Assembly (NCBI GenBank): GCA_051382295.1
Contig: JBBCAW010000012.1
Coordinates: 161,983-225,982 of the forward strand
From: Bdellovibrionota bacterium FG-1
GTDB lineage: Bacteria; Bdellovibrionota; UBA1018
Length of the DNA: 64,000 bases
Direction of reading: 5' to 3'
Shown: positions 1 through 64,000 of the stretch, piece after piece
Numbering within the stretch: the first letter of the stretch is position 1
How the letters are laid out: every line of letters begins with the position of its first letter
Notes under the pieces: model-generated
Databases searched by the model: none
Told to the model about the DNA's origin: nothing
What the model saw: the letters and a program-made list of their open reading frames with translations, nothing else
Made by a program: the position numbers and the translations under genes

Positions 1-2
1 AA

Positions 3-212
3 ACCTCCGAATTCAAGTTTCTCAAAAGCTTTATGCCCGAGCAGATGGGTGAGGCTGAGGTCCGCCAGCTGGTCGATTGGGCCGTTACCGAATCCAAAGC
101 TTCTTCGGCCAAAGAGATGGGCAATGTCATGAAGCTGTTGATGCCCAAAGTTCAGGGTAAGGCTGACGGCAAGCTCGTCAATCAGTTAGTCAAGGAGCGA
201 CTTGGCGGCTGA
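3..212 (+). CDS. yqeY: GatB/YqeY domain protein, C-terminal part (runs off window start)
   Basis: Manual translation of frame 3: ...FMPEQMGEAEVRQLVDWAVTESKASSAKEMGNVMKLLMPKVQGKADGKLVNQLVKERLGG*; typical YqeY C-terminus, upstream of dnaG. Confidence 0.9.
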   Translation, partial: TSEFKFLKSFMPEQMGEAEVRQLVDWAVTESKASSAKEMGNVMKLLMPKVQGKADGKLVNQLVKERLGG

Positions 213-224
213 GGCGGAGAAATT

Positions 225-2147
225 TTGAAAATCAGTCCAGAACTTTGTCAGAAGATCAAAGATGCCGTTAATATCTTAGAAGTGGTCGGAGAGCATGTTG
301 TTTTGCGTAAAACCGGCGCTAACAACGTAGGACTTTGCCCCTTTCATTCAGAACGAAGTCCCTCTTTTAGCGTGCACGAGGTAAAAGGCCTCTATCATTG
401 CTACGGCTGTAAAAAGAGCGGCGATCTGATTACGTTCGTCATGGAGATCCATGGAATCAATTTCCGAGAGGCGATTGAAGAGTTGGCGGAGCGTGCTCGG
501 ATTGCGCTTCCCCTTGATTGGTTTGGGAAAAACTCTTCGGATGATCCTGAAACTCAGCGTCGCCAAAAGGAGTATCGAGAAAAGCAGCACGTCCTTTTCA
601 AATTGAATCTCTTTGCCATGGCATTTTTCAGGCATCAGTTGCTCCAACTTCCAGGGGTCGAGCAGTATTTTCAGTCTCGAGGCGTGCCTCCGCAGGGGGA
701 TTTGGCCAAAAACTTTCGAGTGGGGGCGGCCGTTGCTGCGTGGGATGCCTTGGCTCGGCATATGGCTGAAAAAAAAGCTCCCCTGGCGCCTGCTGTTGAG
801 CTGGGCTTGATTCGCCCTTCCACCAAACAAACTCCGGGGTCGAGCGGGTATTTTGATTTATTTCGGAACCGGGCGATGTTTCCGATTATGGATATGCGAG
901 GGCGGGTGGCGGGTTTTGGGGGGCGTGCTTTGCCTTCGGATTCTCCAGACGAAGGCCCTAAGTATATGAATTCGCCGGAGTCTCCCGTTTTTCAGAAGGG
1001 TAAGCTCGCCTTTGGTCTCTTTCAGGCACAAAAGCATATTCGGGAACAAAATGAGTTGATTCTGGTTGAGGGGTATTTTGATGTGTTGGGTCTTCATGCA
1101 GCGGGTTTTCAAAATGTGGTTGCCACTTGCGGGACCTCTCTAACCCCCGATCATCTCCAGATTTTTAGACGTTTTGCCAAAAAAATCACCATTCTCTTTG
1201 ATGGGGATAAGGCAGGCGTGTCGGCTACCGCGAGAGCTATGGAGATCGGTCTCGATCACGGAATCATCTTACACGGTGCATGCCTGCCCGAGGAAATGGA
1301 TCCTGACGAGGTTTTGTTTGATCAAAATACGGGTCAGGCATTGCCTCAGGGGCGGGAGCAGATGCTGGATATTTTAGGAAAATCCCAGCCGCTTTTGGCT
1401 ACACGGTTGGCTCAAGAGGTTCTGGTCTCGGCGCAGGGCCCTGAGGCCAAAACCCGAGCGCTCAAAAATGTAGCTGGGTGGTTAGCTCGATACACTGACC
1501 CGGTTGGTCGAGAAATTTGGCTTCAGGAGGCGATGCGAGGGTTGGGAGTGAGTCATGCTTTACTGTCTCAGGCGATGGGCAAACCGGGGGGGGCAAATCC
1601 AAGTCCCGTGGCTGTGTCTCGGCCGGCTCCCCTGAGTAAACCTAAGGCGACCCCAGTTTCCAAGCGGGTAGGATCTTTGCAGCCTAGCGAAAAAACTTTG
1701 CTTCACGCCATGGCTTTAGGCGGGGTGTTTGCAGAGGCCTATGGTTTAGCCAGGGGCAAATTGCCACCGGAGTCAACCCTTGCTGATCTTTTTGATTATC
1801 CGCCGGCCCATGATTTTGTGGTGCGGCTATTGACAGAGCCCGGTGCATTGGAGCGGTTTCGAGTGGCCCCAGAGATTTTTTTAGATTCTGACCTTGAGGT
1901 TCAAATCCGCTCTACTCTTACGGAAGCATTGGTTTCTAAAGAGCCCCTTTTTGAAAAAGAAGACTTCCGAGTTGCCCTAGATCGGGCAATAGGTCGGCTG
2001 TGGGCACGTTTTTCGCATCGAATCAAGGCAGCTTTGGCCCAAGCAGAAGCTAAGCAGGACGCAGGGTTACATGCAGAACTGATGAAGGAATACCTTGACG
2101 TTCAGCGCAAAATAAAGGAGTTTATCAGCTTCTATGACGAAGCCTAA
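225..2147 (+). CDS. dnaG: DNA primase
   Basis: CHC2 zinc finger (CPFH...CYGC), [27 protein letters not shown] and FDGDKAG. Confidence 0.98.
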
Positions 2148-4017
2148 AGATACCCATCAGCCCTCGCAGGTAGCCTCTCCTCATGGCCTTCATGGCATCC
2201 CTCAGGGGAAGGCCCCGGAGGGCGGTTCATCGCTTCTCAAAAATAAAGAGATAAAAAAACTCATCGATATGGGTGTCCAGCGTGGATACCTCACTTTTGT
2301 CGAAGTGAATGAGCTTTTACCTCCTGAGGTCATCACGCCTGATGCAATTGATGAGGTGATGAGTCTTCTCGGTGAAAACGAGATTGAGGTCATTGATACT
2401 ACTAAACGCCCTAAAAGTGATGAAGAGTCGGAAGAAGAAGGCGAAGAGGCACCTCTGGGAATGGGAGCCGCCGGCCCTGAAGGGGGCGAAGCTGCGGAAA
2501 CTCCTGCTGTTGCCGAATATGCGCGTGGTGCCGATCCTGTTAAACTTTATTTAAAGAAAATGGGCAGCGTATCTTTGCTCACTCGTGAAGGCGAAGTGGA
2601 AATCGCTAAACGAATCGAAGAGGGCGAAGTTGAGATTTTGCGCGCGCTTTTAGCCTCCAAACTGGGGACGCTGGCGATTGTCGATTTGGGTGAGCGGCTC
2701 GAAACCGCCCGGACCAAAGTGAAAGACGTCATTCGCGGTGTGGATGAAGAAGTTTCAATTGATGACGAGAAAAAGTATTTAGATAAGGTTTTGAACGCGA
2801 TTTCCAAGGTTAAATCGCTTATGGCGGTTCAGGAAAAGGCCGACGAAAAGACGGACGGGCCAGACGGAAAAAAACCCGCAGCCAAGAAAAAAGAAGAGAT
2901 CGAAAAAGAATTCAAAAAGCGCGAAAAGCAAGTTGAAGCGGCCTTTCAGGATATTGCGTTTAACCGCAAGACGATCAATTTACTTTCGGCCAAGATCAAA
3001 GACTACTGGAAGCGTGGCAAAGATTTATTAGATGACCGCAAAAAAGTATACGACTTTTTGATCATCAAAGATGCCAAGCAGATGAAGCACATCATGGAAG
3101 TCTATCGGAAGGGATCCGACACTCATCCGGCTCTTTGTCGCGAGTACGATGTCACTGAGCATAAGTTAGCTAGCCTGATTTCGCAGGAAGATGAGATTGA
3201 AAAGAAAGTGTCCCGTCTTGAAGAAGAGGCGGGCATTGAGATCCTCGAACTCCGTCGTATTCATGACACCTTGACCATCGGTGAGCGTAAAGCTGACCAA
3301 GCGAAGAGCGAGTTGGTAGAGGCTAATCTTCGGCTGGTTGTTTCGATTGCAAAAAAATATACCAACCGTGGTCTTCAGTTTCTGGATTTAATTCAGGAAG
3401 GCAATATCGGTTTGATGAAGGCGGTCGATAAGTTCGAATACCGCCGCGGTTATAAGTTTTCGACTTATGCGACTTGGTGGATTCGGCAGGCGATTACTCG
3501 TGCCATTGCTGACCAGGCACGCACGATTCGAATTCCGGTTCATATGATTGAGACGATCAATAAGTTGATCCGCACTTCTCGGTTGCTGGTACAACAACTG
3601 GGCCGTGAACCGACTCCCGAGGAAGTGGCCGTCAAGATGGAGCTTCCGGTCGATAAGGTTCGTAAGGTTCTCAAAATCGCTAAAGAGCCGATCTCCCTTG
3701 AAACTCCAATCGGTGAAGAAGAAGATTCGTATCTGGGTGATTTTATTGAGGACAAAAAAATCATTAATCCGGCCGAAGCCGTGATGAATATTAATCTTTC
3801 TGAGCAAACTCGTAAGGTATTGGCTACTCTCACTCCTCGCGAAGAGAAGGTCCTGCGGATGCGGTTTGGTATCGGTGAAAAATCGGATCATACCCTTGAA
3901 GAAGTCGGACAGGACTTTTTTGTTACCCGCGAGCGTATTCGCCAGATTGAGGCCAAGGCGCTTCGTAAGCTACGACATCCATCGCGGGCTAAGTTGCTAA
4001 AAGCATTCGTAGATTAG
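2134..4017 (+). CDS. rpoD: RNA polymerase primary sigma factor sigma70
   Basis: Region 1.1, [53 protein letters not shown]. Confidence 0.99.
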
Positions 4018-4088
4018 TCTTCGGCGGATACCTGAGGCTGGGGATTGCTATTCTACCAAAAAGCTAGATAATGATATGAGGCGATGGA

Positions 4089-4748
4089 GTGCCTTATATG
4101 CTCAAACTATCTTTTCGTGTGTTGCGTCGTTGGCTTTTTTTTGGGAGTGCCGTCGCGCTGATTTGGAGTGCGGACTCGTCTGCAGGAATGAGGACGTCCC
4201 TCCTGGGTGTCTTCGATTATTCGCTACCCACTGGCATAATGGCTGGAAGCCCCATTACAGGCTCTGTGGGTGGTTCGGCTTTTGGTGGAGGGTTGACCTT
4301 CGAATTGAACTTATTTCGTAGGTTGAGTTTTGAGGTGGGTGCTCTTTATTATGAACAGCGTTTTAAGGATACCTCTGGAACTTTGGTTTCTTATGCGGTG
4401 CTGGATGTTCCGGTGAACTTTAGGTTTTGGTTGAGTCGTCTTTTGTTCGTGTCACTCGGGGGCTACGCCTCATTTGGTATCGATGGGGTGACTGAAACCT
4501 CGTCAGCCGGAGTGGTTGCTACCGGGGTTCTTGCGGATGCGGCGTTGAATAATAGCATTTATGGCGTTTTCGCTGGAATGGGATTCAACTTTCCAATTGC
4601 CCGTAGTGTGGCCTTTCGTCTTGAAGGACGTTATCGATACGCCTTATCAAATTTCTTTTCGACCGGCACGGTTGCCAGCGATTCGACGGCCTTTCTTAGA
4701 ATTTCAGATGCGCAGATCCTCGCAGGCCTGACTATTGGTGGTTATTAA
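4089..4748 (+). CDS. Outer-membrane beta-barrel protein
   Basis: Signal peptide-like N-terminus, alternating aromatic/hydrophobic beta-strands (LDVPVNFRFW, FRLEGRYRY), aromatic C-terminal residue. Confidence 0.65.
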   Translation: MPYMLKLSFRVLRRWLFFGSAVALIWSADSSAGMRTSLLGVFDYSLPTGIMAGSPITGSVGGSAFGGGLTFELNLFRRLSFEVGALYYEQRFKDTSGTLVSYAVLDVPVNFRFWLSRLLFVSLGGYASFGIDGVTETSSAGVVATGVLADAALNNSIYGVFAGMGFNFPIARSVAFRLEGRYRYALSNFFSTGTVASDSTAFLRISDAQILAGLTIGGY

Positions 4749-4808
4749 GACGAACCTTGAATTTTGTTTCAGGCTGAAATACGGTCACTCCCAGAAGATG
4801 TGGTAAGT

Positions 4809-4885
4809 GGACCCTTAGCTCAGCTGGTTAGAGCTTCCCGCTCATAACGGGGTGGTCCCCGGTTCAAGTCCGGGAGGGTCCACCA
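4809..4885 (+). tRNA. tRNA with CAT anticodon, most likely tRNA-Ile2 (lysidine type)
   Basis: Cloverleaf with GGACCCT/AGGGTCC acceptor stem, loop CTCATAA, TTCAAGT T-loop and encoded CCA; acceptor stem resembles Ile2 tRNAs and lacks the initiator C1:A72 mismatch. Confidence 0.9.
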
Positions 4886-4929
4886 CTAAAAGGTATCAAG
4901 GTACTTTTTGATGCTAGGTGCGGCATTTC

Positions 4930-5471
4930 TTAGTGCTGAGGCAAAGCTGGAGCTTTCTGCGGCGCCAGTTTGCCGTTGAGACTATTTAGAAAGGCGACAA
5001 TGTCTTTCACTTCCTGCTCTACCAAGTGGTGGTCGGGCATTCCCATTTCAACAGGGTTGACTATCGGGCCTTTGGCTTGCTCTTCGAGGCTCGGTGCGCG
5101 TCCGTCCCAAAATTGCACAGACCGAAACGCGGCATTGAGAACCGTTGGCGAATTGCGACCGCCCAGCTTTCCTTCGTGCCCGGTGGAGAGGGGTTTTCCA
5201 TCTGTTCCCCCCGTGGATGAAGTCACATCATGACAATAATTACATGAAAGCGATTGATTAACAGAAAGACGCTTCTCAAAAAAAGTTTGTGTCCGAGTGC
5301 CACTTTTTCAGGCGTCAAAGGATTATCCGCCGGACTGGGCACCTGCGTCGGAAACAGAACGCGAATACCTTGCATCTCGGTTTGGGCGGGAGCCGTCAGC
5401 GCATTGAGCAATCCAGTGACGACTACAAAAGCAAGGCAATACGGCCGATAGCAAGTGTTCGTGAAGGTCAT
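4930..5471 (-). pseudogene. Cytochrome c peroxidase (MauG/CcpA family), frameshifted and internally deleted
   Basis: DNPLTPEKVALGHKLF; adding one base to the 7-nt homopolymer at 5278-5284 restores LFFEKRLSVNQSLSCNYCHD...RNSPTVLNAA...QFWDGRAPSLEEQAKGP, which jumps straight to the C-terminal IVAFLNSL with the second heme domain absent. Confidence 0.85.
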
Positions 5472-5523
5472 GTCGCGCTTAAAATCTGAAGATGCAAATG
5501 AAAAGCGAGACTGACGTCCGTAG

Positions 5524-6447
5524 TTATTCTTGCGCGATGTTTCTCGCCTCAGTTGGACGAATTTGATCGGCCAGACTAAGGATTGTTGAGACGTAGGCTT
5601 CGCTATGATTGTATTCTTTCAGTGCTTGTCTTTGAAGGGGGGCTTCCTTTCCCCAACCATGAGAACTTAAAAAATTTCCTACGCTCCGAATTGCATCACG
5701 CGTGTTGAAGAGATTGATTGGATTATTTGGGGTTCGGCCTTTGGCCCATTTGAGGTAACTGCTCGGAATAAATTGCGGTATTCCGAACGCGCCGGCGTAT
5801 GATCCTTTGGTGTGAAAGAGATTGGTCAGGTGCCTGGCCTGAATCTCTTCGATAGCCATGAGTTCGTTGGTGGCCCACTCCGCTTTTTTTGCCGAAACAG
5901 TCTTCACTTTTTCAACGAGTTGGGGGTATTGAGGATCCGTTGCCGGAATTTCCTCACGCAAGACTTCTAATGTTTTTTCGATCATGGCGGGTTGGTCAGC
6001 CATGGCAAGATTAAGGAAAACACTGGGTAAATGGTATTTTCCAGTCATTTTTCCGTGTCTGGTTTCAACCCAAAGTAGGGCTGCAATCACCTCGGGGCGA
6101 ACGCCATTTTCTTTTTCAATTTGGACTAGAAGTCTATTGTTGATGTGTAAAAAAATTTTGCATTTATGGATGGCGGTATCGTCGATATGGCCGGAGTAAT
6201 CGGGCTTGAGGCGAAAACCGAAAACATTACCCAGGACTACGCGTTCTTGGATTCGTGAGTCGACGCGGGCTTTCAGTTGGCGAATGAATTTTGGCTTTGC
6301 ACCTTTGGCCTCAAGTTTTTGAAGGGCATAGCTGTAGTCGAGTTTAACGATTGGGGCCGGAGTATTTTTGGATTTGGCCCAAAGGTTGGTCCCATCTAAT
6401 GAAAGCAAAATGGAAATCAGAAAGAGAGAAAACTTTTTCTTTACCAC
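5524..6447 (-). CDS. Lytic murein transglycosylase (MltB/SLT_2 family)
   Basis: IAALLWVETRHG catalytic Glu motif, GSYAGAFGIPQFIPSSY, DAIRSVGNFL, YNHSEAYV; signal peptide. Confidence 0.9.
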   Translation of the reverse strand: MVKKKFSLFLISILLSLDGTNLWAKSKNTPAPIVKLDYSYALQKLEAKGAKPKFIRQLKARVDSRIQERVVLGNVFGFRLKPDYSGHIDDTAIHKCKIFLHINNRLLVQIEKENGVRPEVIAALLWVETRHGKMTGKYHLPSVFLNLAMADQPAMIEKTLEVLREEIPATDPQYPQLVEKVKTVSAKKAEWATNELMAIEEIQARHLTNLFHTKGSYAGAFGIPQFIPSSYLKWAKGRTPNNPINLFNTRDAIRSVGNFLSSHGWGKEAPLQRQALKEYNHSEAYVSTILSLADQIRPTEARNIAQE

Positions 6448-6489
6448 TTTATCAGTCTATCGGAATGAACCTCTTGGTCAATCCTTGTT

Positions 6490-8046
6490 CTACCAATTGC
6501 CCAATTCGGTGGGTGACGGCGTGACCCAAAGAGCGGATCCTGAACTGGATTTTCGAAATTCAATCCAGGGTGATTGAATACCTTCAGTCTGCGATCGAGG
6601 AATTGCCGCCCATTTTTCGGCTTCGGGATTTAAAAGGAGAATGTCGTCAGGGTTTTGACGAAAAGCGTGGCCTGCTTGAAATGCAGGAAGGGTGAGAGGG
6701 TCCATTGGACAAAGCACCACAAAGTGTCCGTTGGGGTGAATCATCAGACGGCCTCTGTCGGGGACAAGGTCAGTCACCCACTCAGGCAGGGGGGGCCAAG
6801 CTTTTGGACCGGCCGGAGTGAGGCCATCTGTGTTGTCCGTCGGAATCTGCAAACTGCGCGAATACCGCAAAAGCACGGCGCTATTGAGCGAAGGCTTTTG
6901 AGCCTTCATCAGCGCGAGGGTTCCGGCGAGCAAAGCGCTAGCCGTGGATGAACCTCTGACCGTGGTACCATTCGAAAACGAAACCACTGAAGCATCGATG
7001 ACGACATCGGGTTTGATTCGACCGTCTGCAGTCATTCCACGAGAGGAGATAGTAAAATCCTCCCCCACAGTTAATACGTTTGGATTATCCGCTGGGGCAA
7101 AGATTTCGGCTGAGGACGTGGGATTCGTTAGCGTCGCAGAACCCGGTTGGCGGGGTTCAAGAAGAACTCGAAATCGGTCGTTTGCTTCAAAGTTGCCTGA
7201 CTTATCCTGAACAGAAATGCGGTAGGTGCCTCGTTCCAAGCTTTGTAACGTGAGCGACTCGCGGGCGTAGCTCGATAACGACGAAGTACCGGAAGCGGGG
7301 GGAGCTTCGCCTCTTTGAATGAGCTCTGATTTTGCTACAACTTTATTTTGGCTATCGTAGACATACAGGTCGAGGTCTTTATTGGTGCTGTAATTTTCGG
7401 AGGCGCGAAAATCGGTCCAGCTGAGGGTAATAGTGATTTCGTTTTCATCTAGAGTGTTTTTGAATTCAATGTCAGTGTTTGGAGCGATCTTTGCCTCGTG
7501 GACCATCTCGCCAAAATTACCTGCGGCATTAATCCAGACGACGCCCGCTTGAGTCGCTTTGTTGACCGCTTCGTTGATAAAACCCGTGCCATCAAAATTA
7601 CTTCCGAAAGGCCAAACTTGGGCATAGAGGACGATATCGATGTGTTCTTGGAGAACAAAATCGACTGCAGCCTTAAAGTTGGTAAATCCATTGGTGTTGA
7701 CGAGGTAAAAGTGTGGGCCTTCGGGGTGCTTGCCCGTCATTGCCCAAACGATTTCGGCCATTCCAAGTCCGTGATTGCTGGGCGCCTGAGCGTTTCCTGG
7801 GCCAGCGACAAAAATCGCCGACTCTGGAAGTTGTCCTTTTCCAGAGTCAAAACCAGAAAAGCCATTATCTAATATCGCAATCTTCAGGGCTGAGAGCGAA
7901 GAGGGTGGGGGTGTGTAGAGCTGCAGCCCTAACTGTTCCCTTAAATGGGCGATGTTGGTGATTTCAGTTGCACCATGAGCATCGGGCAGTCCCACACACG
8001 ACAAGACCCCAAAAACGAAAGAAAGAATCGGATAGCGAAACATCAT
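6490..8046 (-). CDS. Secreted S8 (subtilisin-like) serine peptidase
   Basis: Triad IAILDNGF / HGLGMA / GSSTAS, oxyanion AAGN, GRIKPDV, inserted PPC-like beta domain (DLDLYVYD); signal peptide. Confidence 0.88.
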   Translation of the reverse strand: MMFRYPILSFVFGVLSCVGLPDAHGATEITNIAHLREQLGLQLYTPPPSSLSALKIAILDNGFSGFDSGKGQLPESAIFVAGPGNAQAPSNHGLGMAEIVWAMTGKHPEGPHFYLVNTNGFTNFKAAVDFVLQEHIDIVLYAQVWPFGSNFDGTGFINEAVNKATQAGVVWINAAGNFGEMVHEAKIAPNTDIEFKNTLDENEITITLSWTDFRASENYSTNKDLDLYVYDSQNKVVAKSELIQRGEAPPASGTSSLSSYARESLTLQSLERGTYRISVQDKSGNFEANDRFRVLLEPRQPGSATLTNPTSSAEIFAPADNPNVLTVGEDFTISSRGMTADGRIKPDVVIDASVVSFSNGTTVRGSSTASALLAGTLALMKAQKPSLNSAVLLRYSRSLQIPTDNTDGLTPAGPKAWPPLPEWVTDLVPDRGRLMIHPNGHFVVLCPMDPLTLPAFQAGHAFRQNPDDILLLNPEAEKWAAIPRSQTEGIQSPWIEFRKSSSGSALWVTPSPTELGNW

Positions 8047-8102
8047 TGAGCACCCCAGATGGGGAGTAGATAGCTCTAATGACTTGTTGCGTCAAGACAA
8101 AA

Positions 8103-8531
8103 TCAATACCAGTAATAGTAGTAGTAGCTATAGCCTCGGGAGTACCAGCTGTAAGAGGGGTAGTAATTCCAAGTGTAGCCGGCTCTCCAGTAACTGTAAT
8201 AATAGCTGCCGATGTAGGATGGAGCGTACCAATAGTACCAAGCTTCGCTCGACGAGCTGCGATCAAGTTCGCTGGAAGGTGCGACTTTTGCGATCCGGTT
8301 CTCATCTTTGGCAAATTGGGTTGCCGCTTCGGAGGCCTGGGCGTCACTGTTCACTTTTGCCGATACATCAGCTTTAAAAAACTCGACCGTGCCGCTGGCG
8401 TCTTTGCGAACCACTAGCCCATGAGGGGCTGCGGCACTGGTGCGATCCAATTCACTACTGGCAAATACTGATGCAGCTCCCAAGGTTGAGAGGATGAACA
8501 TCGTCAAAGTTCCAATTTTAGTCAGGCTCAT
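8103..8531 (-). CDS. Secreted precursor-like protein with a Tyr/Trp-rich C-terminal tail (142 aa)
   Basis: GAAGGAG RBS before ATG 8531; Sec signal ending VFA; SSELDR occurs twice; last 45 aa contain 20 Tyr and 6 Trp. Confidence 0.85.
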   Translation of the reverse strand: MSLTKIGTLTMFILSTLGAASVFASSELDRTSAAAPHGLVVRKDASGTVEFFKADVSAKVNSDAQASEAATQFAKDENRIAKVAPSSELDRSSSSEAWYYWYAPSYIGSYYYSYWRAGYTWNYYPSYSWYSRGYSYYYYYWY

Positions 8532-8692
8532 GGTAACAACTCCTTCAAAATAGGCACCCAAAAGTGTCTAGAAATATTCAATGAGCACTCGATAATATGT
8601 TTGGCAGCATTTGGCAAGTAAAACGAAATAGCGCAACGCGTCAATTTAAGGAAAGTTGCTTTTGTACGGCGATTGAGTCATCTTCACTGACG

Positions 8693-9766
8693 ATGCCGAA
8701 TCAGCCGAAAATCAAACTGTTTCGTCAGGACGGGTGCCTGTCCTATTTTATTTTTGATCCGGGCTCGCGAGAGCTGATGGTGATCGATGCGCGCGCCGAT
8801 TTGATGGAATCCTATCGGACCGTGATTGCTGAAGACCGTCTTAAGCCCGTGTACTTTGTAGACACAAGACTTCACTCTCATCACCTTTCGGGAACCCATC
8901 TTTTGGCCGCTGAATTTGGCGCGCCCATTGCCATGGGGGCGAAAACGAAGTCGGCTCGGCCGACCAGGTTATGGGTCGATCGCGAGAAGATTCGCTTGGG
9001 CGAATATGAATTGGAAGTCATCGAGTTGCCGGGCATTTCTGCTGACGCCATTGGGTTGTTTTTGAATTCGCAGATTCTTTTTTGTGGAGACGCAGTCCAT
9101 CTTGGGGCGTCTGCCCGGCTGGACTTGTCCGGGACGGATCCTGCTGCGTTTTGGCATACTTTGAAAAAGGGAGTCGGCTCACTTCCCGAAGAGACCCTTT
9201 TGATGCCCGCGCATGAGGCGGATGGCCGGATATTTTCCACGATAAAAATGGAGAAAGAAAAAAATCCAGACTGGAAGATGGCTGATTTGGAAGCCTTTTT
9301 ACGATTTAAGGCCGAGGAGCGTGGCAGGTTGGATGGCGCAATTCAGAATCGCATCGATTACAATTTGCAAAAAATGCCCCTAGAAACCCAAGAAAGCCAT
9401 TTTGGCGGAGTGGCCAATCATGTGGGGAATGGGGAAAATGGAAATCGGGTCGCCACGATCAGCGTGGATAAATTAGCGCAAAAGCTGAAGAAACAATCTT
9501 CTGGGGTTTGTTATTTGGATGTTCGCGAACCGAGCGAATATGCGGAGGGGCATATTGAAGGGACTCTTCATATTCCGCTTGCGGAGGTGGCCCTTCATCT
9601 TGAGGAGCTTCGGTCTTTGTGTCGCATTTATGTGATCTGTCGAAGTGGTCGACGAAGCGAGGCCATTGCGAAAACCCTGGATTATCTTGGATTTCCAGAT
9701 GTGGTGAATGTCACGGGCGGAATTCAGGCCTGGGAAAACGCCGGGTATCAGCTTAAGACAAAGTAG
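8693..9766 (+). CDS. MBL-fold (persulfide dioxygenase-like) domain fused to rhodanese; MBL metal site degenerate
   Basis: GCLSYFI, DTRLHSHHLSG, FCGDA, PAHE; C-terminal LDVREPSEY...GHIEG...CRSGRRS...GGIQAW. Confidence 0.85.
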   Translation: MPNQPKIKLFRQDGCLSYFIFDPGSRELMVIDARADLMESYRTVIAEDRLKPVYFVDTRLHSHHLSGTHLLAAEFGAPIAMGAKTKSARPTRLWVDREKIRLGEYELEVIELPGISADAIGLFLNSQILFCGDAVHLGASARLDLSGTDPAAFWHTLKKGVGSLPEETLLMPAHEADGRIFSTIKMEKEKNPDWKMADLEAFLRFKAEERGRLDGAIQNRIDYNLQKMPLETQESHFGGVANHVGNGENGNRVATISVDKLAQKLKKQSSGVCYLDVREPSEYAEGHIEGTLHIPLAEVALHLEELRSLCRIYVICRSGRRSEAIAKTLDYLGFPDVVNVTGGIQAWENAGYQLKTK

Positions 9767-9928
9767 CTTTGATTTTACAAATCACAGCGATGAATGCCAT
9801 CAACTGCCGCACCTAGGCAGCAAATGCCACTTGCTCAAAGAATGAGCTCACAGCGATGTGGGTATTCACTCCTTAGATAGGGTTGCTTGGTTAGTTTATA
9901 CTGTAAAAATATATACTTACGCATTAAC

Positions 9929-9957
9929 TTGACATAAATGGTCCAGTAATGTAACTT
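9929..9957 (+). promoter_or_regulatory. Putative sigma70 promoter of the repeat-containing protein
   Basis: TTGACA-17 nt-TAACTT in an AT-rich intergenic region. Confidence 0.5.
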
Positions 9958-9996
9958 GCCTCAGCTTTAGAGATTCTTAAGCCATTGAGGTGAGAT

Positions 9997-12003
9997 GTGT
10001 TGAATTCAAAAGGGCCGCGGATTTTCGGAGAATTGCTCGGTACGGTCTTAAAAACAATTTTTGGCGTGTTGGCCGCCTTATTAACCTCGGTCATTATCCA
10101 GGAAATTTTTATTTACCCGGCTTTTTCCGCGGGCGAAAGTCATTGTACTTCGTTGGGCTCGCCCGGCCCAAAAAAGTTATCCTTTTGCGTGGATGAGGAA
10201 GAGCAGACCGCGATCGAAAAAGAGATCGCCGATTGCGGCGGTGATGTTCATCGATTTGTCGCGCAGATGGAGATTCACGCTAAGGCCGCAAAATTGGCTT
10301 ATTCGGACGCGCTCAAAAATATGGATCCGACCGTGCGCGCGGCCGTGGCCTTTGCTTGTCGGGGGTTTGAGCATAAAGACTTGATGCTTCGGACTTCATG
10401 TTATCGAGATGCGCTCGACGCGATGGAAGAAGATGCGGAGAAAGTGCAGCAGATGTACTTTTCGTCCGATCCTTCTGATGCGGTTGCGGCAGAGAATCTT
10501 TTGAATGAACTTCGGACGCCGGATGTGTTGGGAAATAGTCATTTTATGGGAACGATCATCGCTGAGCAGTGTGGGATCACCCATCCTGAAAATGATTGCT
10601 TCGATTATAACGTCAGTGCGCTTTATCACCAATTGATCGATGCCTATAATCAGATGTCCGCATCGGCTGATTCGATGGCCCAGTGGAGTGTCTTGAGCGC
10701 CAGATGTGGCGAAAAATTGGGCACAGAAGTTTGTAACTCGACTCGTCCTTTTGGAGTCGGTGATTTTGTTCCGGCCAATGCGGATGAAATTAGATATGCC
10801 CCTCGTTATGCTCTGCCGGGGCTTCATGGGGTTTTTAATTCACCTGTTCGTGTGCAAAAGAAAGAGCCGCGAGTTTATGGAACCGAAGAAAAAACTCGGA
10901 CAAAATCTAAGAAAACAAAAAAAGCTAAAAACTTATCGAAGAAACAAGAGGAGATGAACGCCGGTAATTCGGGTACTCCAGGCAAAAAAGCCCCCCCCAA
11001 AAAGAAGACCAAAGCGAAAGTTGTGGCACCCAAAGTTACGTCGCCTAAAGCCACCACGCCTAAAAAACCGGCCAATGGAGTCAAGGGAACTCCGACTGTC
11101 AAACCGACCGCAGCGCCCATAGCACCGACCGCAGCGCCCATAGCACCGACCGCAGCGCCCATAGCACCGACCGCAGCGCCCATAGCACCGACCGCAGCGC
11201 CCATAGCACCGACCGCAGCGCCCATAGCACCGACCGCAGCGCCCATAGCACCGACCGCAGCGCCCATAGCACCGACCGCAGCGCCCATAGCACCGACCGC
11301 AGCGCCCATAGCACCGACCGCAGCGCCCGTAGCACCGACTGCGGCGCCCATAGCACCGACTGCGGCGCCCATAGCACCAACTGCGGCACCCGTAGCACCA
11401 ACACCCAATGTAGGTGGCACGGCCCTGGGGACAGAACCCGGTAAACAGGGGATAGGCTTGGGGATGGGGGATATGGCGAACGAGCCGAAACTGGATTGTT
11501 CGGAGTCTGGAATTGAAAAATATCGCGACGAGACACGACTTGACCCACGAATGGGCATTGTTTTTCAGGCAAGAATATTGGCCGCGCAAGAAAAACTCTA
11601 TGCTTGCGATGTGCGCACTCTTTATTCAGATGTTCCTCAGGCCGTGTTTTTGGCGCGTCAAGGTATGCGCCTGGTCAGGATCGCTGAAAGTCTCACCAAA
11701 TTTACTACTCTGTGTGGTGTGGTTAGTCAGGAATTGACTGGCATGGCTTCGGATTTAGAGAAATTGCAAAGCGTGGCGCCTTCGACTGAATTAACTGCCT
11801 TTGCTCAAGATCTCTTGGATATCAAGAGTAAGGGCTGTGACGGGGTGAATGTCTTGATTGATGACAACAACCCAGAAGGTCTAGCGCTGCAACGTAAGTA
11901 TCAGCGGGATTTTTGTGCCTTCAAGAGATCGATTGAACAGACTAAGCCTGGGGCGACGAGTGGAATCTCGGGCTATTTATTGCCGAGAGGTGGCTGTCGG
12001 TAG
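9997..12003 (+). CDS. Large Cys-rich exported hypothetical protein with a Lys-rich linker and PTAAPIA tandem repeat
   Basis: 668-aa ORF, N-terminal hydrophobic segment, two Cys-containing globular regions; no family recognised. Confidence 0.75.
   Translation: MLNSKGPRIFGELLGTVLKTIFGVLAALLTSVIIQEIFIYPAFSAGESHCTSLGSPGPKKLSFCVDEEEQTAIEKEIADCGGDVHRFVAQMEIHAKAAKLAYSDALKNMDPTVRAAVAFACRGFEHKDLMLRTSCYRDALDAMEEDAEKVQQMYFSSDPSDAVAAENLLNELRTPDVLGNSHFMGTIIAEQCGITHPENDCFDYNVSALYHQLIDAYNQMSASADSMAQWSVLSARCGEKLGTEVCNSTRPFGVGDFVPANADEIRYAPRYALPGLHGVFNSPVRVQKKEPRVYGTEEKTRTKSKKTKKAKNLSKKQEEMNAGNSGTPGKKAPPKKKTKAKVVAPKVTSPKATTPKKPANGVKGTPTVKPTAAPIAPTAAPIAPTAAPIAPTAAPIAPTAAPIAPTAAPIAPTAAPIAPTAAPIAPTAAPIAPTAAPIAPTAAPVAPTAAPIAPTAAPIAPTAAPVAPTPNVGGTALGTEPGKQGIGLGMGDMANEPKLDCSESGIEKYRDETRLDPRMGIVFQARILAAQEKLYACDVRTLYSDVPQAVFLARQGMRLVRIAESLTKFTTLCGVVSQELTGMASDLEKLQSVAPSTELTAFAQDLLDIKSKGCDGVNVLIDDNNPEGLALQRKYQRDFCAFKRSIEQTKPGATSGISGYLLPRGGCR
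11104..11397 (+). repeat. 21-bp coding tandem repeat x14 (CCGACCGCAGCGCCCATAGCA = PTAAPIA)
   Basis: 10 identical units followed by 4 variant units. Confidence 0.97.
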
Positions 12004-12052
12004 AAGGTGTTTGCCAAGTGGATCTTTTTTTGATTAGAAAAAGACCACGCAT

Positions 12053-13198
12053 ATGGCAAAGGCCTCATTAGAAATTTCGCGGGTTGTTGAGGAGTTGGAG
12101 AGGCTTGCTCCTTCCGGGACCTCTGAAAAATGGGATAACACAGGGCTGCTGGTGGGTGATCCGTGTTGGCGTACCGCCGGCGCAGTGATTTCCGTAGATC
12201 TAACTGCCAAAGCCATCGAGACCGCGGTGAAGCGCGGTTATCGACTGATTGTGACTCATCACCCCTGCATTTTTCCGAAAAGTCGAGGCCTCCAGCGGTT
12301 GGTTCCTGGGCCAAGATCGGGGATTTCTTCGTTGGTCTTTGAAGCTATTCGTCAGGGAATCGCCGTGGCCTGCTATCACACTAACTTTGATCAATGTGCT
12401 CTTGAGGTCGTGAATACCGTTTCAGAGGGCTTGGGAGTGGTGCCTCGGGGGCGTTTTTTGGATTCTTTTGATGCTGTGTTGATTAAGATGGTGGTTTTTG
12501 TTCCAGAGTCTCATGCTGAAAAGGTTCGAGACGCGTTGATTCAGGCAGGGGCTGGGCATATTGGTCATTATGATTCTTGTACGTTTGGGACTTGGGGTGA
12601 GGGAACTTTTCGCGGAAGAGAGGGAACCCATCCCTTTCTTGGAAAACCCGGCCAGCTTGAAAAGGTAAGAGAATTAAGGCTGGAGACGGTTTTCCCTAAG
12701 GGCCTGAAGAAATCCATCTTGAGTGCTCTGCGATCAGCCCATCCTTATGAGGAAATCGCCTACGATCTTTATCTTTTAGACCAGGTGCCGTCTGGTTTAG
12801 GGGTTGTTCGAGGACTGGGTTATGGTTTTTGGGGTGATTTTATATCTGAGAAGTCCTTTTCAGAAGTGGCTAGGTGTGTTAAAAGGTTTCTTAATGTGAA
12901 TGGGTTCTGGCTAACTGACCCCACTCCAAAACGTGTCAAACGTCTCGCTTTTGTAGCTGGCAAGGGGGCTTCTTTTGTTGAAGCAGCAGCTTTGGCTGGT
13001 TGTGATTTAATGATCACGGGCGAGGTCGGTTATCACTCGGCATTGGATGGCGCCCGAAAAGGGATGGCCATTTTGGAATTGGGCCATCGCGAGAGCGAGA
13101 TCTTTTTCATTCAAACGATGAAAGATTGGTTGTCTCGGATGGGACTTCGGGTAGTTGGCTTGAACTTGCGCACGCAAACCATTGTTACGGGGAGGTAA
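12053..13198 (+). CDS. Nif3-like dinuclear metal centre protein with PII-like insert (YqfO type)
   Basis: WDNTGLLVG, IVTHHP, HTNFD, AGAGHIGHYDSCTF, HPYEEIAYD, ELGHRESE. Confidence 0.95.
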   Translation: MAKASLEISRVVEELERLAPSGTSEKWDNTGLLVGDPCWRTAGAVISVDLTAKAIETAVKRGYRLIVTHHPCIFPKSRGLQRLVPGPRSGISSLVFEAIRQGIAVACYHTNFDQCALEVVNTVSEGLGVVPRGRFLDSFDAVLIKMVVFVPESHAEKVRDALIQAGAGHIGHYDSCTFGTWGEGTFRGREGTHPFLGKPGQLEKVRELRLETVFPKGLKKSILSALRSAHPYEEIAYDLYLLDQVPSGLGVVRGLGYGFWGDFISEKSFSEVARCVKRFLNVNGFWLTDPTPKRVKRLAFVAGKGASFVEAAALAGCDLMITGEVGYHSALDGARKGMAILELGHRESEIFFIQTMKDWLSRMGLRVVGLNLRTQTIVTGR

Positions 13199-13203
13199 TT
13201 GGA

Positions 13204-13950
13204 GTGAGTCATACGTTGCCATTGAAGGACCAGCTCAAGGCCTTGGAGCACGTTCAGGAGATCGATCTTCAGATTGATCAATTGAAGAAAAATAAGGGGA
13301 CTCTTCCTGCTAGTTTGAAGGCCCTGGATGATCAGCTCGGTAAGCTGAATGCAACTGTCACCTTAAAGAAGGTAGCAATCGGCGAAATTGAAAAAACTCA
13401 GCGTCAGACTGCAGCGGCGTTGGAGTTAACGCGTGATCGTTTGAGTCGTTCCACGACGCGGTTGGAAAGCGTTCAAAATTCGCAAGAATATCAGGCCGCC
13501 AATAAAGAAATCGATCAGCTTCGTAAGCAACAGGAATCGCTAGACGAGCAGTCTAAAAAATCGTTAAAGGATATGGAAACGATTCATAAAGACCTGGCTG
13601 ACATCGAAGTGAATATGGGAAAGGTCCAGGCGGAAAGGGATGCCCAGGCTTCCGTGTTAACGGGGCAAACCGGAAAAATGGAAAGTGAAATTCAAGGGCT
13701 TCTCCAAGACCGGGCTAAATTTCAGCCCAAAATTGACCCTCGGACTCTCTCTCAATATGATCGGGTTCGAGTAGCTCGTAATGGTATAGGTATTGTTCCA
13801 GCAATTGCCGGTCGCTGTAAGGGCTGCAATATGATGGTGCCGGCTCAGCAATTTAATGAAATCCAGAGGGGGAACGCGCTTCATAGCTGTCCAAGTTGTC
13901 ATCGGTTGCTTTTTGCGCCGACGGCTGGAGAGCCAGTTCAATTATCGTAA
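13204..13950 (+). CDS. Coiled-coil protein with C4 zinc ribbon (CT398/HP0958-like)
   Basis: Long heptad region then CKGCNM...CPSCHRLL; usual position after nif3; start approximate (GTG 13204). Confidence 0.9.
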   Translation: MSHTLPLKDQLKALEHVQEIDLQIDQLKKNKGTLPASLKALDDQLGKLNATVTLKKVAIGEIEKTQRQTAAALELTRDRLSRSTTRLESVQNSQEYQAANKEIDQLRKQQESLDEQSKKSLKDMETIHKDLADIEVNMGKVQAERDAQASVLTGQTGKMESEIQGLLQDRAKFQPKIDPRTLSQYDRVRVARNGIGIVPAIAGRCKGCNMMVPAQQFNEIQRGNALHSCPSCHRLLFAPTAGEPVQLS

Positions 13951-13951
13951 A

Positions 13952-14430
13952 GTTCTGCGCAGGACGGGCGATCGCTGGCGCCGCGCCTTTACGGGCTGCA
14001 GTGCGGGAGGAAAGTCCGGGCTCCATTAAGCAAGGTACTGGCTAACGGCCAGGCAGGGGATTCGCGAGGATCTCTGGACGGAAAGTGCAACAGAAAACAA
14101 ACCGCCCAGATTATTGGAGTTTACTTCGATGAACTGGGTAAGGGCGAAACGGTGGGGTAAGAGCCCACCGCACCTTTGGTGACAAAGGTGGCACGGCAAA
14201 CCCTACCTGGAGCAAGGTCAAATAGGGGGGCGTTTCCCTCTCGCTGCGACGGTGAGCATAGCTCGCTGGCGCGGCAAAAAGAGGGGACAAGGTCGGCTCG
14301 ACCGATGCCTCCGGGTAAGACCGCTTGAACGCCGCAGTAATGCGGAGTCTAGAGGAATGGTCGCCTCCAACCGAGGAGCGAAAGTTTTTCGGTTGAAGAC
14401 AGAACCCGGCTTACAGTCCTGTGCAGGAAT
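13952..14430 (+). ncRNA. rnpB: RNase P RNA (type A)
   Basis: GAGGAAAGTCCGGGCTC, AGTGCAACAGAAA, GGTAAGAGC, GAGCAAG, ACAGAACCCGGCTTA; P1 TTCTGCGCAGGAC pairs with GTCCTGTGCAGGAA. Confidence 0.97.
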
Positions 14431-14543
14431 TCTAAAAAAAGAGGGTCGGGGTCGTCCATCCTAGGACTCCGCGCAAAAACGCGCATCCTGCGCGCGCGGA
14501 TCCCCTCTCTCTTTTTTTAGAATTCCTTATGTGGGACCCGGGA
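14426..14543 (+). repeat. Structured REP/MITE-like element, copy A
   Basis: 18-bp perfect outer stem (14426-14443/14509-14526) enclosing a ~62-bp core that recurs inverted at 16081-16141. Confidence 0.85.
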
Positions 14544-14632
14544 GGCGGGCTTAGAGTACGGGCGTTTGTCATGTGGCCACTCGAAATGATCGCCATTTGC
14601 GAATGGTATTTTCTGCGGTACATCTTGATTGA

Positions 14633-14782
14633 ATGAAAAGTATTGTAGCTTTGGCATTTATTGGAAGTCTCTGGTGTAGTCTTGGTAATGCAGCAAGCAG
14701 CACCTCACTGAGCACGACCGAAAGCATCGTATGGCGGCATTCCCAGAATCGACTTTTCCTTGATTCTGAAACACTCACATAA
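14633..14782 (+). pseudogene. Short signal-peptide-bearing ORF, probable gene remnant (49 aa)
   Basis: MKSIVALAFIGSLWCSLGNAASSTSLSTTESIVWRHSQNRLFLDSETLT*. Confidence 0.3.
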
Positions 14783-14800
14783 AGCACGGGTGGTATAAAG

Positions 14801-15238
14801 ATGGCAAGATCAGTGGCATTGCTGGTGGTACTTTCGTACTTGTGCGCGCCATACTTCGCGCATGCGACCTCAAGCAAGTTTCATTATGAGCCGGAGAAAG
14901 TCACCCTGACAGGAACGATTGAGAAACAAACCTTCCCTGGTCGTCCGGGATACGAAAGTATCAAAAATGGCGATGAAATCGAGCGGGGATGGTATTTGCG
15001 TCTAGCAGACCCAATTGACGTTGAAGAAACCAAAAATGACACTGATCCAAATTCATCCACGGAACGAAATGTGCGCATTCTGCAACTGACATGGGAGTCC
15101 GGACGGGTCGAGGACCTGATTCGCCCTGCCACCGGAAAAAGCGTCAAGCTTTTCGGACATCTGTTTCACGCGTTAAGCGGACATCATCACGCAAGGGTCT
15201 TGTTCTGGGTGGATTCCTGTGAGGTAATAAATAGATGA
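14801..15238 (+). CDS. DUF4431-like secreted protein
   Basis: YEPEKVTLTGTI..TFPGRPGYESI..GDE, G.LFHA.SGHHHARVL pattern; signal peptide. Confidence 0.75.
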   Translation: MARSVALLVVLSYLCAPYFAHATSSKFHYEPEKVTLTGTIEKQTFPGRPGYESIKNGDEIERGWYLRLADPIDVEETKNDTDPNSSTERNVRILQLTWESGRVEDLIRPATGKSVKLFGHLFHALSGHHHARVLFWVDSCEVINR

Positions 15239-15641
15239 GATTTATTTCGGCACACAAACAGGGACATTCCGTCATCTATATTGCGGACGATGGATCGGTA
15301 GTCAAGTATTTTGGGGGCGATCCCGCTTGGCGCACCAACAATCCAGGCAACCTCCACGCAGGAAAAATCAGCAATCGAAACAATCAGATCGGGAAATTCG
15401 GAAACTTCGCCATTTTTCCCGATTATGAAACAGGTCATGCAGCACTTCTTGATTCGCTTCACACGACTTTTTGGCAGAAAACCCTCGACGAAATGATTCT
15501 TGGATATGCGCCAAAACATGAAAACAACACTTCACGTTATCTCAAGTTTTTGAAAGGACAAGACCGGCGTAAAAGGCGGGCGTAAAAAATAAGAAGGGCG
15601 TCATTATTTCTTATAACGTTGATGGTTTGGGCTGGGTTTCC
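15235..15641 (+). pseudogene. Broken phage-type NNPGNL (lysozyme-like/virion-associated) protein
   Basis: GGDPAWRTNNPGNL, FAIFPDYETG, YAPKHENNT..Y; frameshift near 15555; a short piece GVKNKKGVIISYNVDGLGWVS continues in another frame. Confidence 0.6.
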
Positions 15642-15774
15642 TGTGTCTGGGGCCATCCTTTCAGATCACATTAAGAGCCTTGACTGGAAAACAAGAAAAG
15701 CCGAGTTTAAGGGGCGTGTCCCCAAAACTGTTCTTGCGGCAGTCCTCGAACGAGTAGCGGCTCTCCTGACCTGA
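15631..15774 (+). pseudogene. mazF: MazF/PemK toxin C-terminal fragment
   Basis: Manual translation AGFPVSGAILSDHIKSLDWKTRKAEFKGRVPKTVLAAVLERVAALLT*; no N-terminal half and no antitoxin. Confidence 0.8.
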
Positions 15775-15799
15775 TTTTTAGGCATTTCAAATGCTCGCT

Positions 15800-15884
15800 A
15801 AACCAAACCAAACCAAACCAAACCAAACCAAACCAAACCAAACCAAACCAAACCAAACCAAACCAAACCAAACCAAACCAAACC
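15800..15884 (+). repeat. Perfect pentanucleotide microsatellite (AAACC)17
   Basis: 85 bp uninterrupted. Confidence 0.98.
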
Positions 15885-15914
15885 CGCGAGACCCAGGAAT
15901 TCCGAAGTCTTTGA

Positions 15915-16019
15915 TCAGCCCTTTGACATCAAAACGAAGTACTGCCAAAGAACGTCCGGGACTTCCCAGATCGTTTCCAGCGGCTTGGGCTTACGACTAG
16001 TCGCTCGCTAGGACTTCAT
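15915..16019 (-). pseudogene. IS5-family transposase N-terminal relic
   Basis: MKS*RATSRKPKPLETIWEVPDVLWQ...; the L.TIWEVPD.LW pattern matches IS5-type N-termini as I recall them; internal stop and truncation. Confidence 0.55.
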
Positions 16020-16043
16020 CGAAAGTTCGCTCTGGCTCGTTGA

Positions 16044-16160
16044 TCCCGGACCCCACGTAAGGGGCTTCCCAGTAAAAATGAGGGGATCCGCGCGCGCAGG
16101 AGGCGCTTTTTGCGCGGAGGCCAGGGATGGCCGACCCCGACACTTTTTACTGGGGGCCCC
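16044..16160 (-). repeat. Structured REP/MITE-like element, copy B (inverted)
   Basis: Core 16081-16141 is the reverse complement of 14445-14506 with ~6 differences; own outer stem CCCAGTAAAAA/TTTTTACTGGG. Confidence 0.85.
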
Positions 16161-16219
16161 TGTTCCTAGTTGAATATTCCCGGCTTTTCGTAGACTGTGA
16201 GTCTGTTATTAAAACAGAA

Positions 16220-17692
16220 ATGAAGGTTGTCGTGGGCCACTCCAGTTGTTGTACAGCTAATCGGTATATTGCATCCACAATTCGCCTGTTGCGTCAAAAT
16301 GCCGGTCTTTCCCAAGAAAAGTTGAGTGAGTTAGCCGGCCTGGATCGCACTTACGTTTCTTATATTGAGACCAATCGTCGAAATGTGACCACGGCGACGT
16401 TGGAGAAGGTGATTCCCCATATTTCTTCGAGTTCCTTTGAATTTTATCGAGAGATGCTTCAAGAGGCTTCAAGTGTTTGCCGGGAGCAGATTGCTTCGGG
16501 GCGGTGTACTCGTCTAAAAGACTCAGCATCTGCATGCTTTATGAGCCCAAGCGGTGTTTCGGTTGAAAAAATCAGTGAACAATTAGCGTCTTCATCGAAT
16601 TATTTTGTTTCTGACTATTTGCAGGCTGTGGATCATTCATTGATTGTGGGGATTACTGACTCAGCCGGGCGTATCGTGCATGCGAATGACGAATTTTGCC
16701 GGGTTTTTAAGTATTCGCGGGAAGAAATGATTGGTCGGGACAATCGAATTCTGAATTCGGGTTATCACCCAAAGGAATTTTTTAGGGAGCTGTGGGCTAC
16801 CGTTCGATCAGGGCGGGTTTGGCGCGGCGAGGTTCGTGACAAGGCGAAGGATGGCGGCGTCCTTTGGTTGGATACCATGATTATTCCTGTCACGCAGGGG
16901 GCCGGTAAACCGATGCGGTTCATGGTGATTCGCAAAGATATGACCGACCGTAAACTTCAGGATCAGCTCTCTTTTGTCAAAAAAAATGACGAGCTTCAGC
17001 GTGGGGCATTTGATGTGGTTTCCGATTTTTCGCGCGGAATTGTTCGAGAACTGAGTCATCCGCTGGGGCTCATTCTGGATTCGATCCAGAAGACCCGCAC
17101 CGAGGTACAAGCTCATTCGGTCATGGGCGAGATTGAAAAACAGGCGCAACGGATTGGGGATGTGGTTCGAAGTCTTCAGTCTTTTACTCCAGATTCTCCG
17201 TCAGCGTCTTTTGAAAAAACGGCCGCCTCCGATTTGCTGGCGCGCACACTCAGTCTGAGTCTTCAGAGTATGACTCAAAATGGAGTGAAATTTAAATTTC
17301 CCGAGGTTCCCCCGGCTGATTTGGCGATCGAGTGTCGTCCTGCTCAGATGATTCAGGTTTTTCGCACATTTTTGTTGCGCGCTCATGAGAGCGCCTCTCT
17401 TGCGCCTGAAGGAAGCCGATGGATTGGATTGCGAGTTTTTGATCGAGCGGATGATGTTGAGTTTTCATTGTCGGACAGCGGCCCTAAGCTGACGCAAGAA
17501 GAAGTGGGTCACCTTTTTCAGCCCTTTCAGGACGTGACTTCGGGGGCCACTCTTTCCGGGGGGCTGGCTTTTTGCGTGGCAATGGGTGTTGTCTTGGAAC
17601 ACCGTGGAAATATTTCAGTAGATCCCCGTGACGCAAATACTCATTTTGTGATTAGAATTCCCAAGGCTCAAAAGACTCAAGGCGTTTCATAG
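16220..17692 (+). CDS. XRE-HTH + PAS + degenerate histidine-kinase fusion
   Basis: LRQNAGLSQEKLSELAGLDRTYVSYIE; PAS (ITDSAGRIVHANDEFC...LNSGYHPKEFF..LW...WRGE); kinase boxes recognisable but mutated. Confidence 0.85.
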   Translation: MKVVVGHSSCCTANRYIASTIRLLRQNAGLSQEKLSELAGLDRTYVSYIETNRRNVTTATLEKVIPHISSSSFEFYREMLQEASSVCREQIASGRCTRLKDSASACFMSPSGVSVEKISEQLASSSNYFVSDYLQAVDHSLIVGITDSAGRIVHANDEFCRVFKYSREEMIGRDNRILNSGYHPKEFFRELWATVRSGRVWRGEVRDKAKDGGVLWLDTMIIPVTQGAGKPMRFMVIRKDMTDRKLQDQLSFVKKNDELQRGAFDVVSDFSRGIVRELSHPLGLILDSIQKTRTEVQAHSVMGEIEKQAQRIGDVVRSLQSFTPDSPSASFEKTAASDLLARTLSLSLQSMTQNGVKFKFPEVPPADLAIECRPAQMIQVFRTFLLRAHESASLAPEGSRWIGLRVFDRADDVEFSLSDSGPKLTQEEVGHLFQPFQDVTSGATLSGGLAFCVAMGVVLEHRGNISVDPRDANTHFVIRIPKAQKTQGVS

Positions 17693-17769
17693 AGTTTCTT
17701 GGAATTTCTGGGAAAAACCTTTGGATCTCGTACTTTCCCCGTTTACAATGAGGCACGGGGGTATCTTGA

Positions 17770-18696
17770 ATGAGTCGATACATGGGATTGCTGACACTAT
17801 GCGTTTTGGGTCTTTTGATGATGGGTTCAGGTGCGCAGGCCGCGCCGGATCTGGGGATTTCGAAGGATCCCGCACACGCTAAGTATGGCGATGTTCAATC
17901 GTTTATGAAGACGCTGGTGGCCAAGTATCCTCAAAATGTTAAATCCATTTTCGTGGGTGCCTCGGATAGTGGTCTGCCTATCGAAGGTCTTGCGATTGGG
18001 AACGGTCCGGTGAAAAACCTCGTGGTAGCCTCGCATCACGGCAATGAATATGGTTCGGTAGAGGTCGCGCGAGGGGTAGCGGCATCCTTGGCTGAAAGCC
18101 CAATCCAAGGTCAGACTGTTTATGTGGTTCCGGTGCTGAATATCGGAGGCTATAATGCCAAGGATCGTCGCGAGACGGCTGGTCATCAATCCTTTGATCC
18201 AAATCGTAATTATCCAGGACCTTGTGGGACGGAGGGTCCTTTTACGCTGAAATCGATTCAGTCCCTGGCAAGTTTTGTCGATCACGAGGGCATTGTTTCG
18301 TCAGCGACTCTTCATACGTTTTTTCCAGCGGTCGTTTATCCGTGGGGGATTTCGAGTCATGATCTTTCGACTCCTTATGATGATCTTTTTAAAGGCCTAG
18401 TGGAGTCGGCTACCGTAGAAAGCCACTACCAGACCGGTAATTCGACCGAAGTGATCTATTCAGCCGACGGAACCTACGAAGACTATGCTTTTTGGAAGCA
18501 CGGTATTTGGTCATTGCTCTTTGAACTAGGAAATTCACATTCACCCTCTTTGGCCGACGTGAACGAAATGGTGAAGGTCAATGTTCCTGGAATTCGGCGG
18601 ATGTTGGAGCAGGCACCACGAGTGAGGGCTGAAAAGCATGCTTTTACTGGGCGTTGTGACCGTTTGATGTCTTTGATGGATCGGCATGATGAATAG
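17770..18696 (+). CDS. M14 zinc carboxypeptidase, secreted
   Basis: HHGNE, VVPVLN, DPNRNY, TLHTF, FELG motifs. Confidence 0.88.
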   Translation: MSRYMGLLTLCVLGLLMMGSGAQAAPDLGISKDPAHAKYGDVQSFMKTLVAKYPQNVKSIFVGASDSGLPIEGLAIGNGPVKNLVVASHHGNEYGSVEVARGVAASLAESPIQGQTVYVVPVLNIGGYNAKDRRETAGHQSFDPNRNYPGPCGTEGPFTLKSIQSLASFVDHEGIVSSATLHTFFPAVVYPWGISSHDLSTPYDDLFKGLVESATVESHYQTGNSTEVIYSADGTYEDYAFWKHGIWSLLFELGNSHSPSLADVNEMVKVNVPGIRRMLEQAPRVRAEKHAFTGRCDRLMSLMDRHDE

Positions 18697-19888
18697 GCGT
18701 CCCCGGCACTAGCGCAAACAATAAGCTAATCGACATGAGCGCTATCGTGCTAGCTGCATAAAAAGGGACCTCGCTCCCAAAGCGGTCCCAAGCCCAGCCA
18801 AACGCTGTACTTGCAGGTAAAGCTGCTAGGCCTACGACCAGTCCAAAGGCGCCGTAGGCTCGGCCTCGGGTGGGGGCCGTCGAGAGATCTGCGACCCAGG
18901 CGCGCTCGACGCTTTCGGTGAAGCCAAAAAACAGCCCATAAACCGCAATCATCAGGGCCAATAACCAGGGCATTTTTTGAACCCAGGGGGAGCCGATAAT
19001 CGCATATGACAGGGCATAAATTGACCAACCCATGGCGATGAGGGTTCGACGGCCCATGCGGTCTGAAAGCGCGGCAGCAGGGATGGCCGTTAGGGCTGAA
19101 ACGAGATTGAAGAGGCCAATCATCCCCAGAATAGCAGGGAGACCGTAACCCAGTTCCCTGGCACGGAGTAGAATGAAGGCATCACTCGAGTTTGCTAAGC
19201 CAAATAGACCCACCACCAGGAGATATCGGCGAAAGGTGCCGCTGAGCCGAGCTGGGGAGGAATGAGTCTTGTCGGAGGGCGTTTTTAAAACTTCGCGGAC
19301 TCCAAATATTGAAAGTAAAACCGCGAGTAGGCCGGGAATGGCAAAAAGAATACAGAGCCAAATCCATGTTTTTTGCGTGAGCGCCACCTCTCCATGGCTT
19401 TGTGTCCAAACGCCAAAGGCAGTCACCCCGAGGAGAGCGCCCAGTGTGTCTAGGGCGCGATTGAGGCCAAAATTTCTACCGTGGCGGGAGGGCGATCCCG
19501 TGTTGGCAATGAGCGCATCCCGGGGGGCTGTTCGAACGCCTTTGCCCAAACGATCGCAAAAGCGCAAAAATGCCACCTCTGGCCAGCTTCCAGTGAGAGC
19601 AAGCAGCGGTCTTGCCAACGCAGAGAGGGCGTAGCCGAGGGTGATAAAGCCCTTTCGCTTTCCTAGACGATCTGAAAGCGCGCCAAAAACAGGTTTGAGC
19701 AAAGTTGCAGTCGAATCAGCAATTCCCTCGATCGCTCCGACCGCACTCATTGGGGCACCTAGAATTCCGGTCACGTAGAGTGGAACCAAACGGGCTAATA
19801 CTTCGCTCGCCAAATCGTTGCAGAGGCTGACTAGGCCTAGGTTGAGGACATTTCGTTCAGGAGGGTGAGAGGGCGAATATTTGGGCAT
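18644..19888 (-). CDS. MFS transporter
   Basis: GALSDRLGKRK, DRLGKGVRTAPRDALI, NSSDAFILLRA; about 12 TM segments. Confidence 0.93.
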   Translation of the reverse strand: MPKYSPSHPPERNVLNLGLVSLCNDLASEVLARLVPLYVTGILGAPMSAVGAIEGIADSTATLLKPVFGALSDRLGKRKGFITLGYALSALARPLLALTGSWPEVAFLRFCDRLGKGVRTAPRDALIANTGSPSRHGRNFGLNRALDTLGALLGVTAFGVWTQSHGEVALTQKTWIWLCILFAIPGLLAVLLSIFGVREVLKTPSDKTHSSPARLSGTFRRYLLVVGLFGLANSSDAFILLRARELGYGLPAILGMIGLFNLVSALTAIPAAALSDRMGRRTLIAMGWSIYALSYAIIGSPWVQKMPWLLALMIAVYGLFFGFTESVERAWVADLSTAPTRGRAYGAFGLVVGLAALPASTAFGWAWDRFGSEVPFYAASTIALMSISLLFALVPGTPIHHADPSKTSNGHNAQ

Positions 19889-19950
19889 GATTTGGCCTTT
19901 TCGTAGACATACTAAGGTGGTACATGGCACCCCGGGAGACTTACATAGAT

Positions 19951-21969
19951 ATGAGAACTTGGGGCGTTTCGGATTCTCTGAAGTTATACAACATTGAAAA
20001 CTGGGGTGACCAGTACTTCAGTATTAATCCTTCCGGAAATATGACAGTTCATCCGAAACGCGGTGAGGGACCCGGCATTGATATGATGACCGTGGTCGAG
20101 GATATTCGTTCTCATAATTTGGGCATGCCGATTGTCATTCGTTTTCAAGATATTATTCGGCATCGCGTGGTGGGGATCAATGAAGCATTCAGGAAGTCGA
20201 TCGCCGAATTTGGTTATAAGGGGCGTTACCAAGGCGTCTATCCGATTAAAGTTAACCAAATACGCGAAGTGGTTGAGGAAATTATTGACGCTGGGCGTCA
20301 GTATGACTTTGGTTTGGAAGCTGGCTCGAAGGCCGAGCTTGCCGCTGTTATTTCACAGCCGCTTTCTCCCCGTTCTTTGATTCTTTGTAATGGGTATAAG
20401 GATTACGCTTTTATTAAGACGGCAATGATGGGCGTTAAAATGGGCAAGCGCGTGATTGTGGTCATTGAGAAGCTTTCAGAGCTTTATCAAGTGATCGCAG
20501 TGGCGCGCGAATTGGGCGTGACTCCGGAGGTGGGTTTTCGTTGTAAGCTTTACACAAAGGGAAGCGGCAAATGGGAGTCCAGTGGGGGTGAGTTTGCCAA
20601 GTTTGGCCTGACGACTCCTGAAATTCTCCATGGCGTTAATGTGCTTCGTCGGGAAGGTTTGGAAGACAGCCTAAAATTACTCCATTTTCATATTGGATCC
20701 CAGATTACCAACATCAAGACGGTCAAAGATGCGGTCAAAGAAGGAACCCGTATTTACGCTAAACTCCGAAAAATGGGACTCAATTTGGAGTTTTTGGATT
20801 GTGGCGGCGGTCTCGGGGTGGATTACGATGGCTCTCGTACCAGTTTTGAGAGTTCCATCAACTACTCACTTCAAGAGTATGTCAGCGACGTCGTCTATTC
20901 GATCAAAGAGGTTTGTGAGGCCGAAGAAGTTCCGGAACCGAATATTGTTACCGAAAGTGGCCGTGCGCTGGTGGCGCATCATTCAGTTCTCGTCGTTAAT
21001 GTTTTCGGCAGTATTGAAGTCGGTGCGACCCCGATTAGCTTAGAAGAAACCTCGGACGAAGATGATGTCGTCAAGGAAATGCGTTACCTTTCGCAGCATT
21101 TGACTTCAAAAAATATTCTTGAGCATTATCATGATGCGGTTCAACGCAAAGAAGAAGCGCTCAGCATGTTCAAGTTGGGCTTTTTGTCGCTTGAGGACAA
21201 AGCCAAGGTCGAGCACATTTTTTGGCAGATTTGTAAGGTAATCCATAAAAATTCCGCTGGCCTCAAGTACGTGCCCGACGAAGTTGAAGCGCTCAAAAGG
21301 CATCTGGCCGACCAGTACCTTTGTAATTTTTCAATCTTTCAGTCGATGCCCGATCACTGGGCGATACAACATCTTTTTCCGATCGTGCCACTTCATCGAC
21401 ACGACGAAGAGCCAGGGCGTGAAGCGACCTTGGTTGACATCACTTGCGATTCAGATGGAAAGGTCAGTAAATTTATTGATCTTCGTGACATCAAAGATAC
21501 TCTCTCCCTGCATCAGCTCAAACAGGGAGAGGCTTATTATCTGGGATTCTTTTTAATGGGTGCCTATCAAGACATTATGGGAGATTTGCACAATCTTTTC
21601 GGGCGCGTGAACGAAGTTCATGTCTTTTTAGATGAGACCGAGCCTGGCGGCTATTATGTCGAAGAAGTGATCAAGGGAAATGATATTGCCGGGGTGCTTT
21701 CTTGGATTCAATATAGCGCCACCGATTTAGCCAAGCGGGTGAAAGAACAAATTGAAGTTCGCGTTCGTGAAGGTTTTATTAAGCCGCGTGAAGGTGTTGA
21801 TTTGCAGAACTTCTTTGAAGGCGTACTTCATGGATATACTTACGTGGACTATGAAAAGCAGTCCCAATTTTTAGAAGCTGCCGAAAGCGCGAGTCGTATT
21901 GCGGCGACGCCAGGAGACAGTGGTTCGGCGTTGCCCCCTCCATCGGACGGGTCAACGCTTCTCAGTTAA
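19951..21969 (+). CDS. speA: Biosynthetic arginine decarboxylase
   Basis: YPIKVNQ, GLEAGSKAEL, HFHIGSQI, GGGLGVDYDG, DITCDSDG, GAYQDIMGDLHNLFG. Confidence 0.98.
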   Translation: MRTWGVSDSLKLYNIENWGDQYFSINPSGNMTVHPKRGEGPGIDMMTVVEDIRSHNLGMPIVIRFQDIIRHRVVGINEAFRKSIAEFGYKGRYQGVYPIKVNQIREVVEEIIDAGRQYDFGLEAGSKAELAAVISQPLSPRSLILCNGYKDYAFIKTAMMGVKMGKRVIVVIEKLSELYQVIAVARELGVTPEVGFRCKLYTKGSGKWESSGGEFAKFGLTTPEILHGVNVLRREGLEDSLKLLHFHIGSQITNIKTVKDAVKEGTRIYAKLRKMGLNLEFLDCGGGLGVDYDGSRTSFESSINYSLQEYVSDVVYSIKEVCEAEEVPEPNIVTESGRALVAHHSVLVVNVFGSIEVGATPISLEETSDEDDVVKEMRYLSQHLTSKNILEHYHDAVQRKEEALSMFKLGFLSLEDKAKVEHIFWQICKVIHKNSAGLKYVPDEVEALKRHLADQYLCNFSIFQSMPDHWAIQHLFPIVPLHRHDEEPGREATLVDITCDSDGKVSKFIDLRDIKDTLSLHQLKQGEAYYLGFFLMGAYQDIMGDLHNLFGRVNEVHVFLDETEPGGYYVEEVIKGNDIAGVLSWIQYSATDLAKRVKEQIEVRVREGFIKPREGVDLQNFFEGVLHGYTYVDYEKQSQFLEAAESASRIAATPGDSGSALPPPSDGSTLLS

Positions 21970-22611
21970 TAAGCTTTTGCAGATTTTCGAAATTTCGATA
22001 GGGTGGTGTGCCCAATGGTTAGGAGCATGAGCGAGTAAGTCCTCGCGCTTTACGCTTGGATCCCAAAAGGCCGCCACGCTTCCAGATCCTGCTGCCCGAG
22101 CGGCTTGGATATCGACGGCCATATCTCCCACATAAAGAATTTCTGCGGGGTTGAGTCCCATTCGTTTACAGGCGAGCTGGATTCCCTCTGGATCAGGCTT
22201 GGGCATTGAGACATGGTCGTTTGCCACGACCGTGACAAAGGACTGGAGCAGTCCATGGTGTCCCAAAATCACCTCCGTCGTGTTCCAGCTGCGGCCTGTG
22301 ACTACTGAAATGGCTATTCCAGCTTCGGAGAGTGACTGCAATAGATCGCTGATCCCTGCGTGTAGGGGGACACGGTGGAGGTTCTGATCCAAGTAATTGC
22401 GGCAAGCAAGATAGGCTGCATCAGCCCGACTGTCGCCCAAGATTGCGGCGAAGATCTGCCTCTCGCCTGGGCCAAAATAGCTCATGATTTCAGACGGAGT
22501 GCGTCTAGTCCCCCCTTGGTTGATAAACCCATGATTAAACGCGTCAAAGGTGACGGCGAGGGAGTCAACGAGTGTACCATCTAAGTCAAAAACGATGCCT
22601 TTGAGTTTCAT
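21952..22611 (-). CDS. HAD-family hydrolase (phosphoglycolate phosphatase-like)
   Basis: FDLDGTLVDS, KPDPEG, YVGDMAVDIQAARAAG. Confidence 0.92.
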   Translation of the reverse strand: MKLKGIVFDLDGTLVDSLAVTFDAFNHGFINQGGTRRTPSEIMSYFGPGERQIFAAILGDSRADAAYLACRNYLDQNLHRVPLHAGISDLLQSLSEAGIAISVVTGRSWNTTEVILGHHGLLQSFVTVVANDHVSMPKPDPEGIQLACKRMGLNPAEILYVGDMAVDIQAARAAGSGSVAAFWDPSVKREDLLAHAPNHWAHHPIEISKICKSLLTEKR

Positions 22612-22660
22612 CAAGTCTTCCTGTAATGTGACGCCCACCGGCCCAGCCGAAGAGGTGTTT

Positions 22661-23983
22661 ATGCTTTTGAAGCAAATTCCGTCTTTTTTCAAGTCCCGTC
22701 GCGAAGCATTGATGAAGGCCCATCCTGGCGCGGTTTTTATTTTTCCTTCTTGCGACGAAATTTTACGCAATCCAGACGTTTCCTTTCCTTTCCGGCAAGA
22801 GAGTAATTTTTTCTATCTTTCCGGTTTTGAAGAGCCCGAATCTTTTTTTATTCTGGCTCCGGCAAAGTCGTCGTCCGGTGCGTCCCGCATGATTCTATTT
22901 GTTCGTCATCGCGATTTAGATAAGGAAATGTGGGAAGGCGAACGCTACGGAGTTGAGGGTGCGCTTCAAGTTTTTGGTGCTGATGAAGCCTATACGATTG
23001 ACCAGTTGGGTAGCAAGCTCCCAGAACTCATTCAAGGGGCCGATAAAGTTTATTATCGCCTGGGAGTTCATGAAACCCGGGATCGGCAAGTATTCGCGGC
23101 TCTCGAAACGGCTCGACGAAGCCAGGGGCGAAGCGGAAAGTCGCTGGCTCCCTTGCATGATCCCAATGAACTCATCGGTGAAATGCGGCTTTATAAGTCT
23201 CCGGAGGAAATGCAGATTATTCGTAAAGCCTGTCAAATTACGGCGCTGGCGCATAAAACTGCGATGAAAGAAGTTCGCCCAGGCATGAAGGAATATGAAG
23301 TCGAAGCGTTAATTGATTATGTTTTTCGAAAAAATGGGTGCCAGCGTGTCGGTTATGGCAGTATCGTTGCGGGCGGCGTAAATGCGGCTTGTCTGCATTA
23401 CCGAGCCAATAACGATACGCTTCGTGACAATGAGCTGCTTCTCATTGATGCCGGTGGCGAATTTGATTATTACACTTCAGATATTACTCGAACCTTTCCC
23501 GTTGGACGGTCGTTTACTCCCGGCCAAGGTCGTCTTTACGACCTGGTTCTGAAAGCACAAAAAGAATGTATCGCTTTGGCTAAGCCGGGCGTTCGCCTGA
23601 CGGATATTCATCAAAGAGCCGTCGAGGTCTTGACTCATGGGATGCTCTCATTGGGGCTTCTGAAGGGAAAGGCCGAAGAATTGATCAAAAGTGGTGGTTA
23701 TAAGCGTTTTTACCCACACAACACGGGTCATTGGCTAGGTGTGGATGTGCATGATGTTGGTCTTTATTCGCAAAACAGCGAGCCACGTAAACTTGAGCCT
23801 GGAATGGTCTTTACCATTGAACCCGGCTTTTATGTGCAACCCAACGACGCGCAGGTTCCGGCTGAGTATCACAATATCGGGATTCGGATCGAAGACGATA
23901 TCTTGATTACCGCGACGGGATGTGAAGTATTGACTGGCCAGGTTCCCAAGGATCGCGCCGAAATTGAGGCTCTTAAAATCTGA
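22661..23983 (+). CDS. pepP: Xaa-Pro aminopeptidase
   Basis: FRQESNFFYLSG, LIDAGGE..YYTSDITRT, GHWLGVDVHD, TIEPG, GIRIEDD. Confidence 0.96.
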   Translation: MLLKQIPSFFKSRREALMKAHPGAVFIFPSCDEILRNPDVSFPFRQESNFFYLSGFEEPESFFILAPAKSSSGASRMILFVRHRDLDKEMWEGERYGVEGALQVFGADEAYTIDQLGSKLPELIQGADKVYYRLGVHETRDRQVFAALETARRSQGRSGKSLAPLHDPNELIGEMRLYKSPEEMQIIRKACQITALAHKTAMKEVRPGMKEYEVEALIDYVFRKNGCQRVGYGSIVAGGVNAACLHYRANNDTLRDNELLLIDAGGEFDYYTSDITRTFPVGRSFTPGQGRLYDLVLKAQKECIALAKPGVRLTDIHQRAVEVLTHGMLSLGLLKGKAEELIKSGGYKRFYPHNTGHWLGVDVHDVGLYSQNSEPRKLEPGMVFTIEPGFYVQPNDAQVPAEYHNIGIRIEDDILITATGCEVLTGQVPKDRAEIEALKI

Positions 23984-24999
23984 TGCGGCTTGGCCCATTT
24001 GAGATCGACCATCCGTTTATTTTAGCACCCATGGCTGGAATCACTCATTCTCCTTTTCGACGACTGATGCGTCGGCGGGAAAGTGCTCTTGTTGTTTCAG
24101 AATTGGTTTCCGCAACTGGCCTTGAATATTCGAGCAAAAAGACTTTTGATCTTCTCAAGTTTGATGAGGAAGAGCGAGTCGTGGGGCTTCAGATTTTTGG
24201 CGAAGACATCGGGCACTTGGTGAGGGCATGCCAGGCCGTCGAGAAATTGGGTGCGGATTTTATTGACTTCAACCTGGGCTGTCCTGTGCCAAAAGTTGTT
24301 AAAAGGGGCGCAGGATCAGCTATGTGCCGCGATCCGATTGCCCTGGGTAAAACACTGGAAGCTATGGTTAAGAGTTGCAAGCTTCCTGTGACGATCAAGA
24401 TTCGTTCGGGCTGGGACGCTGAAAGTCGTAATGCGTTGGACGTCGTCAAGGCGGCGACTGCCGCAGGCATCGCCTGGGTGGCGATTCATGGCCGAACCCG
24501 AGCGCAGGGGTACAGTGGTGAGGCCGATTGGGAGTTTATTGGCGATATTAAGGCTAAAAGCTCAATTCCCATTATTGGAAACGGAGATGCTTCCACTCCT
24601 GAGGTTGCTGTTCGTCGAGCTCGGGATTATGGAGTGGATGCGGTCATGATTGGCAGGGGAGCGCTTCGAAATCCGTTCATTTTTGCACAAGCATCCGCCC
24701 TCTGGCGGGGCGAGAGTTATCTCCCTCCGGGCGCGGATGATTATGTCAGGGTCGTCGATGAACTCAGGGCGCTTCTGAGCGAGGTTTATTCTCCTCATGG
24801 CGCGATGATTCAAGCCCGTAAATTTCTGGCCTGGTATTCGGCTGGCTTTACGGGCTGTCATGAATTTAGAAGCAGAGTTTTTGCGACGCCCGAGCCCGAA
24901 GTCCTTTGGAGTGAGGCACGGAAATTTTTTGAAAATGGCGCTCGGCAACGTGATCAACTGTATTTACAGCAGCCCTTTTTGATGGGGGGGCATGGATAA
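23983..24999 (+). CDS. dusB: tRNA dihydrouridine synthase
   Basis: LAPMAG, NLGCP, TIKIRSGW, HGRTR, IGNGD, MIGRG. Confidence 0.93.
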   Translation: MRLGPFEIDHPFILAPMAGITHSPFRRLMRRRESALVVSELVSATGLEYSSKKTFDLLKFDEEERVVGLQIFGEDIGHLVRACQAVEKLGADFIDFNLGCPVPKVVKRGAGSAMCRDPIALGKTLEAMVKSCKLPVTIKIRSGWDAESRNALDVVKAATAAGIAWVAIHGRTRAQGYSGEADWEFIGDIKAKSSIPIIGNGDASTPEVAVRRARDYGVDAVMIGRGALRNPFIFAQASALWRGESYLPPGADDYVRVVDELRALLSEVYSPHGAMIQARKFLAWYSAGFTGCHEFRSRVFATPEPEVLWSEARKFFENGARQRDQLYLQQPFLMGGHG

Positions 25000-25048
25000 T
25001 TTTGCAATTGCTTCCCTCATGCTTCGCGCGCTAAGTTGACAGGTATCT

Positions 25049-25942
25049 ATGAAAAGCGCACTTCAAAAAAAATTCCATGAAACCTGCGTCGAAATTATTC
25101 GCAAAACTTCGACGGAACTTCCCAATGATATCATTGAAGCCCTTGAGAAAGGGCGAGCACATGAGGCTAGAGAGTCCCGCGCTGATTATGCTCTTGGCAT
25201 CATCGAAAAAAACATTGGCTTAGCTAAGGTGAAAAGTCAGCCCCTATGCCAGGATACGGGAACGATTTTATTTTTTGTTCATTATCCGCAAAAAATGGAT
25301 TTCGAAATCATCGCAAAAACCATTCGAAAGGCCGTGATAACGGCAACGAAAAAGGGGTATTTGCGGCAAAACAGTGTGGATAGCTTAACCGGTAAAAATA
25401 GTGGTACCAATGTCGGACCGGGGGCGCCTACGCTTCATATGGAACCGTGGAAGAAAGATTATTTTGATATTCGGCTTATGCTGAAGGGCGGAGGATGTGA
25501 AAACGTGGGGGCGCAGTATAGCCTACCGGATACTCGTCTAGGCGCAGGACGCGATCTCGCTGGAGTAAAGAAGTGCATTTTGGATGCGGTTCAACAAGCG
25601 CAGGGAAAAGGGTGCGGACCTGGTATTCTGGGCGTGACCATTGGCGGTGACCGAGGGGCAGGTTACGTATCGTCTAAAGAGCAATTTTTACGCAAGCTCG
25701 GTGATAAAAACCCCATGCCGATCCTGGCGCAGCTTGAGCAAGAATGCACCGACGGTGCTAATCAGCTCGGTATTGGCCCCATGGGTTTTGGTGGTAAGAC
25801 GACATTGCTGGGGGTCAAGGTGAATGCCTTGAATCGGTTGCCGGCTTCGTTTTTCGTGAGTGTGTCTTATATGTGCTGGGCGTTCAGGCGCCAGGGCGCG
25901 ATGGTCACCTCGAAATGTGAAATCAAAAAGTGGTTCTATTGA
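25049..25942 (+). CDS. Class I fumarate hydratase, alpha subunit
   Basis: PLCQDTG, KGGGCEN, GIGPMGFGG. Confidence 0.93.
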   Translation: MKSALQKKFHETCVEIIRKTSTELPNDIIEALEKGRAHEARESRADYALGIIEKNIGLAKVKSQPLCQDTGTILFFVHYPQKMDFEIIAKTIRKAVITATKKGYLRQNSVDSLTGKNSGTNVGPGAPTLHMEPWKKDYFDIRLMLKGGGCENVGAQYSLPDTRLGAGRDLAGVKKCILDAVQQAQGKGCGPGILGVTIGGDRGAGYVSSKEQFLRKLGDKNPMPILAQLEQECTDGANQLGIGPMGFGGKTTLLGVKVNALNRLPASFFVSVSYMCWAFRRQGAMVTSKCEIKKWFY

Positions 25943-25954
25943 AGGCAAAATAAC

Positions 25955-26539
25955 ATGATTAAACTTGAAGCACCGTTTACTGAAGAAAAGGTCCGCAATC
26001 TCAAGGTCGGCGATATGATCGAGATTTCAGGCGTTATTTTTACGGGTCGAGACGCCGTTCATAAATGGCTTCACGATGGAAATGAACCTCCCGTGAGTTT
26101 CAAAGATGCGATCATCTACCATTGTGGGCCAGTGGTTTTGAAGAAGGGTAAAAAGTGGGTTGTGACTGCGGCGGGGCCGACAACTTCCATTCGAGAAGAA
26201 CCCTACCAGGCAGGGATTATCGAGAAATTCGGTCTTCGTGCGGTGATTGGAAAAGGCGGAATGGGCGAAAAAACTCGTCAAGCCTGCCAAAAGTTCGGTT
26301 GTGTTTATCTTCATGCCATTGGTGGGGCGGCTCAGGTCCTCGCAGAAGCGATCAAAGAGGTCGAGAACGTTTACGGTTTTGAGCAATTCGGGAGTCCGGA
26401 GGCTATTTGGCAGCTTCGGGTTGAAAATTTCCCGGTTGTTGTGACGATCGATGCTCATGGACAATCGCTCCATCGTGATATTGAAGCGGAGAGTGCAAAG
26501 AATTTAGCGGGCCTTTTGGCACCCAAGGCTTCGGCCTAA
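25955..26539 (+). CDS. Class I fumarate hydratase, beta subunit
   Basis: TGRDAVHK, AGPTTSIR, IGKGGMG, EAIW, DAHG. Confidence 0.93.
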   Translation: MIKLEAPFTEEKVRNLKVGDMIEISGVIFTGRDAVHKWLHDGNEPPVSFKDAIIYHCGPVVLKKGKKWVVTAAGPTTSIREEPYQAGIIEKFGLRAVIGKGGMGEKTRQACQKFGCVYLHAIGGAAQVLAEAIKEVENVYGFEQFGSPEAIWQLRVENFPVVVTIDAHGQSLHRDIEAESAKNLAGLLAPKASA

Positions 26540-26554
26540 TGAGACCATGAGATC

Positions 26555-27367
26555 ATGAAGATTGGTGTCTTTGACTCGGGTGTGGGTGGGTTAACGGTAC
26601 TTTCAGAGCTATGTCGACGTTTTCCCGATGCTGAGTACGTTTATTTGGGTGACACCGCGAATGTACCTTACGGAACCAAAAGTACTGCGCAGGTTGAGCG
26701 ACTTTCTCGAGAGGGAGCCCGGAATCTCCGCGAACGTGGAGTCCAAGCGCTTGTGGTTGCCTGCAATACGGCATCGAGTCTTGCGCTTCCGGCTATTGTT
26801 GAGGAAATGGCAGGGATCCCTGTTTTTGGAGTCGTTCGGCCTGGGGCTGAGGCCCTACTCAACGCTTTGGCGTCTCAAGGTGCGGAAACGTCCGTTTTAA
26901 TTCTAGCGACCAGTGGGACAGTCAGGAGTCATGCCTACAGCCATATTCTGCGGGAACTTTTGTCGTCCAGGGCTCCTAAAAAAATACTTTTGCCGATCAT
27001 CGAGCAGGCTTGTCCTCTTTTGGTTCCGATGATCGAAGAGGGTTGGCTTGATCATCCGGTGCTTCATCAAACCATTCGCGAATATGTTGGTCTTCACCGA
27101 GCAGGTCATTCAGAAGGGATTGCATTGCTCGGCTGCACTCATTATCCGTGGATTCAGCCAGCCATTGAAAGGGCTCTTCCGGGTTGGAAGGTGATTAACT
27201 CAGCCAGTGCCGTAGCGGATGCTCTTGAACGTGCAAACATAGTCGATTCGTCAGAGTCCCTCATCCCAGGAGCACAGGGGCGGGCCAGGGTGGAATGCTT
27301 ATTTACTGATCCACAAGCGGTGCCCAGTTTTGCGCGGGGTTGGATTGAGGCCTTGGTGGGGGCTTGA
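26555..27367 (+). CDS. murI: Glutamate racemase
   Basis: DSGVGGLTV, PYGTKS, VACNTAS, LGCTHYP. Confidence 0.97.
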   Translation: MKIGVFDSGVGGLTVLSELCRRFPDAEYVYLGDTANVPYGTKSTAQVERLSREGARNLRERGVQALVVACNTASSLALPAIVEEMAGIPVFGVVRPGAEALLNALASQGAETSVLILATSGTVRSHAYSHILRELLSSRAPKKILLPIIEQACPLLVPMIEEGWLDHPVLHQTIREYVGLHRAGHSEGIALLGCTHYPWIQPAIERALPGWKVINSASAVADALERANIVDSSESLIPGAQGRARVECLFTDPQAVPSFARGWIEALVGA

Positions 27368-27368
27368 G

Positions 27369-27848
27369 CTAAGATTGGATGCGGTTTTCACGGCGTTTCT
27401 TGGCTTCATCAAAGCGTTGCTTCTCGTCTGGCGAGTCCAGTTTAAGGGGTGGGATAGGGGTTGGATGCCCGTCTTCGTCGAGAGCGACAAACGTGGTGTA
27501 GGCAGTGGCGGCGTGAACGAGCTCGCCCGTGAGTGGGTTTTCAGCATCGACGCGTACGCCTATTTCCATTGAGGTGCGGCCAGCGTAGTTGACCATGGCT
27601 TTGATGTGCACATAATGCCCGAGTTTTACGGGCGCAATAAAATGAAGCGCATCAATTGAAACAGTGACGACGACTCGTCGGGCATGTCTTCCTGCAGTCA
27701 TGGCCGCCGCAATATCAATCCAGCTCATGATCTTTCCGCCAAAAATTGTTCCAATCGCGTTGGTATCAGGCGGAAGTACGATTTCTGTCATAGTGATGGC
27801 CGAATCGCGCGGGGATTTTTTGGGCAGGGGGGGGGAGGTTTGTGACAT
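27369..27848 (-). CDS. Acyl-CoA thioesterase (hotdog fold)
   Basis: PPDTNAIGTIFGGKIMSWID, GRTSMEIGV, FVALD. Confidence 0.93.
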   Translation of the reverse strand: MSQTSPPLPKKSPRDSAITMTEIVLPPDTNAIGTIFGGKIMSWIDIAAAMTAGRHARRVVVTVSIDALHFIAPVKLGHYVHIKAMVNYAGRTSMEIGVRVDAENPLTGELVHAATAYTTFVALDEDGHPTPIPPLKLDSPDEKQRFDEAKKRRENRIQS

Positions 27849-28043
27849 ACTTGAGTGTCTCCTGTGTTGATATACCATGGTAAAATCCTTTTGTGTCCTT
27901 TATGGGCTGCGCTTTTTTCGAGCGGCGGCCTAACCGTTTGAAATGAGGAAGATAAGTTCTGCTTCCCTGGGGTGACCATGAAGATAACGCCATGCATCTA
28001 TATAAGAAAAGCTAAGAATTTGATGTTTCTTAGTAAAATGAAC

Positions 28044-28114
28044 TTGCCGTTCAGAAAACGACCTTTCTATACTTGAGCCGGAGGCGATGAAGTTTTGTGT
28101 GCTTTAAAACTTCA
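28044..28114 (+). promoter_or_regulatory. Putative sigma70 promoter plus downstream 9-9-9 inverted repeat
   Basis: TTGCCG-18-TATACT; TGAAGTTTT-N9-AAAACTTCA at 28088-28114. Confidence 0.4.
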
Positions 28115-28149
28115 AAGGTCCTGCCAGTCGTTCAAATTATGGAGGGGAT

Positions 28150-28413
28150 ATGGAAGTCCTCAATGGTGAAAGTTTAATTCAACAAGTCGTTTCATTAACC
28201 GAGTTGCCCGAGATGATGGTTCATCAAGAGGTCACTGAGTTGCTTCAGTTTTCTGGGCATTCTCCAGAAACCCTTACGTTAGAGCAGCTTAGGGTTGCTA
28301 TGGTCGCCTACCTCGAGTCGATTCAGGCGAGTTTTGAGGCAGAGCAAGCGTCAAAAAATCAAGACTGTTTATTTGACGCTTCTGGGATTAAGACGTCGCA
28401 TTTTGCAAAATAA
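28150..28413 (+). CDS. Small acidic hypothetical protein
   Basis: GGAGG RBS, 87-aa helical ORF directly upstream of clpP. Confidence 0.7.
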
Positions 28414-28501
28414 TCCTACATGGCCCAGAGCAACAAAGGCAGGGGCCATGTATACTCATCGAAACCGCGACGCTTATCGCACCCAACCAGGAGGATTTCC
28501 G

Positions 28502-29200
28502 ATGTTGATCAGGTCTTCATCTTTGCATGTTCCAGCGGATCTTGTTCGTCCTGATTTAGTGGGTTTTTCGGGTATGTTCGAAGCGCAGGGGCAATCGCCC
28601 CAAGCGAACTATATCCCTAACCCCATTGTCGTTGAACAAACGGCGCGCGGTGAACGTCAATACGATATCTATTCACGGTTATTGTTAGATCGTATCGTTT
28701 TTCTTGGGACTGAGGTCAATGATACGGTTGCAAATCTACTGGTGGCGCAGATGTTCTTTTTGGAGTCATCCGATCCCGACAAAGATATCCATATGTATAT
28801 TAACTCTCCAGGGGGCTCTGTTTACGCCGGCCTGGGAATTTACGATGTGATGCAATTTATTAAGTGTGATGTCAGTACTTATTGCATCGGAATGGCGGCT
28901 AGTATGGGGGCATTGCTCTTGACTGCAGGAGCTCATGGCAAGCGTTTCAGCATGCCACATTCCCGAATCATGATTCACCAACCTTTGGGTGGCGCAAAAG
29001 GGCAGGCCTCCGATATTGAAATTCAAGCCAGAGAGATTCTTTACTTGAAGGAACGTTTGAATGCGATCTTGTCGCATCACACGGGTAAAACCATGGATCA
29101 GGTTCGAAAGGATACGGACCGGGATAATTACCTTTCTGGTAAAGAAGCGGTTGAATATGGCTTGATTGATAAAGTGGTCGAGAAGCGCGTATCGGCTTGA
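28502..29200 (+). CDS. clpP: ATP-dependent Clp protease proteolytic subunit
   Basis: [42 protein letters not shown]. Confidence 0.98.
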
Positions 29201-29235
29201 GCAGGTAAGCATTAGGACCAAGAGAAGGGAAAACT

Positions 29236-30558
29236 ATGGACGGAAGAAAATACGGCGACGGATTTGGTAATCTCTGCTGTTCGTTTTGTGGAAAAAATCA
29301 GCGGGAAGTCAAAAAACTTATTGCCGGTCCCACAGTCTATATTTGTGATGAATGCATCGAGCTTTGTAATGACATTATCGCAGAAGAGGGTCAAAAAGAA
29401 TCCCCTGCTCGGGCCGGGCAAAGTATACCTAAGCCGGCAGAAATAAAGGGAATTTTGGACCAATATGTGATTGGCCAAGAACGTGCCAAACGGGTCCTTT
29501 CCGTGGCTGTTTATAATCATTACAAACGGGTGCAGCACCAAGGCGAGAAGAAGGGAACAGGCAAGGAAAAGGATGCAATCGAGCTTCAAAAAAGCAATAT
29601 CATGCTGATTGGTCCGACGGGATCCGGCAAAACGCTTCTTGCTCAAACCTTGGCTAAACTTTTGAATGTGCCCTTTGCAATGGCGGACGCGACGACTCTG
29701 ACCGAAGCGGGTTATGTGGGCGAAGACGTTGAGAACATCATTTTGAACTTGCTGCAGGCCTGCGATAACAACGTCGAGCGTGCTCAAAAAGGGATTGTCT
29801 ATATCGACGAAGTTGATAAAATTTCGAGGAAAAGTGAAAATCCATCGATCACCCGTGATGTCAGTGGCGAAGGCGTTCAACAGGCTCTTCTTAAGATTAT
29901 TGAAGGCACGATAGCGAATGTTCCTCCTAAGGGGGGGCGTAAGCATCCTCAGCAAGAGTTTGTGCAGGTGGATACCTCAAATATCTTGTTTATTTGCGGC
30001 GGTGCCTTTGTGGGCCTCGATAAAATTGTGGCCATGCGTAAAGGCAAACGAAGTTTGGGGCTTTCGGCCACGATTACTTCAAAAGCCGATGAAAACATCT
30101 CCAGACTCTTGGCTCAGGTAGAGCCTGAGGATCTGATCAAGTTCGGTTTGATTCCGGAATTCATTGGTCGTTTGCCAATTATTGCGACACTAGAAGAGTT
30201 GGATGAAGCCGCGTTGATTGAGATCCTGACTAAACCCAAGAATGCTCTTGTTAAGCAATACGCCAAACTTTTTGAGTACGATGATGTGGGCCTTGAGTTT
30301 GAGCCGGACGCTCTAGTGGCGATAGCCAAGGAGGCTATTAAGCGTAACACCGGGGCCCGTGGATTACGCGCCATCCTCGAGCAGTCGATGCTTGAGGTGA
30401 TGTATGAGTTGCCTACCCGTACTAATGTCAAAAAATGTATTGTGAATAAAGATGTGATCCTTAAACATCAGAAGCCTACTTTTATTTTTTCTGATGGAAC
30501 TTCGGATCATGCAGGTCAAATTCCTAAAACTGGATCCGAAAAAGCGGAAATCGCCTAG
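29236..30558 (+). CDS. clpX: Clp protease ATP-binding subunit
   Basis: CSFC..CDEC zinc finger, [22 protein letters not shown] loop. Confidence 0.99.
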
Positions 30559-30598
30559 TTGAGTAGGGAAGAGTTTTCAAGCGTTCCTCCGACCGAAA

Positions 30599-30640
30599 AC
30601 AGATGCCATTGGGGCCGAGTCCCGATGGCATCTGTGTTTA
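30599..30640 (+). terminator. Intrinsic terminator-like hairpin after clpX
   Basis: ACAGATGCCATTGGG/CCCGATGGCATCTGT 15-bp stem followed by GTTT. Confidence 0.65.
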
Positions 30641-30852
30641 GAAGCCGCGATCGCTCAGAGTGAAAAAATCATCCAAAAAAAACGCTAAATAAATAAAAAA
30701 ATTGATCTTTATAAGTGCTTGTAATTCAAGGTAAATTTACTGTTCGGCAAAAGTTTCGCGTTTGCAGTCCACTTTGAGCTGTGTTGTAGTTGAAGTAAGG
30801 GACCGCTGAAATGCAGCGTTCACCGTATTCTCCTAAGGAAGGGGCTAGCGAA

Positions 30853-33426
30853 ATGAGCAAAGAATCTAAGGATAATAAAAAGCAGACGAAGATGGCGGTT
30901 CCATTGCTTCCTCTTCGCGACGTGATTATTTTTCCCCACATGGTGGTTCCGCTTTTTGTAGGACGTGAAAAGTCCATTAATGCGCTTGAAGAGTGCGTGA
31001 ACAAGAAGTTGGATCTTTTTTTGGTGGCTCAACGACAAGCTACGACGGTGAGCCCGGGCGAGAAAGATATTTTTGAAGTGGGAACGTTGGCTACGATTTT
31101 GCAGATTTTGCGATTGCCTGACAACACCGTCAAAGTGCTGATCGAAGGCAAAAGACGCGCCCGAATAGTTGAATACCGTGAAAATGACCGGATGATTGAG
31201 GCTTTGGTCGAAGAGGTCACTGACGTCGTTGAGGGGGGGATTGAAGTCGAAGCTCTCATTCGATCTTTGAAAGGGACGTTCGAAAATTACGTTAAGCTCA
31301 ATAAGCGAATTCCTCCTGAAATGTTGATGAGCGTCAATACGATTGACGATCCGTCGCGGTTGGCGGATCTCATCGTTGCTCACCTCAATCTTAAGCTTGA
31401 GGATAAGCAAGAGATTTTGGAAATTTCAGATCCTGCCAAGCGCCTTGAAAAGCTATTACAGCTGATGCAGGGGGAGATTGAAATTCTGCAAGTCGAACGG
31501 CGAATTCGTTCACGAGTCAAGAAGCAGATGGAACGCTCGCAAAAGGAGTATTACCTCAACGAGCAAATGCAGGCGATCCAGAAGGAGTTAGGGGAAAAGG
31601 ACGAGTTTAAGGCCGAATTACAGGCCATTGAAAAACAAATTCGGACCAAGCCGCTGAGTAAAGAGGCCAAAGAGAAAGCTACGCGCGAACTCAAAAAGCT
31701 CAAGATGATGTCTCCGATGTCGGCCGAGGCGACCGTGGTTCGCAATTACATTGACTGGTTGATTACTCTTCCTTGGGGGGAAATGACTCCCGATCGAAAT
31801 GATATCAAGCTAGCCGAAGCCGTGCTCGAAGATGATCACTATGGTCTTGAGGACGTCAAAGAGCGTATTTTGGAGTATCTGGCGGTGCGTACGCTGACTG
31901 ATAATGCGAAAGGTCAGATTATTTGCTTTGCGGGACCTCCGGGAGTGGGAAAAACCTCCCTGGCAAAATCGATCGCTAAGTCTCTGAGTAAAAAATTCGT
32001 GCGCTGCTCTTTGGGTGGGGTTCGGGACGAAGCTGAGATTCGAGGTCATCGGCGCACTTATGTGGGCGCGTTGCCCGGCAAGATCATTCAATCGCTCAAG
32101 AAAGCGGGGTCGTCTAATCCGGTGTTTCTGCTCGACGAAGTTGATAAAATGAGCACGGATTTTCGGGGTGACCCGTCATCGGCGCTGCTTGAAGTTTTAG
32201 ATCCGGAGCAGAATGTGGCTTTTGGGGACCACTATCTCGAAGTAGATTATGATCTTTCTAAAGTGATGTTTGTGCTGACGGCGAATAACCTTCACACGAT
32301 TCCGAGGCCTTTGCTGGATCGTATGGAAGTCATCACGATCAGCGGGTATACTGAGGTCGAAAAATTTAATATTGGTAAAAAATACCTTATTGGTAAGCAG
32401 ATGGAGTTGCACGGACTGAAGCCTACCGAATTTGAAATTTCGGACGAGACGGTTTATTCGTTGATTCGTAATTATACCCGAGAAGCAGGGGTTCGTGGTC
32501 TCGAGCGAGCGGTAGCGACAGTGTGTCGAAAAGTGGCCAAGAAGATCGTTGAGCGCCGGGGCGCTGGCGCGGCTACCGAAATACCTGTGGCTGTAGTTGG
32601 TAAACTCAATAAAGTTGCAAAATTGCCCGATAGACCGGCTAAAATTTCGGAAAAAGCGGCGGTCGTTCATGCCAGTGTGGTGGCCGGCCCTATAGGGGGG
32701 TTGATTCGGGTTGAGGCAGCTGATTTGGAAGAGATGCTTGGGCCTCCCAAGTATACCAGTGGCAAAGTTGAGGAGCAAAGTGAGGTGGGGTTGACCAATG
32801 GTCTAGCCTACACTGAAGCCGGTGGTGACCTCCTGCAGATCGAGGTGAGTGTTTTGCCCGGCAAAGGAAATATCAAAATCACCGGAAAACTGGGCGAGGT
32901 GATGCAGGAATCAGCGGCAACGGCTTGGAGTTATGTCAGGTCGCGAGCGCACTTGCTAGGTTTGGCCCAGGATTTCTACCAAAATATTGATATTCATTTG
33001 CATGTGCCCGAAGGTGCGGTTCCTAAGGATGGTCCATCCGCGGGGATCACTATGGCTACAGCTATCACCAGCGCTTTAACCAAGATTCCGGTTAGGCGCG
33101 ATGTGGCAATGACTGGCGAAATTACGTTACGGGGCCGTGTCCTTCCCATTGGCGGCTTAAAAGAAAAGCTCTTGGCCGCAAGAATTGGGGAGATTAAGAC
33201 CGTTTTAATCCCCAAAGGTAATGTGCCAGACATGAAGAAAATCACTAAGGAGATCACTCAGGGGATGAAGATCATTCCAGTGGAACACGCGGATCAGGTG
33301 TTGCGTTTGGCACTCGAGCTTGAAAACCCCGAGGAGTTTTTGATGCGTAAGGGGATTGGCGAAATGGCGATTCCTTTGGTTGAAAAGACACCTATTGAAA
33401 AAGGTAGCGGAAGCGTGCGGCACTAG
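30853..33426 (+). CDS. lon: Lon protease
   Basis: [45 protein letters not shown]. Confidence 0.99.
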
Positions 33427-33443
33427 ATTTTTTTAATTCTTGC

Positions 33444-33472
33444 TTGACCCGCCACGCACAGTCGTCTATTTT
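33444..33472 (+). promoter_or_regulatory. Putative sigma70 promoter of the str/S10 cluster
   Basis: TTGACC-17-TATTTT with a T-rich upstream element. Confidence 0.55.
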
Positions 33473-33677
33473 CAGCATCCTTCACGATCTCGCGAAGCGC
33501 CTCTAATGGGCCAACTGAAAAGTTGCAACTGTTAAGGTTTTGTTTTTAAAGTGTTTTTTTGGATTTTGAAAAAGATTCGCCAAAAAAAGGTTGAATTTTT
33601 GTGGTTTGTACCTGAAATAGGTGCTTCACATTTTCAGAGAATTTAGGAAATTCAGGACAGGAAAGGAAGAGCAGTTC

Positions 33678-34076
33678 ATGCCGACGATTAACCAGCTCGT
33701 TCGCAAAGGGCGCGCAAATAAGATGTGGAAGACTAAGTCTCCCGCACTTGAAAGCTGCCCACAAAGACGCGGTGTTTGTACCCGCGTGTACACCACGACC
33801 CCCAAGAAGCCTAATTCGGCTCTCCGTAAGGTTTGTCGTGTGCGTTTGACGAATGGCTTTGAAGTGACGTCCTATATCCCCGGCGTCGGCCATAATCTCC
33901 AGGAACACTCTATTGTTCTCGTTCGTGGCGGTCGTGTGAAGGACCTGCCGGGTGTTCGTTATCATACGGTTCGCGGCACCCTGGATGCTCAAGGTGTGGC
34001 TAATCGCAAGCAAAGCCGTTCGAAGTATGGTACTAAACGCGCTTCCGGTGCGGCTGCGGCCACTGCTGCGAAATAA
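33678..34076 (+). CDS. rpsL: 30S ribosomal protein S12
   Basis: [27 protein letters not shown]. Confidence 0.99.
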
Positions 34077-34101
34077 TTAGGAAATCAGAGGTTAAGATCA
34101 A

Positions 34102-34572
34102 ATGGGTCGTAAGAAATTTGTTCGTAAGCGTGAGATCCTCCCAGATCCAAAGTTTCATGACGTAGTTTGCGCTAAGTTTATTAGCAGCTTGCTCAAAGAA
34201 GGTAAGAAGTCCACCGCCGAAGCCATTTTCTATGGCTGCGTAGATGTGATGCAAGACCGTACGGGCGAAGAAGGATTGAAACTTTTTAAAAAGGCGCTGG
34301 AAAACGTAAAGCCTTTGCTTGAAGTGAAGTCCCGTCGTGTCGGTGGCGCTACTTATCAGGTTCCCGTAGAAGTGAAGCCTGCTCGTCGGCAGTCTTTGGC
34401 TTCTCGCTGGCTGATTGAATCAGCCCGTGGTCGTCCGGAACATTCGATGGCCGAGCGACTCGCCGCTGAGATGATCGAAGCAGCGAATGGTCGCGGTGGC
34501 GCCATGAAGAAGCGTGAAGACGTGCATAAGATGGCTGACGCGAATAAAGCATTCGCGCACTATCGCTGGTAA
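34102..34572 (+). CDS. rpsG: 30S ribosomal protein S7
   Basis: [22 protein letters not shown]. Confidence 0.99.
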
Positions 34573-34596
34573 TTTAGACAAATTCTTAATAGAAAT

Positions 34597-34642
34597 GAAG
34601 TCCCGCTCATGCGCTGGTGCGCTGATGCGGGACTTCGCTTTT
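34597..34642 (+). terminator. Hairpin between rpsG and fusA (terminator/attenuator-like)
   Basis: GAAGTCCCGC/GCGGGACTTC stem followed by GCTTTT. Confidence 0.55.
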
Positions 34643-34670
34643 GTAGGGTCTTAATCCAGGGAAAAAGTAT

Positions 34671-36761
34671 ATGGCGGAAGAATCCAATCTCGAGCAGATC
34701 CGAAATATAGGCATCATGGCCCATATTGATGCGGGCAAGACGACAACCACGGAGCGGATTCTTTACTATACAGGCAAGACTCACAAAATGGGAGAAGTCC
34801 ACGATGGTAACACCATTATGGATTGGATGCCGCAGGAGCAGGAGCGAGGGATTACGATCACTTCGGCGGCGACTACCTGTTTTTGGCGTAAGCACCGTAT
34901 CAATATTATCGATACCCCGGGGCACGTTGATTTCACCATCGAAGTCGAAAGGTCCTTGCGTGTACTCGACGGCGCGGTCGGGGTGTTTTCTGCCGTGGAG
35001 GGCGTTGAGCCTCAATCCGAAACAGTTTGGCGTCAGGCGAATAAGTACCACGTACCCCGCTTGGCTTTTGCTAATAAAATGGACCGTGTGGGAGCTGACT
35101 TTATTGAACTGCTTTCTCAAATGCGTAAAAAGCTCGGCGCAAACCCAGTGGCGATTCAGCTTCCTTGGGGTGCGGCGGAGACTTTTGTTGGTGTTTTAGA
35201 TCTGGTTGAGATGAAGGGTTTGCGCTGGAGTGGGGATAAAGATGATACAGCTTGCCTGGTTGTGGATATTCCTGCTGAGTTTTTTGATGAAGTGGCCACA
35301 TATCGCGACAAACTTTTGGAGGCGGTGGCTGAATGTGATGAAACTTTGATGGAAAAGTACGTGGGAGGCGAGCCGGTATCAGCTTCGGAGCTTCGCGCTG
35401 GGATCCGTAAAGGTTGTGTCAGTCTAAAATTTGTACCTGTGCTTTGTGGGTCGAGCTTCAAGAATAAAGGAGTTCAGCCGCTTTTGGACGCGATTGTGGA
35501 TTTCTTGCCATCACCACTCGATGTGCCGTCGGTTGAAGGCAAAGATCCACGGGATGAAGAAAAAATTCTTACTCGGCATCCTGATATTCAGGAGCCGTTC
35601 GCAGCCCTCGCTTTCAAGATTCAGAATGATCCCTATGTCGGACAGTTGACCTATTTTAGAGTTTATTCCGGAAAAATCGAGGCTGGCGAAATGGTCTTCA
35701 ATGCGGCCAAGGGAAAGCGAGAACGAATCAGTCGTTTGCTGCAAATGCACGCCAATAAACGTGAGGATATTCAGGTCGTGAAGGCGGGGGATATTGCTGC
35801 TACGGTGGGGCTGCGTTTTACTACCACCGGAGATACCCTTTGCAACGAAGGTAAGCCCATTCTACTGGAGAAGATGGATTTTCCGGAACCTGTCATTTCA
35901 ATTGCTATTGAGCCAAAAACAAAAGCGGATGAGGAAAAGCTTTTGGGAGCTCTGGATAAGTTGGCCATGGAAGATCCCTCGTTCCGTGTAACAATCAATG
36001 CTGATACCGGACAAACGCTGATCAGTGGCATGGGAGAATTGCATCTTGAAATTATCGTGGATCGAATGAAACGAGAGTTCAAGGTGGAGGGTAATGTCGG
36101 AAAACCTCAGGTCGCCTATAAGGAAACGATTTCAGTGTCGGCCAAGGCAGAAGGAAAGTTCGTGCGGCAGGCAGCCGGTAAGAATCAATATGGTCACTGC
36201 GTGATTCAGTTGGATCCCCTCAAAAAGGGCGAGGGCTATCAATTTATCAATAAATTGGCGTCAGGGGTGATTCCGAAAGAGTTTATTGCTGCAATTGATA
36301 AGGGAATAAAAGAATCCATGCTCGGTGGAATTATTGCTGGTTATCCGGCCACTGATTTGCGCGCGACTCTTTGGGATGGTTCTTTTAATGAAACAGATTC
36401 AACGGAGGTTGCATATAAAATTGCGGCCTCCATGGCTTTCAAAGATGCGGCTCGGGCTGCGCGACCCGTTATTCTAGAGCCTGTCATGTTGTGTGAGGTT
36501 GTCTGTCCAGATGATTACATGGGCGGTGTCATCGGCGATTTAAATAGCCGACGTGGAAAAATATTAAACATGACGAGTCGTCACGGACTTCAGATCATTA
36601 AGGCGGAGGTGCCGCTTTCGACGATGTTCGGGTATTCGACTGCGGTCAGGTCTTCGTCGCAAGGTCGCGCGACCTTTACCATGGAGTTTGCGAGTTATGA
36701 GCCTGTTACGTCCCAGGTGGCTGAGGAAATCAAACTGAGGGCTGGGGTAATTTCGGTTTAG
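34671..36761 (+). CDS. fusA: Elongation factor G (divergent domain IV)
   Basis: [35 protein letters not shown]. Confidence 0.98.
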
Positions 36762-37001
36762 GGTCGGAGCAGAGACTTCAGTTTCTTGTTTTGTTTTTTT
36801 GTGATTGTTTTTGCTGAATGCGCCCTGTATACGCTTTGTTCTTCAAATTGTTTGGGTGCCTCCTTAAAATGGGGCTTTTATTGAACTGACGCTTTGGGAG
36901 AGATTGCTTGGCCGAGTTCACATTGCGGCTGAGGTAACTCCCCGAAAAAACAGGAGAATTATTTAAAATAATTCTCCTTACGTAACTGAGGAGATGTGAA
37001 A

Positions 37002-37313
37002 ATGGCAATAGAACACAAGATTCGCATTAAGTTAAAAGCTTTTGATCATCACGTTCTCGATCAATCTGTTTGGGAAATCGTGAATACGGCGAAAAGGACT
37101 GGGGCGACAGTTCGTGGACCGATTCCTCTTCCAACCGTGATTAATAAGTATTGCGTTCTACGTTCTCCGCATGTAGATAAGAAATCCCGCGAACAGTTCG
37201 AAGTTCGGACTCATAAGCGGCTTTTAGATATCCTCGAACCGACTCAGCAAACTGTCGACTCTTTGATGAAGCTCGATTTGTCTGCCGGGGTGGACGTGGA
37301 GATCAAGTCCTAA
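37002..37313 (+). CDS. rpsJ: 30S ribosomal protein S10
   Basis: [31 protein letters not shown]. Confidence 0.99.
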
Positions 37314-37570
37314 CCATCTCCCAACGATGGCGGTGGACTTAGCCGATATAGTGTTCATTTATTGTGAATGTTGTATAGGTGGCCTTGAGGAGCGATTCGA
37401 TACTATCTGCTGCAGCGTGATTTTACGTTCCCAGTGGGAAAGTCGAAAAGCTTAGCGACCGGCACATGAAAGCATCCGGCGGCCTAGAATCCGATTTCTC
37501 AGGTGGCTTCCCGGTGATGCTGTGAAGACGGTTCGTCAGATTGAAAAGTAAGAGGCGAAAAATTTCGCCT
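37305..37570 (+). ncRNA. Candidate structured RNA in the rpsJ-rplC spacer
   Basis: Hand-folded helices cover most of the ~270-nt spacer; no family recognised. Confidence 0.45.
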
Positions 37571-37582
37571 TTGGAGAGTAAA

Positions 37583-38338
37583 ATGGAACAGAAGCCTGAG
37601 GCACAAAAGGCAAACGCGGCTGAAACCGTGGCGTCTAGTGCTGCAATTAAAACAGTTCGCGAGCTAGTGGCCTTGGCTACTAAGCGGGGCGGCGTCTTAG
37701 GGGTTAAGGCGGGGATGACCCAGGTTTATGCGGAAAACGGCGATGCTTTGGCTGTTACCGTGATCGATTTAAAGCCGGCGGTAATTACCCAAATTAAGAC
37801 CAAAGATAATGATGGGTATCAAGCCGTTCAAGTTGGTTTTCTGGAGAAAAAGGCTAAGGCTGCAACTAAACCGGAACAGGGACATGCAAAGGCAGTTGGT
37901 GCGCCTGGTTTTTATCATTATCAAGAATTTCGTTTTGGGGCCGGTGAGCAGCTTTCTGGTTTGACCGTCGGCAAGGTCCTTTCTGCGGATTTTGTTAAAC
38001 CAGGGGATCTGGTTGACGTGACTGCTGAAAGCAAGGGCAAGGGTTTTCAGGGTGTCATTAAACGGTATCATTTCGCCGGTGGTTTTAAGACCCATGGTGC
38101 ATCGCTGGTTCATCGCTCACTTGGATCTATCGGTAATCGTGCTGATCCAGGTCGCGTATTTCCTGGTAAAAAGATGGCCGGTAACATGGGTCATGAACAG
38201 GTGACTGTTCAGAACGTCAGGGTGGTTGCTGTAGACGTCGAGAATCAGCTCCTCCTGGTGCATGGAAGTGTTCCAGGTCCTCGCAGTGGCATCGTGACTG
38301 TTCAAAAAGCGGTCAAGACTGCGAATAAGGTGAGGTGA
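37583..38338 (+). CDS. rplC: 50S ribosomal protein L3 (N-terminal extension)
   Basis: LGVKAGMTQ, DGYQAVQ, SKGKGFQGVIKR, KKMAG. Confidence 0.98.
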   Translation: MEQKPEAQKANAAETVASSAAIKTVRELVALATKRGGVLGVKAGMTQVYAENGDALAVTVIDLKPAVITQIKTKDNDGYQAVQVGFLEKKAKAATKPEQGHAKAVGAPGFYHYQEFRFGAGEQLSGLTVGKVLSADFVKPGDLVDVTAESKGKGFQGVIKRYHFAGGFKTHGASLVHRSLGSIGNRADPGRVFPGKKMAGNMGHEQVTVQNVRVVAVDVENQLLLVHGSVPGPRSGIVTVQKAVKTANKVR

Positions 38339-38341
38339 TAT

Positions 38342-38968
38342 ATGCCTACTTTGGATTTATTTAATCAAGAGAAGAAGAAGGTCGGAACGATTCAGCTACG
38401 GGACGACGTGTTTGCAGTAGATGTCAACGTGGCTCTAGTTCATCAAGTGATTAAGGCGCAGCTTGCCGGTAGACGTCGAGGGACGGCCAAGACTAAGACT
38501 AAGTCTGAAGTTCGAGGCGGTGGCCGTAAACCGTTTAAGCAGAAGGGGACAGGGAATGCTCGACAGGGTTCCACCCGTTCTCCGCTTAATCCGGGTGGTG
38601 GTCAGAGTTTTGGTCCGGTTCCAAGGTCTTATGAACAGGCAACACCAAAAGAAATGATGCGTGGTGCTTTGCGTTCAGCTCTCAGCGATCGGGTTAAAGC
38701 TGGTCATGTTGTTGTGGTGGATGAATTTAAGATCGCTCAGGTGAAAACTAAAGCTTTGAGTGAGCTGATCAAAGACAAGCTGCAGTTGGATAAAGTATTG
38801 ATCGTGGACGATGCGAATAAAAATCTGGAGCTTTCGGGGCGTAATATCCCGAAGGTGAAGATTCTTCGCACTGAGGGCCTCAATGTGTACGACATTGTTC
38901 GTTACGATTGGGTGGTTATCACGAAACGTGCTGTAGAGGCGGTCGAGAGCCGTCTTGCAACGAGCTGA
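38342..38968 (+). CDS. rplD: 50S ribosomal protein L4
   Basis: EVRGGGRKPFKQKGTGNARQGS. Confidence 0.99.
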   Translation: MPTLDLFNQEKKKVGTIQLRDDVFAVDVNVALVHQVIKAQLAGRRRGTAKTKTKSEVRGGGRKPFKQKGTGNARQGSTRSPLNPGGGQSFGPVPRSYEQATPKEMMRGALRSALSDRVKAGHVVVVDEFKIAQVKTKALSELIKDKLQLDKVLIVDDANKNLELSGRNIPKVKILRTEGLNVYDIVRYDWVVITKRAVEAVESRLATS

Positions 38969-38979
38969 GGTGAGGGACT

Positions 38980-39270
38980 ATGCGTAACGTTTACGATGTA
39001 ATTCAAAGGCCGATTATCAGCGAAAAAAGTACTGCTCTCGCTGAAGTGGGCAATCGGTACGCCTTTCAAGTGGCTACGCAAGCCAATAAGCAGGAGATCC
39101 GTGATGCGGTTCAACGCTTGTTCAATGTGAAGGTACGGAAGGTGCACACCATGCTCGTGCATGGAAAGGTCAAGCGCGTTGGTCGTTTTGAAACGAAACG
39201 CCCTAACTGGAAGAAGGCATTTGTGACTTTGGCTGAAGGCCAAAAGATCGACTTCTTTCAAACGAAGTGA
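38980..39270 (+). CDS. rplW: 50S ribosomal protein L23
   Basis: PIISEKS, ANKQEI, WKKAFVTL. Confidence 0.99.
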   Translation: MRNVYDVIQRPIISEKSTALAEVGNRYAFQVATQANKQEIRDAVQRLFNVKVRKVHTMLVHGKVKRVGRFETKRPNWKKAFVTLAEGQKIDFFQTK

Positions 39271-39278
39271 GATGAACC

Positions 39279-40112
39279 ATGGCAACTAAATCCTTTAAAC
39301 CAACGACTCCGTCGCTTCGTTATAAGACCGTGGCGGATTTCTCGGTTCTCACGCCGAAGAAGGCCCAACCGTCGCGCCCTCGGAAGCTGGTAGGCGGCGC
39401 TGTTAAGTCAGGGGGTCGAAACGTTTTCGGCCGGATGACTGTCAGGCACATTGGTGGTGGTCATAAGCGCAAGTACCGTGTGGTTGACTTTGCGCGAGAT
39501 AAGCGTGAGATCCCCGCTAAGGTTATTTCTGTAGAGTATGATCCAAATCGGACAGCTTATATCGCTCTGCTTGCTTACGCTGATGGCGAAAAACGTTATA
39601 TTATTGCCCCTTTGAATTTAAAGATTGGCGATCAGGTTTTTGCGAGCGATCAAGCTGATATTAAACCGGGTAATAACCTTTCACTTTCGGCTATCCCAGT
39701 GGGTACTTTGATTCACAATATTGAAGTCATTCCTGGACAGGGTGGAAAGCTAGCTCGATCGGCTGGTAATTATGCCCAGCTGATGGCAAAAGAGGGCGAA
39801 TACTGCCAGGTGAAGATGCCAAGCGGTGAAATTCGTCTCCTCCATGCTCGCTGTAGAGCATCTGTGGGTCAACTATCAAATACTGATCATGAGAATATCG
39901 CTATTGGTAAGGCGGGTCGATCTCGATGGCTTGGGATTCGTCCAACTAACCGCGGTGTTTCTATGAACCCGATTGACCATCCTCATGGGGGTGGCGAAGG
40001 GAAGAGCTCGGGTGGTGGTCATCCTCGGACGCCTTGGGGTGTTCCGACTAAGGGCTATAAAACTCGAAATAACAAGCGTACCGATGCTTTCATCGTCAAG
40101 CGTCGTAAGTAA
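39279..40112 (+). CDS. rplB: 50S ribosomal protein L2
   Basis: [20 protein letters not shown]. Confidence 0.99.
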
Positions 40113-40124
40113 GGAGATTGAATC

Positions 40125-40454
40125 GTGGCACGTTCAATTAAAAAAGGCCCTTTTTGTGACGACCATCTGCTGAAGAAGGCTCAGGCTGCCCGCCAGAGTC
40201 AGAGTCGTCAGGTGATCAAGACCTGGTCGCGCCGTTCTACGGTGTTGCCGGACTTTGTGGGTTTAACGTTTGCTGTTCATAACGGCAAAAAGTTTATCCC
40301 AGTTTACGTGACCGAAAATATGGTTGGGCACAAGTTGGGTGAATTTGCCCTGACTCGTACCTTTCATGGTCATACCCCTGCCGATAAAAAGGCTGCTGCT
40401 GAGGGTGCTGCAAAACCTGCGGCAGCTGCTCCGGCTAAACCGGCAGCTAAGTGA
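40125..40454 (+). CDS. rpsS: 30S ribosomal protein S19
   Basis: [24 protein letters not shown]. Confidence 0.99.
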
Positions 40455-40468
40455 GTGAGGATTGAGTA

Positions 40469-40804
40469 ATGCAAGTCACTGCTAAGTTGAGTTTTGTCCG
40501 GATCACCCCGCGTAAAGTGGGTTTGCTCGCGGACGAGGTCCGAGGAAAGGGCATTAATGATGCTCTGACCTATCTTCGGTTTTCCCCGAGGAAAAGGACT
40601 GCAGGTATCCTGTTTCGTCTTCTAAAGAGCGCCGCTTCAAACGCGGATCAGAAGCAGACGATTGATGTCGATAATCTTTTCGTGAAGACGATCCTAGTGG
40701 GCCAGGGCCCAACGCTTAAGCGTTTCCGCCCTCGCGCAAAGGGTTCGGCATTCCGGATCAACAAGAAGACCAGCCACGTGAGCGTAACGCTCGCCGAGCG
40801 CTAA
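40469..40804 (+). CDS. rplV: 50S ribosomal protein L22
   Basis: [19 protein letters not shown]. Confidence 0.99.
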
Positions 40805-40815
40805 GAGGAAGAACA

Positions 40816-41487
40816 ATGGGTCAGAAAGTTAATCCAGTTGGTTTCCGTCTTGGAATTACCCGTACTTGGGATAGTCGTTGGTTTGCTAAACGCGACTATG
40901 CAAAGCTACTTCACGAGGATATTAAGCTTCGTAAGTACCTTAAAGAGAAGCTTTATAGCGCGGGTATTTCTCGAATTGATATTGAGCGTGCGGCCACGAA
41001 GGTCAAAATCAATGTCCATACGGCTCGTCCAGGGATTGTCATTGGCAAAAAAGGCGCCGGTGTAGAGTCTCTTAAGGCTGATGTTCAAAAGCTTTCGAGT
41101 AACGAAGTATTTTTGAATATCATCGAAGTTAAAAAGCCCGAGTCAAATGCGACACTTATCGCTGAAAACGTTGCTTCGCAGCTCGAAAAACGTGTTGCTT
41201 TTCGTCGCGCGATGAAAAAATGCATGACAGCCGCCTTCAAACAGGGCATCAAGGGCATCAAAATTCGCGTCTCGGGTCGGTTGGGGGGAGCTGAAATCGC
41301 TCGTACTGAATGGTACAGCGAAGATAGTGTACCTCTGCATACTCTGCGCGCGAATATTGATTACGGAACTGCAGAAGCTCGCACCACCTATGGTGTGATT
41401 GGCGTTAAGGCGTGGGTTTATACCGGCGAGACAGTTACGCTGAAAAAGCAGGCGGCCGTAGAAGCTAAAGCTGTGCAGGGCGCATAA
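40816..41487 (+). CDS. rpsC: 30S ribosomal protein S3
   Basis: [31 protein letters not shown]. Confidence 0.99.
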
Positions 41488-41500
41488 GGAGTAATGAACA

Positions 41501-42001
41501 ATGTTGGCACCAAAAAGAGTCAAATGGCGCAAACAGCAAAAGGGTAAGATGCGTGGGAAGGCAGACCGCGGCGGTACCCTTTTCTTTGGTCAGTTTGGAC
41601 TTCAAGCTACCGAATGTGGAAAAATTACGTCGAAACAGATAGAAGCTTCTCGCGTTGCTATGACCCGTTATGTTAAGCGTGGCGGCAATATCTGGGTTCG
41701 CGTGTTTCCGAATAAGGCCTTGACCAAAAAGGCTGCTGAAACTCGCATGGGCTCCGGTAAGGGGAATGTTGAGGAGTGGGCATGCGTGATCAAGCCAGGC
41801 CGCATCATTTTTGAAATGGATGGGGTGACGCAGGCGGAGGCTTTTGAGGCACTTCGTTTGGCCAATAATAAGTTACCGGTTCCTTGTAAGCCGATTAGCC
41901 GTGCTACAGAGGCGTTGGCTAAGGCCAGCGCAGATGTAGTTCGAAAGGCGAAACTCGCCAAAAAAGCTGCTCGTGCTCCGGCAAAAAGTATCAAGGCTTA
42001 A
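41501..42001 (+). CDS. rplP: 50S ribosomal protein L16
   Basis: [21 protein letters not shown]. Confidence 0.99.
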
Positions 42002-42013
42002 GGCAGAGAGGTA

Positions 42014-42220
42014 TTGAACGTGTCTACCAAGCGTTTTAAAGAATTAAAAAGTCTGTCCAAGGATGAGCTCTCCACCAAGCTTCGGGAAGCTGAGGTTGAG
42101 TTTTTTCAGGCCAAGATGAAGAAAATGACTGGCCAGTTGACGGATACGGCGAGTTTATGGCGGATCCGTAAGCAAGTGGCTCAGATCAAGACGCTTCAGA
42201 GCGCCGGGTCGGCGAAGTAA
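42014..42220 (+). CDS. rpmC: 50S ribosomal protein L29
   Basis: ELKSLSKDEL...RKQVAQIKT; operon position. Confidence 0.95.
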   Translation: MNVSTKRFKELKSLSKDELSTKLREAEVEFFQAKMKKMTGQLTDTASLWRIRKQVAQIKTLQSAGSAK

Positions 42221-42243
42221 TAGCGGTGGTGAGGTAAGGAAGA

Positions 42244-42609
42244 ATGGCTACTCAGAAAAAGACAAAAGAAGCTTCAAAATCGGTTGCGGAAGCTCCGATT
42301 CGTACTGAAGCCGCGGATTCAGTCGATTCACGTAATGCGCTCCAAAAGCGTCGCGTGGCCACTGGAATTGTGGTGAGCGATAAGATGCAGAAGACGATCG
42401 TTGTGAAGGTGGATCGGCGTGTTCGCGATACGATGTATAAAAAGTACGTCGTTCGGTCTCGTCGCTTTAAGGCTCATGACGAAACAAATGACGCCAAGAT
42501 GGGTGACCGGGTTACGCTGGTTGAATCCCGGCCGCTCAGTCGCGATAAGCGTTGGGTTTTACAATCGGTTGTCCGTCGCGCAGGTCAGACGCAGGACGTA
42601 AACGTTTAA
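42244..42609 (+). CDS. rpsQ: 30S ribosomal protein S17
   Basis: GIVVSDKMQKTIVV, ESRPLSRDKRW. Confidence 0.98.
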   Translation: MATQKKTKEASKSVAEAPIRTEAADSVDSRNALQKRRVATGIVVSDKMQKTIVVKVDRRVRDTMYKKYVVRSRRFKAHDETNDAKMGDRVTLVESRPLSRDKRWVLQSVVRRAGQTQDVNV

Positions 42610-42639
42610 GCGTTTTGGAGAGATGGAAAAGGTGAGTTT

Positions 42640-43008
42640 ATGATTCAAATGCGTACTCGTCTCGACGTTGCAGATAACTCCGGCGCTAAGTCCGTTATGT
42701 GCATTAAAGTGCTCGGCGGTTCAAAGCGGAAATACGCGAGTCTCGGTGATGTGATCGTCGTGTCAGTTAAGGTTGCTGTTCCGAATGCTAAGGTTAAAAA
42801 GGGAGAAATCCTGAAAGCCGTTATCGTTCGTACCAAGAAAGAAGTGAATCGTCACGATGGGACGTATATTCGCTTCGATACCAATTCAGCTGTGCTGATT
42901 AATGCCCAAAATGAGCCCATTGGAACCCGTATTTTCGGACCAGTGGCTCGTGAGCTTCGTGCTCGGGCATTTACTAAAATTATTTCGTTGGCTCCGGAAG
43001 TGTTGTGA
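42640..43008 (+). CDS. rplN: 50S ribosomal protein L14
   Basis: [19 protein letters not shown]. Confidence 0.99.
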
Positions 43009-43014
43009 GGATTT

Positions 43015-43386
43015 ATGCAAAACACTGAGCATGGTAAATTTACGCTACGAAGGAACGACCAGGTGCAAGTCATCGCTGGGCGCGAAAAAGGCAAAACTGG
43101 CAAGATCTTGAAGGTCGATGCCAAAAACTGTCGCGTCTTGGTCGAAAAAGTTAATATGGTGAAGAGGCATACCAAGCCGTCTCAGCAGAGTCCCCAGGGT
43201 GGGATTATTGAGAAGGAACTTCCTCTGCACTATTCGAATGTGCTCCTGATGTGCCCTAAATGCAATCATGGCCGCCGCCATGGAATGAAGCTGGTCGAAA
43301 AGGCCGGGAAAAAGGGAGCTGCTGCGAAGCAGATGAGAGTCAGGATTTGCAAAAAATGCGGTGAATCGCTTGAAACAACGGCGTGA
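43015..43386 (+). CDS. rplX: 50S ribosomal protein L24
   Basis: KOW motif VQVIAGREKGKTG, GGIIEKE.PLHYSNV. Confidence 0.98.
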   Translation: MQNTEHGKFTLRRNDQVQVIAGREKGKTGKILKVDAKNCRVLVEKVNMVKRHTKPSQQSPQGGIIEKELPLHYSNVLLMCPKCNHGRRHGMKLVEKAGKKGAAAKQMRVRICKKCGESLETTA

Positions 43387-43409
43387 TTTGACTGCTGGAG
43401 GATGAGTTT

Positions 43410-44138
43410 GTGGTAGCCAATAAAGACGAAAACCAAAATCAGGCAGCCGATGGCGCTGATGCAGCTAAGGCCAGAACAGACGCTAAAAAGGCATCTGCTG
43501 AGGCGGCCCGTGCCAGAGCGAAAAAGGCCAAAGAAGATGCAGCCGCATCTTCGGTGAGGATCGCTGCCTCAGGGGAAACTAGGATTTCTCCAAGTAAGAC
43601 GCCTCGCTTACAGGTGCATTATAAGGGCAAAGCAGTGCCCGCTTTGATGAAAGAGTTCCAATACAAAAATCCGATGCAAGTTCCGCGGCTGACCAAAGTC
43701 ACGGTTAATTGCGCGGTTAAAGAAGCGGTAGCTAACCCTAAGGTTCTCGACAATACTTTTGAAGAGATTCTTGCTATTACGGGACAGAAGCCTGTGGTAA
43801 CTCGGGCACGTAAGGCAATCGCTACCTTTAAGGTTCGTAAAGGAAATGCAGTCGGCGTTATGGTAACATTGCGTCGCGCTCGCATGTATGAGTTTTTGGA
43901 CCGCCTGATGAATGTCGCGCTTCCTCGTGTTCGTGACTTCAAGGGTGTGAACCCCAAATCATTCGATGGTCGCGGTAATTACTCTCTGGGGATCCGCGAA
44001 CAGATTATTTTCCCGGAAATTAATTACGACAAGGTGGACAAGGTGCGCGGAATGACCGTGACGATCGAGACCACTGCACAAACGAACGAGCACGCTAGAG
44101 CTTTACTAACTGAGCTCGGCATGCCCTTCCGTAAGTAA
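43410..44138 (+). CDS. rplE: 50S ribosomal protein L5 (long N-terminal extension)
   Basis: [30 protein letters not shown]. Confidence 0.98.
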
Positions 44139-44152
44139 AAAGGAGATCGCTC

Positions 44153-44338
44153 TTGTCTAAGAAGTGCAAACTCGAAGGAATTGCGAAAGCCCCGAAGTTC
44201 AAGGTGCGTGTCCGAAACCGCTGTCCGCTCTGCGGGCGGCCGCGAGCGTACATGCGTAAGTTCAATATGTGCCGTCTGTGCTTCCGCGGGCTGGCTCTCA
44301 AGGGTCAGCTTCCCGGCGTGACGAAGTCAAGCTGGTAA
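44153..44338 (+). CDS. rpsN: 30S ribosomal protein S14 (zinc-binding type)
   Basis: RCPLCGRP...CRLCFR. Confidence 0.98.
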
Positions 44339-44359
44339 GAGTGAAGAGGAATTTATTTT

Positions 44360-44758
44360 ATGAGCATGACTGATCCGATTGCAGATCTGTTAACCAGAAT
44401 CAGAAACGCCGCCAAAGAAAAGCATGAAAAGCTTGAAGTGCCGGCGTCTAGGATGAAGGCGAACGTTGTTCGTGTGTTAAAGGATGAAGGTTATATTAAG
44501 AACTTTCGTCTGATGCGCGAAGAAGGGCGCCCTATGATTAAGGTGTATCTCAAGTACACCGACGAAGGTATGAGTGTCATCCAGGGAATTCGCCGAATAA
44601 GCAAACCTGGCTTGCGACGTTATGCCGGTTATGAAGCCATGCCCCGTCCACTGGGCGGCGCAGGTATAGCCATCGTTTCGACCTCCAAAGGTGTAACGAC
44701 AGGCCATAAGGCTCGCGCCCAAAAAATGGGTGGCGAAATTCTTTGCGAGGTCTGGTGA
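44360..44758 (+). CDS. rpsH: 30S ribosomal protein S8
   Basis: DPIADLLTRIRNA, SKPGLR, STSKG. Confidence 0.99.
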   Translation: MSMTDPIADLLTRIRNAAKEKHEKLEVPASRMKANVVRVLKDEGYIKNFRLMREEGRPMIKVYLKYTDEGMSVIQGIRRISKPGLRRYAGYEAMPRPLGGAGIAIVSTSKGVTTGHKARAQKMGGEILCEVW

Positions 44759-44762
44759 TCAT

Positions 44763-45308
44763 ATGTCGCGCGTTGGTAAAGCCCCTATTAAAATTCAACA
44801 GGGCGTAAAAGTTGAAATCAAGGACGGGTTGGTTAAGGTTGAGGGCCCTAAGGGCAAGCTCAGTCACCAACTCCCGCGCGGCGTCGCCGCAAAAATAGAT
44901 AATGGTTCGGTCGTAGTGACTCGAGATGAGAAGCAGGCTGAAAATGCCGCCGCTCTTCATGGTTTGTCTCGCACGCTGATTCATAACATGGTTCATGGGG
45001 TTCATACCGGATTTACGCGTGAACTCGATGTGGTCGGCGTTGGTTATCGTGCCGCAGTGAAGGGCATTGTTCTGACGTTGACTGTGGGTTACTCGCATCC
45101 GGTGGATTTCGAGTTGCCAGTAGGCGTGAGCGCCAAGGTTGAGAATAACACTCGTATCGTCGTGTCTGGTGCTGATAAAATGCTAGTGGGTTTGGTTGCC
45201 GCTAAGATTCGCGGATTTAAGGAACCAGAACCCTATCAGGGCAAAGGTATCAAGTACGTTGATGAGCATATCGTCCGCAAGCAAGGTAAGGCTGCGGGTG
45301 CTAAGTAA
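44763..45308 (+). CDS. rplF: 50S ribosomal protein L6
   Basis: [21 protein letters not shown]. Confidence 0.99.
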
Positions 45309-45328
45309 GGCCGGCAGTAGGAAAGATT

Positions 45329-45706
45329 ATGGCTACAAAAATTCGTCAGAATACAAGCAATAAGCAGGTGGTTCGCTTCAAGCGAAAACGCCGGATCCGC
45401 TCTCGCATTGAGGGAACGGTAGAGCGGCCGCGACTCGCGGTTTTTCGTTCTAATCGTCATCTCTACGCGCAGCTGATTGATGATATGAAGGGGCAGACGC
45501 TGGTCGCAGCCTGCACTCTTGAGGAAGAACTCAAGGGTAAGGCGGGCGCAACAATTGATGGGGCCAAGAACTTGGGCAACCTGATTGCGAAGCGTGCGTT
45601 GGCTAAGCAAATTGCCAAGGTGGTCTTTGACCGAAGTGGTTATCTGTATCACGGCCGCATTAAGGCCGTAGCGGATGCTGCTCGTGAAGGTGGTTTGAAA
45701 TTCTGA
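45329..45706 (+). CDS. rplR: 50S ribosomal protein L18
   Basis: [21 protein letters not shown]. Confidence 0.99.
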
Positions 45707-45743
45707 CGGGAGTAATCCCGCGTCGCGACGATGACAGGAGAAG

Positions 45744-46265
45744 ATGAATATGGCTATTGGTCAACAAATGGGCCGTCACCAGCAGGAAGATTCAGAGTTT
45801 GAAGATAAGGTGATCCACATCAATCGCTGCGCTAAAGTGGTGAAGGGCGGGCGCCGGTTCAGCTTTGCTGCTATTGTGGTGGTGGGTGATAAGAAGGGCC
45901 AGGTCGGGGTTGGACTCGGCAAGGCTGGGGAAGTTCCTGAAGCTATCAAGAAGGCAGGCAAGCAAGCGAAGAAGAATTTGATGCGGATCCCTCTTGAGGG
46001 GAATACAATTCCGCATCAGGTGATTGGTCATTTTGGTGCGAGTCAAGTTCTGATGAAGCCGGCACCCGAAGGTACCGGGATTATTGCTAGCTCGTCTGTA
46101 CGGGCAATCATGGAAGTGGCTGGAATTCAAAATATCCTGACGAAGTCAATTCGTCGTGACAACCCTCATAATGTGGTTCGGGCTACTTTGTCTGGTTTGA
46201 AGAGCCTGAGGAATATGGCTGATATCGCTAAAGCTCGCGGCAAGACCGTGGGCGAGATTCTTTGA
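45744..46265 (+). CDS. rpsE: 30S ribosomal protein S5
   Basis: [18 protein letters not shown]. Confidence 0.99.
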
Positions 46266-46291
46266 TTTGCGATTCAGTTAAGGAGTGAAAA

Positions 46292-46492
46292 ATGACTGCG
46301 GCAACCAAAAAGACGATTACTATCCGCTTGAAAAAAGGCTTGATTGCTTGTCCACCAAGCCAGCGTGCTACTGTATTTGGTTTGGGGCTCAAGCGACGCG
46401 AGCAACTTCGTACTCTCGAAAACACTCCGTCGGTACGTGGGATGATTAAAAAGGTTCTTCACTTGGTCGAAGTAGTTTCAGAGACTCGATAA
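46292..46492 (+). CDS. rpmD: 50S ribosomal protein L30
   Basis: GLGLKR...NTPSVRGMIKKV.HLV. Confidence 0.96.
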   Translation: MTAATKKTITIRLKKGLIACPPSQRATVFGLGLKRREQLRTLENTPSVRGMIKKVLHLVEVVSETR

Positions 46493-46527
46493 GTTAAGTT
46501 CTAATAAATGAGCAAAGGAAGTCTGTC

Positions 46528-47028
46528 ATGTTGAAGTTGAATACGATTAAAGCTCAGCCGGGGGCCACTACTAGCCGCAAGCGTTTGGGCCGTGGTTCTG
46601 GATCTGGGCTGGGTCAGACCGCTGGTAAAGGGGATAAGGGTCAGTTGGCCCGCTCGGGTGGGAGTGTTCGTCCGGGTTTTGAAGGCGGCCAGATGCCGCT
46701 CTATCGTCGTGTTCCAAAGCGTGGCTTTAAGAATTTTGCGCGTCGCAGTAATGCGGTTCTCAATGTTCAAGATCTGGACAGGCTCAATCCGGCTGAAATT
46801 AAGGAAGTTTCCTTAGAGTCTTTGGCGAAAGCCGGGTTTGTGAAGGGGCGGCACGACCGTTTGACCATCCTTGCAACTGGGGAGATCACGAAAGCTTTTG
46901 TAGTAAAGGCTCATCGCGTTAGTCCTTCGGCAATAGAGAAAATCACTAAAGCTGGAGGAAAGGTTGAGCTAATCCCCATTCCTGGTAAGGCTGTAGTGAA
47001 GAAACAGAAGTCTCAGGCTAATCAGTAG
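46528..47028 (+). CDS. rplO: 50S ribosomal protein L15
   Basis: RLGRGSGSG, GFEGGQMPLYRRVPKRGF. Confidence 0.99.
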   Translation: MLKLNTIKAQPGATTSRKRLGRGSGSGLGQTAGKGDKGQLARSGGSVRPGFEGGQMPLYRRVPKRGFKNFARRSNAVLNVQDLDRLNPAEIKEVSLESLAKAGFVKGRHDRLTILATGEITKAFVVKAHRVSPSAIEKITKAGGKVELIPIPGKAVVKKQKSQANQ

Positions 47029-47083
47029 TTTTGATTGTCTGAAAATTATAACCGGCATTCATCCAATGGGAGTCAACTCGTAG

Positions 47084-48387
47084 ATGTCAGGCGCAGACGG
47101 GCTAGTTAAGATTCCGGAACTTCGTAAACGGATTATCTTCGCATTGGTGATGCTGGCAGTATATCGCATCGGCGTGCATATTCCCACACCAGGGGTAGAT
47201 AGTGCCGCATTGCAACAGGTCTTTGCTAATATGAAGGGGACCATCTTCGGTTGGTTTAATCTCTTCAGTGGTGGTGCACTTGAGCGTTTTAGTATTTTTG
47301 CGCTTGGGGTAATGCCCTATATTAGTAGTTCTATCATTTTTCAGTTACTAACGGTGGTATGGCCTTACCTTCACGAACTTCAAAAAGAGGGTGACCAGGG
47401 CCGAAAAAAGATCACTCAGTACACCCGCTATGGGACGGTTTTGTTATGTTTGATTCAGGGATATGGGCTTGCGTCAGGTCTTGAACATTATAATAATCCT
47501 GCTGTAGTTACCCATCCCGGATTAGCTTTTCGAGTTTTGACTACTATTACTCTGACTTGTGGGACCGTGTTTTTGATGTGGGTGGGTGAGCAGATGTCGG
47601 AGAACGGAATCGGCAACGGCATGTCGTTGTTGATTTATGCAGGGATCGCTGCTCGTATTCCTCAGGGAATGGGTGGGACGCTCAGTCTTCATCGGTCCGG
47701 TGAACTGAGTCTTTTTAAGATTTTGTTAGTTCTCGCTATTATCGTAGGCACTTTTTTCGTAATTATTTTTGTCGAGCGCGGAGCCCGGCGGATTCCCATT
47801 CAATACGCAAAGAGAATTGTCGGGCGAAAGGTGTACGGCGGTCAGAATACAAATCTTCCGCTCAAGGTGAATACTTCGGGGGTTATTCCTCCGATTTTTG
47901 CCTCCTCCCTGATTATGTTTCCTGCGACTCTTGCCACATTTTTTCCTTCTGAAAAGATTCAGCGTTTTACGTCGATGTTACAGCCAGGCGGAATGTTGTA
48001 TAATGTTCTGTTTGTTGGGCTGATTGTTTTTTTCTGTTATTTCTATACAGCCGTCACCTTCAAGACAGAAGATGTAGCTGAAAATTTGAAAAAATACGGC
48101 GGTTTTATTCCCGGGATTGCCCTGGTCAACCGACAGCTCAATACATTGACCACGTTTTAGCTCGGATTACTTTGGGTGGGGCCGTCTATATCTCAGCTAT
48201 TTGCGTATTGCCAACCTTCTTTACTCAGGCGTTGAAGGTGCCCTTTTATTTCGGCGGGACGAGTGTGTTGATTTTGGTTGGCGTTGCTTTAGATACTGTG
48301 GCGCAGATTGAGACTTTCTTGCTAACGCGAAATTACGAAGGTTTTATGAAGCATACGCGTTTGAAGGGACGAGCGGCATACACATGA
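47084..48387 (+). CDS. secY: Preprotein translocase SecY, split by a 1-nt deletion at 48118/48119
   Basis: [26 protein letters not shown]; restoring a C gives [25 protein letters not shown]...[12 protein letters not shown]. Confidence 0.97.
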
Positions 48388-49028
48388 TTCTCGTTTTGCT
48401 GGGACCTCCTGGATCTGGAAAAGGCACACAAGCGAAGAAGCTCGTTGTTGAGCACTCTTGGCCCCAGTTATCGACTGGAGATATGCTTCGTGCATCCATT
48501 GCTCAGGGGACAAAACTAGGGTTGGAGGCGAAGTCATTTATGGATCGTGGTGCCTTGGTGCCCGATGCTGTGGTGATTGGGCTGATTAATGAGCGCGCCC
48601 AGAGTCTTGATTGCAATTCTGGATTTGTATTGGATGGATTTCCAAGGACGATTCCTCAGGCGGAAGCGCTTGATGAGATGCTTCAAAAACAGGAACGAAG
48701 TGTGGATCGGGCTGTTTTATTTGAAATTCCTGATGGAGAGTTGGTTCGTCGTCTTTCCGGGCGCCGCACTTGTTTGAAGGACGGTTCGATGTATCATATC
48801 GAGTCACTTCAGCCTAAGACGGCGGGGTTCTGTGATCAGTGCGGAAGTGCATTGGTTCAGCGAGATGATGATCAGACTGAGGTCATTCAGAAGCGTTTGT
48901 CTGTTTATCACCAACAGACAAGTCCATTGGCCAGTTATTATCGTGATCAACAGAAGCTTCGGTCGGTCGACGCAAGTCGTAGTCCAGAGCAGGTAACTGA
49001 GGCTTTAGCGCAAGCCTTGGTTAAATAG
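48384..49028 (+). CDS. adk: Adenylate kinase
   Basis: [27 protein letters not shown]. Confidence 0.99.
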
Positions 49029-49046
49029 GTATGGGAGTGGTATTAC

Positions 49047-49796
49047 ATGATCTCGCTTAAGTCTGACAGAGAACTCAACATCATGCGAAAAGCGGGTGGG
49101 ATTGTTGCGCAAATTCTTGAAGATATGGCCGCCCTGATTAAACCAGGTATAACAACGGCGGACATTGACTTTTTTGCGGAGTCACGTTGCAAGGACTTAA
49201 AGGCTTTGCCCGCATTTAAGGGTTATCACGGATTTCCAGCCTCTGTTTGCATTTCTGTCAATGATGAGGTAGTTCACGGCATCCCCTCGAAAAAAAGGGT
49301 TTTAAACGAGGGTGACATTGTTGGTCTTGATTTTGGTGTGATCTACGAGGGGTGGCATGGCGATGCGGCTAGAACCGTCCCTGTGGGGAGAATATCGTCG
49401 GAAGCCCAAAAATTGGTCGACGCTACCCGTGAGAGTTTGATGCGAGGAGTCGCGCAATGCCGCGAAGGGAATAGGGTTTTTGATATCGGTCATGCGATTC
49501 AAAATTATGTTGAAGGATTAGGATATAGCGTGGTACGGGAGTTCGTTGGTCATGGTATAGGAAGAGCCCTACACGAAGAGCCGCAGGTGCCTAATTACGG
49601 TCCGAGAGGCAAAGGTCTGCAACTTAAATCGGGTATGGTTTTAGCTGTTGAGCCCATGATTAATGCTGGTAGTTATGAAGTGAAAGTTCTAAAAGACGGT
49701 TGGACGGCCGTAACTGTAGATCGGTCTCTTTCAGCTCATTTTGAGCACACGGTTGCCATCACTCCTCGGGGACCGGAGATTTTGACGGTTGTATAG
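49047..49796 (+). CDS. map: Methionine aminopeptidase
   Basis: SVNDEVVHGIP, GHGIG..LHEEP, EPMIN, AHFEHT. Confidence 0.99.
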   Translation: MISLKSDRELNIMRKAGGIVAQILEDMAALIKPGITTADIDFFAESRCKDLKALPAFKGYHGFPASVCISVNDEVVHGIPSKKRVLNEGDIVGLDFGVIYEGWHGDAARTVPVGRISSEAQKLVDATRESLMRGVAQCREGNRVFDIGHAIQNYVEGLGYSVVREFVGHGIGRALHEEPQVPNYGPRGKGLQLKSGMVLAVEPMINAGSYEVKVLKDGWTAVTVDRSLSAHFEHTVAITPRGPEILTVV

Positions 49797-49872
49797 TCGG
49801 ATAGTCGTGTAGTGGAACGGAGTGCGGTAAAATGTTTATCGCAAAAACATTGGCAACGGTACGGGGCAAGTT

Positions 49873-49986
49873 ATGAAAGTTCGTGCATCGGTAAAGAAAA
49901 TTTGTGACAAATGTAAGGTTCTTCGGCGCAAGGGCGTGGTACGTGTGATTTGTGAAAATCCACGCCATAAACAGCGTCAAGGATAG
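49873..49986 (+). CDS. rpmJ: 50S ribosomal protein L36 (not in the ORF track)
   Basis: Manual translation [37 protein letters not shown]. Confidence 0.99.
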
Positions 49987-50062
49987 GTTGGAATAGATGG
50001 GGTTCTTGGGGCCTTATAAATACGCCCCAGTGTTGATTGATCTTTTGGAAGGAAGGTAACAA

Positions 50063-50446
50063 GTGGCTCGTATCGCGGGAGTCGACCTCCCACGCAATAA
50101 GCGGATGGAAGTTGCATTGACGTATATTTTTGGCATTGGCCGTCAGACTGCTAAGAAGATTCTGGGCGAAGCCCAGATTGACCTTAGCAAGAAATCGGAT
50201 ACTTTGACCGAATCGGAGGTCGCAAAGATTCGTGAACTCATCGACCGTGTTTATCGCGTGGAGGGAGACCTTCGGCGCGAAGTAAGCCTGAACATTAAAC
50301 GCTTGGTGGATCTCGGTTGTTACCGCGGTTTCCGGCATCGTAAGGGTCTGCCCGTACATGGTCAGCGTACGCATTCAAATGCCAGGACTCGTAAGGGGCC
50401 TGCTGTTGCGATTGCAGGTAAGAAGTCTGTCAAGGCGATGAAGTAA
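50063..50446 (+). CDS. rpsM: 30S ribosomal protein S13
   Basis: [25 protein letters not shown]. Confidence 0.99.
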
Positions 50447-50455
50447 TAGGAATTT

Positions 50456-50914
50456 ATGGCTGAACAAAAAACTGAAGCAAAGAGTGAAGTAAAGAAGGAT
50501 GCAGTCGTCGTCGCCGCGGCGCCGACTGCTGAAGGTGCTGTTAAACGGGTAAAGAAGGGCAAGAAAAATATTTCCAGTGGGAATGTTTATGTGCTCTCCA
50601 CGTTTAATAACACTATTGTAACGATTACCGATGCGATGGGCAACACGGTTTGTTGGTCAACTGCAGGAGCTAAGGGCTTCCGTGGTTCTCGTAAAAACAC
50701 ACCGTTTGCTGCACAGGTCGCAGCGGAAGATGCGGGCCGTAAGGCCGTTGAAAATGGGATGCGTTCGGTGCAGGTATTCGTCAGTGGACCCGGAGCAGGT
50801 CGTGAGTCGGCTCTGCGTGCGCTGGCGTCTGTGGGCCTGCGTGTGACCTATATTGAAGATGTTACCCCGATCCCGCATAATGGGTGCCGTCCGCCGAAGC
50901 GTAGGAGAGTTTAA
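50456..50914 (+). CDS. rpsK: 30S ribosomal protein S11
   Basis: [33 protein letters not shown]. Confidence 0.99.
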
Positions 50915-50917
50915 GTC

Positions 50918-51544
50918 ATGGCTCGTTATTGTGAATCAGTTTGTCGCATTTGCCGTCGCGAAAATCAGAAGCTCTTTTTGAAGGGTGATCGTTGTTATAC
51001 TGAAAAATGTGGCTTCGAGCGGCGGGCCTATCCACCCGGACAGCACGGGCAGGGTCGCATTAAGTTCTCTGAATATGGCCTTCAGCTGCGTGAAAAGCAG
51101 AAGATTAAAAAGACCTATGGACTGCTTGAGAAGCAATTCCGAAGTCTCTTTGATAAGGCAGAGCGTATGAAGGGGGTTACAGGTTCCAATCTTTTGTCGC
51201 TTTTGGAGCGACGTTTGGATAACGTAGCTTATCGTTCTGGCTTTGCTAATTCTCGCGCAGAAGCTCGGCAGTTAGTTCGTCATGGTCATTTTGTGATCAA
51301 TGGTCATCGCGTTGATATCCCTTCTTTCTTGGTCAAGAAGGGCGATATGGTTGAAGTTCATGAAGCGAGCCGGAGCATGGCTCGCATTGGTGGAGCTTTG
51401 GAGGCTGTTAAACGCCGCGAAATTCCTCAGTGGCTCGAGTTGGACTCGACCTCTATGAAGTCTCGTATTCGCGATCTTCCATCTCGTGACGATATCACTG
51501 CTCCAATGCAGGAGCGTTTGGTCGTTGAGTTGTATTCGAAGTAA
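50918..51544 (+). CDS. rpsD: 30S ribosomal protein S4
   Basis: [28 protein letters not shown]. Confidence 0.99.
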
Positions 51545-51653
51545 TGGGGAGTTATTGAACAGTAAACCACTGAATACTTCCCGCATAGCTGTCTCTTTTT
51601 ACGGTTTGGTCCGGTAAGGATGTCTGCAGCGAGGGAATGACAGGAGAAAAACG

Positions 51654-52736
51654 ATGCTTGAAAAAAATTGGCGTGACCTCATTAAGCCCAAGGCTTTGGA
51701 TGTAGACAAAGAGTCTCTTTCGACCGCTTATGGTAAATTTATTGCTAAGCCGTTAGAACGCGGTTTTGGTTTAACGCTTGGGAATTCGCTGCGCCGCGTA
51801 TTGCTTTCGTCCCTTCAGGGGGCGGCTATTACCGCAGTGAAAATCGATGGCGTGGTCCACGAGTTTACGCCGATTCATGATGTCAAAGAAGACGTTGCCG
51901 AAATTATCTTAAATTTGAAAGAAGTACGCTTTTGTCTTCATGCGGAACAGGCAACGGTCGTCATTGAAAAGACAGGTCCATGTGTGGTGACCGGAGCTGA
52001 CATCATTGTTTCAGAGCAGGTTCAGGTTTTGAATCCAGAACAGCAGATTGCGACTTTGGGTAAAGGTGGTAAGCTTCGTGTGGAAATTCAGGTCGCTCGT
52101 GGCCGTGGTTACCGCCCAGCTGAAAACAATAAAGCCGAAGATATGCCGGTGGGTTGGATTCCGGTGGATAGTTTCTTTTCCCCGATTCGTCGGGTGAACT
52201 ATACAGTCACTCAAAGCCGTGTGGGTCAACGTACGGACTATGATAAATTGACTCTCGAAGTTTGGACTGATGGTTCGGTTCAGCCCGAAGATGCTGTTTC
52301 TTTGGGATCAAAGATTCTTAAAGATCAGCTCTCGGTGTTCTTGAATTTTGAAGAGGAGCCGGAGCCGGTTGCACAGGCGAAGGAAGAGGGCGGATCACAA
52401 TTTAATCCGAATCTCTATCGCTCGGTAGAGGAACTTGAGCTTTCAGTTCGTTCTGCCAATTGCCTGCAGAATGCGAATATTAAGTACATCTATGAATTAG
52501 TTCAGAAGACTGAAGCCGAAATGCTTAAGACCAAGAATTTTGGTCGTAAGTCTTTGAATGAAATTAAAGATATTTTGGGTGAAATGGGTTTGAGTCTTGG
52601 TATGAAACTAGATGGTTTCGTTCCGCCTTCTCAGCCACCTAAGCCGGCTGATTCAGATGTCGATGAAAGTCGCATTTTGAATGACCGCAAGAAGGTTGAT
52701 GAGTTTGACGAAGAGAGTGATGATATTGAAGATTGA
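51654..52736 (+). CDS. rpoA: RNA polymerase alpha subunit
   Basis: [33 protein letters not shown]. Confidence 0.99.
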
Positions 52737-52775
52737 TCTCGTATTGGGATCACGTTTTTTGGGAGTAGGTGATTT

Positions 52776-53363
52776 ATGAGACATCAAGTTGACGGCCGCA
52801 AATTTGGTCGCAATACATCGCATCGCAAGGCTATGTTTCGAAATATGGCTAATTCGGTGATTGTTCAGGAACAGATTGTAACGACTGTTCAGAAGGCTAA
52901 GGAAATTCGCCGCGTGGTGGATCGCCTGATTACCCTAGGTAAGTCAGGGATTCCTGCATCCCGGCGATTGGCTTTTGATCGTACGCGTGACGATGCCGTT
53001 GTGTTGAAGCTATTTACAGCTCTCGCCGAGCGGTATAAGAGCCGAAAGGGTGGATATACTCGGGTTTTGAAAGTGGCTGATCGTCGCTGGGGCGACGGCG
53101 CTGAAATGGCCATGATTGAGTTGGTCGATCATCCGTTGATTGATCGTAAGCGTAAGCCTAAAGCTGAAGACGCTGCCAAGAAGGTCGAGGCTCTGGGTGA
53201 TGCTCAGGTTAAGGATCCGTTTAGTCGGTTCCGTAAACTCTTTTCGAAGGGTAATAAGGCAGCTGGTCCGGCTGGTGCTAAGTCCAGGGGCGGTTCGACT
53301 AAGGCTGCTCGTAAGACTCCTGCGGGCGGCGGGAGCAGTAAACAGGGCGGCAGTAGTAGTTAA
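52776..53363 (+). CDS. rplQ: 50S ribosomal protein L17 (C-terminal extension)
   Basis: MRH...[22 protein letters not shown]. Confidence 0.99.
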
Positions 53364-53381
53364 CTCTGTTTGGTCAATCTC

Positions 53382-54299
53382 TTAGAGTTGGCTCAGCCAG
53401 ATTACGACGCGAGTTTGCCCGCTAGGTATTGGGCTTTTAGATTTGTTCTTATACCAGGTAAAGGTTTCCCCCACCGGAGAGCCAGAGAGGCCCTCCGGGG
53501 TGGGGGGGGCCATTTTTTGGAGATGTCGTTTCAGCGGGACTACTACCGACTGGGGGATGATGAGGTCAAACTGAATTCCTCCAGGGGCTTCGATTCCTTC
53601 CATGCCTGACGTATTAGGTTTGACTTTCAGCTCAATGAGGATTTCGACTACTTTGACGCGAAGTTCACGTGGGCTATCTGTTTTGAGGTTAAAGCGCCAG
53701 ATTTCAGCGTTTCCTACCCGAATTTCACCCTCTTCTGATACCCCGGAACCCTCTGCTTCAGAATCGTCTTCTTCATTCCCTTCGCTGGCAAATTCATCTG
53801 GCAATTTTCCCCTGTTAGCTTCTTGATTGGCAGGGACTTTTCCTCGGCTGAGGGGAAGGTTGAGTGCGGCGGTTTCGGCTCCACCTGGATTATTGGTTCC
53901 TAGGGCATCAGCAAATTCGTTCAAATTATGCTCAATGCGATGTTCGTAGATTGCTCGGACCTTGGGGCCGGCGGATATGCCCATCAAAATGAGCAAGACA
54001 ATACTTGTTCCCTCAATGGCGGTGCGGAGATACCAGGGGATTTGTTCCCATTTGGAACGGCTCAAGCGGGCTAATTGAAGATTGGGAAGAGCGGCAGTGA
54101 ATGGTGATTTTCTGATTGGAATGGGCAAAGGGACTCGAGGTTGATTTTCAATCGAAGTTAAAATGATGCGGTAGTGTTTATGTCGTTCGCGACATTCGTG
54201 GCAGGCATCTATGTGCTCATCCGCCTCACGCTTGAGAACGCCTATCAAAGTTCCATCTAGGTAGTCGGATGCCCGATTGTGCCACTCAAAGCAGTTCAT
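53382..54299 (-). CDS. Zinc-binding (zf-HC2/ZAS) membrane-anchored anti-sigma factor-like protein
   Basis: MNC....SDYLDG.L....EHIDACHEC (HxxxCxxC); one TM segment; C-terminal domain. Confidence 0.8.
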   Translation of the reverse strand: MNCFEWHNRASDYLDGTLIGVLKREADEHIDACHECRERHKHYRIILTSIENQPRVPLPIPIRKSPFTAALPNLQLARLSRSKWEQIPWYLRTAIEGTSIVLLILMGISAGPKVRAIYEHRIEHNLNEFADALGTNNPGGAETAALNLPLSRGKVPANQEANRGKLPDEFASEGNEEDDSEAEGSGVSEEGEIRVGNAEIWRFNLKTDSPRELRVKVVEILIELKVKPNTSGMEGIEAPGGIQFDLIIPQSVVVPLKRHLQKMAPPTPEGLSGSPVGETFTWYKNKSKSPIPSGQTRVVIWLSQL

Positions 54300-54778
54300 G
54301 CACTATCCCATAGCCATTCTTCAATTGCGCGTAAAGCCTGAGCACGGCGCAATTTAATGGTGCCTTCGGGGAGCCCTAGGGCAGTTGAAAGTTCAGGATA
54401 GGGGATGCCGTACTTGTCGCGAAGCAGGAGTAGAATCTGATCTTCAGTTGAGAGACGATGAAAATAGGCGTTGAACTGTTTCAATCGAATCGACGGGTTT
54501 TGGGCGGCATCCAGCTGGATTTGTTCTGAAGGAGTGAGTCTTCGGCCATGCTGAGGTGCCATAGCGAGAAGCTTTTCAGTCGCCACGCGGAGTACCCAAG
54601 CGCGCTCGTATTCCTGAAAAGACTGGGATTGTGCCCGATTACGGAGAGTTTTTAAGATACTTTTAAACGCTAGCTGGGTGTTCACGGGATTCCATAAGAC
54701 GGCCTCGCAGAGATCGAAAAGCATGTCACCATACAGTTGAAGGACATGTTGAGACATTTGCTCAATCGTCGAAGTCAT
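54296..54778 (-). CDS. Degenerate ECF sigma factor-like protein
   Basis: Region 4 (LSTEDQILLLLRDKYGIPYPELSTALGLPEGTIKLRRAQA), region 2 remnant RAWVLRVA; ATGA overlap with the anti-sigma gene. Confidence 0.75.
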   Translation of the reverse strand: MTSTIEQMSQHVLQLYGDMLFDLCEAVLWNPVNTQLAFKSILKTLRNRAQSQSFQEYERAWVLRVATEKLLAMAPQHGRRLTPSEQIQLDAAQNPSIRLKQFNAYFHRLSTEDQILLLLRDKYGIPYPELSTALGLPEGTIKLRRAQALRAIEEWLWDSA

Positions 54779-55322
54779 CGATTCCCGCTATATTCGAATC
54801 AGGTTCATGTTCAAGTCGAAGGTAGATTTTCCATCGCTCGGGGGTCTTAGTCACGCCAAAATGAAGGCTTGCCCTAGGTAGCCACTGAGGTTGTTTAGGC
54901 TTACGAATGAGCTTCATATTCGCTTGTAAGGGGGTTCGGCCCCCTTTTTGCTGATTGCAAGGCTTGCACGCGGTCACAATATTTTGCCAATTCGTTTGAC
55001 CCCCTTGAACAATCGGAATCACATGGTCCAGAGTGAGGTGAGATTTGGGGAAATTTACCCCACAATACTGGCAAACGTGGTTGTCTCGCAGAAAAATATT
55101 GATTCGTGAAAATCTCACGATCTGTTTTTTCTTGGTGAGGGGAACATAACTGAGAAGTCTTAAGACTGCCGGAACTTTGATGGTGAGGCGGACTGTATGA
55201 ATCTCCCGATCGGATTCTTCAACGACCTCAACTTTTCCTTGAAAAAGCAATTGGAGAGCACGCTGCCATGTCACAACATGGAGGGGTTCAAAAGATGCGT
55301 TGAGAACGAGTGCATGACTCAT
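54762..55322 (-). CDS. HNH endonuclease (McrA-like)
   Basis: LVLNASFEPL, RDNHVCQYCG..LTLDHVIP..GG..W.NIVTACKPCNQQKG. Confidence 0.92.
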   Translation of the reverse strand: MSHALVLNASFEPLHVVTWQRALQLLFQGKVEVVEESDREIHTVRLTIKVPAVLRLLSYVPLTKKKQIVRFSRINIFLRDNHVCQYCGVNFPKSHLTLDHVIPIVQGGQTNWQNIVTACKPCNQQKGGRTPLQANMKLIRKPKQPQWLPRASLHFGVTKTPERWKIYLRLEHEPDSNIAGIDDFDD

Positions 55323-55465
55323 GGCAGGGCCTCTCCCCAATTATAATGGGTTTTTGGTCAAATATGCAACTCGGGGGCCCTTCTAAGTGTTTAGAATAAT
55401 AGTGGATTTAAATAGGCAAAAATCTATTGAATTCCAAAAGATCAAGGGTCATAACTAGTTGCAAG

Positions 55466-56047
55466 ATGCTTATAAATAATGAACAAAAACAAGTAGATAA
55501 GTGGATAATTGCTGGGTTGTTTTTCTTGGGAATTTGCCTTACGACAGGCCTATGGGGGTGGGGCCACCGTCAGCGCGATTTAAATGACGGAGCAGAGGGG
55601 CAGGGTCGGGCGAAACTCAGAGAGGCACCCCCGTTCGATCTTAAAGGGGCTGACGGTAAGAGCTATCGTTTGGCAGACTTCAAGGGGAATGCGATAGTCC
55701 TCCATTTTTGGGCCAGTTGGTGTCCTCCGTGCTTGGGTGAAATTCCTAATTGGCTGGAGTTTGCGGCTCGGTGGAAGGGGCGTCCCGTTCGATTTGTAGC
55801 TGTGAGTTTGGATAAAACATGGGGGGATGCGCTTAAAATTTTTCCGGCGGATCGTGCTGTAGAACCGGTGATTTCGGTTTTGGATTCTAGTCTGAAGCTT
55901 TCTGAAGCCTATGGGACTTATCAATTTCCAGAGACCTATCTATTGAGTCCGGATTTGAAGATTGTGACCAAGTGGGTCGGGCCTCAGGATTGGAGTCTGC
56001 CAAAAATCACGAGTGAAATTGAAGGGGCGCTGAAGAAGATTCTCTAG
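55466..56047 (+). CDS. TlpA-family thiol:disulfide oxidoreductase
   Basis: HFWASWCPPC, cis-Pro FPETY; N-terminal TM anchor. Confidence 0.92.
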   Translation: MLINNEQKQVDKWIIAGLFFLGICLTTGLWGWGHRQRDLNDGAEGQGRAKLREAPPFDLKGADGKSYRLADFKGNAIVLHFWASWCPPCLGEIPNWLEFAARWKGRPVRFVAVSLDKTWGDALKIFPADRAVEPVISVLDSSLKLSEAYGTYQFPETYLLSPDLKIVTKWVGPQDWSLPKITSEIEGALKKIL

Positions 56048-56093
56048 AATTTTCCATTGAGGTAACTTCAAAAACCCGATACTTTTACTTCGA

Positions 56094-57572
56094 ATGTCCA
56101 ACAAACGAACTGAAAGATTAACTCCGTCTCTTCCCAGTCTCAGTGGCTTAATGAGGGGTTCTGACGAAAAATTCAGTACGGACCGACTGGTTTTGCAGGC
56201 TTATTCTCAGGATCTTTGGCCGCGCAAGCTTTTGCAGCTCCGCGAAGAAGGGCCAGCTGAGCCGGTGGTGGATTTAGTGGTTTGGCCAGAGTCGACCGAT
56301 CAAGTGGCAGGAATTGTGAAATGGGCTCATGAGGCTGATGTCAATTTGTTTCCATATGGAGCCGGTAGTGGTGTGTGTGGTGCGACGATTCCGGTCGAAT
56401 CAGCAGTTGCCTCACCAGAGGCTGATCGACCGCGGGTGATCGTCGATCTCAAGAAGATGCGCAAAGTTCGTTCGTTGGATTCTAAATCGCTGACGGTTTG
56501 GGCCGAAAGTGGCTGGATTGGCGAAAATTTAGAGCGTTATCTCAATCAAGAGGGGTATACGCTGGGCCATTTTCCTTCGTCTATCTATTGCAGTAGTCTG
56601 GGTGGATATTTGGCGACCCGTTCGGCAGGTCAGCTTTCGACTAAATATGGCAAGATCGAAGACATGGTCCTCAATGTTGAGTTTGTGCTTCCAGATGGTT
56701 CCGTTGTTGAGGCTGGAAGAGCGCCTCGCAGTGCGATGGGGCCGGACTGGACACAACTCTTGTTAGGATCAGAAGGGACGTTAGGGTTTTTTACGGCTGC
56801 GTGTTTGCAAATTCATACTTTGCCCGAAGGCCGTGTCGCGATGGGGTTTGCGGCCAACGGTGACCAACCCATCGTGCAGGCCATGGATTTTGCTCGTAAG
56901 CTCGTTCAAGATGGCATTCGGCCGGCTGTTTTGCGAATTTATGATCCGCTTGAAACATCGATGGCTTTGAGTTCAGAGGTTTTAAGGAATTGCCATTTCC
57001 CAGGAGGGGCGGCAATTGTCGTTATTTTTGAGGGAAATCAGCGACTTTGTGAAGTCGAGGCAAGCGAGGCTAAGACCATCGCAGCTCGAATGGGGGTTCA
57101 GGATCTTGGGCCTTCTTTGGGTGAGCATTGGTGGGAACATCGCTATGATGTTTCTTATAAGCAGCAGTTAATTGTGAGTCATAATCGCATGATCTTGGAT
57201 ACGTTCGAACTGGCGGCCACCTGGGACAAGTTGGATCAAGTCTATCGCGCGGTCAAAGGAGTCAAGGTCGGGGCTGGAATGATCATGGCCCATTTAAGTC
57301 ATTTTTATCACACCGGGGCCAATATTTATTTTACGTTAGTGAGTCATGCTGGGTTTTCAAAATCATCAGCCGAACGGTATGATGAGATTTGGGAGGCCAT
57401 GCTCAAGGCCGCGTTCGAATCAGGTGCAACGCTCAGTCACCATCACGGATCGGGAATACTCAAAAATGAGTGGATTCGCCGTGAAAAGGGTAAATGGATT
57501 TCGATCTTCGAAAAGGTGAAACGTGGGTTCGATCCCGAAAATCGTTTTAACCCCTCTAAAATGGGTCTCTAA
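56094..57572 (+). CDS. FAD-linked oxidase of the VAO/PCMH family, alkyl-DHAP synthase-like
   Basis: PYGAGSGV, GHFPSS..CSSLGG.LATRSAGQ.STKYG.IEDMV, GSEGTLG, HLSH.Y..GA.IYF, SHHHG. Confidence 0.85.
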   Translation: MSNKRTERLTPSLPSLSGLMRGSDEKFSTDRLVLQAYSQDLWPRKLLQLREEGPAEPVVDLVVWPESTDQVAGIVKWAHEADVNLFPYGAGSGVCGATIPVESAVASPEADRPRVIVDLKKMRKVRSLDSKSLTVWAESGWIGENLERYLNQEGYTLGHFPSSIYCSSLGGYLATRSAGQLSTKYGKIEDMVLNVEFVLPDGSVVEAGRAPRSAMGPDWTQLLLGSEGTLGFFTAACLQIHTLPEGRVAMGFAANGDQPIVQAMDFARKLVQDGIRPAVLRIYDPLETSMALSSEVLRNCHFPGGAAIVVIFEGNQRLCEVEASEAKTIAARMGVQDLGPSLGEHWWEHRYDVSYKQQLIVSHNRMILDTFELAATWDKLDQVYRAVKGVKVGAGMIMAHLSHFYHTGANIYFTLVSHAGFSKSSAERYDEIWEAMLKAAFESGATLSHHHGSGILKNEWIRREKGKWISIFEKVKRGFDPENRFNPSKMGL

Positions 57573-58473
57573 GCAGGTTCTGCACCGGACGCTTTTGCGT
57601 TTTCCGGGGGGTGATGCTCATGATCCCATTGCGTGTACCTATTGCCCGGAAATGTGTCGTTTTGCGTGTCCTGCGGCGGTGACCAGCGCTAACGATGCCG
57701 TCACTCCGTGTAATAAAATGTCACTCTTACATAAGGAAGAGCGATGGCCCAAACAAGCGGCTGCGGGCGGCCCTTTATGGCCCCTGTATGATTGTACTGG
57801 TTGTGGTCGTTGCACCGAATTTTGTGTTTATGGGATGCCCGTCGCCGAAATCCTTTTTGAGGCTCGCAAAGAGTTTCCGTGGGAAAAAGCTAAGCAGGTC
57901 GCTGCTGCGCTAACGGATGAGGAAGACACGGTGGGTGACCTCGCAGACGAACTGGCGGATTCGGCGCATTCGGTTCGAAGGATGACTGATTTTGTTCGGA
58001 CTGCTGGTGATACCATTGTGGTCACGGAAGCTCGCTCTTTGTACTTTTTGCTCAGGCAAGGCGTTGCGGCTCAATTGAGTTGGGAGCGCGAGCTTGATGA
58101 CCATGCCCTCGAAAGGTGGAAAGAACGGTTAGCGGGAAAAACCTGGCTTCTGCATGAGTCGGTGTGGATGAGTCGGCGTTTAGAGCAGGCTGATCGTGTA
58201 TCGGATTGGGTGCAACGAGCCCGAAAGATCGGCATTTTGATTGAGTTGCCGTTTCATCATGGCAGGGGATGTATCGATTGTGGGGGTGAGGGGGCCTATT
58301 CTCGCCTCTTTTTGGAACAGGCGCGGCAAATGGCGCGAGATTTTTGGGAACGTGATCAACATCGGGCTCAGGGGATCTTATGTTTGAGTCCTCGTTGCGC
58401 ACAGCACCTTCGGGAGGCTTTGGGTAATCAGGTTCCGATCGTTGCATTGGGCGAAAAACGGGGAGAGGCGTGA
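57523..58473 (+). CDS. 4Fe-4S dicluster protein (GlcF/GlpC-like); start uncertain
   Basis: CTYCPEMCRFACP and CTGCGRCTEFC; degenerate CCG-like CIDCGG. Confidence 0.75.
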   Translation: MGSIPKIVLTPLKWVSKQVLHRTLLRFPGGDAHDPIACTYCPEMCRFACPAAVTSANDAVTPCNKMSLLHKEERWPKQAAAGGPLWPLYDCTGCGRCTEFCVYGMPVAEILFEARKEFPWEKAKQVAAALTDEEDTVGDLADELADSAHSVRRMTDFVRTAGDTIVVTEARSLYFLLRQGVAAQLSWERELDDHALERWKERLAGKTWLLHESVWMSRRLEQADRVSDWVQRARKIGILIELPFHHGRGCIDCGGEGAYSRLFLEQARQMARDFWERDQHRAQGILCLSPRCAQHLREALGNQVPIVALGEKRGEA

Positions 58474-59468
58474 TGAGTGCACACAGTACGATGATCTTGG
58501 TAAATCCCCAGGCTCGCGAGGGTGAAGTGGGACGTCGTTGGCCTGATCTCGAGCATCAAGTCCTGGGCGTTTTAGGTGAGGGCAGCGCGCGCGTCGAATT
58601 TACTTCGGCTTTGGATTATGGATCAGGGGCGATCCGGAAAGCCCTCAAAGAAGGGATCGAGCGGATTTTGGTGGTCGGCGGGGATGGTACGGTTTCAGAG
58701 GCAATCCAGGGCTTTTTTGAAGAGGGTCGGCTGATTTCCAAAGACGCTATTTTGATGGTAATGCCCGCAGGTCGGGGCGACGATTTTTTTAAAGCCATGG
58801 TCGGGCACCGTTGTTTAAGTTCTGATGATGCTTGGATGCAGGGATTGGAGTTGATCCGTAGCGGCAAGCCTCAGTATACCGACCTGGGCAGTGTGGTCTG
58901 GATCCCTCGCTTAGGCAAAAATTGCCAAGATCGCGTCTTTATTAATGTAGCCAGTTTTGGTTTTCCGGGTCTTGTGGTCAAACGAGTTCGTGAGCGCGCC
59001 GGAGTGTTAGGCCGAACCCATCTTGGAAAAAGTGGTTGGACTTATCTGATTCAAATCGTAACGGGGATGATGGGATACACGCCAGTTTTGGTCGAAGTTC
59101 GTGTTGATGACGAGATGGTTTTTGATGGCCCTATTTTTAGCGGCTTTGTCATGAACGGTTGTTATAATGCTGGTGGAATGCGCTGGTCCGATGAGGCGCA
59201 TCTGGATGATGGGATTTTTCAAGTCGTGCTGGCTGAGCCTCGTGGTTTGCTGGCGACGGCGTTAACGGGTTCAAGAATTTTGAGTGGACATTGGAAGGGC
59301 GTTCCTGGTGTTCACTGTTTGAGTGGCCGTAAGATCGAAATTCGGTCTAAAAGTGATGGAAAACGTGGGTTTCCCCTGTTTGAAATCGACGGTGAGCAGC
59401 CGGAGCCTTCGAAAACCCAAGGGGCGGTATTTGAGGTTCTGGCGGGGGCGATCCGACTTTGGAAGTGA
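58470..59468 (+). CDS. Diacylglycerol/lipid kinase family protein
   Basis: VNP.A, VVGGDGTVSE, PAGRGDDF, FINVASFG, EIDGE. Confidence 0.9.
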   Translation: MMSAHSTMILVNPQAREGEVGRRWPDLEHQVLGVLGEGSARVEFTSALDYGSGAIRKALKEGIERILVVGGDGTVSEAIQGFFEEGRLISKDAILMVMPAGRGDDFFKAMVGHRCLSSDDAWMQGLELIRSGKPQYTDLGSVVWIPRLGKNCQDRVFINVASFGFPGLVVKRVRERAGVLGRTHLGKSGWTYLIQIVTGMMGYTPVLVEVRVDDEMVFDGPIFSGFVMNGCYNAGGMRWSDEAHLDDGIFQVVLAEPRGLLATALTGSRILSGHWKGVPGVHCLSGRKIEIRSKSDGKRGFPLFEIDGEQPEPSKTQGAVFEVLAGAIRLWK

Positions 59469-59619
59469 CCAAATACTTAACAATTTGACTTCCAGTTAAC
59501 TTCTTGAATGGATTAAATAAATATCGGTTTTGTCTGAAAGTTGTTCGGCGCACTCAACTCGCAACTGTATCCATCCGATACAGTAATTAAGTCGAATTGA
59601 AAAAAGAGGCGCGAAAAAT

Positions 59620-61191
59620 ATGATTAATTGGGAAGAACTGAAACATATCCATGTCATCCGCAAGCTGGAAGAAATTTTGGGTCAGTGGTTTCACACTGAT
59701 ATTTTCTTTGTTGATGAGCGGGGAACTGTTCGCAATTATGATCCCCAAGATCGACAACGCGCATTTAAGAACCCCTTAAGCCAAATGCTTTTGCCTAAAG
59801 AAAAAAGCCGGGCTGTGCTTTTGAAGGCCATTAGCGAGGCGAGTGAAAAAGCCTATCACATTCCAGAGTCGCATCTCGTTTTGAATGGGCCGATGGGGTT
59901 TGAAAGGTTGCTCGTTTCCCGTGTCGTGGTTGAAAATGAGTATCTCGGAAGCGTTTGCGCGTATTGCTACCTGGATAAAGATGTTAGCCCAGAGGACCGT
60001 GCTCAGGCCTGGACCATGGTCGAGGGATGGGGCTTTGATCAAGAAAATTGGAATGCCTGGGTAGGGCGCCTTAAAAAACATAGCGAAGGCGAGCGAAAAT
60101 ATTTTCAAGAGCTGGTCGACCTCGTGGCACAAGAAATTGTCACCTTCCATACTGAAATTTCGAAACGGGAAGAACGAATCAACGCACTCAATAGCCAATT
60201 GGGCAACCGTTATAGTTATGATCAAATGATTGGCAAGTCTAAGCCCATGCAGGAACTGTATGGACTGCTCGACAAAATCCGCAATTCTGAGTCGACGGTA
60301 CTCATTCAAGGTGAAAACGGAACTGGTAAAGAGCTGATCGCGCGGGCCATTCATTATAATTCAGCCCGAAAAGATGCGCAATTTGTGACGGTGAACTGCT
60401 CGGCCTTTAACGAGAACTTGTTGGACAGTGAGCTTTTTGGTCATGTTAAAGGGTCTTTTACCGGCGCGATCAAGGACAAAAAGGGCCTTTTTGAGGCCGC
60501 TGATAAGGGAACCCTTTTTCTGGATGAAGTGGGCGATATGTCCCCCACCATGCAGGTTAAACTGCTGCGGGTTATTCAAGAGGGCGTTTTAACCCCAGTG
60601 GGCTCGACCGATGCTCGTAAAGTGGATGTGCGGGTTGTTGCCGCTACCAATCGGGATTTGAAAGAAATGATCGAGCAGGGTACGTTTCGCGAAGATCTTT
60701 ACTATCGCATTAACGTGATCAATTTGGTGGTGCCTTCTCTACGTGACCGTAAAGAGGACATCCCCCTGTTGATGGAGCATTTTGTTTCACGAGGGTGTAA
60801 GGAAAAGAGTATCCCCATCAAGCAGTTTCAAAAGCGAACGATGGAAAAGATGTTCGATTATACCTGGCCCGGTAATATTCGTGAGCTTGAAAATGAAGTT
60901 GAGCGTTTGATTGTTCTTACCGGTGAGGATTCTAAAATCGCTTCTGAGTTACTTTCTCAGCGTATTCGGGAATTTGGTGACAACGCTAAAGTTCAAGGGG
61001 TGCGCGTGGCAGGCAAGCTGAAAGATGCACTTGAGGAACTCGAAAAAACGATGATTAAAGAAGGACTGCGCCGCACTAACTGGAATAAGAGCAGGCTTGC
61101 TAAGGAACTTGGCATTTCGCGAGCGGGCTTGATCATGAAAGTTGAGAAATATGGCCTCGATAAACGCAAGCTGGCTAGAGAGGCCGCGTAA
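59620..61191 (+). CDS. Sigma54-dependent enhancer-binding protein with PocR-like N-terminal sensor and Fis HTH
   Basis: GENGTGKE, ELFGHVKGSFTGA, FLDEV, FREDLYYR, WPGNIREL, C-terminal HTH. Confidence 0.93.
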   Translation: MINWEELKHIHVIRKLEEILGQWFHTDIFFVDERGTVRNYDPQDRQRAFKNPLSQMLLPKEKSRAVLLKAISEASEKAYHIPESHLVLNGPMGFERLLVSRVVVENEYLGSVCAYCYLDKDVSPEDRAQAWTMVEGWGFDQENWNAWVGRLKKHSEGERKYFQELVDLVAQEIVTFHTEISKREERINALNSQLGNRYSYDQMIGKSKPMQELYGLLDKIRNSESTVLIQGENGTGKELIARAIHYNSARKDAQFVTVNCSAFNENLLDSELFGHVKGSFTGAIKDKKGLFEAADKGTLFLDEVGDMSPTMQVKLLRVIQEGVLTPVGSTDARKVDVRVVAATNRDLKEMIEQGTFREDLYYRINVINLVVPSLRDRKEDIPLLMEHFVSRGCKEKSIPIKQFQKRTMEKMFDYTWPGNIRELENEVERLIVLTGEDSKIASELLSQRIREFGDNAKVQGVRVAGKLKDALEELEKTMIKEGLRRTNWNKSRLAKELGISRAGLIMKVEKYGLDKRKLAREAA

Positions 61192-62043
61192 ATAAATAGT
61201 TGCGTTGGAGCTTTCCGTTTTGCAATTCTAACCGTGCCTCATGTTGGAGTTCTGTGAGCGATAGTGGACGGCTGTTAGGTTCATCAGTTTTTTGCGCAAC
61301 ATACGGAACCCCCGTGGCTTGCAAGGCTTCGGTAATCGAACCGCCCGCAGGGGTGGCTGCGCTCAAGGTGAGCGCTCGATAGTCACACTCGATCAGAAGT
61401 GCGGGATTGAAACGAGAGATGAGTTTCTGGGCTCCACGAATAGCGGCGGCTTCACCTCCTTGGGTGTCGATCTTGATCACATCGACGCGATGTAGGCTCG
61501 TTGTCTTGACAAAGGCATCCAGGGTAGTGAGGGGCGTACGGATAGATTGAGGCGGGGCCTGGTTGTTTTCGAGGGTTTCTTGATAGGTTGAGTGCCCGCC
61601 TGAGTCGGTCTCGTCAAAGAAAAGTTCAATTTCACCTTCGTGATCGCCAATAGCCAGTTCATGAACGAAGACTGTCTTTATTTGATTGGTTTGACAGGAT
61701 TTTTTTAAACAACGCAGATTGTCTGGGTGAGGCTCAAAGGCGTGAACGGTGGCGAGAGGTCGATGCCAATGAACATAAAATGAAAAAAGGCCAATGTTAG
61801 CGCCTACATCTAAAAAGACGCCATCCTCGGGAAGATGCGCCAAAATAAGGTCTTTTTCTGGTTTTTCGTACAAAGCAAAAGAGCGTGCACCGCCATACAT
61901 GACATGAAACGAGGGGCCGCGCATATCTTTGGGATCGACGAAAATTTTGCGTCCTTTCGGAAGTTCCACAAATGCACTAGTTGGAACTTTAGGAAGGCGT
62001 GTTTTTAGCCATCGAGTTCGACCTATCCAAAGACTGAGTTGAT
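61175..62043 (-). pseudogene. FkbM-family methyltransferase with its N-terminus cut by IS21
   Basis: FLDVGANIG, AFEPHP, IKIDTQGGE; frame runs into the IS left end with no native start. Confidence 0.8.
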
Positions 62044-62186
62044 TGCCCCCGGCGGCCACCCAAAACCGGCCAGTCGTGGCCACCTGAAAACCGGCCACTG
62101 GCCCGAGGTGGCGTTCGGACCGCGTAAAGCGGCTTAACTGCGCTACGCGGCAAGACGTTTACTACCCCCTAACCTTGGGGGAGAAA

Positions 62187-63851
62187 GTGAACATCTTGAA
62201 AAAGCAAAAGCAGAGTGATGTCCTAGCGTTAGTCCGTGCCAAAGTTTCATTTCGTGAAATCGAGGAGCGTCTCGGCATTCACCGCGAAACGGCTTCGAAA
62301 TACGCCTTAGCGGCGGGGCTCTGGGCGCCACCCGCAAAACCGGCCACTTCGCCTGGAATGGCCACCGGCTCAGAGTTCAAAACCGGCCAAAGTCCTCCAC
62401 CCCGGCCACCGGATGGCGCCGCATCAAATGCGGAGGTCTCCCCCGCGAAGATCCCCGCTCACGCCCGGTCGGCCTGTGAGTCGCACCGCGAGTGGATTGA
62501 GTCACAGATCCGTCTCAGTCGTAATGCCCAGGCAATCTACCAGGACCTCGTGGATCAGTACGGGTTCACCAACAAGTACAACAGCGTGAAGCGCTTCGTT
62601 CGCTGTCTCAAGCGCAAGGAGCCCGAGCAGTTCGACCGGCTTGAGTTCCTGCCCGGCGAGGAGGTGCAGGTGGATTACGGCCAGGGCGCCCCCACGCGGT
62701 GCCCGAAGACGGGCAAGATGCGCAGGCCGCGGCTGTTTGTCATGACGTTGCGCTACTCGCGCCGATGCTTCCGTAAGGTGGTGTGGAACTCGTCGCAGGA
62801 AGTCTGGGCGCGGCTCCATGAAGAGGCGTTTCGCTATTTCAAGGGCTGTCCGCAATACGTTGTACTCGACAATCTCAAAGAAGGCGTCATCAAACCCGAC
62901 ATCTTTGAACCGCTCATCAATCACGTTTATGCGGCGATGTTGAATCACTATGACGTAGTTGCCGATCCCGCCCGCGTGAGGGACCCCGATCGCAAGGGAT
63001 CGGTGGAGAATGCGATCAACCACACGCAAGAGACGGCGCTCAAGGGGCGGACGTTCGAGACGCTCGAGGAGCAAAACGCGCATCTGATGCACTGGGAGGA
63101 GAAGTGGGCCGCGCCCCGCGTGCACGGTCGCGCCAAGCGCCAGGTGCAAGCGATGTTTGAGGAGGAGCAACCGTTTTTGAAGGCCCTTCCGCTGATGCCA
63201 TTTCGCTATTTCAAGCAGGAGTCGCGCACGGTGTGGGACGACGGTCTGGTTCAGGTGGGGCAATGCTATTACGCTGCACTCCCCGCGCCCCTTTTCTCGG
63301 ACGTTTGGGTCCGAATCTATGATCTGGAGATCGAGGTCCTCGATAAAAAAACGATGACTGTACTGAGACGCCACCGCCGCAAGGAGCGCCCAGGGGAGAT
63401 CGCGTTCGAGCCGGGCGATCGCATCTTCAATCCGTCACGTGAGACGGAACGTCTATTCAAACAGGCAGAGGCGATCGGGCCATGGGCTGCCAAGATGTGC
63501 CGCGAGCTGTTCAAGGAGAATGGGCGCATTGGTCAGAAAAAAATACAGGGCATCGTATCGCTCAGCCGTAAATACACGGCCGCTAGGATCGAGACCGCCT
63601 GCAAGGCGGCGTTCGAGCGCCACGCCTGGTCCTCGCGTGCGGTGAGGATGCTGCTCGAATCCTGGGTCGAGCAGGACGAGCGACAGGAGGCCGCCAAGCC
63701 CAAGCAGCTCGAACTGATCCAAGCGCATGAGTCCATTCGCCCAATCTCCGAATACCAAGAATTCTGGGCGATTCACGCCCAGAGTAACGCCGGCGAATCA
63801 GCCGGAAAAACCAAGAAGGAAGAAAAAACGTATGCCGTTATCCATGACTGA
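62187..63851 (+). CDS. istA: IS21 transposase IstA
   Basis: PGEEVQVDYG, VVLDNLKEGV, P.RKGSVE (DDE triad). Confidence 0.95.
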   Translation: MNILKKQKQSDVLALVRAKVSFREIEERLGIHRETASKYALAAGLWAPPAKPATSPGMATGSEFKTGQSPPPRPPDGAASNAEVSPAKIPAHARSACESHREWIESQIRLSRNAQAIYQDLVDQYGFTNKYNSVKRFVRCLKRKEPEQFDRLEFLPGEEVQVDYGQGAPTRCPKTGKMRRPRLFVMTLRYSRRCFRKVVWNSSQEVWARLHEEAFRYFKGCPQYVVLDNLKEGVIKPDIFEPLINHVYAAMLNHYDVVADPARVRDPDRKGSVENAINHTQETALKGRTFETLEEQNAHLMHWEEKWAAPRVHGRAKRQVQAMFEEEQPFLKALPLMPFRYFKQESRTVWDDGLVQVGQCYYAALPAPLFSDVWVRIYDLEIEVLDKKTMTVLRRHRRKERPGEIAFEPGDRIFNPSRETERLFKQAEAIGPWAAKMCRELFKENGRIGQKKIQGIVSLSRKYTAARIETACKAAFERHAWSSRAVRMLLESWVEQDERQEAAKPKQLELIQAHESIRPISEYQEFWAIHAQSNAGESAGKTKKEEKTYAVIHD

Positions 63852-64000
63852 AATCGAACAGACCTTGAAAACGCTTAGGCTCCCCGGGATGAGAGAAACG
63901 TTCGGGGCTCGGGCGCTGGAGGCCGCGCAAGGGCACCTCCCGTTTATCGACGCGTTCTCGATGTTGCTTACCGATGAGATGGATCGTCGTAAGACGAAGC
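63832..64000 (+). CDS. istB: IS21 helper ATPase IstB, N-terminal part
   Basis: MPLSMTEIEQTLKTLRLPGMRETF...LLTDEMDRR overlapping the istA stop. Confidence 0.9.
   Translation, partial: MPLSMTEIEQTLKTLRLPGMRETFGARALEAAQGHLPFIDAFSMLLTDEMDRRKTK

Follow-up and report, generated by a model that had tools for sequence, protein, structure and literature searches.

An exported aromatic precursor and a subtilase without a propeptide apparently form a widespread gene pair in Bdellovibrionota and part of the Planctomycetes

Introduction

Why does a subtilase gene lie directly behind a gene for a small exported protein whose tail is rich in tyrosine and tryptophan? The question is raised by a 64,000-nucleotide stretch of DNA from Bdellovibrionota bacterium FG-1 (contig JBBCAW010000012.1; hereafter, the window). 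A preliminary description proposed that the protease cuts the small protein and releases its aromatic core, the two genes forming a new processed-peptide system. Subtilases with related tasks are known: LanP-type S8 leader peptidases cut RiPP precursors, and PatA/PatG serve cyanobactins. Here we describe the distribution of the pair and the conserved features of its two proteins, and weigh the explanations that could account for them.

Results

The upstream gene encodes a protein in which a signal peptide is followed by SSELD, a 55-residue middle, SSELDRSSSSEA and a 45-residue tail. As initially reported, this 142-aa ORF carries SSELDR twice, with the copies at E27 and E88, and its tail, W98-Y142, contains 20 Tyr and 6 Trp but neither acidic residues nor Cys. 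Tyr and Trp together number 26 in these last 45 residues; the runner-up among 41,019 six-frame stop-to-stop frames of at least 50 aa, genome-wide, has 11. Thus, the composition is not due to chance. We found no paralogue in the same genome by tblastn and a motif scan, and a scan for promoters and terminators at the locus gave results at chance level. The gene is organized as follows.

8103..8531, minus strand: precursor gene (ORF), 142 aa, with signal, acidic pro-region and aromatic core
8540..8546, minus strand: Shine-Dalgarno-like GAAGGAG, 8 nt 5' of the precursor ATG
8460..8531, minus strand: predicted Sec signal peptide, residues 1-24, ending V-F-A (assigned by eye and from the homologues, which conserve A-x-A before the cut and x-ELD after it)
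8445..8453, minus strand: first ELD (E27-D29), directly after the predicted signal peptidase site; putative docking motif
8277..8426, minus strand: predicted beta-beta-alpha-beta pro-domain, approximately residues 36-85 (AlphaFold2 pLDDT 80-95)
8241..8270, minus strand: recognition box E88-L-D-x-x-[ST]-[SP]-x-x-[AS]97, with the predicted scissile bond between A97 and W98
8106..8240, minus strand: core W98-Y142, 45 aa, with four predicted beta-strands and a terminal patterned hairpin (from composition and the AlphaFold2 model)

The second gene is also on the minus strand and begins 56 nt downstream. The co-oriented S8 protease with an intact triad that had been described there is indeed present (D60/H92/S367; Pfam Peptidase_S8, E 4.8e-8).

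6490..8046, minus strand: S8 subtilase, 518 aa, with signal, no propeptide, a catalytic domain containing an all-beta insert, and a small C-terminal domain
7867..7869, minus strand: catalytic Asp60 (100/100 homologues)
7771..7773, minus strand: catalytic His92 (100/100 homologues)
7516..7518, minus strand: oxyanion Asn177 (97/100 homologues)
7117..7503, minus strand: all-beta insert, approximately residues 182-310, PPC-like or Csp jelly-roll-like
7099..7101, minus strand: Phe316, aligned to subtilisin position 166, the S1 pocket floor (by alignment)
6946..6948, minus strand: catalytic Ser367 (100/100 homologues)

The model of this protein has a subtilisin fold (pLDDT 93.5) and gave 264 Foldseek matches at E<=0.001, the best being the clostridial jelly-roll-interrupted subtilases CspB, CspC and CspA (E 3e-16 to 1e-13). 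Csps act in spore germination and retain their prodomain; in contrast, the present clade, which shares about 15% identity with them, lacks one. Counted from the start, the catalytic Asp of most of the 100 homologues is at about residue 50-65 (range 22-119, the long distances deriving partly from over-called starts), while in five distant outgroup S8s pro-regions place it about 150-180 residues in. Judged from the sequences, the clade is without an N-terminal propeptide between the signal and the catalytic domain.

The lytic transglycosylase that had been noted behind the protease is also present, as an SLT_2/MltB-like gene 42 nt past S8, but none of the genes neighbouring 170 related loci is homologous to it, and we therefore rejected it as a third gene of the module.

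We determined how often the two genes occur together. Among 60 relatives, the precursor was found in nine genomes, S8 in nine and both in eight; in the ninth S8 genome a diverged precursor lies immediately upstream of S8, and one genome (83% complete) has a precursor without an S8 match. A larger count, in which precursor and S8 profiles were built independently, covered 301 genomes of the window's phylum and detected the precursor in 69, S8 in 81 and both in 68. The precursor was directly upstream and co-oriented in 54 of these 68 and within 3 kb in 65. With S8 present in 68 of 69 precursor-positive genomes, the suggested linkage to this S8 clade is supported. Of the 13 genomes with S8 only, 10 have a diverged precursor directly upstream, two reach a contig end and one, 67% complete, has none. 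Since the genomes are kin and the counts are not independent, we attach no p-value to them.

A further set consisted of 160 best-match S8 loci, namely the best 80 of 495 from GTDB and the best 80 of 373 from metagenomes, including some near-duplicates. An upstream ORF with both motif and aromatic core was present at 92 loci and the tail alone at 11; 21 had less than 1 kb of upstream sequence, one was unparsed and 35 had no co-oriented precursor by our rule, although five of these 35 carry one on the opposite strand. The same rule applied to the minus strand of the 160 loci gave seven hits, six of which are true precursors arranged head to head with the protease.

The precursor family comprises 302 relatives (clusters at 50% identity). 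No Pfam or NCBIfam family covers the window protein or sets of 150 and 13 members, and the ESM Atlas returned only clusters without names, below 0.9. Fold searches with the whole-precursor model gave a best Z of 3.8 and no Foldseek match at E<=0.001, and PDB sequence searches gave zero matches and one chance match. The family is therefore a group of more than 300 sequence clusters without a Pfam or NCBIfam model.

Two short acidic motifs recur in these proteins. The first ELD, just behind the predicted signal peptidase site, is present in 114 of 149 representatives, and in Planctomycete leaders its E and D are invariant (n=33). In 136 of 156 precursor proteins, exactly seven residues separate the second, E-[LMFI]-D, from a W or Y; 112 of these 136 have S at +6, and in 129 of 136 the final leader residue is S or A. 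This fixed spacing confirms the conserved boundary between an ELD box ending in S/A and Trp that had been anticipated. Trp98 is near-invariant in Bdellovibrionota (145/150). In the most diverged Bdellovibrionota precursors, ELD decays while the junction of a small residue with W or C is mostly kept. In Planctomycetes the final leader residue is A or S in 31 of 33 precursors and the residue that follows varies (W, H, C, Y, G, A, F).

The region between the two motifs differs between phyla. Bdellovibrionota have the predicted beta-beta-alpha-beta domain, whereas Planctomycetes have a Pro/Ala/Thr/Ser low-complexity linker of 21-49 aa at this position. The idea that a folded pro-domain is an essential solubility chaperone is not supported by this comparison.

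Cores (n=136) are 27-129 aa long and contain 40% Tyr, 11% Gly and 9% Trp, with 1.8% aliphatic residues; 119 are free of acidic residues, and the median charge is -5 for the pro-region and +2 for the core. The preliminary description had expected a hypervariable Tyr-rich tail. Instead, the C-terminal 25 residues of Bdellovibrionota cores keep the pattern G-Y-x-Y-x-Y-x-P-x-Y-x-Y...G-Y-x-Y, an alternating-Tyr hairpin with a central Pro. The lack of Cys holds for the window core but is not a family trait, as 100 of 136 cores carry Cys and 87 carry exactly one. [GS]Y[GS] occurs at twice the shuffled count. Core ends are also non-random: 62 of 136 end in Trp (shuffled 13.5), 67 end in aromatic-x-aromatic (shuffled 39) and 72 have Arg among the last three residues (shuffled 17). 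Planctomycete cores (n=33) are 55-198 aa long, with 41% Gly and 17% Tyr; 29 of 33 end in Trp (shuffled 2.8) and 19 of 33 have Cys at most two residues from the end.

The protease offers clues to where it might cut. A bulky residue at subtilisin position 166 favours a small P1. At this position 95 of 100 homologues and 113 of 122 locus proteins have M, F, L or Y, which suggests that the clade prefers a small P1. Together with the conserved Ala/Ser, this bulky residue leads us to predict a cut between A97 and W98, and the pocket thereby lends independent support to the site proposed in the preliminary description. That position 166 is the floor of the S1 pocket is taken from PMC3378952. Three basic residues of the protease, Arg262, Arg293 and Lys345, are near-invariant, the first two within the all-beta insert; we infer that they are candidate ELD binders and that the insert is a candidate exosite. 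Co-folding protease residues 26-518 with precursor residues 24-112 gave a score of 0.41; the best of three controls scored 0.00. This is a weak pass: of 157 solved complexes 116 reached the mark, as did 2 of 215 mismatches, but both of these mismatches and just 18 of the 157 complexes did so with scores of 0.60 or less. The runs had at least 27% of contacts in common, and partner pLDDT was at least 43. The enzyme itself may be a subtilase of narrow specificity that works independently of a propeptide.

In an Oligoflexales-like clade, the main unlinked one, S8 genes often have no neighbouring precursor. All three of its genomes that we searched encode precursors elsewhere, numbering four, two (plus one false hit) and one, and all seven of these precursors carry a lipobox. 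So do 9 of 15 Oligoflexales-like S8s, compared with 0 of 53 other S8s. The presence of a lipobox in both proteins indicates that enzyme and putative substrate switch to membrane anchoring together even though their genes are unlinked.

The pair is also present in Gemmatales and Isosphaerales, including Singulisphaera acidiphila DSM 18658. Among 201 Planctomycetia, the identical 19 genomes match S8 and the leader; in 18 the genes are adjacent and in one the protease is broken. Since ORFs upstream of S8 hits supplied the Planctomycete leader profile, the informative part of this count is the 182 double negatives. When 251 genomes were drawn evenly from the whole Planctomycete phylum, the true clade was found only in the centre genome, along with seven distant S8s, indicating that among the genomes searched the system does not extend beyond part of one class. 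In a quick, midpoint-rooted S8 tree of the 69 of 81 rows with a parsed catalytic region, the Planctomycete proteins form one branch (SH-aLRT 100), with two mislabelled-looking rows inside it, which joins a Bdellovibrionota-like subclade (99). The nearest neighbours of the window S8 in this tree are Bdellovibrionota MAGs. A single transfer of the pair between the two phyla is plausible from the tree.

Members of both families occur in Bdellovibrio bacteriovorus HD100, where a 132-aa product named as a hypothetical protein belongs to the precursor family. In the supplement of PMC3627812, Bd0450 (399 nt, 132 aa) adjoins the S8 gene Bd0449. On length, annotation and adjacency, Bd0450/Bd0449 is the HD100 pair, although Bd0450 differs from the window precursor in the sequence of both core and pro-domain. 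The two are annotated as hypothetical protein and putative protease, and the main texts of the papers, in the portions searched, do not discuss the pair. The same supplement lists both transcripts as growth-phase specific, rising from 0.8 to 198 RPKM for Bd0450 and from 0.8 to 66 for Bd0449, the precursor being 3-fold above the protease. In the tables of PMC12546842, Bd0449 protein, represented by 20 peptides, is highest at 3 h with a log2 fold of 0.86, below that paper's two-fold bar, and then declines; the searchable proteome tables that list Bd0449 do not contain Bd0450. Bd0449 was also detected in the supernatant of host-independent cultures (PMC3898049, Table 2). The Tn-seq supplements of PMC6561027 contain none of the HD100 tags that we looked for.

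We compared the pair with known systems. Clustering of all ORFs at the 160 best-match loci revealed only clade-local recurring neighbours; no tailoring enzyme, transporter, secretion pore, nucleator or immunity gene recurs, in agreement with the earlier remark that tailoring enzymes were not visible. LanP and PatA/PatG are similar in that a dedicated subtilase is encoded next to a precursor of leader-core type, which carries a short acidic recognition box. In contrast to those systems, the present precursor is itself equipped with a Sec or lipoprotein signal and lacks a follower peptide, no modifying enzyme or transporter is recurrent, and the core is aromatic and 27-198 aa long. Specifically, no linked LanB/C/M-type enzyme or transporter, as in lanthipeptide systems, recurs across clades in the 160 loci. 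Cyanobactin precursors are cytoplasmic and carry a follower, whereas here a signal peptide is present and the core runs to the stop; since there is no follower, we rejected PatG-style macrocyclisation. The junction, x-[AS] followed by W, is not the GG/GA of double-glycine bacteriocins, and no C39 ABC transporter is among the recurring neighbours. Linked pore, nucleator and chaperone genes, as in curli/Fap-type functional amyloids, likewise do not recur in the 160 loci. With no Pfam or NCBIfam family and without the defining features of these systems, the initial failure to recognise a described class stands. The pair is also undescribed in the open literature that we searched. This is a real, widespread and apparently undescribed precursor-protease module.

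Insect chorion, suckerins, mussel foot proteins and sulfur globule proteins are Gly/Tyr-rich structural or adhesive proteins. The likeness of the cores to these is compositional only (Gly/Tyr/Trp-rich, acid-poor, length-variable repeats); we found no homology in the Pfam and NCBIfam searches, and here no oxidase is linked. Linked di-tyrosine or DOPA tailoring was rejected because no oxidase is among the recurring neighbours of the 160 loci, although an unlinked enzyme could act. In layout, the system resembles polychaete BRICHOS prepropeptides such as arenicin and nicomicin, which, according to PMC6265681, combine a signal and acidic pro-region with a subtilisin-like convertase and an aggregation-prone C-terminal peptide. 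In contrast to these, the present system is bacterial, has no dibasic site and has a linked protease gene, and we detected no BRICHOS domain in the pro-region (Pfam, window protein and 150 members; NCBIfam/Pfam, 13 members).

Discussion

The explanation that we favour is that the subtilase is a dedicated convertase for the precursor. Both products carry export signals, and both would be exported. The acidic pro-region may keep the core soluble until the protease, docking on the acidic ELD motifs, cuts after Ala97 and frees the 45-residue core running from Trp to Tyr; the freed core would then self-associate as beta-sheet material on an envelope surface. We consider it quite probable that S8 cleaves the precursor. 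If it does, cleavage after Ala/Ser rather than after Trp is likely, although the near-invariance of Trp98 is also compatible with Trp at P1 and Ala/Ser at P2. Self-assembly as the role of the core, taken on its own, falls slightly short of an even prospect, and we regard the whole explanation, from precursor through convertase to self-assembling core, as evenly balanced.

Cores with a Tyr face, little charge, a conserved pattern and Gly/Tyr variants that can expand by repeats are better suited to self-assembly than to killing. The modest Bd0450 transcript level and the absence of Bd0450 from the proteome tables fit badly with a bulk coat. More tentatively, the cores may form a fibre, glue or coat without a tailoring enzyme or dedicated pore, deployed by Bdellovibrio in late prey-internal growth and transferred once to Gemmatales/Isosphaerales; this extended version is possible, and would parallel, in bacteria, the structural and adhesive peptides that animals make as pro-proteins. 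If the core self-assembles, the pair would represent a new way for bacteria to make functional aromatic materials, with the protease as a built-in switch. The pair also provides a likely substrate and a cleavage rule for an uncharacterised protease of the model predator HD100, and it is directly testable in tractable or cultured hosts, HD100 and Singulisphaera acidiphila.

A different explanation is that the small protein is a detached propeptide, acting as foldase or inhibitor of a protease that has lost its own propeptide and does general work such as prey digestion or exit, with the tail as anchor or timer. The protease lacks the pro-region seen in outgroup S8s, and the precursor has a predicted beta-beta-alpha-beta pro-domain ending in an acidic triplet that precedes a small residue by several positions, a layout that we take to resemble the C-terminal half of I9 propeptides. 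Yet Inhibitor_I9 matched none of 150 members in Pfam, hhalign against five outgroup pro-regions gave a probability of 0.3%, and Planctomycete precursors have no folded domain at all. The supernatant and 3-h peak of Bd0449 (PMC3898049 and PMC12546842, in the tables cited above) would suit general digestion. A patterned aromatic tail of 45-200 aa is not needed for such a function, however, and in some genomes three to four scattered precursors accompany the one protease found, so that they look like substrates rather than a private chaperone. We consider this explanation unlikely.

Release could also occur as we favour but yield a membrane-active or antimicrobial beta-hairpin, used in prey exit or competitor killing and kept harmless by the acidic pro-region. 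This follows the logic of the BRICHOS-linked polychaete hairpin peptides (PMC6265681), and the late intraperiplasmic timing in HD100 (PMC12546842 and PMC3627812, tables and supplement) is compatible with it. The basic core, with its frequent Arg in the last three residues and its terminal Trp, fits as well, but the net charge is just +2 and aliphatic residues are almost absent. Moreover, the pattern is conserved and mostly single copy, without arms-race variation or a linked immunity gene, and Planctomycete cores are Gly-rich repeats of 55-198 aa from organisms that, to our knowledge, are not periplasmic predators. We find a membrane-active core rather improbable; if it were one, it would be a new peptide class from predators.

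The excess of terminal Trp in both phyla and of aromatic-x-aromatic ends raises a further possibility, that the core engages BAM through its terminal aromatic, to form an oligomeric outer-membrane beta-structure or to act as a beta-signal mimic against prey BamA. The beta-signal is defined as G-X-X-aromatic-X-aromatic in section 2.5 of PMC13067283. By this definition, one of 136 cores (shuffled 4.0) and two of 33 Planctomycete cores (shuffled 1.4) carry it; with counts at shuffled level, the motif test led us to reject a C-terminal beta-signal. The 1.8% aliphatic content is also unlike that of transmembrane strands, leaving BAM engagement very unlikely.

Least probable of all, the precursor could remain uncut at the junction and serve intact as a surface or periplasmic structural unit that S8 binds or trims elsewhere: lipoprotein forms could indeed stay tethered, but the fixed-spacing motif and small-residue junction are kept where all else, including the pro-domain, is lost, and the catalytic triad is intact in 100 of 100 S8 homologues.

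Lipoproteins and protease arrangements

At three loci of relatives (L207, L209 and L204), the aromatic core of the lipoprotein precursor runs on into long Gly/Gln/Tyr or Gln/Pro repeats, and neighbouring lipoproteins at two other loci (L220:1576-2310 and L222:1-824) have tails resembling these repeat-extended cores. A lipoprotein encoded ~3 kb beyond the precursor-S8 pair in the related genome G046 (L018:3079-3786, minus strand) resembles the precursor in its middle domain and ends in a long tail of Gly and Tyr; it is probably a diverged paralogue that has no ELD motif. A 187-aa lipoprotein with a C-terminal Q-W-Q-W (L029:3058-3621; also L030, L032, L106 and L107) is conserved within one subclade, where its gene sits between the S8 gene and an opposite-strand precursor. 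This lipoprotein had no match in NCBIfam.

In G044, the stretch between the precursor and its dedicated S8 (L015:8455-10416) contains another, ordinary S8 gene as well as an ORF on the opposite strand. Several genomes of one family (G153, G175, G186, G206, G234 and G237) carry a second S8 copy in tandem behind the first.

Other genes in the window

Two plus-strand genes lie near the pair:

8597-9766, plus strand, divergent: metallo-beta-lactamase-fold and rhodanese fusion, persulfide dioxygenase-like
9997-12003, plus strand: 668-aa ORF with a long tandem PTAAPIA run

The fusion gene is not conserved next to the pair. The PTAAPIA ORF had no match in Pfam or NCBIfam; a homologue in G029 (L016), which lacks much of the repeat, adjoins the pair directly upstream. 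A Nif3-like gene follows the ORF in both genomes.

Elsewhere, an intergenic 5-base tandem repeat (15800-15885) reads as (NQTKP)n in one minus-strand frame. By eye, two short frames at 4930-5471 (minus strand) resemble fragments of a cytochrome c peroxidase-type gene, which on this reading of the sequence is apparently split or partly deleted.

Follow-up and report, generated by a model that had tools for sequence, protein, structure and literature searches.

A conserved two-hairpin RNA between rpsJ and rplC in Bdellovibrionota: a candidate internal ribosomal leader with a copy of the S8 site

In Escherichia coli, ribosomal protein S8 exerts its repression from inside the spc operon (PMC3616713, PMC10931766), and its site in helix 21 of 16S rRNA has been reduced to a small set of determinants, i.e., A595-(A596-U644), (G597-C643)-U641 and the invariant A642 (PMC4176348). 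Table S1 of a survey published in 2020 lists S8 leaders only in Gammaproteobacteria and gives them no Rfam accession, and its Tables 1 and S1 contain neither a leader for L3 nor a motif from the lineage considered here (PMC7247131). In the passages of a 2024 review that deal with the matter, the regulation of spc or S10-spc clusters outside the Gammaproteobacteria is stated to be unknown (PMC10931766). A literature search, drawn mostly from sources other than subscription journals, found no description of the element reported below.

The window, i.e., the whole stretch of 64,000 nucleotides from Bdellovibrionota bacterium FG-1 that was analysed (contig JBBCAW010000012.1), carries the str-S10-spc cluster. 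An initial annotation had pointed to a structured spacer of ~270 nt between rpsJ and rplC that no ORF accounts for, and both statements hold: the spacer measures 269 nt (rpsJ stop at 37313, rplC start at 37583; Table 1), and the only ORF of at least 60 aa reaching into it is rplC itself, extended upstream in frame from 37541. Neither a tRNA or tmRNA, nor a sigma-70 promoter, nor a terminator on the + strand was found in the window spacer, and a comparison with Rfam 15 gave nothing at the gathering score and a single chance match (E 7.6) in a search up to E 10. Several other features of the window were noted. A promoter-like site, a hairpin resembling a terminator and, near the rpsJ Shine-Dalgarno sequence, a 12-bp hairpin lie in the preceding gap between fusA and rpsJ (36762-37001), which spans 240 nt and lacks a tuf gene. 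Ala/Lys-rich extensions are present at the N-termini of L3, L5 and S17 (37583-37690, 43410-43600 and 42244-42330) and at the C-terminus of S19 (40370-40454), that of L3 recurring throughout the order. Compared with the 367-position model, the class A RNase P RNA (13956-14429; 474 nt) carries several long insertions.

Table 1. Positions of the genes, hairpins and hairpin parts in the window (P, pair probability; z, folding score against shuffled sequence).
Feature	Position	Strand	Evidence
rpsJ (S10), upstream gene outside the leader	37002..37313	+	Pfam Ribosomal_S10 E 1.5e-37, ORF list
Hairpin across the rpsJ stop, CCCAAC-type loop, outside the conserved core	37305..37340	+	P 0.66-0.86
G-U-rich hairpin of 12-13 bp, lineage-specific	37342..37380	+	In MFE, without counterpart in alignment A1
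HP-A: lower stem, S8-like loop, 7-bp upper helix, N/CC internal loop, variable cap	37390..37453	+	Covariation; z -2.58
5' strand of S8-like core, GA-U-ACU, equivalent to 16S 638-644	37398..37404	+	Comparison with 16S h21
3' strand of S8-like core, AAGUC, equivalent to 16S 595-600	37440..37445	+	59 script-called cores
HP-B: hairpin, invariant core, variable cap	37458..37532	+	Covariation; z only -0.88 in this genome
HP-B CAUG/UGUG	37465-68/37521-24	+	
HP-B bulge	37469-71	+	
HP-B GCAU/AUGC	37472-75/37517-20	+	
HP-B CCGG/CCGG	37476-79/37511-14	+	
HP-B UG bulge	37515-16	+	
A-rich single-stranded linker	37538..37552	+	A-run directly behind HP-B in 37/66 spacers, no control
HP-C, small hairpin abutting the rplC Shine-Dalgarno	37553..37570	+	P 0.74-1.0, z -3.79
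rplC Shine-Dalgarno GGAGAG	37573..37578	+	Sequence
rplC (L3), first gene behind the leader, candidate HP-B ligand	37583..38338	+	Pfam Ribosomal_L3
rpsH (S8), candidate HP-A ligand, same uninterrupted gene cluster	44360..44758	+	Pfam Ribosomal_S8

Taken as a whole, the region folds only modestly better than shuffled sequence on the + strand (z -1.99, with 7 of 200 shuffles as good), the value for the minus strand being -1.02. Several helices drawn by hand in the initial annotation reappear in the computed ensemble, namely AAGTCC/GGACTT (P 0.66-0.85), CCATC/GATGG (P 0.86), GCGTG/TACGT (P 0.82-1.0) and AGGCGAA/TTCGCCT (P 0.74-1.0), as does a 12-bp helix (37346-37376) in the minimum free energy structure, while GACG/CGTC is a minor pairing (P 0.17). 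The multibranch fold proposed for the central part had to be abandoned, with near-zero pair probabilities for its long closing stem (37381-37508, P at most 0.003) and for the inner hairpins TTCCC/GGGAA (P 0.001), GTCG/CGAC (P 0) and CCGG..ATG/CAT..CCGG (P at most 0.016); the bases assigned to them are the same ones that the covarying hairpins HP-A and HP-B use. The two hairpins at the 5' side (37305-37380) fold well (z -3.45), yet they are not conserved in relatives. A CCCAAC-type loop like that of the window hairpin at 37314-37330, just after the rpsJ stop, was seen with a loose pattern at a similarly early position in 11 of 79 spacers. Next to rplC, 34 of 60 spacers have a helix beside the Shine-Dalgarno sequence, where shuffling would lead one to expect 22.7, and the A-rich linker might possibly serve as a ribosome standby site.

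The comparison with relatives showed that the spacer is a real, conserved structured RNA with two covarying hairpins. Among 30 loci picked by S10 alone, 23 matched the pattern for block A and 24 that for block B; one further locus (L017) has block A with a long cap, and another (L030) a diverged block B. Covariance models, counting the genomes on which they were trained, recovered HP-A in 66 and HP-B in 77 of the 116 genomes of the order, in one copy per genome with one duplicate aside, at rpsJ-rplC in the inspected loci, and neither model matched any of 34 rplC loci from other phyla. In 79 distinct complete spacers of the order, a set partly chosen by model matches so that the shares are inflated, a strict script called HP-A in 59 and inspection by eye added 5, whereas HP-B was found in 69; only HP-A is present in 4, only HP-B in about 9, and neither in 6. 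The two cores are separated by 20-28 nt in 52 of 59 cases. A covarying structure lying consistently upstream of ribosomal protein genes, by which PMC7247131 recognizes ribosomal leaders, is thus what the order displays. In 12 spacers the element begins no more than 12 nt downstream of the rpsJ stop codon, where an intergenic promoter would find no room, so that it likely belongs to the rpsJ transcript; an origin at a promoter inside rpsJ is conceivable. A metagenome scan with a loose pattern matched at least 120 stretches; 80 of these were inspected, and neither rpsJ nor rplC adjoined any of them, the pattern being too loose to define the range of the element. Two lineages differ in their layout. 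The spacer of family f10 (L029, L289-L291) carries another conserved hairpin instead of HP-A and HP-B, which makes it a third candidate leader, and in genus g17 (L071, L072) HP-A comes behind a hairpin unit repeated in tandem, HP-B being lost or degraded.

HP-A reproduces a known protein-binding site. In an alignment of 23 sequences (A2), changes on both sides were seen in 20 of 25 pairs, a count inflated by kinship among the sequences, and 84% of cells are paired, compared with 30-48% for slid partners (0 of 500 shuffles). The core, GA(U/A)ACU paired to AAGUC, matches the S8 site of 16S helix 21: it keeps A595-(A596-U644), G597-C643 with base 641, A642 and U598-A640, and the flanking helices are present. 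Because alignment A2 was selected by the block-A pattern, an invariant core is built into it; when positions 595, 596, 641 and 644 were left free, A595, A596 and U644 were still found in 58 of 59 cores, the 59th being a mis-call, and position 641 was U (35) or A (24) only. An apparent change of the leader L071 to the U/U/G triple of rRNA was discarded as a mis-call in an upstream repeat. Letter by letter, the core is identical to 16S helix 21 of families f9, f2, f20 and f19 (4 loci), where f1 denotes the family of the source genome and the other numbers further families of the phylum. The 16S rRNA of the source family itself carries U595, U596 and G644 (5 loci, including L031 of this genome), as does that of f11 (1 locus). 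The leader keeps the phylum's commoner A, A, U form and has not followed the change in its own rRNA, and no co-variation between leader and own 16S was observed, which speaks against the S8 reading.

The protein that would recognize this site is encoded downstream, and the S8 of the window retains the RNA-binding residues Y88, S107-T108-S109 and E126. The S10 and spc genes run on in 21 regions, with rpsQ-rplN gaps of -4 to 75 nt (two negative values are frame artefacts) and of 30 nt in the window, a spacing from which co-transcription of rpsH with the leader is inferred. No S8-type hairpin was found at the start of rplE in these 21 regions, three weak matches lying inside coding sequence. The two core pairs of HP-A have a P of only 0.05 in the nearest-neighbour model, and the comparative fold lies 4.9 kcal/mol above the minimum; the low values are attributed to a loop that is held by base triples. 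It is very probable that S8 binds HP-A.

The second hairpin, HP-B, is built on a core made of a tandem U·G/G·U, an N-A-N bulge, GCAU/AUGC, a UG bulge and a C-G pair. The alignment for HP-B (A3, 21 sequences) showed changes on both sides in 13 of 23 pairs with 89% paired, a count to which the same reservation on kinship applies, and an alignment across classes in 5 of 12; the four GCAU/AUGC pairs are invariant and thus provide no proof by covariation, but the pairs on either side of them covary. In f20, a family from another class of the phylum, HP-B occurs alone in 19 of 20 spacers, and in 13 of the 14 that were chosen by S10 alone. There it ends 12-14 nt before the rplC ATG (19 of 20 spacers), and the two leading bases of the GGAGG Shine-Dalgarno sequence are paired within it. 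This minimal form, a hairpin of 40 nt overlapping the Shine-Dalgarno, would be easy to assay. The exact HP-B pattern was present in 87 of 100 f20 genomes, most of these positions being known from the pattern alone, and a reversed control gave 3 matches in all 401 genomes; outside f20, two of the five matches that were checked lie at rpsJ-rplC. In one genome (G322) HP-B follows the rpsJ stop by 9 nt. It was not found in the fetched spacers of f13, f18, f19, f21-f24, f26 and f27, which are short.

A pointer to the ligand came from families in which rplC has left the S10 operon (f14-f17 and f25; loci L295-L311, L346, L349-L357) and rpsJ is followed directly by rplD. Several of the relocated copies lie beside genes that, from their translations only, resemble RluA-type pseudouridine synthases or rRNA methyltransferases. 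In f15, L3 alone among 19 S10/spc proteins was found in all 18 rplC loci, and in 16 of them the stand-alone gene is preceded by a conserved hairpin with a CA/UGAUG core and a UG bulge, the two loci without it lying within 130 nt of a contig end. An alignment of 13 sequences supports this hairpin by covariation in 4 of 7 pairs, with 98% paired, and Rfam gave nothing for the two of its loci that were compared; its sequence, CCAGU...AUGAUGG (L349, L350, L425-L440), lies just upstream of rplC, often behind a TTGAC-type promoter. It is a candidate L3 leader in its own right. A descriptor shared by HP-B and the f15 hairpin, written by hand after both motifs had been seen, matched 46 of 20000 random windows and none of the control loci (0/7, 0/25 and 0/34). 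Relative to HP-B, one pair differs (G·A for U-A) and the NAN bulge is missing, the HP-B model R2 did not detect the f15 hairpin even with filters off, and neither HP-B nor the core was found before relocated rplC in f14, f16, f17 and f25 (7 loci). If HP-B and the f15 hairpin form one family, the placement before a lone rplC, read with the rule for single-gene leaders in PMC7247131, would make L3 the ligand.

The ligand of HP-B is probably a ribosomal protein of some kind, and the chances that it is L3, to which the similar hairpin before the relocated f15 rplC points, are about even. Examination by word matches and by eye of the H97 loop, the H95/H96 stack, the H94 bulge, H20 and 16S h34 gave no convincing rRNA counterpart of HP-B, and its likeness to the L3 sites of 23S rRNA is only partial, to H94 and H95/H96. 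An unlikely but not negligible reading keeps the same leader and lets HP-B bind L4, L14, L6 or a non-ribosomal factor, the f15 hairpin being unrelated. It draws on the preference in PMC7247131 for ligands known from other leaders (L4, S8) in multi-gene operons, on the tandem G·U and bulged A, which recall the H95/H96 stack, and on the common HP-B 5' strand, which is a 10-mer of the H97 loop. The 10-mer match has, however, by our own estimate a chance expectation of roughly 0.1-0.2, in 42 of 88 copies the bulge has letters other than those of H97, H96 of the source lineage disagrees with two of the four pairs that never vary in HP-B, and the core shared with the f15 hairpin has a low background.

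The reading favored here, to which somewhat better than even chances are given, is that the two hairpins form an internal two-input ribosomal leader that lowers translation, with S8 acting on HP-A and probably L3 on HP-B. Surplus S8 would bind HP-A as a copy of its helix-21 site, surplus L3 would probably bind HP-B, and either event would lower the translation of rplC, upon which the fused S10-spc genes behind it would fall by coupling, with rpsJ outside the regulation. S10 has a second role as NusE, and the sparing of rpsJ may, speculatively, relate to it. In the source genome, 62 nt separate the end of HP-B from the rplC start codon, so that repression would be indirect, e.g., by a blocked hand-over of ribosomes from rpsJ or, alternatively, by blocked access to the A-rich linker ahead of the hairpin adjacent to the Shine-Dalgarno; on paper, the rplC Shine-Dalgarno could pair with the CC that is invariant in HP-A or with the UUCC bulge of HP-B. 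The initial annotation had inferred an internal autoregulatory RNA on the + strand that mimics rRNA bound by L3/L4 or similar. Conservation, covariation and position bear out a ribosomal-leader RNA with rRNA mimicry, and what fell was the secondary structure of the middle. The two other options named in the annotation, a processing site and an embedded ncRNA, gained no support. The clear mimicry is that of the S8 site, which had not been named; L3 is plausible for the second hairpin only, and nothing pointed toward L4.

The output is likely to be translational rather than transcriptional. That the hairpins bind ribosomal proteins and act through transcription termination (Rho-dependent or intrinsic) or mRNA decay is improbable: the distance of HP-B from the rplC ATG in the order of this genome (29-249 nt, median 68) would suit such a route, but terminator-like tails on the + strand, of which the window spacer has none, occur in only 5 of 66 spacers of relatives, and HP-B overlaps the Shine-Dalgarno in f20. 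Marginally less probable again is an element for RNA processing or stability, or a small RNA released from the operon transcript, without a role in feedback. Long irregular hairpins at the fixed spacing described above could suit a nuclease or an autonomous fold, but the invariant bases reproduce the known binding site of a protein encoded downstream, the two hairpins also occur separately, and HP-B covers the Shine-Dalgarno in f20. The remaining reading, of DNA-level inverted repeats (transcription-factor sites, as the GCATC/GATGC arms would allow) or neutral insertions, is largely refuted: G·U pairing, bulges confined to one strand, compensatory changes, single-copy position and caps whose length varies from a few to more than 100 nt all favor RNA.

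A bolder version of the two-input leader is offered tentatively, as having rather less than even chances: that it senses S8 and L3 to balance a fused S10-spc superoperon, and that in HP-B we have the first mRNA regulator to bind L3, a module of ancient origin in the Bdellovibrionota that accompanied rplC on its departure from the operon. If so, sensors placed next to each other, one for either ribosomal subunit, could link the synthesis of the two, and HP-B would be the first leader for L3. For one phylum, this would also give a testable answer as to how the fused cluster is controlled, with an S8 site that moved to its head.

Among the described systems, HP-A is close to the S8 operator of the gammaproteobacterial spc operon, with a helix-21 core in a long hairpin inside the operon and rpsH downstream, whereas the operator overlaps the start codon of rplE and HP-A is non-coding and lies before rplC (PMC3616713, PMC10931766). 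Unlike the E. coli operator, HP-A has its core some 180 nt away from the start codon, here that of rplC, and it differs further in its extra conserved N/CC loop, in the second hairpin joined to it and in the phylum. The leader would work like an S8 operator, yet by position it is not a member of the gammaproteobacterial family. With the S8 site of 16S helix 21 (PMC4176348) it shares the core determinants in a permuted strand order. The S10-operon leaders of E. coli (an L4-interacting RNA) and of Firmicutes are likewise structured RNAs heading the S10 cluster, but they lie upstream of rpsJ and the present element downstream of it, the E. coli leader uses an intrinsic terminator that has no counterpart on the + strand of the spacer, and neither likeness to the L4 site nor an Rfam match to the S10 leaders was found in the spacer. 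The candidate L4-Archaeoglobi and L2-Alphaproteobacteria leaders tabulated in PMC7247131 are also situated inside or ahead of the S10 cluster, one of them directly before rplC, but they belong to other domains or phyla, and no Rfam entry matched the spacer or the minimal HP-B loci. HP-B can be regarded as an undescribed candidate leader, possibly for L3.
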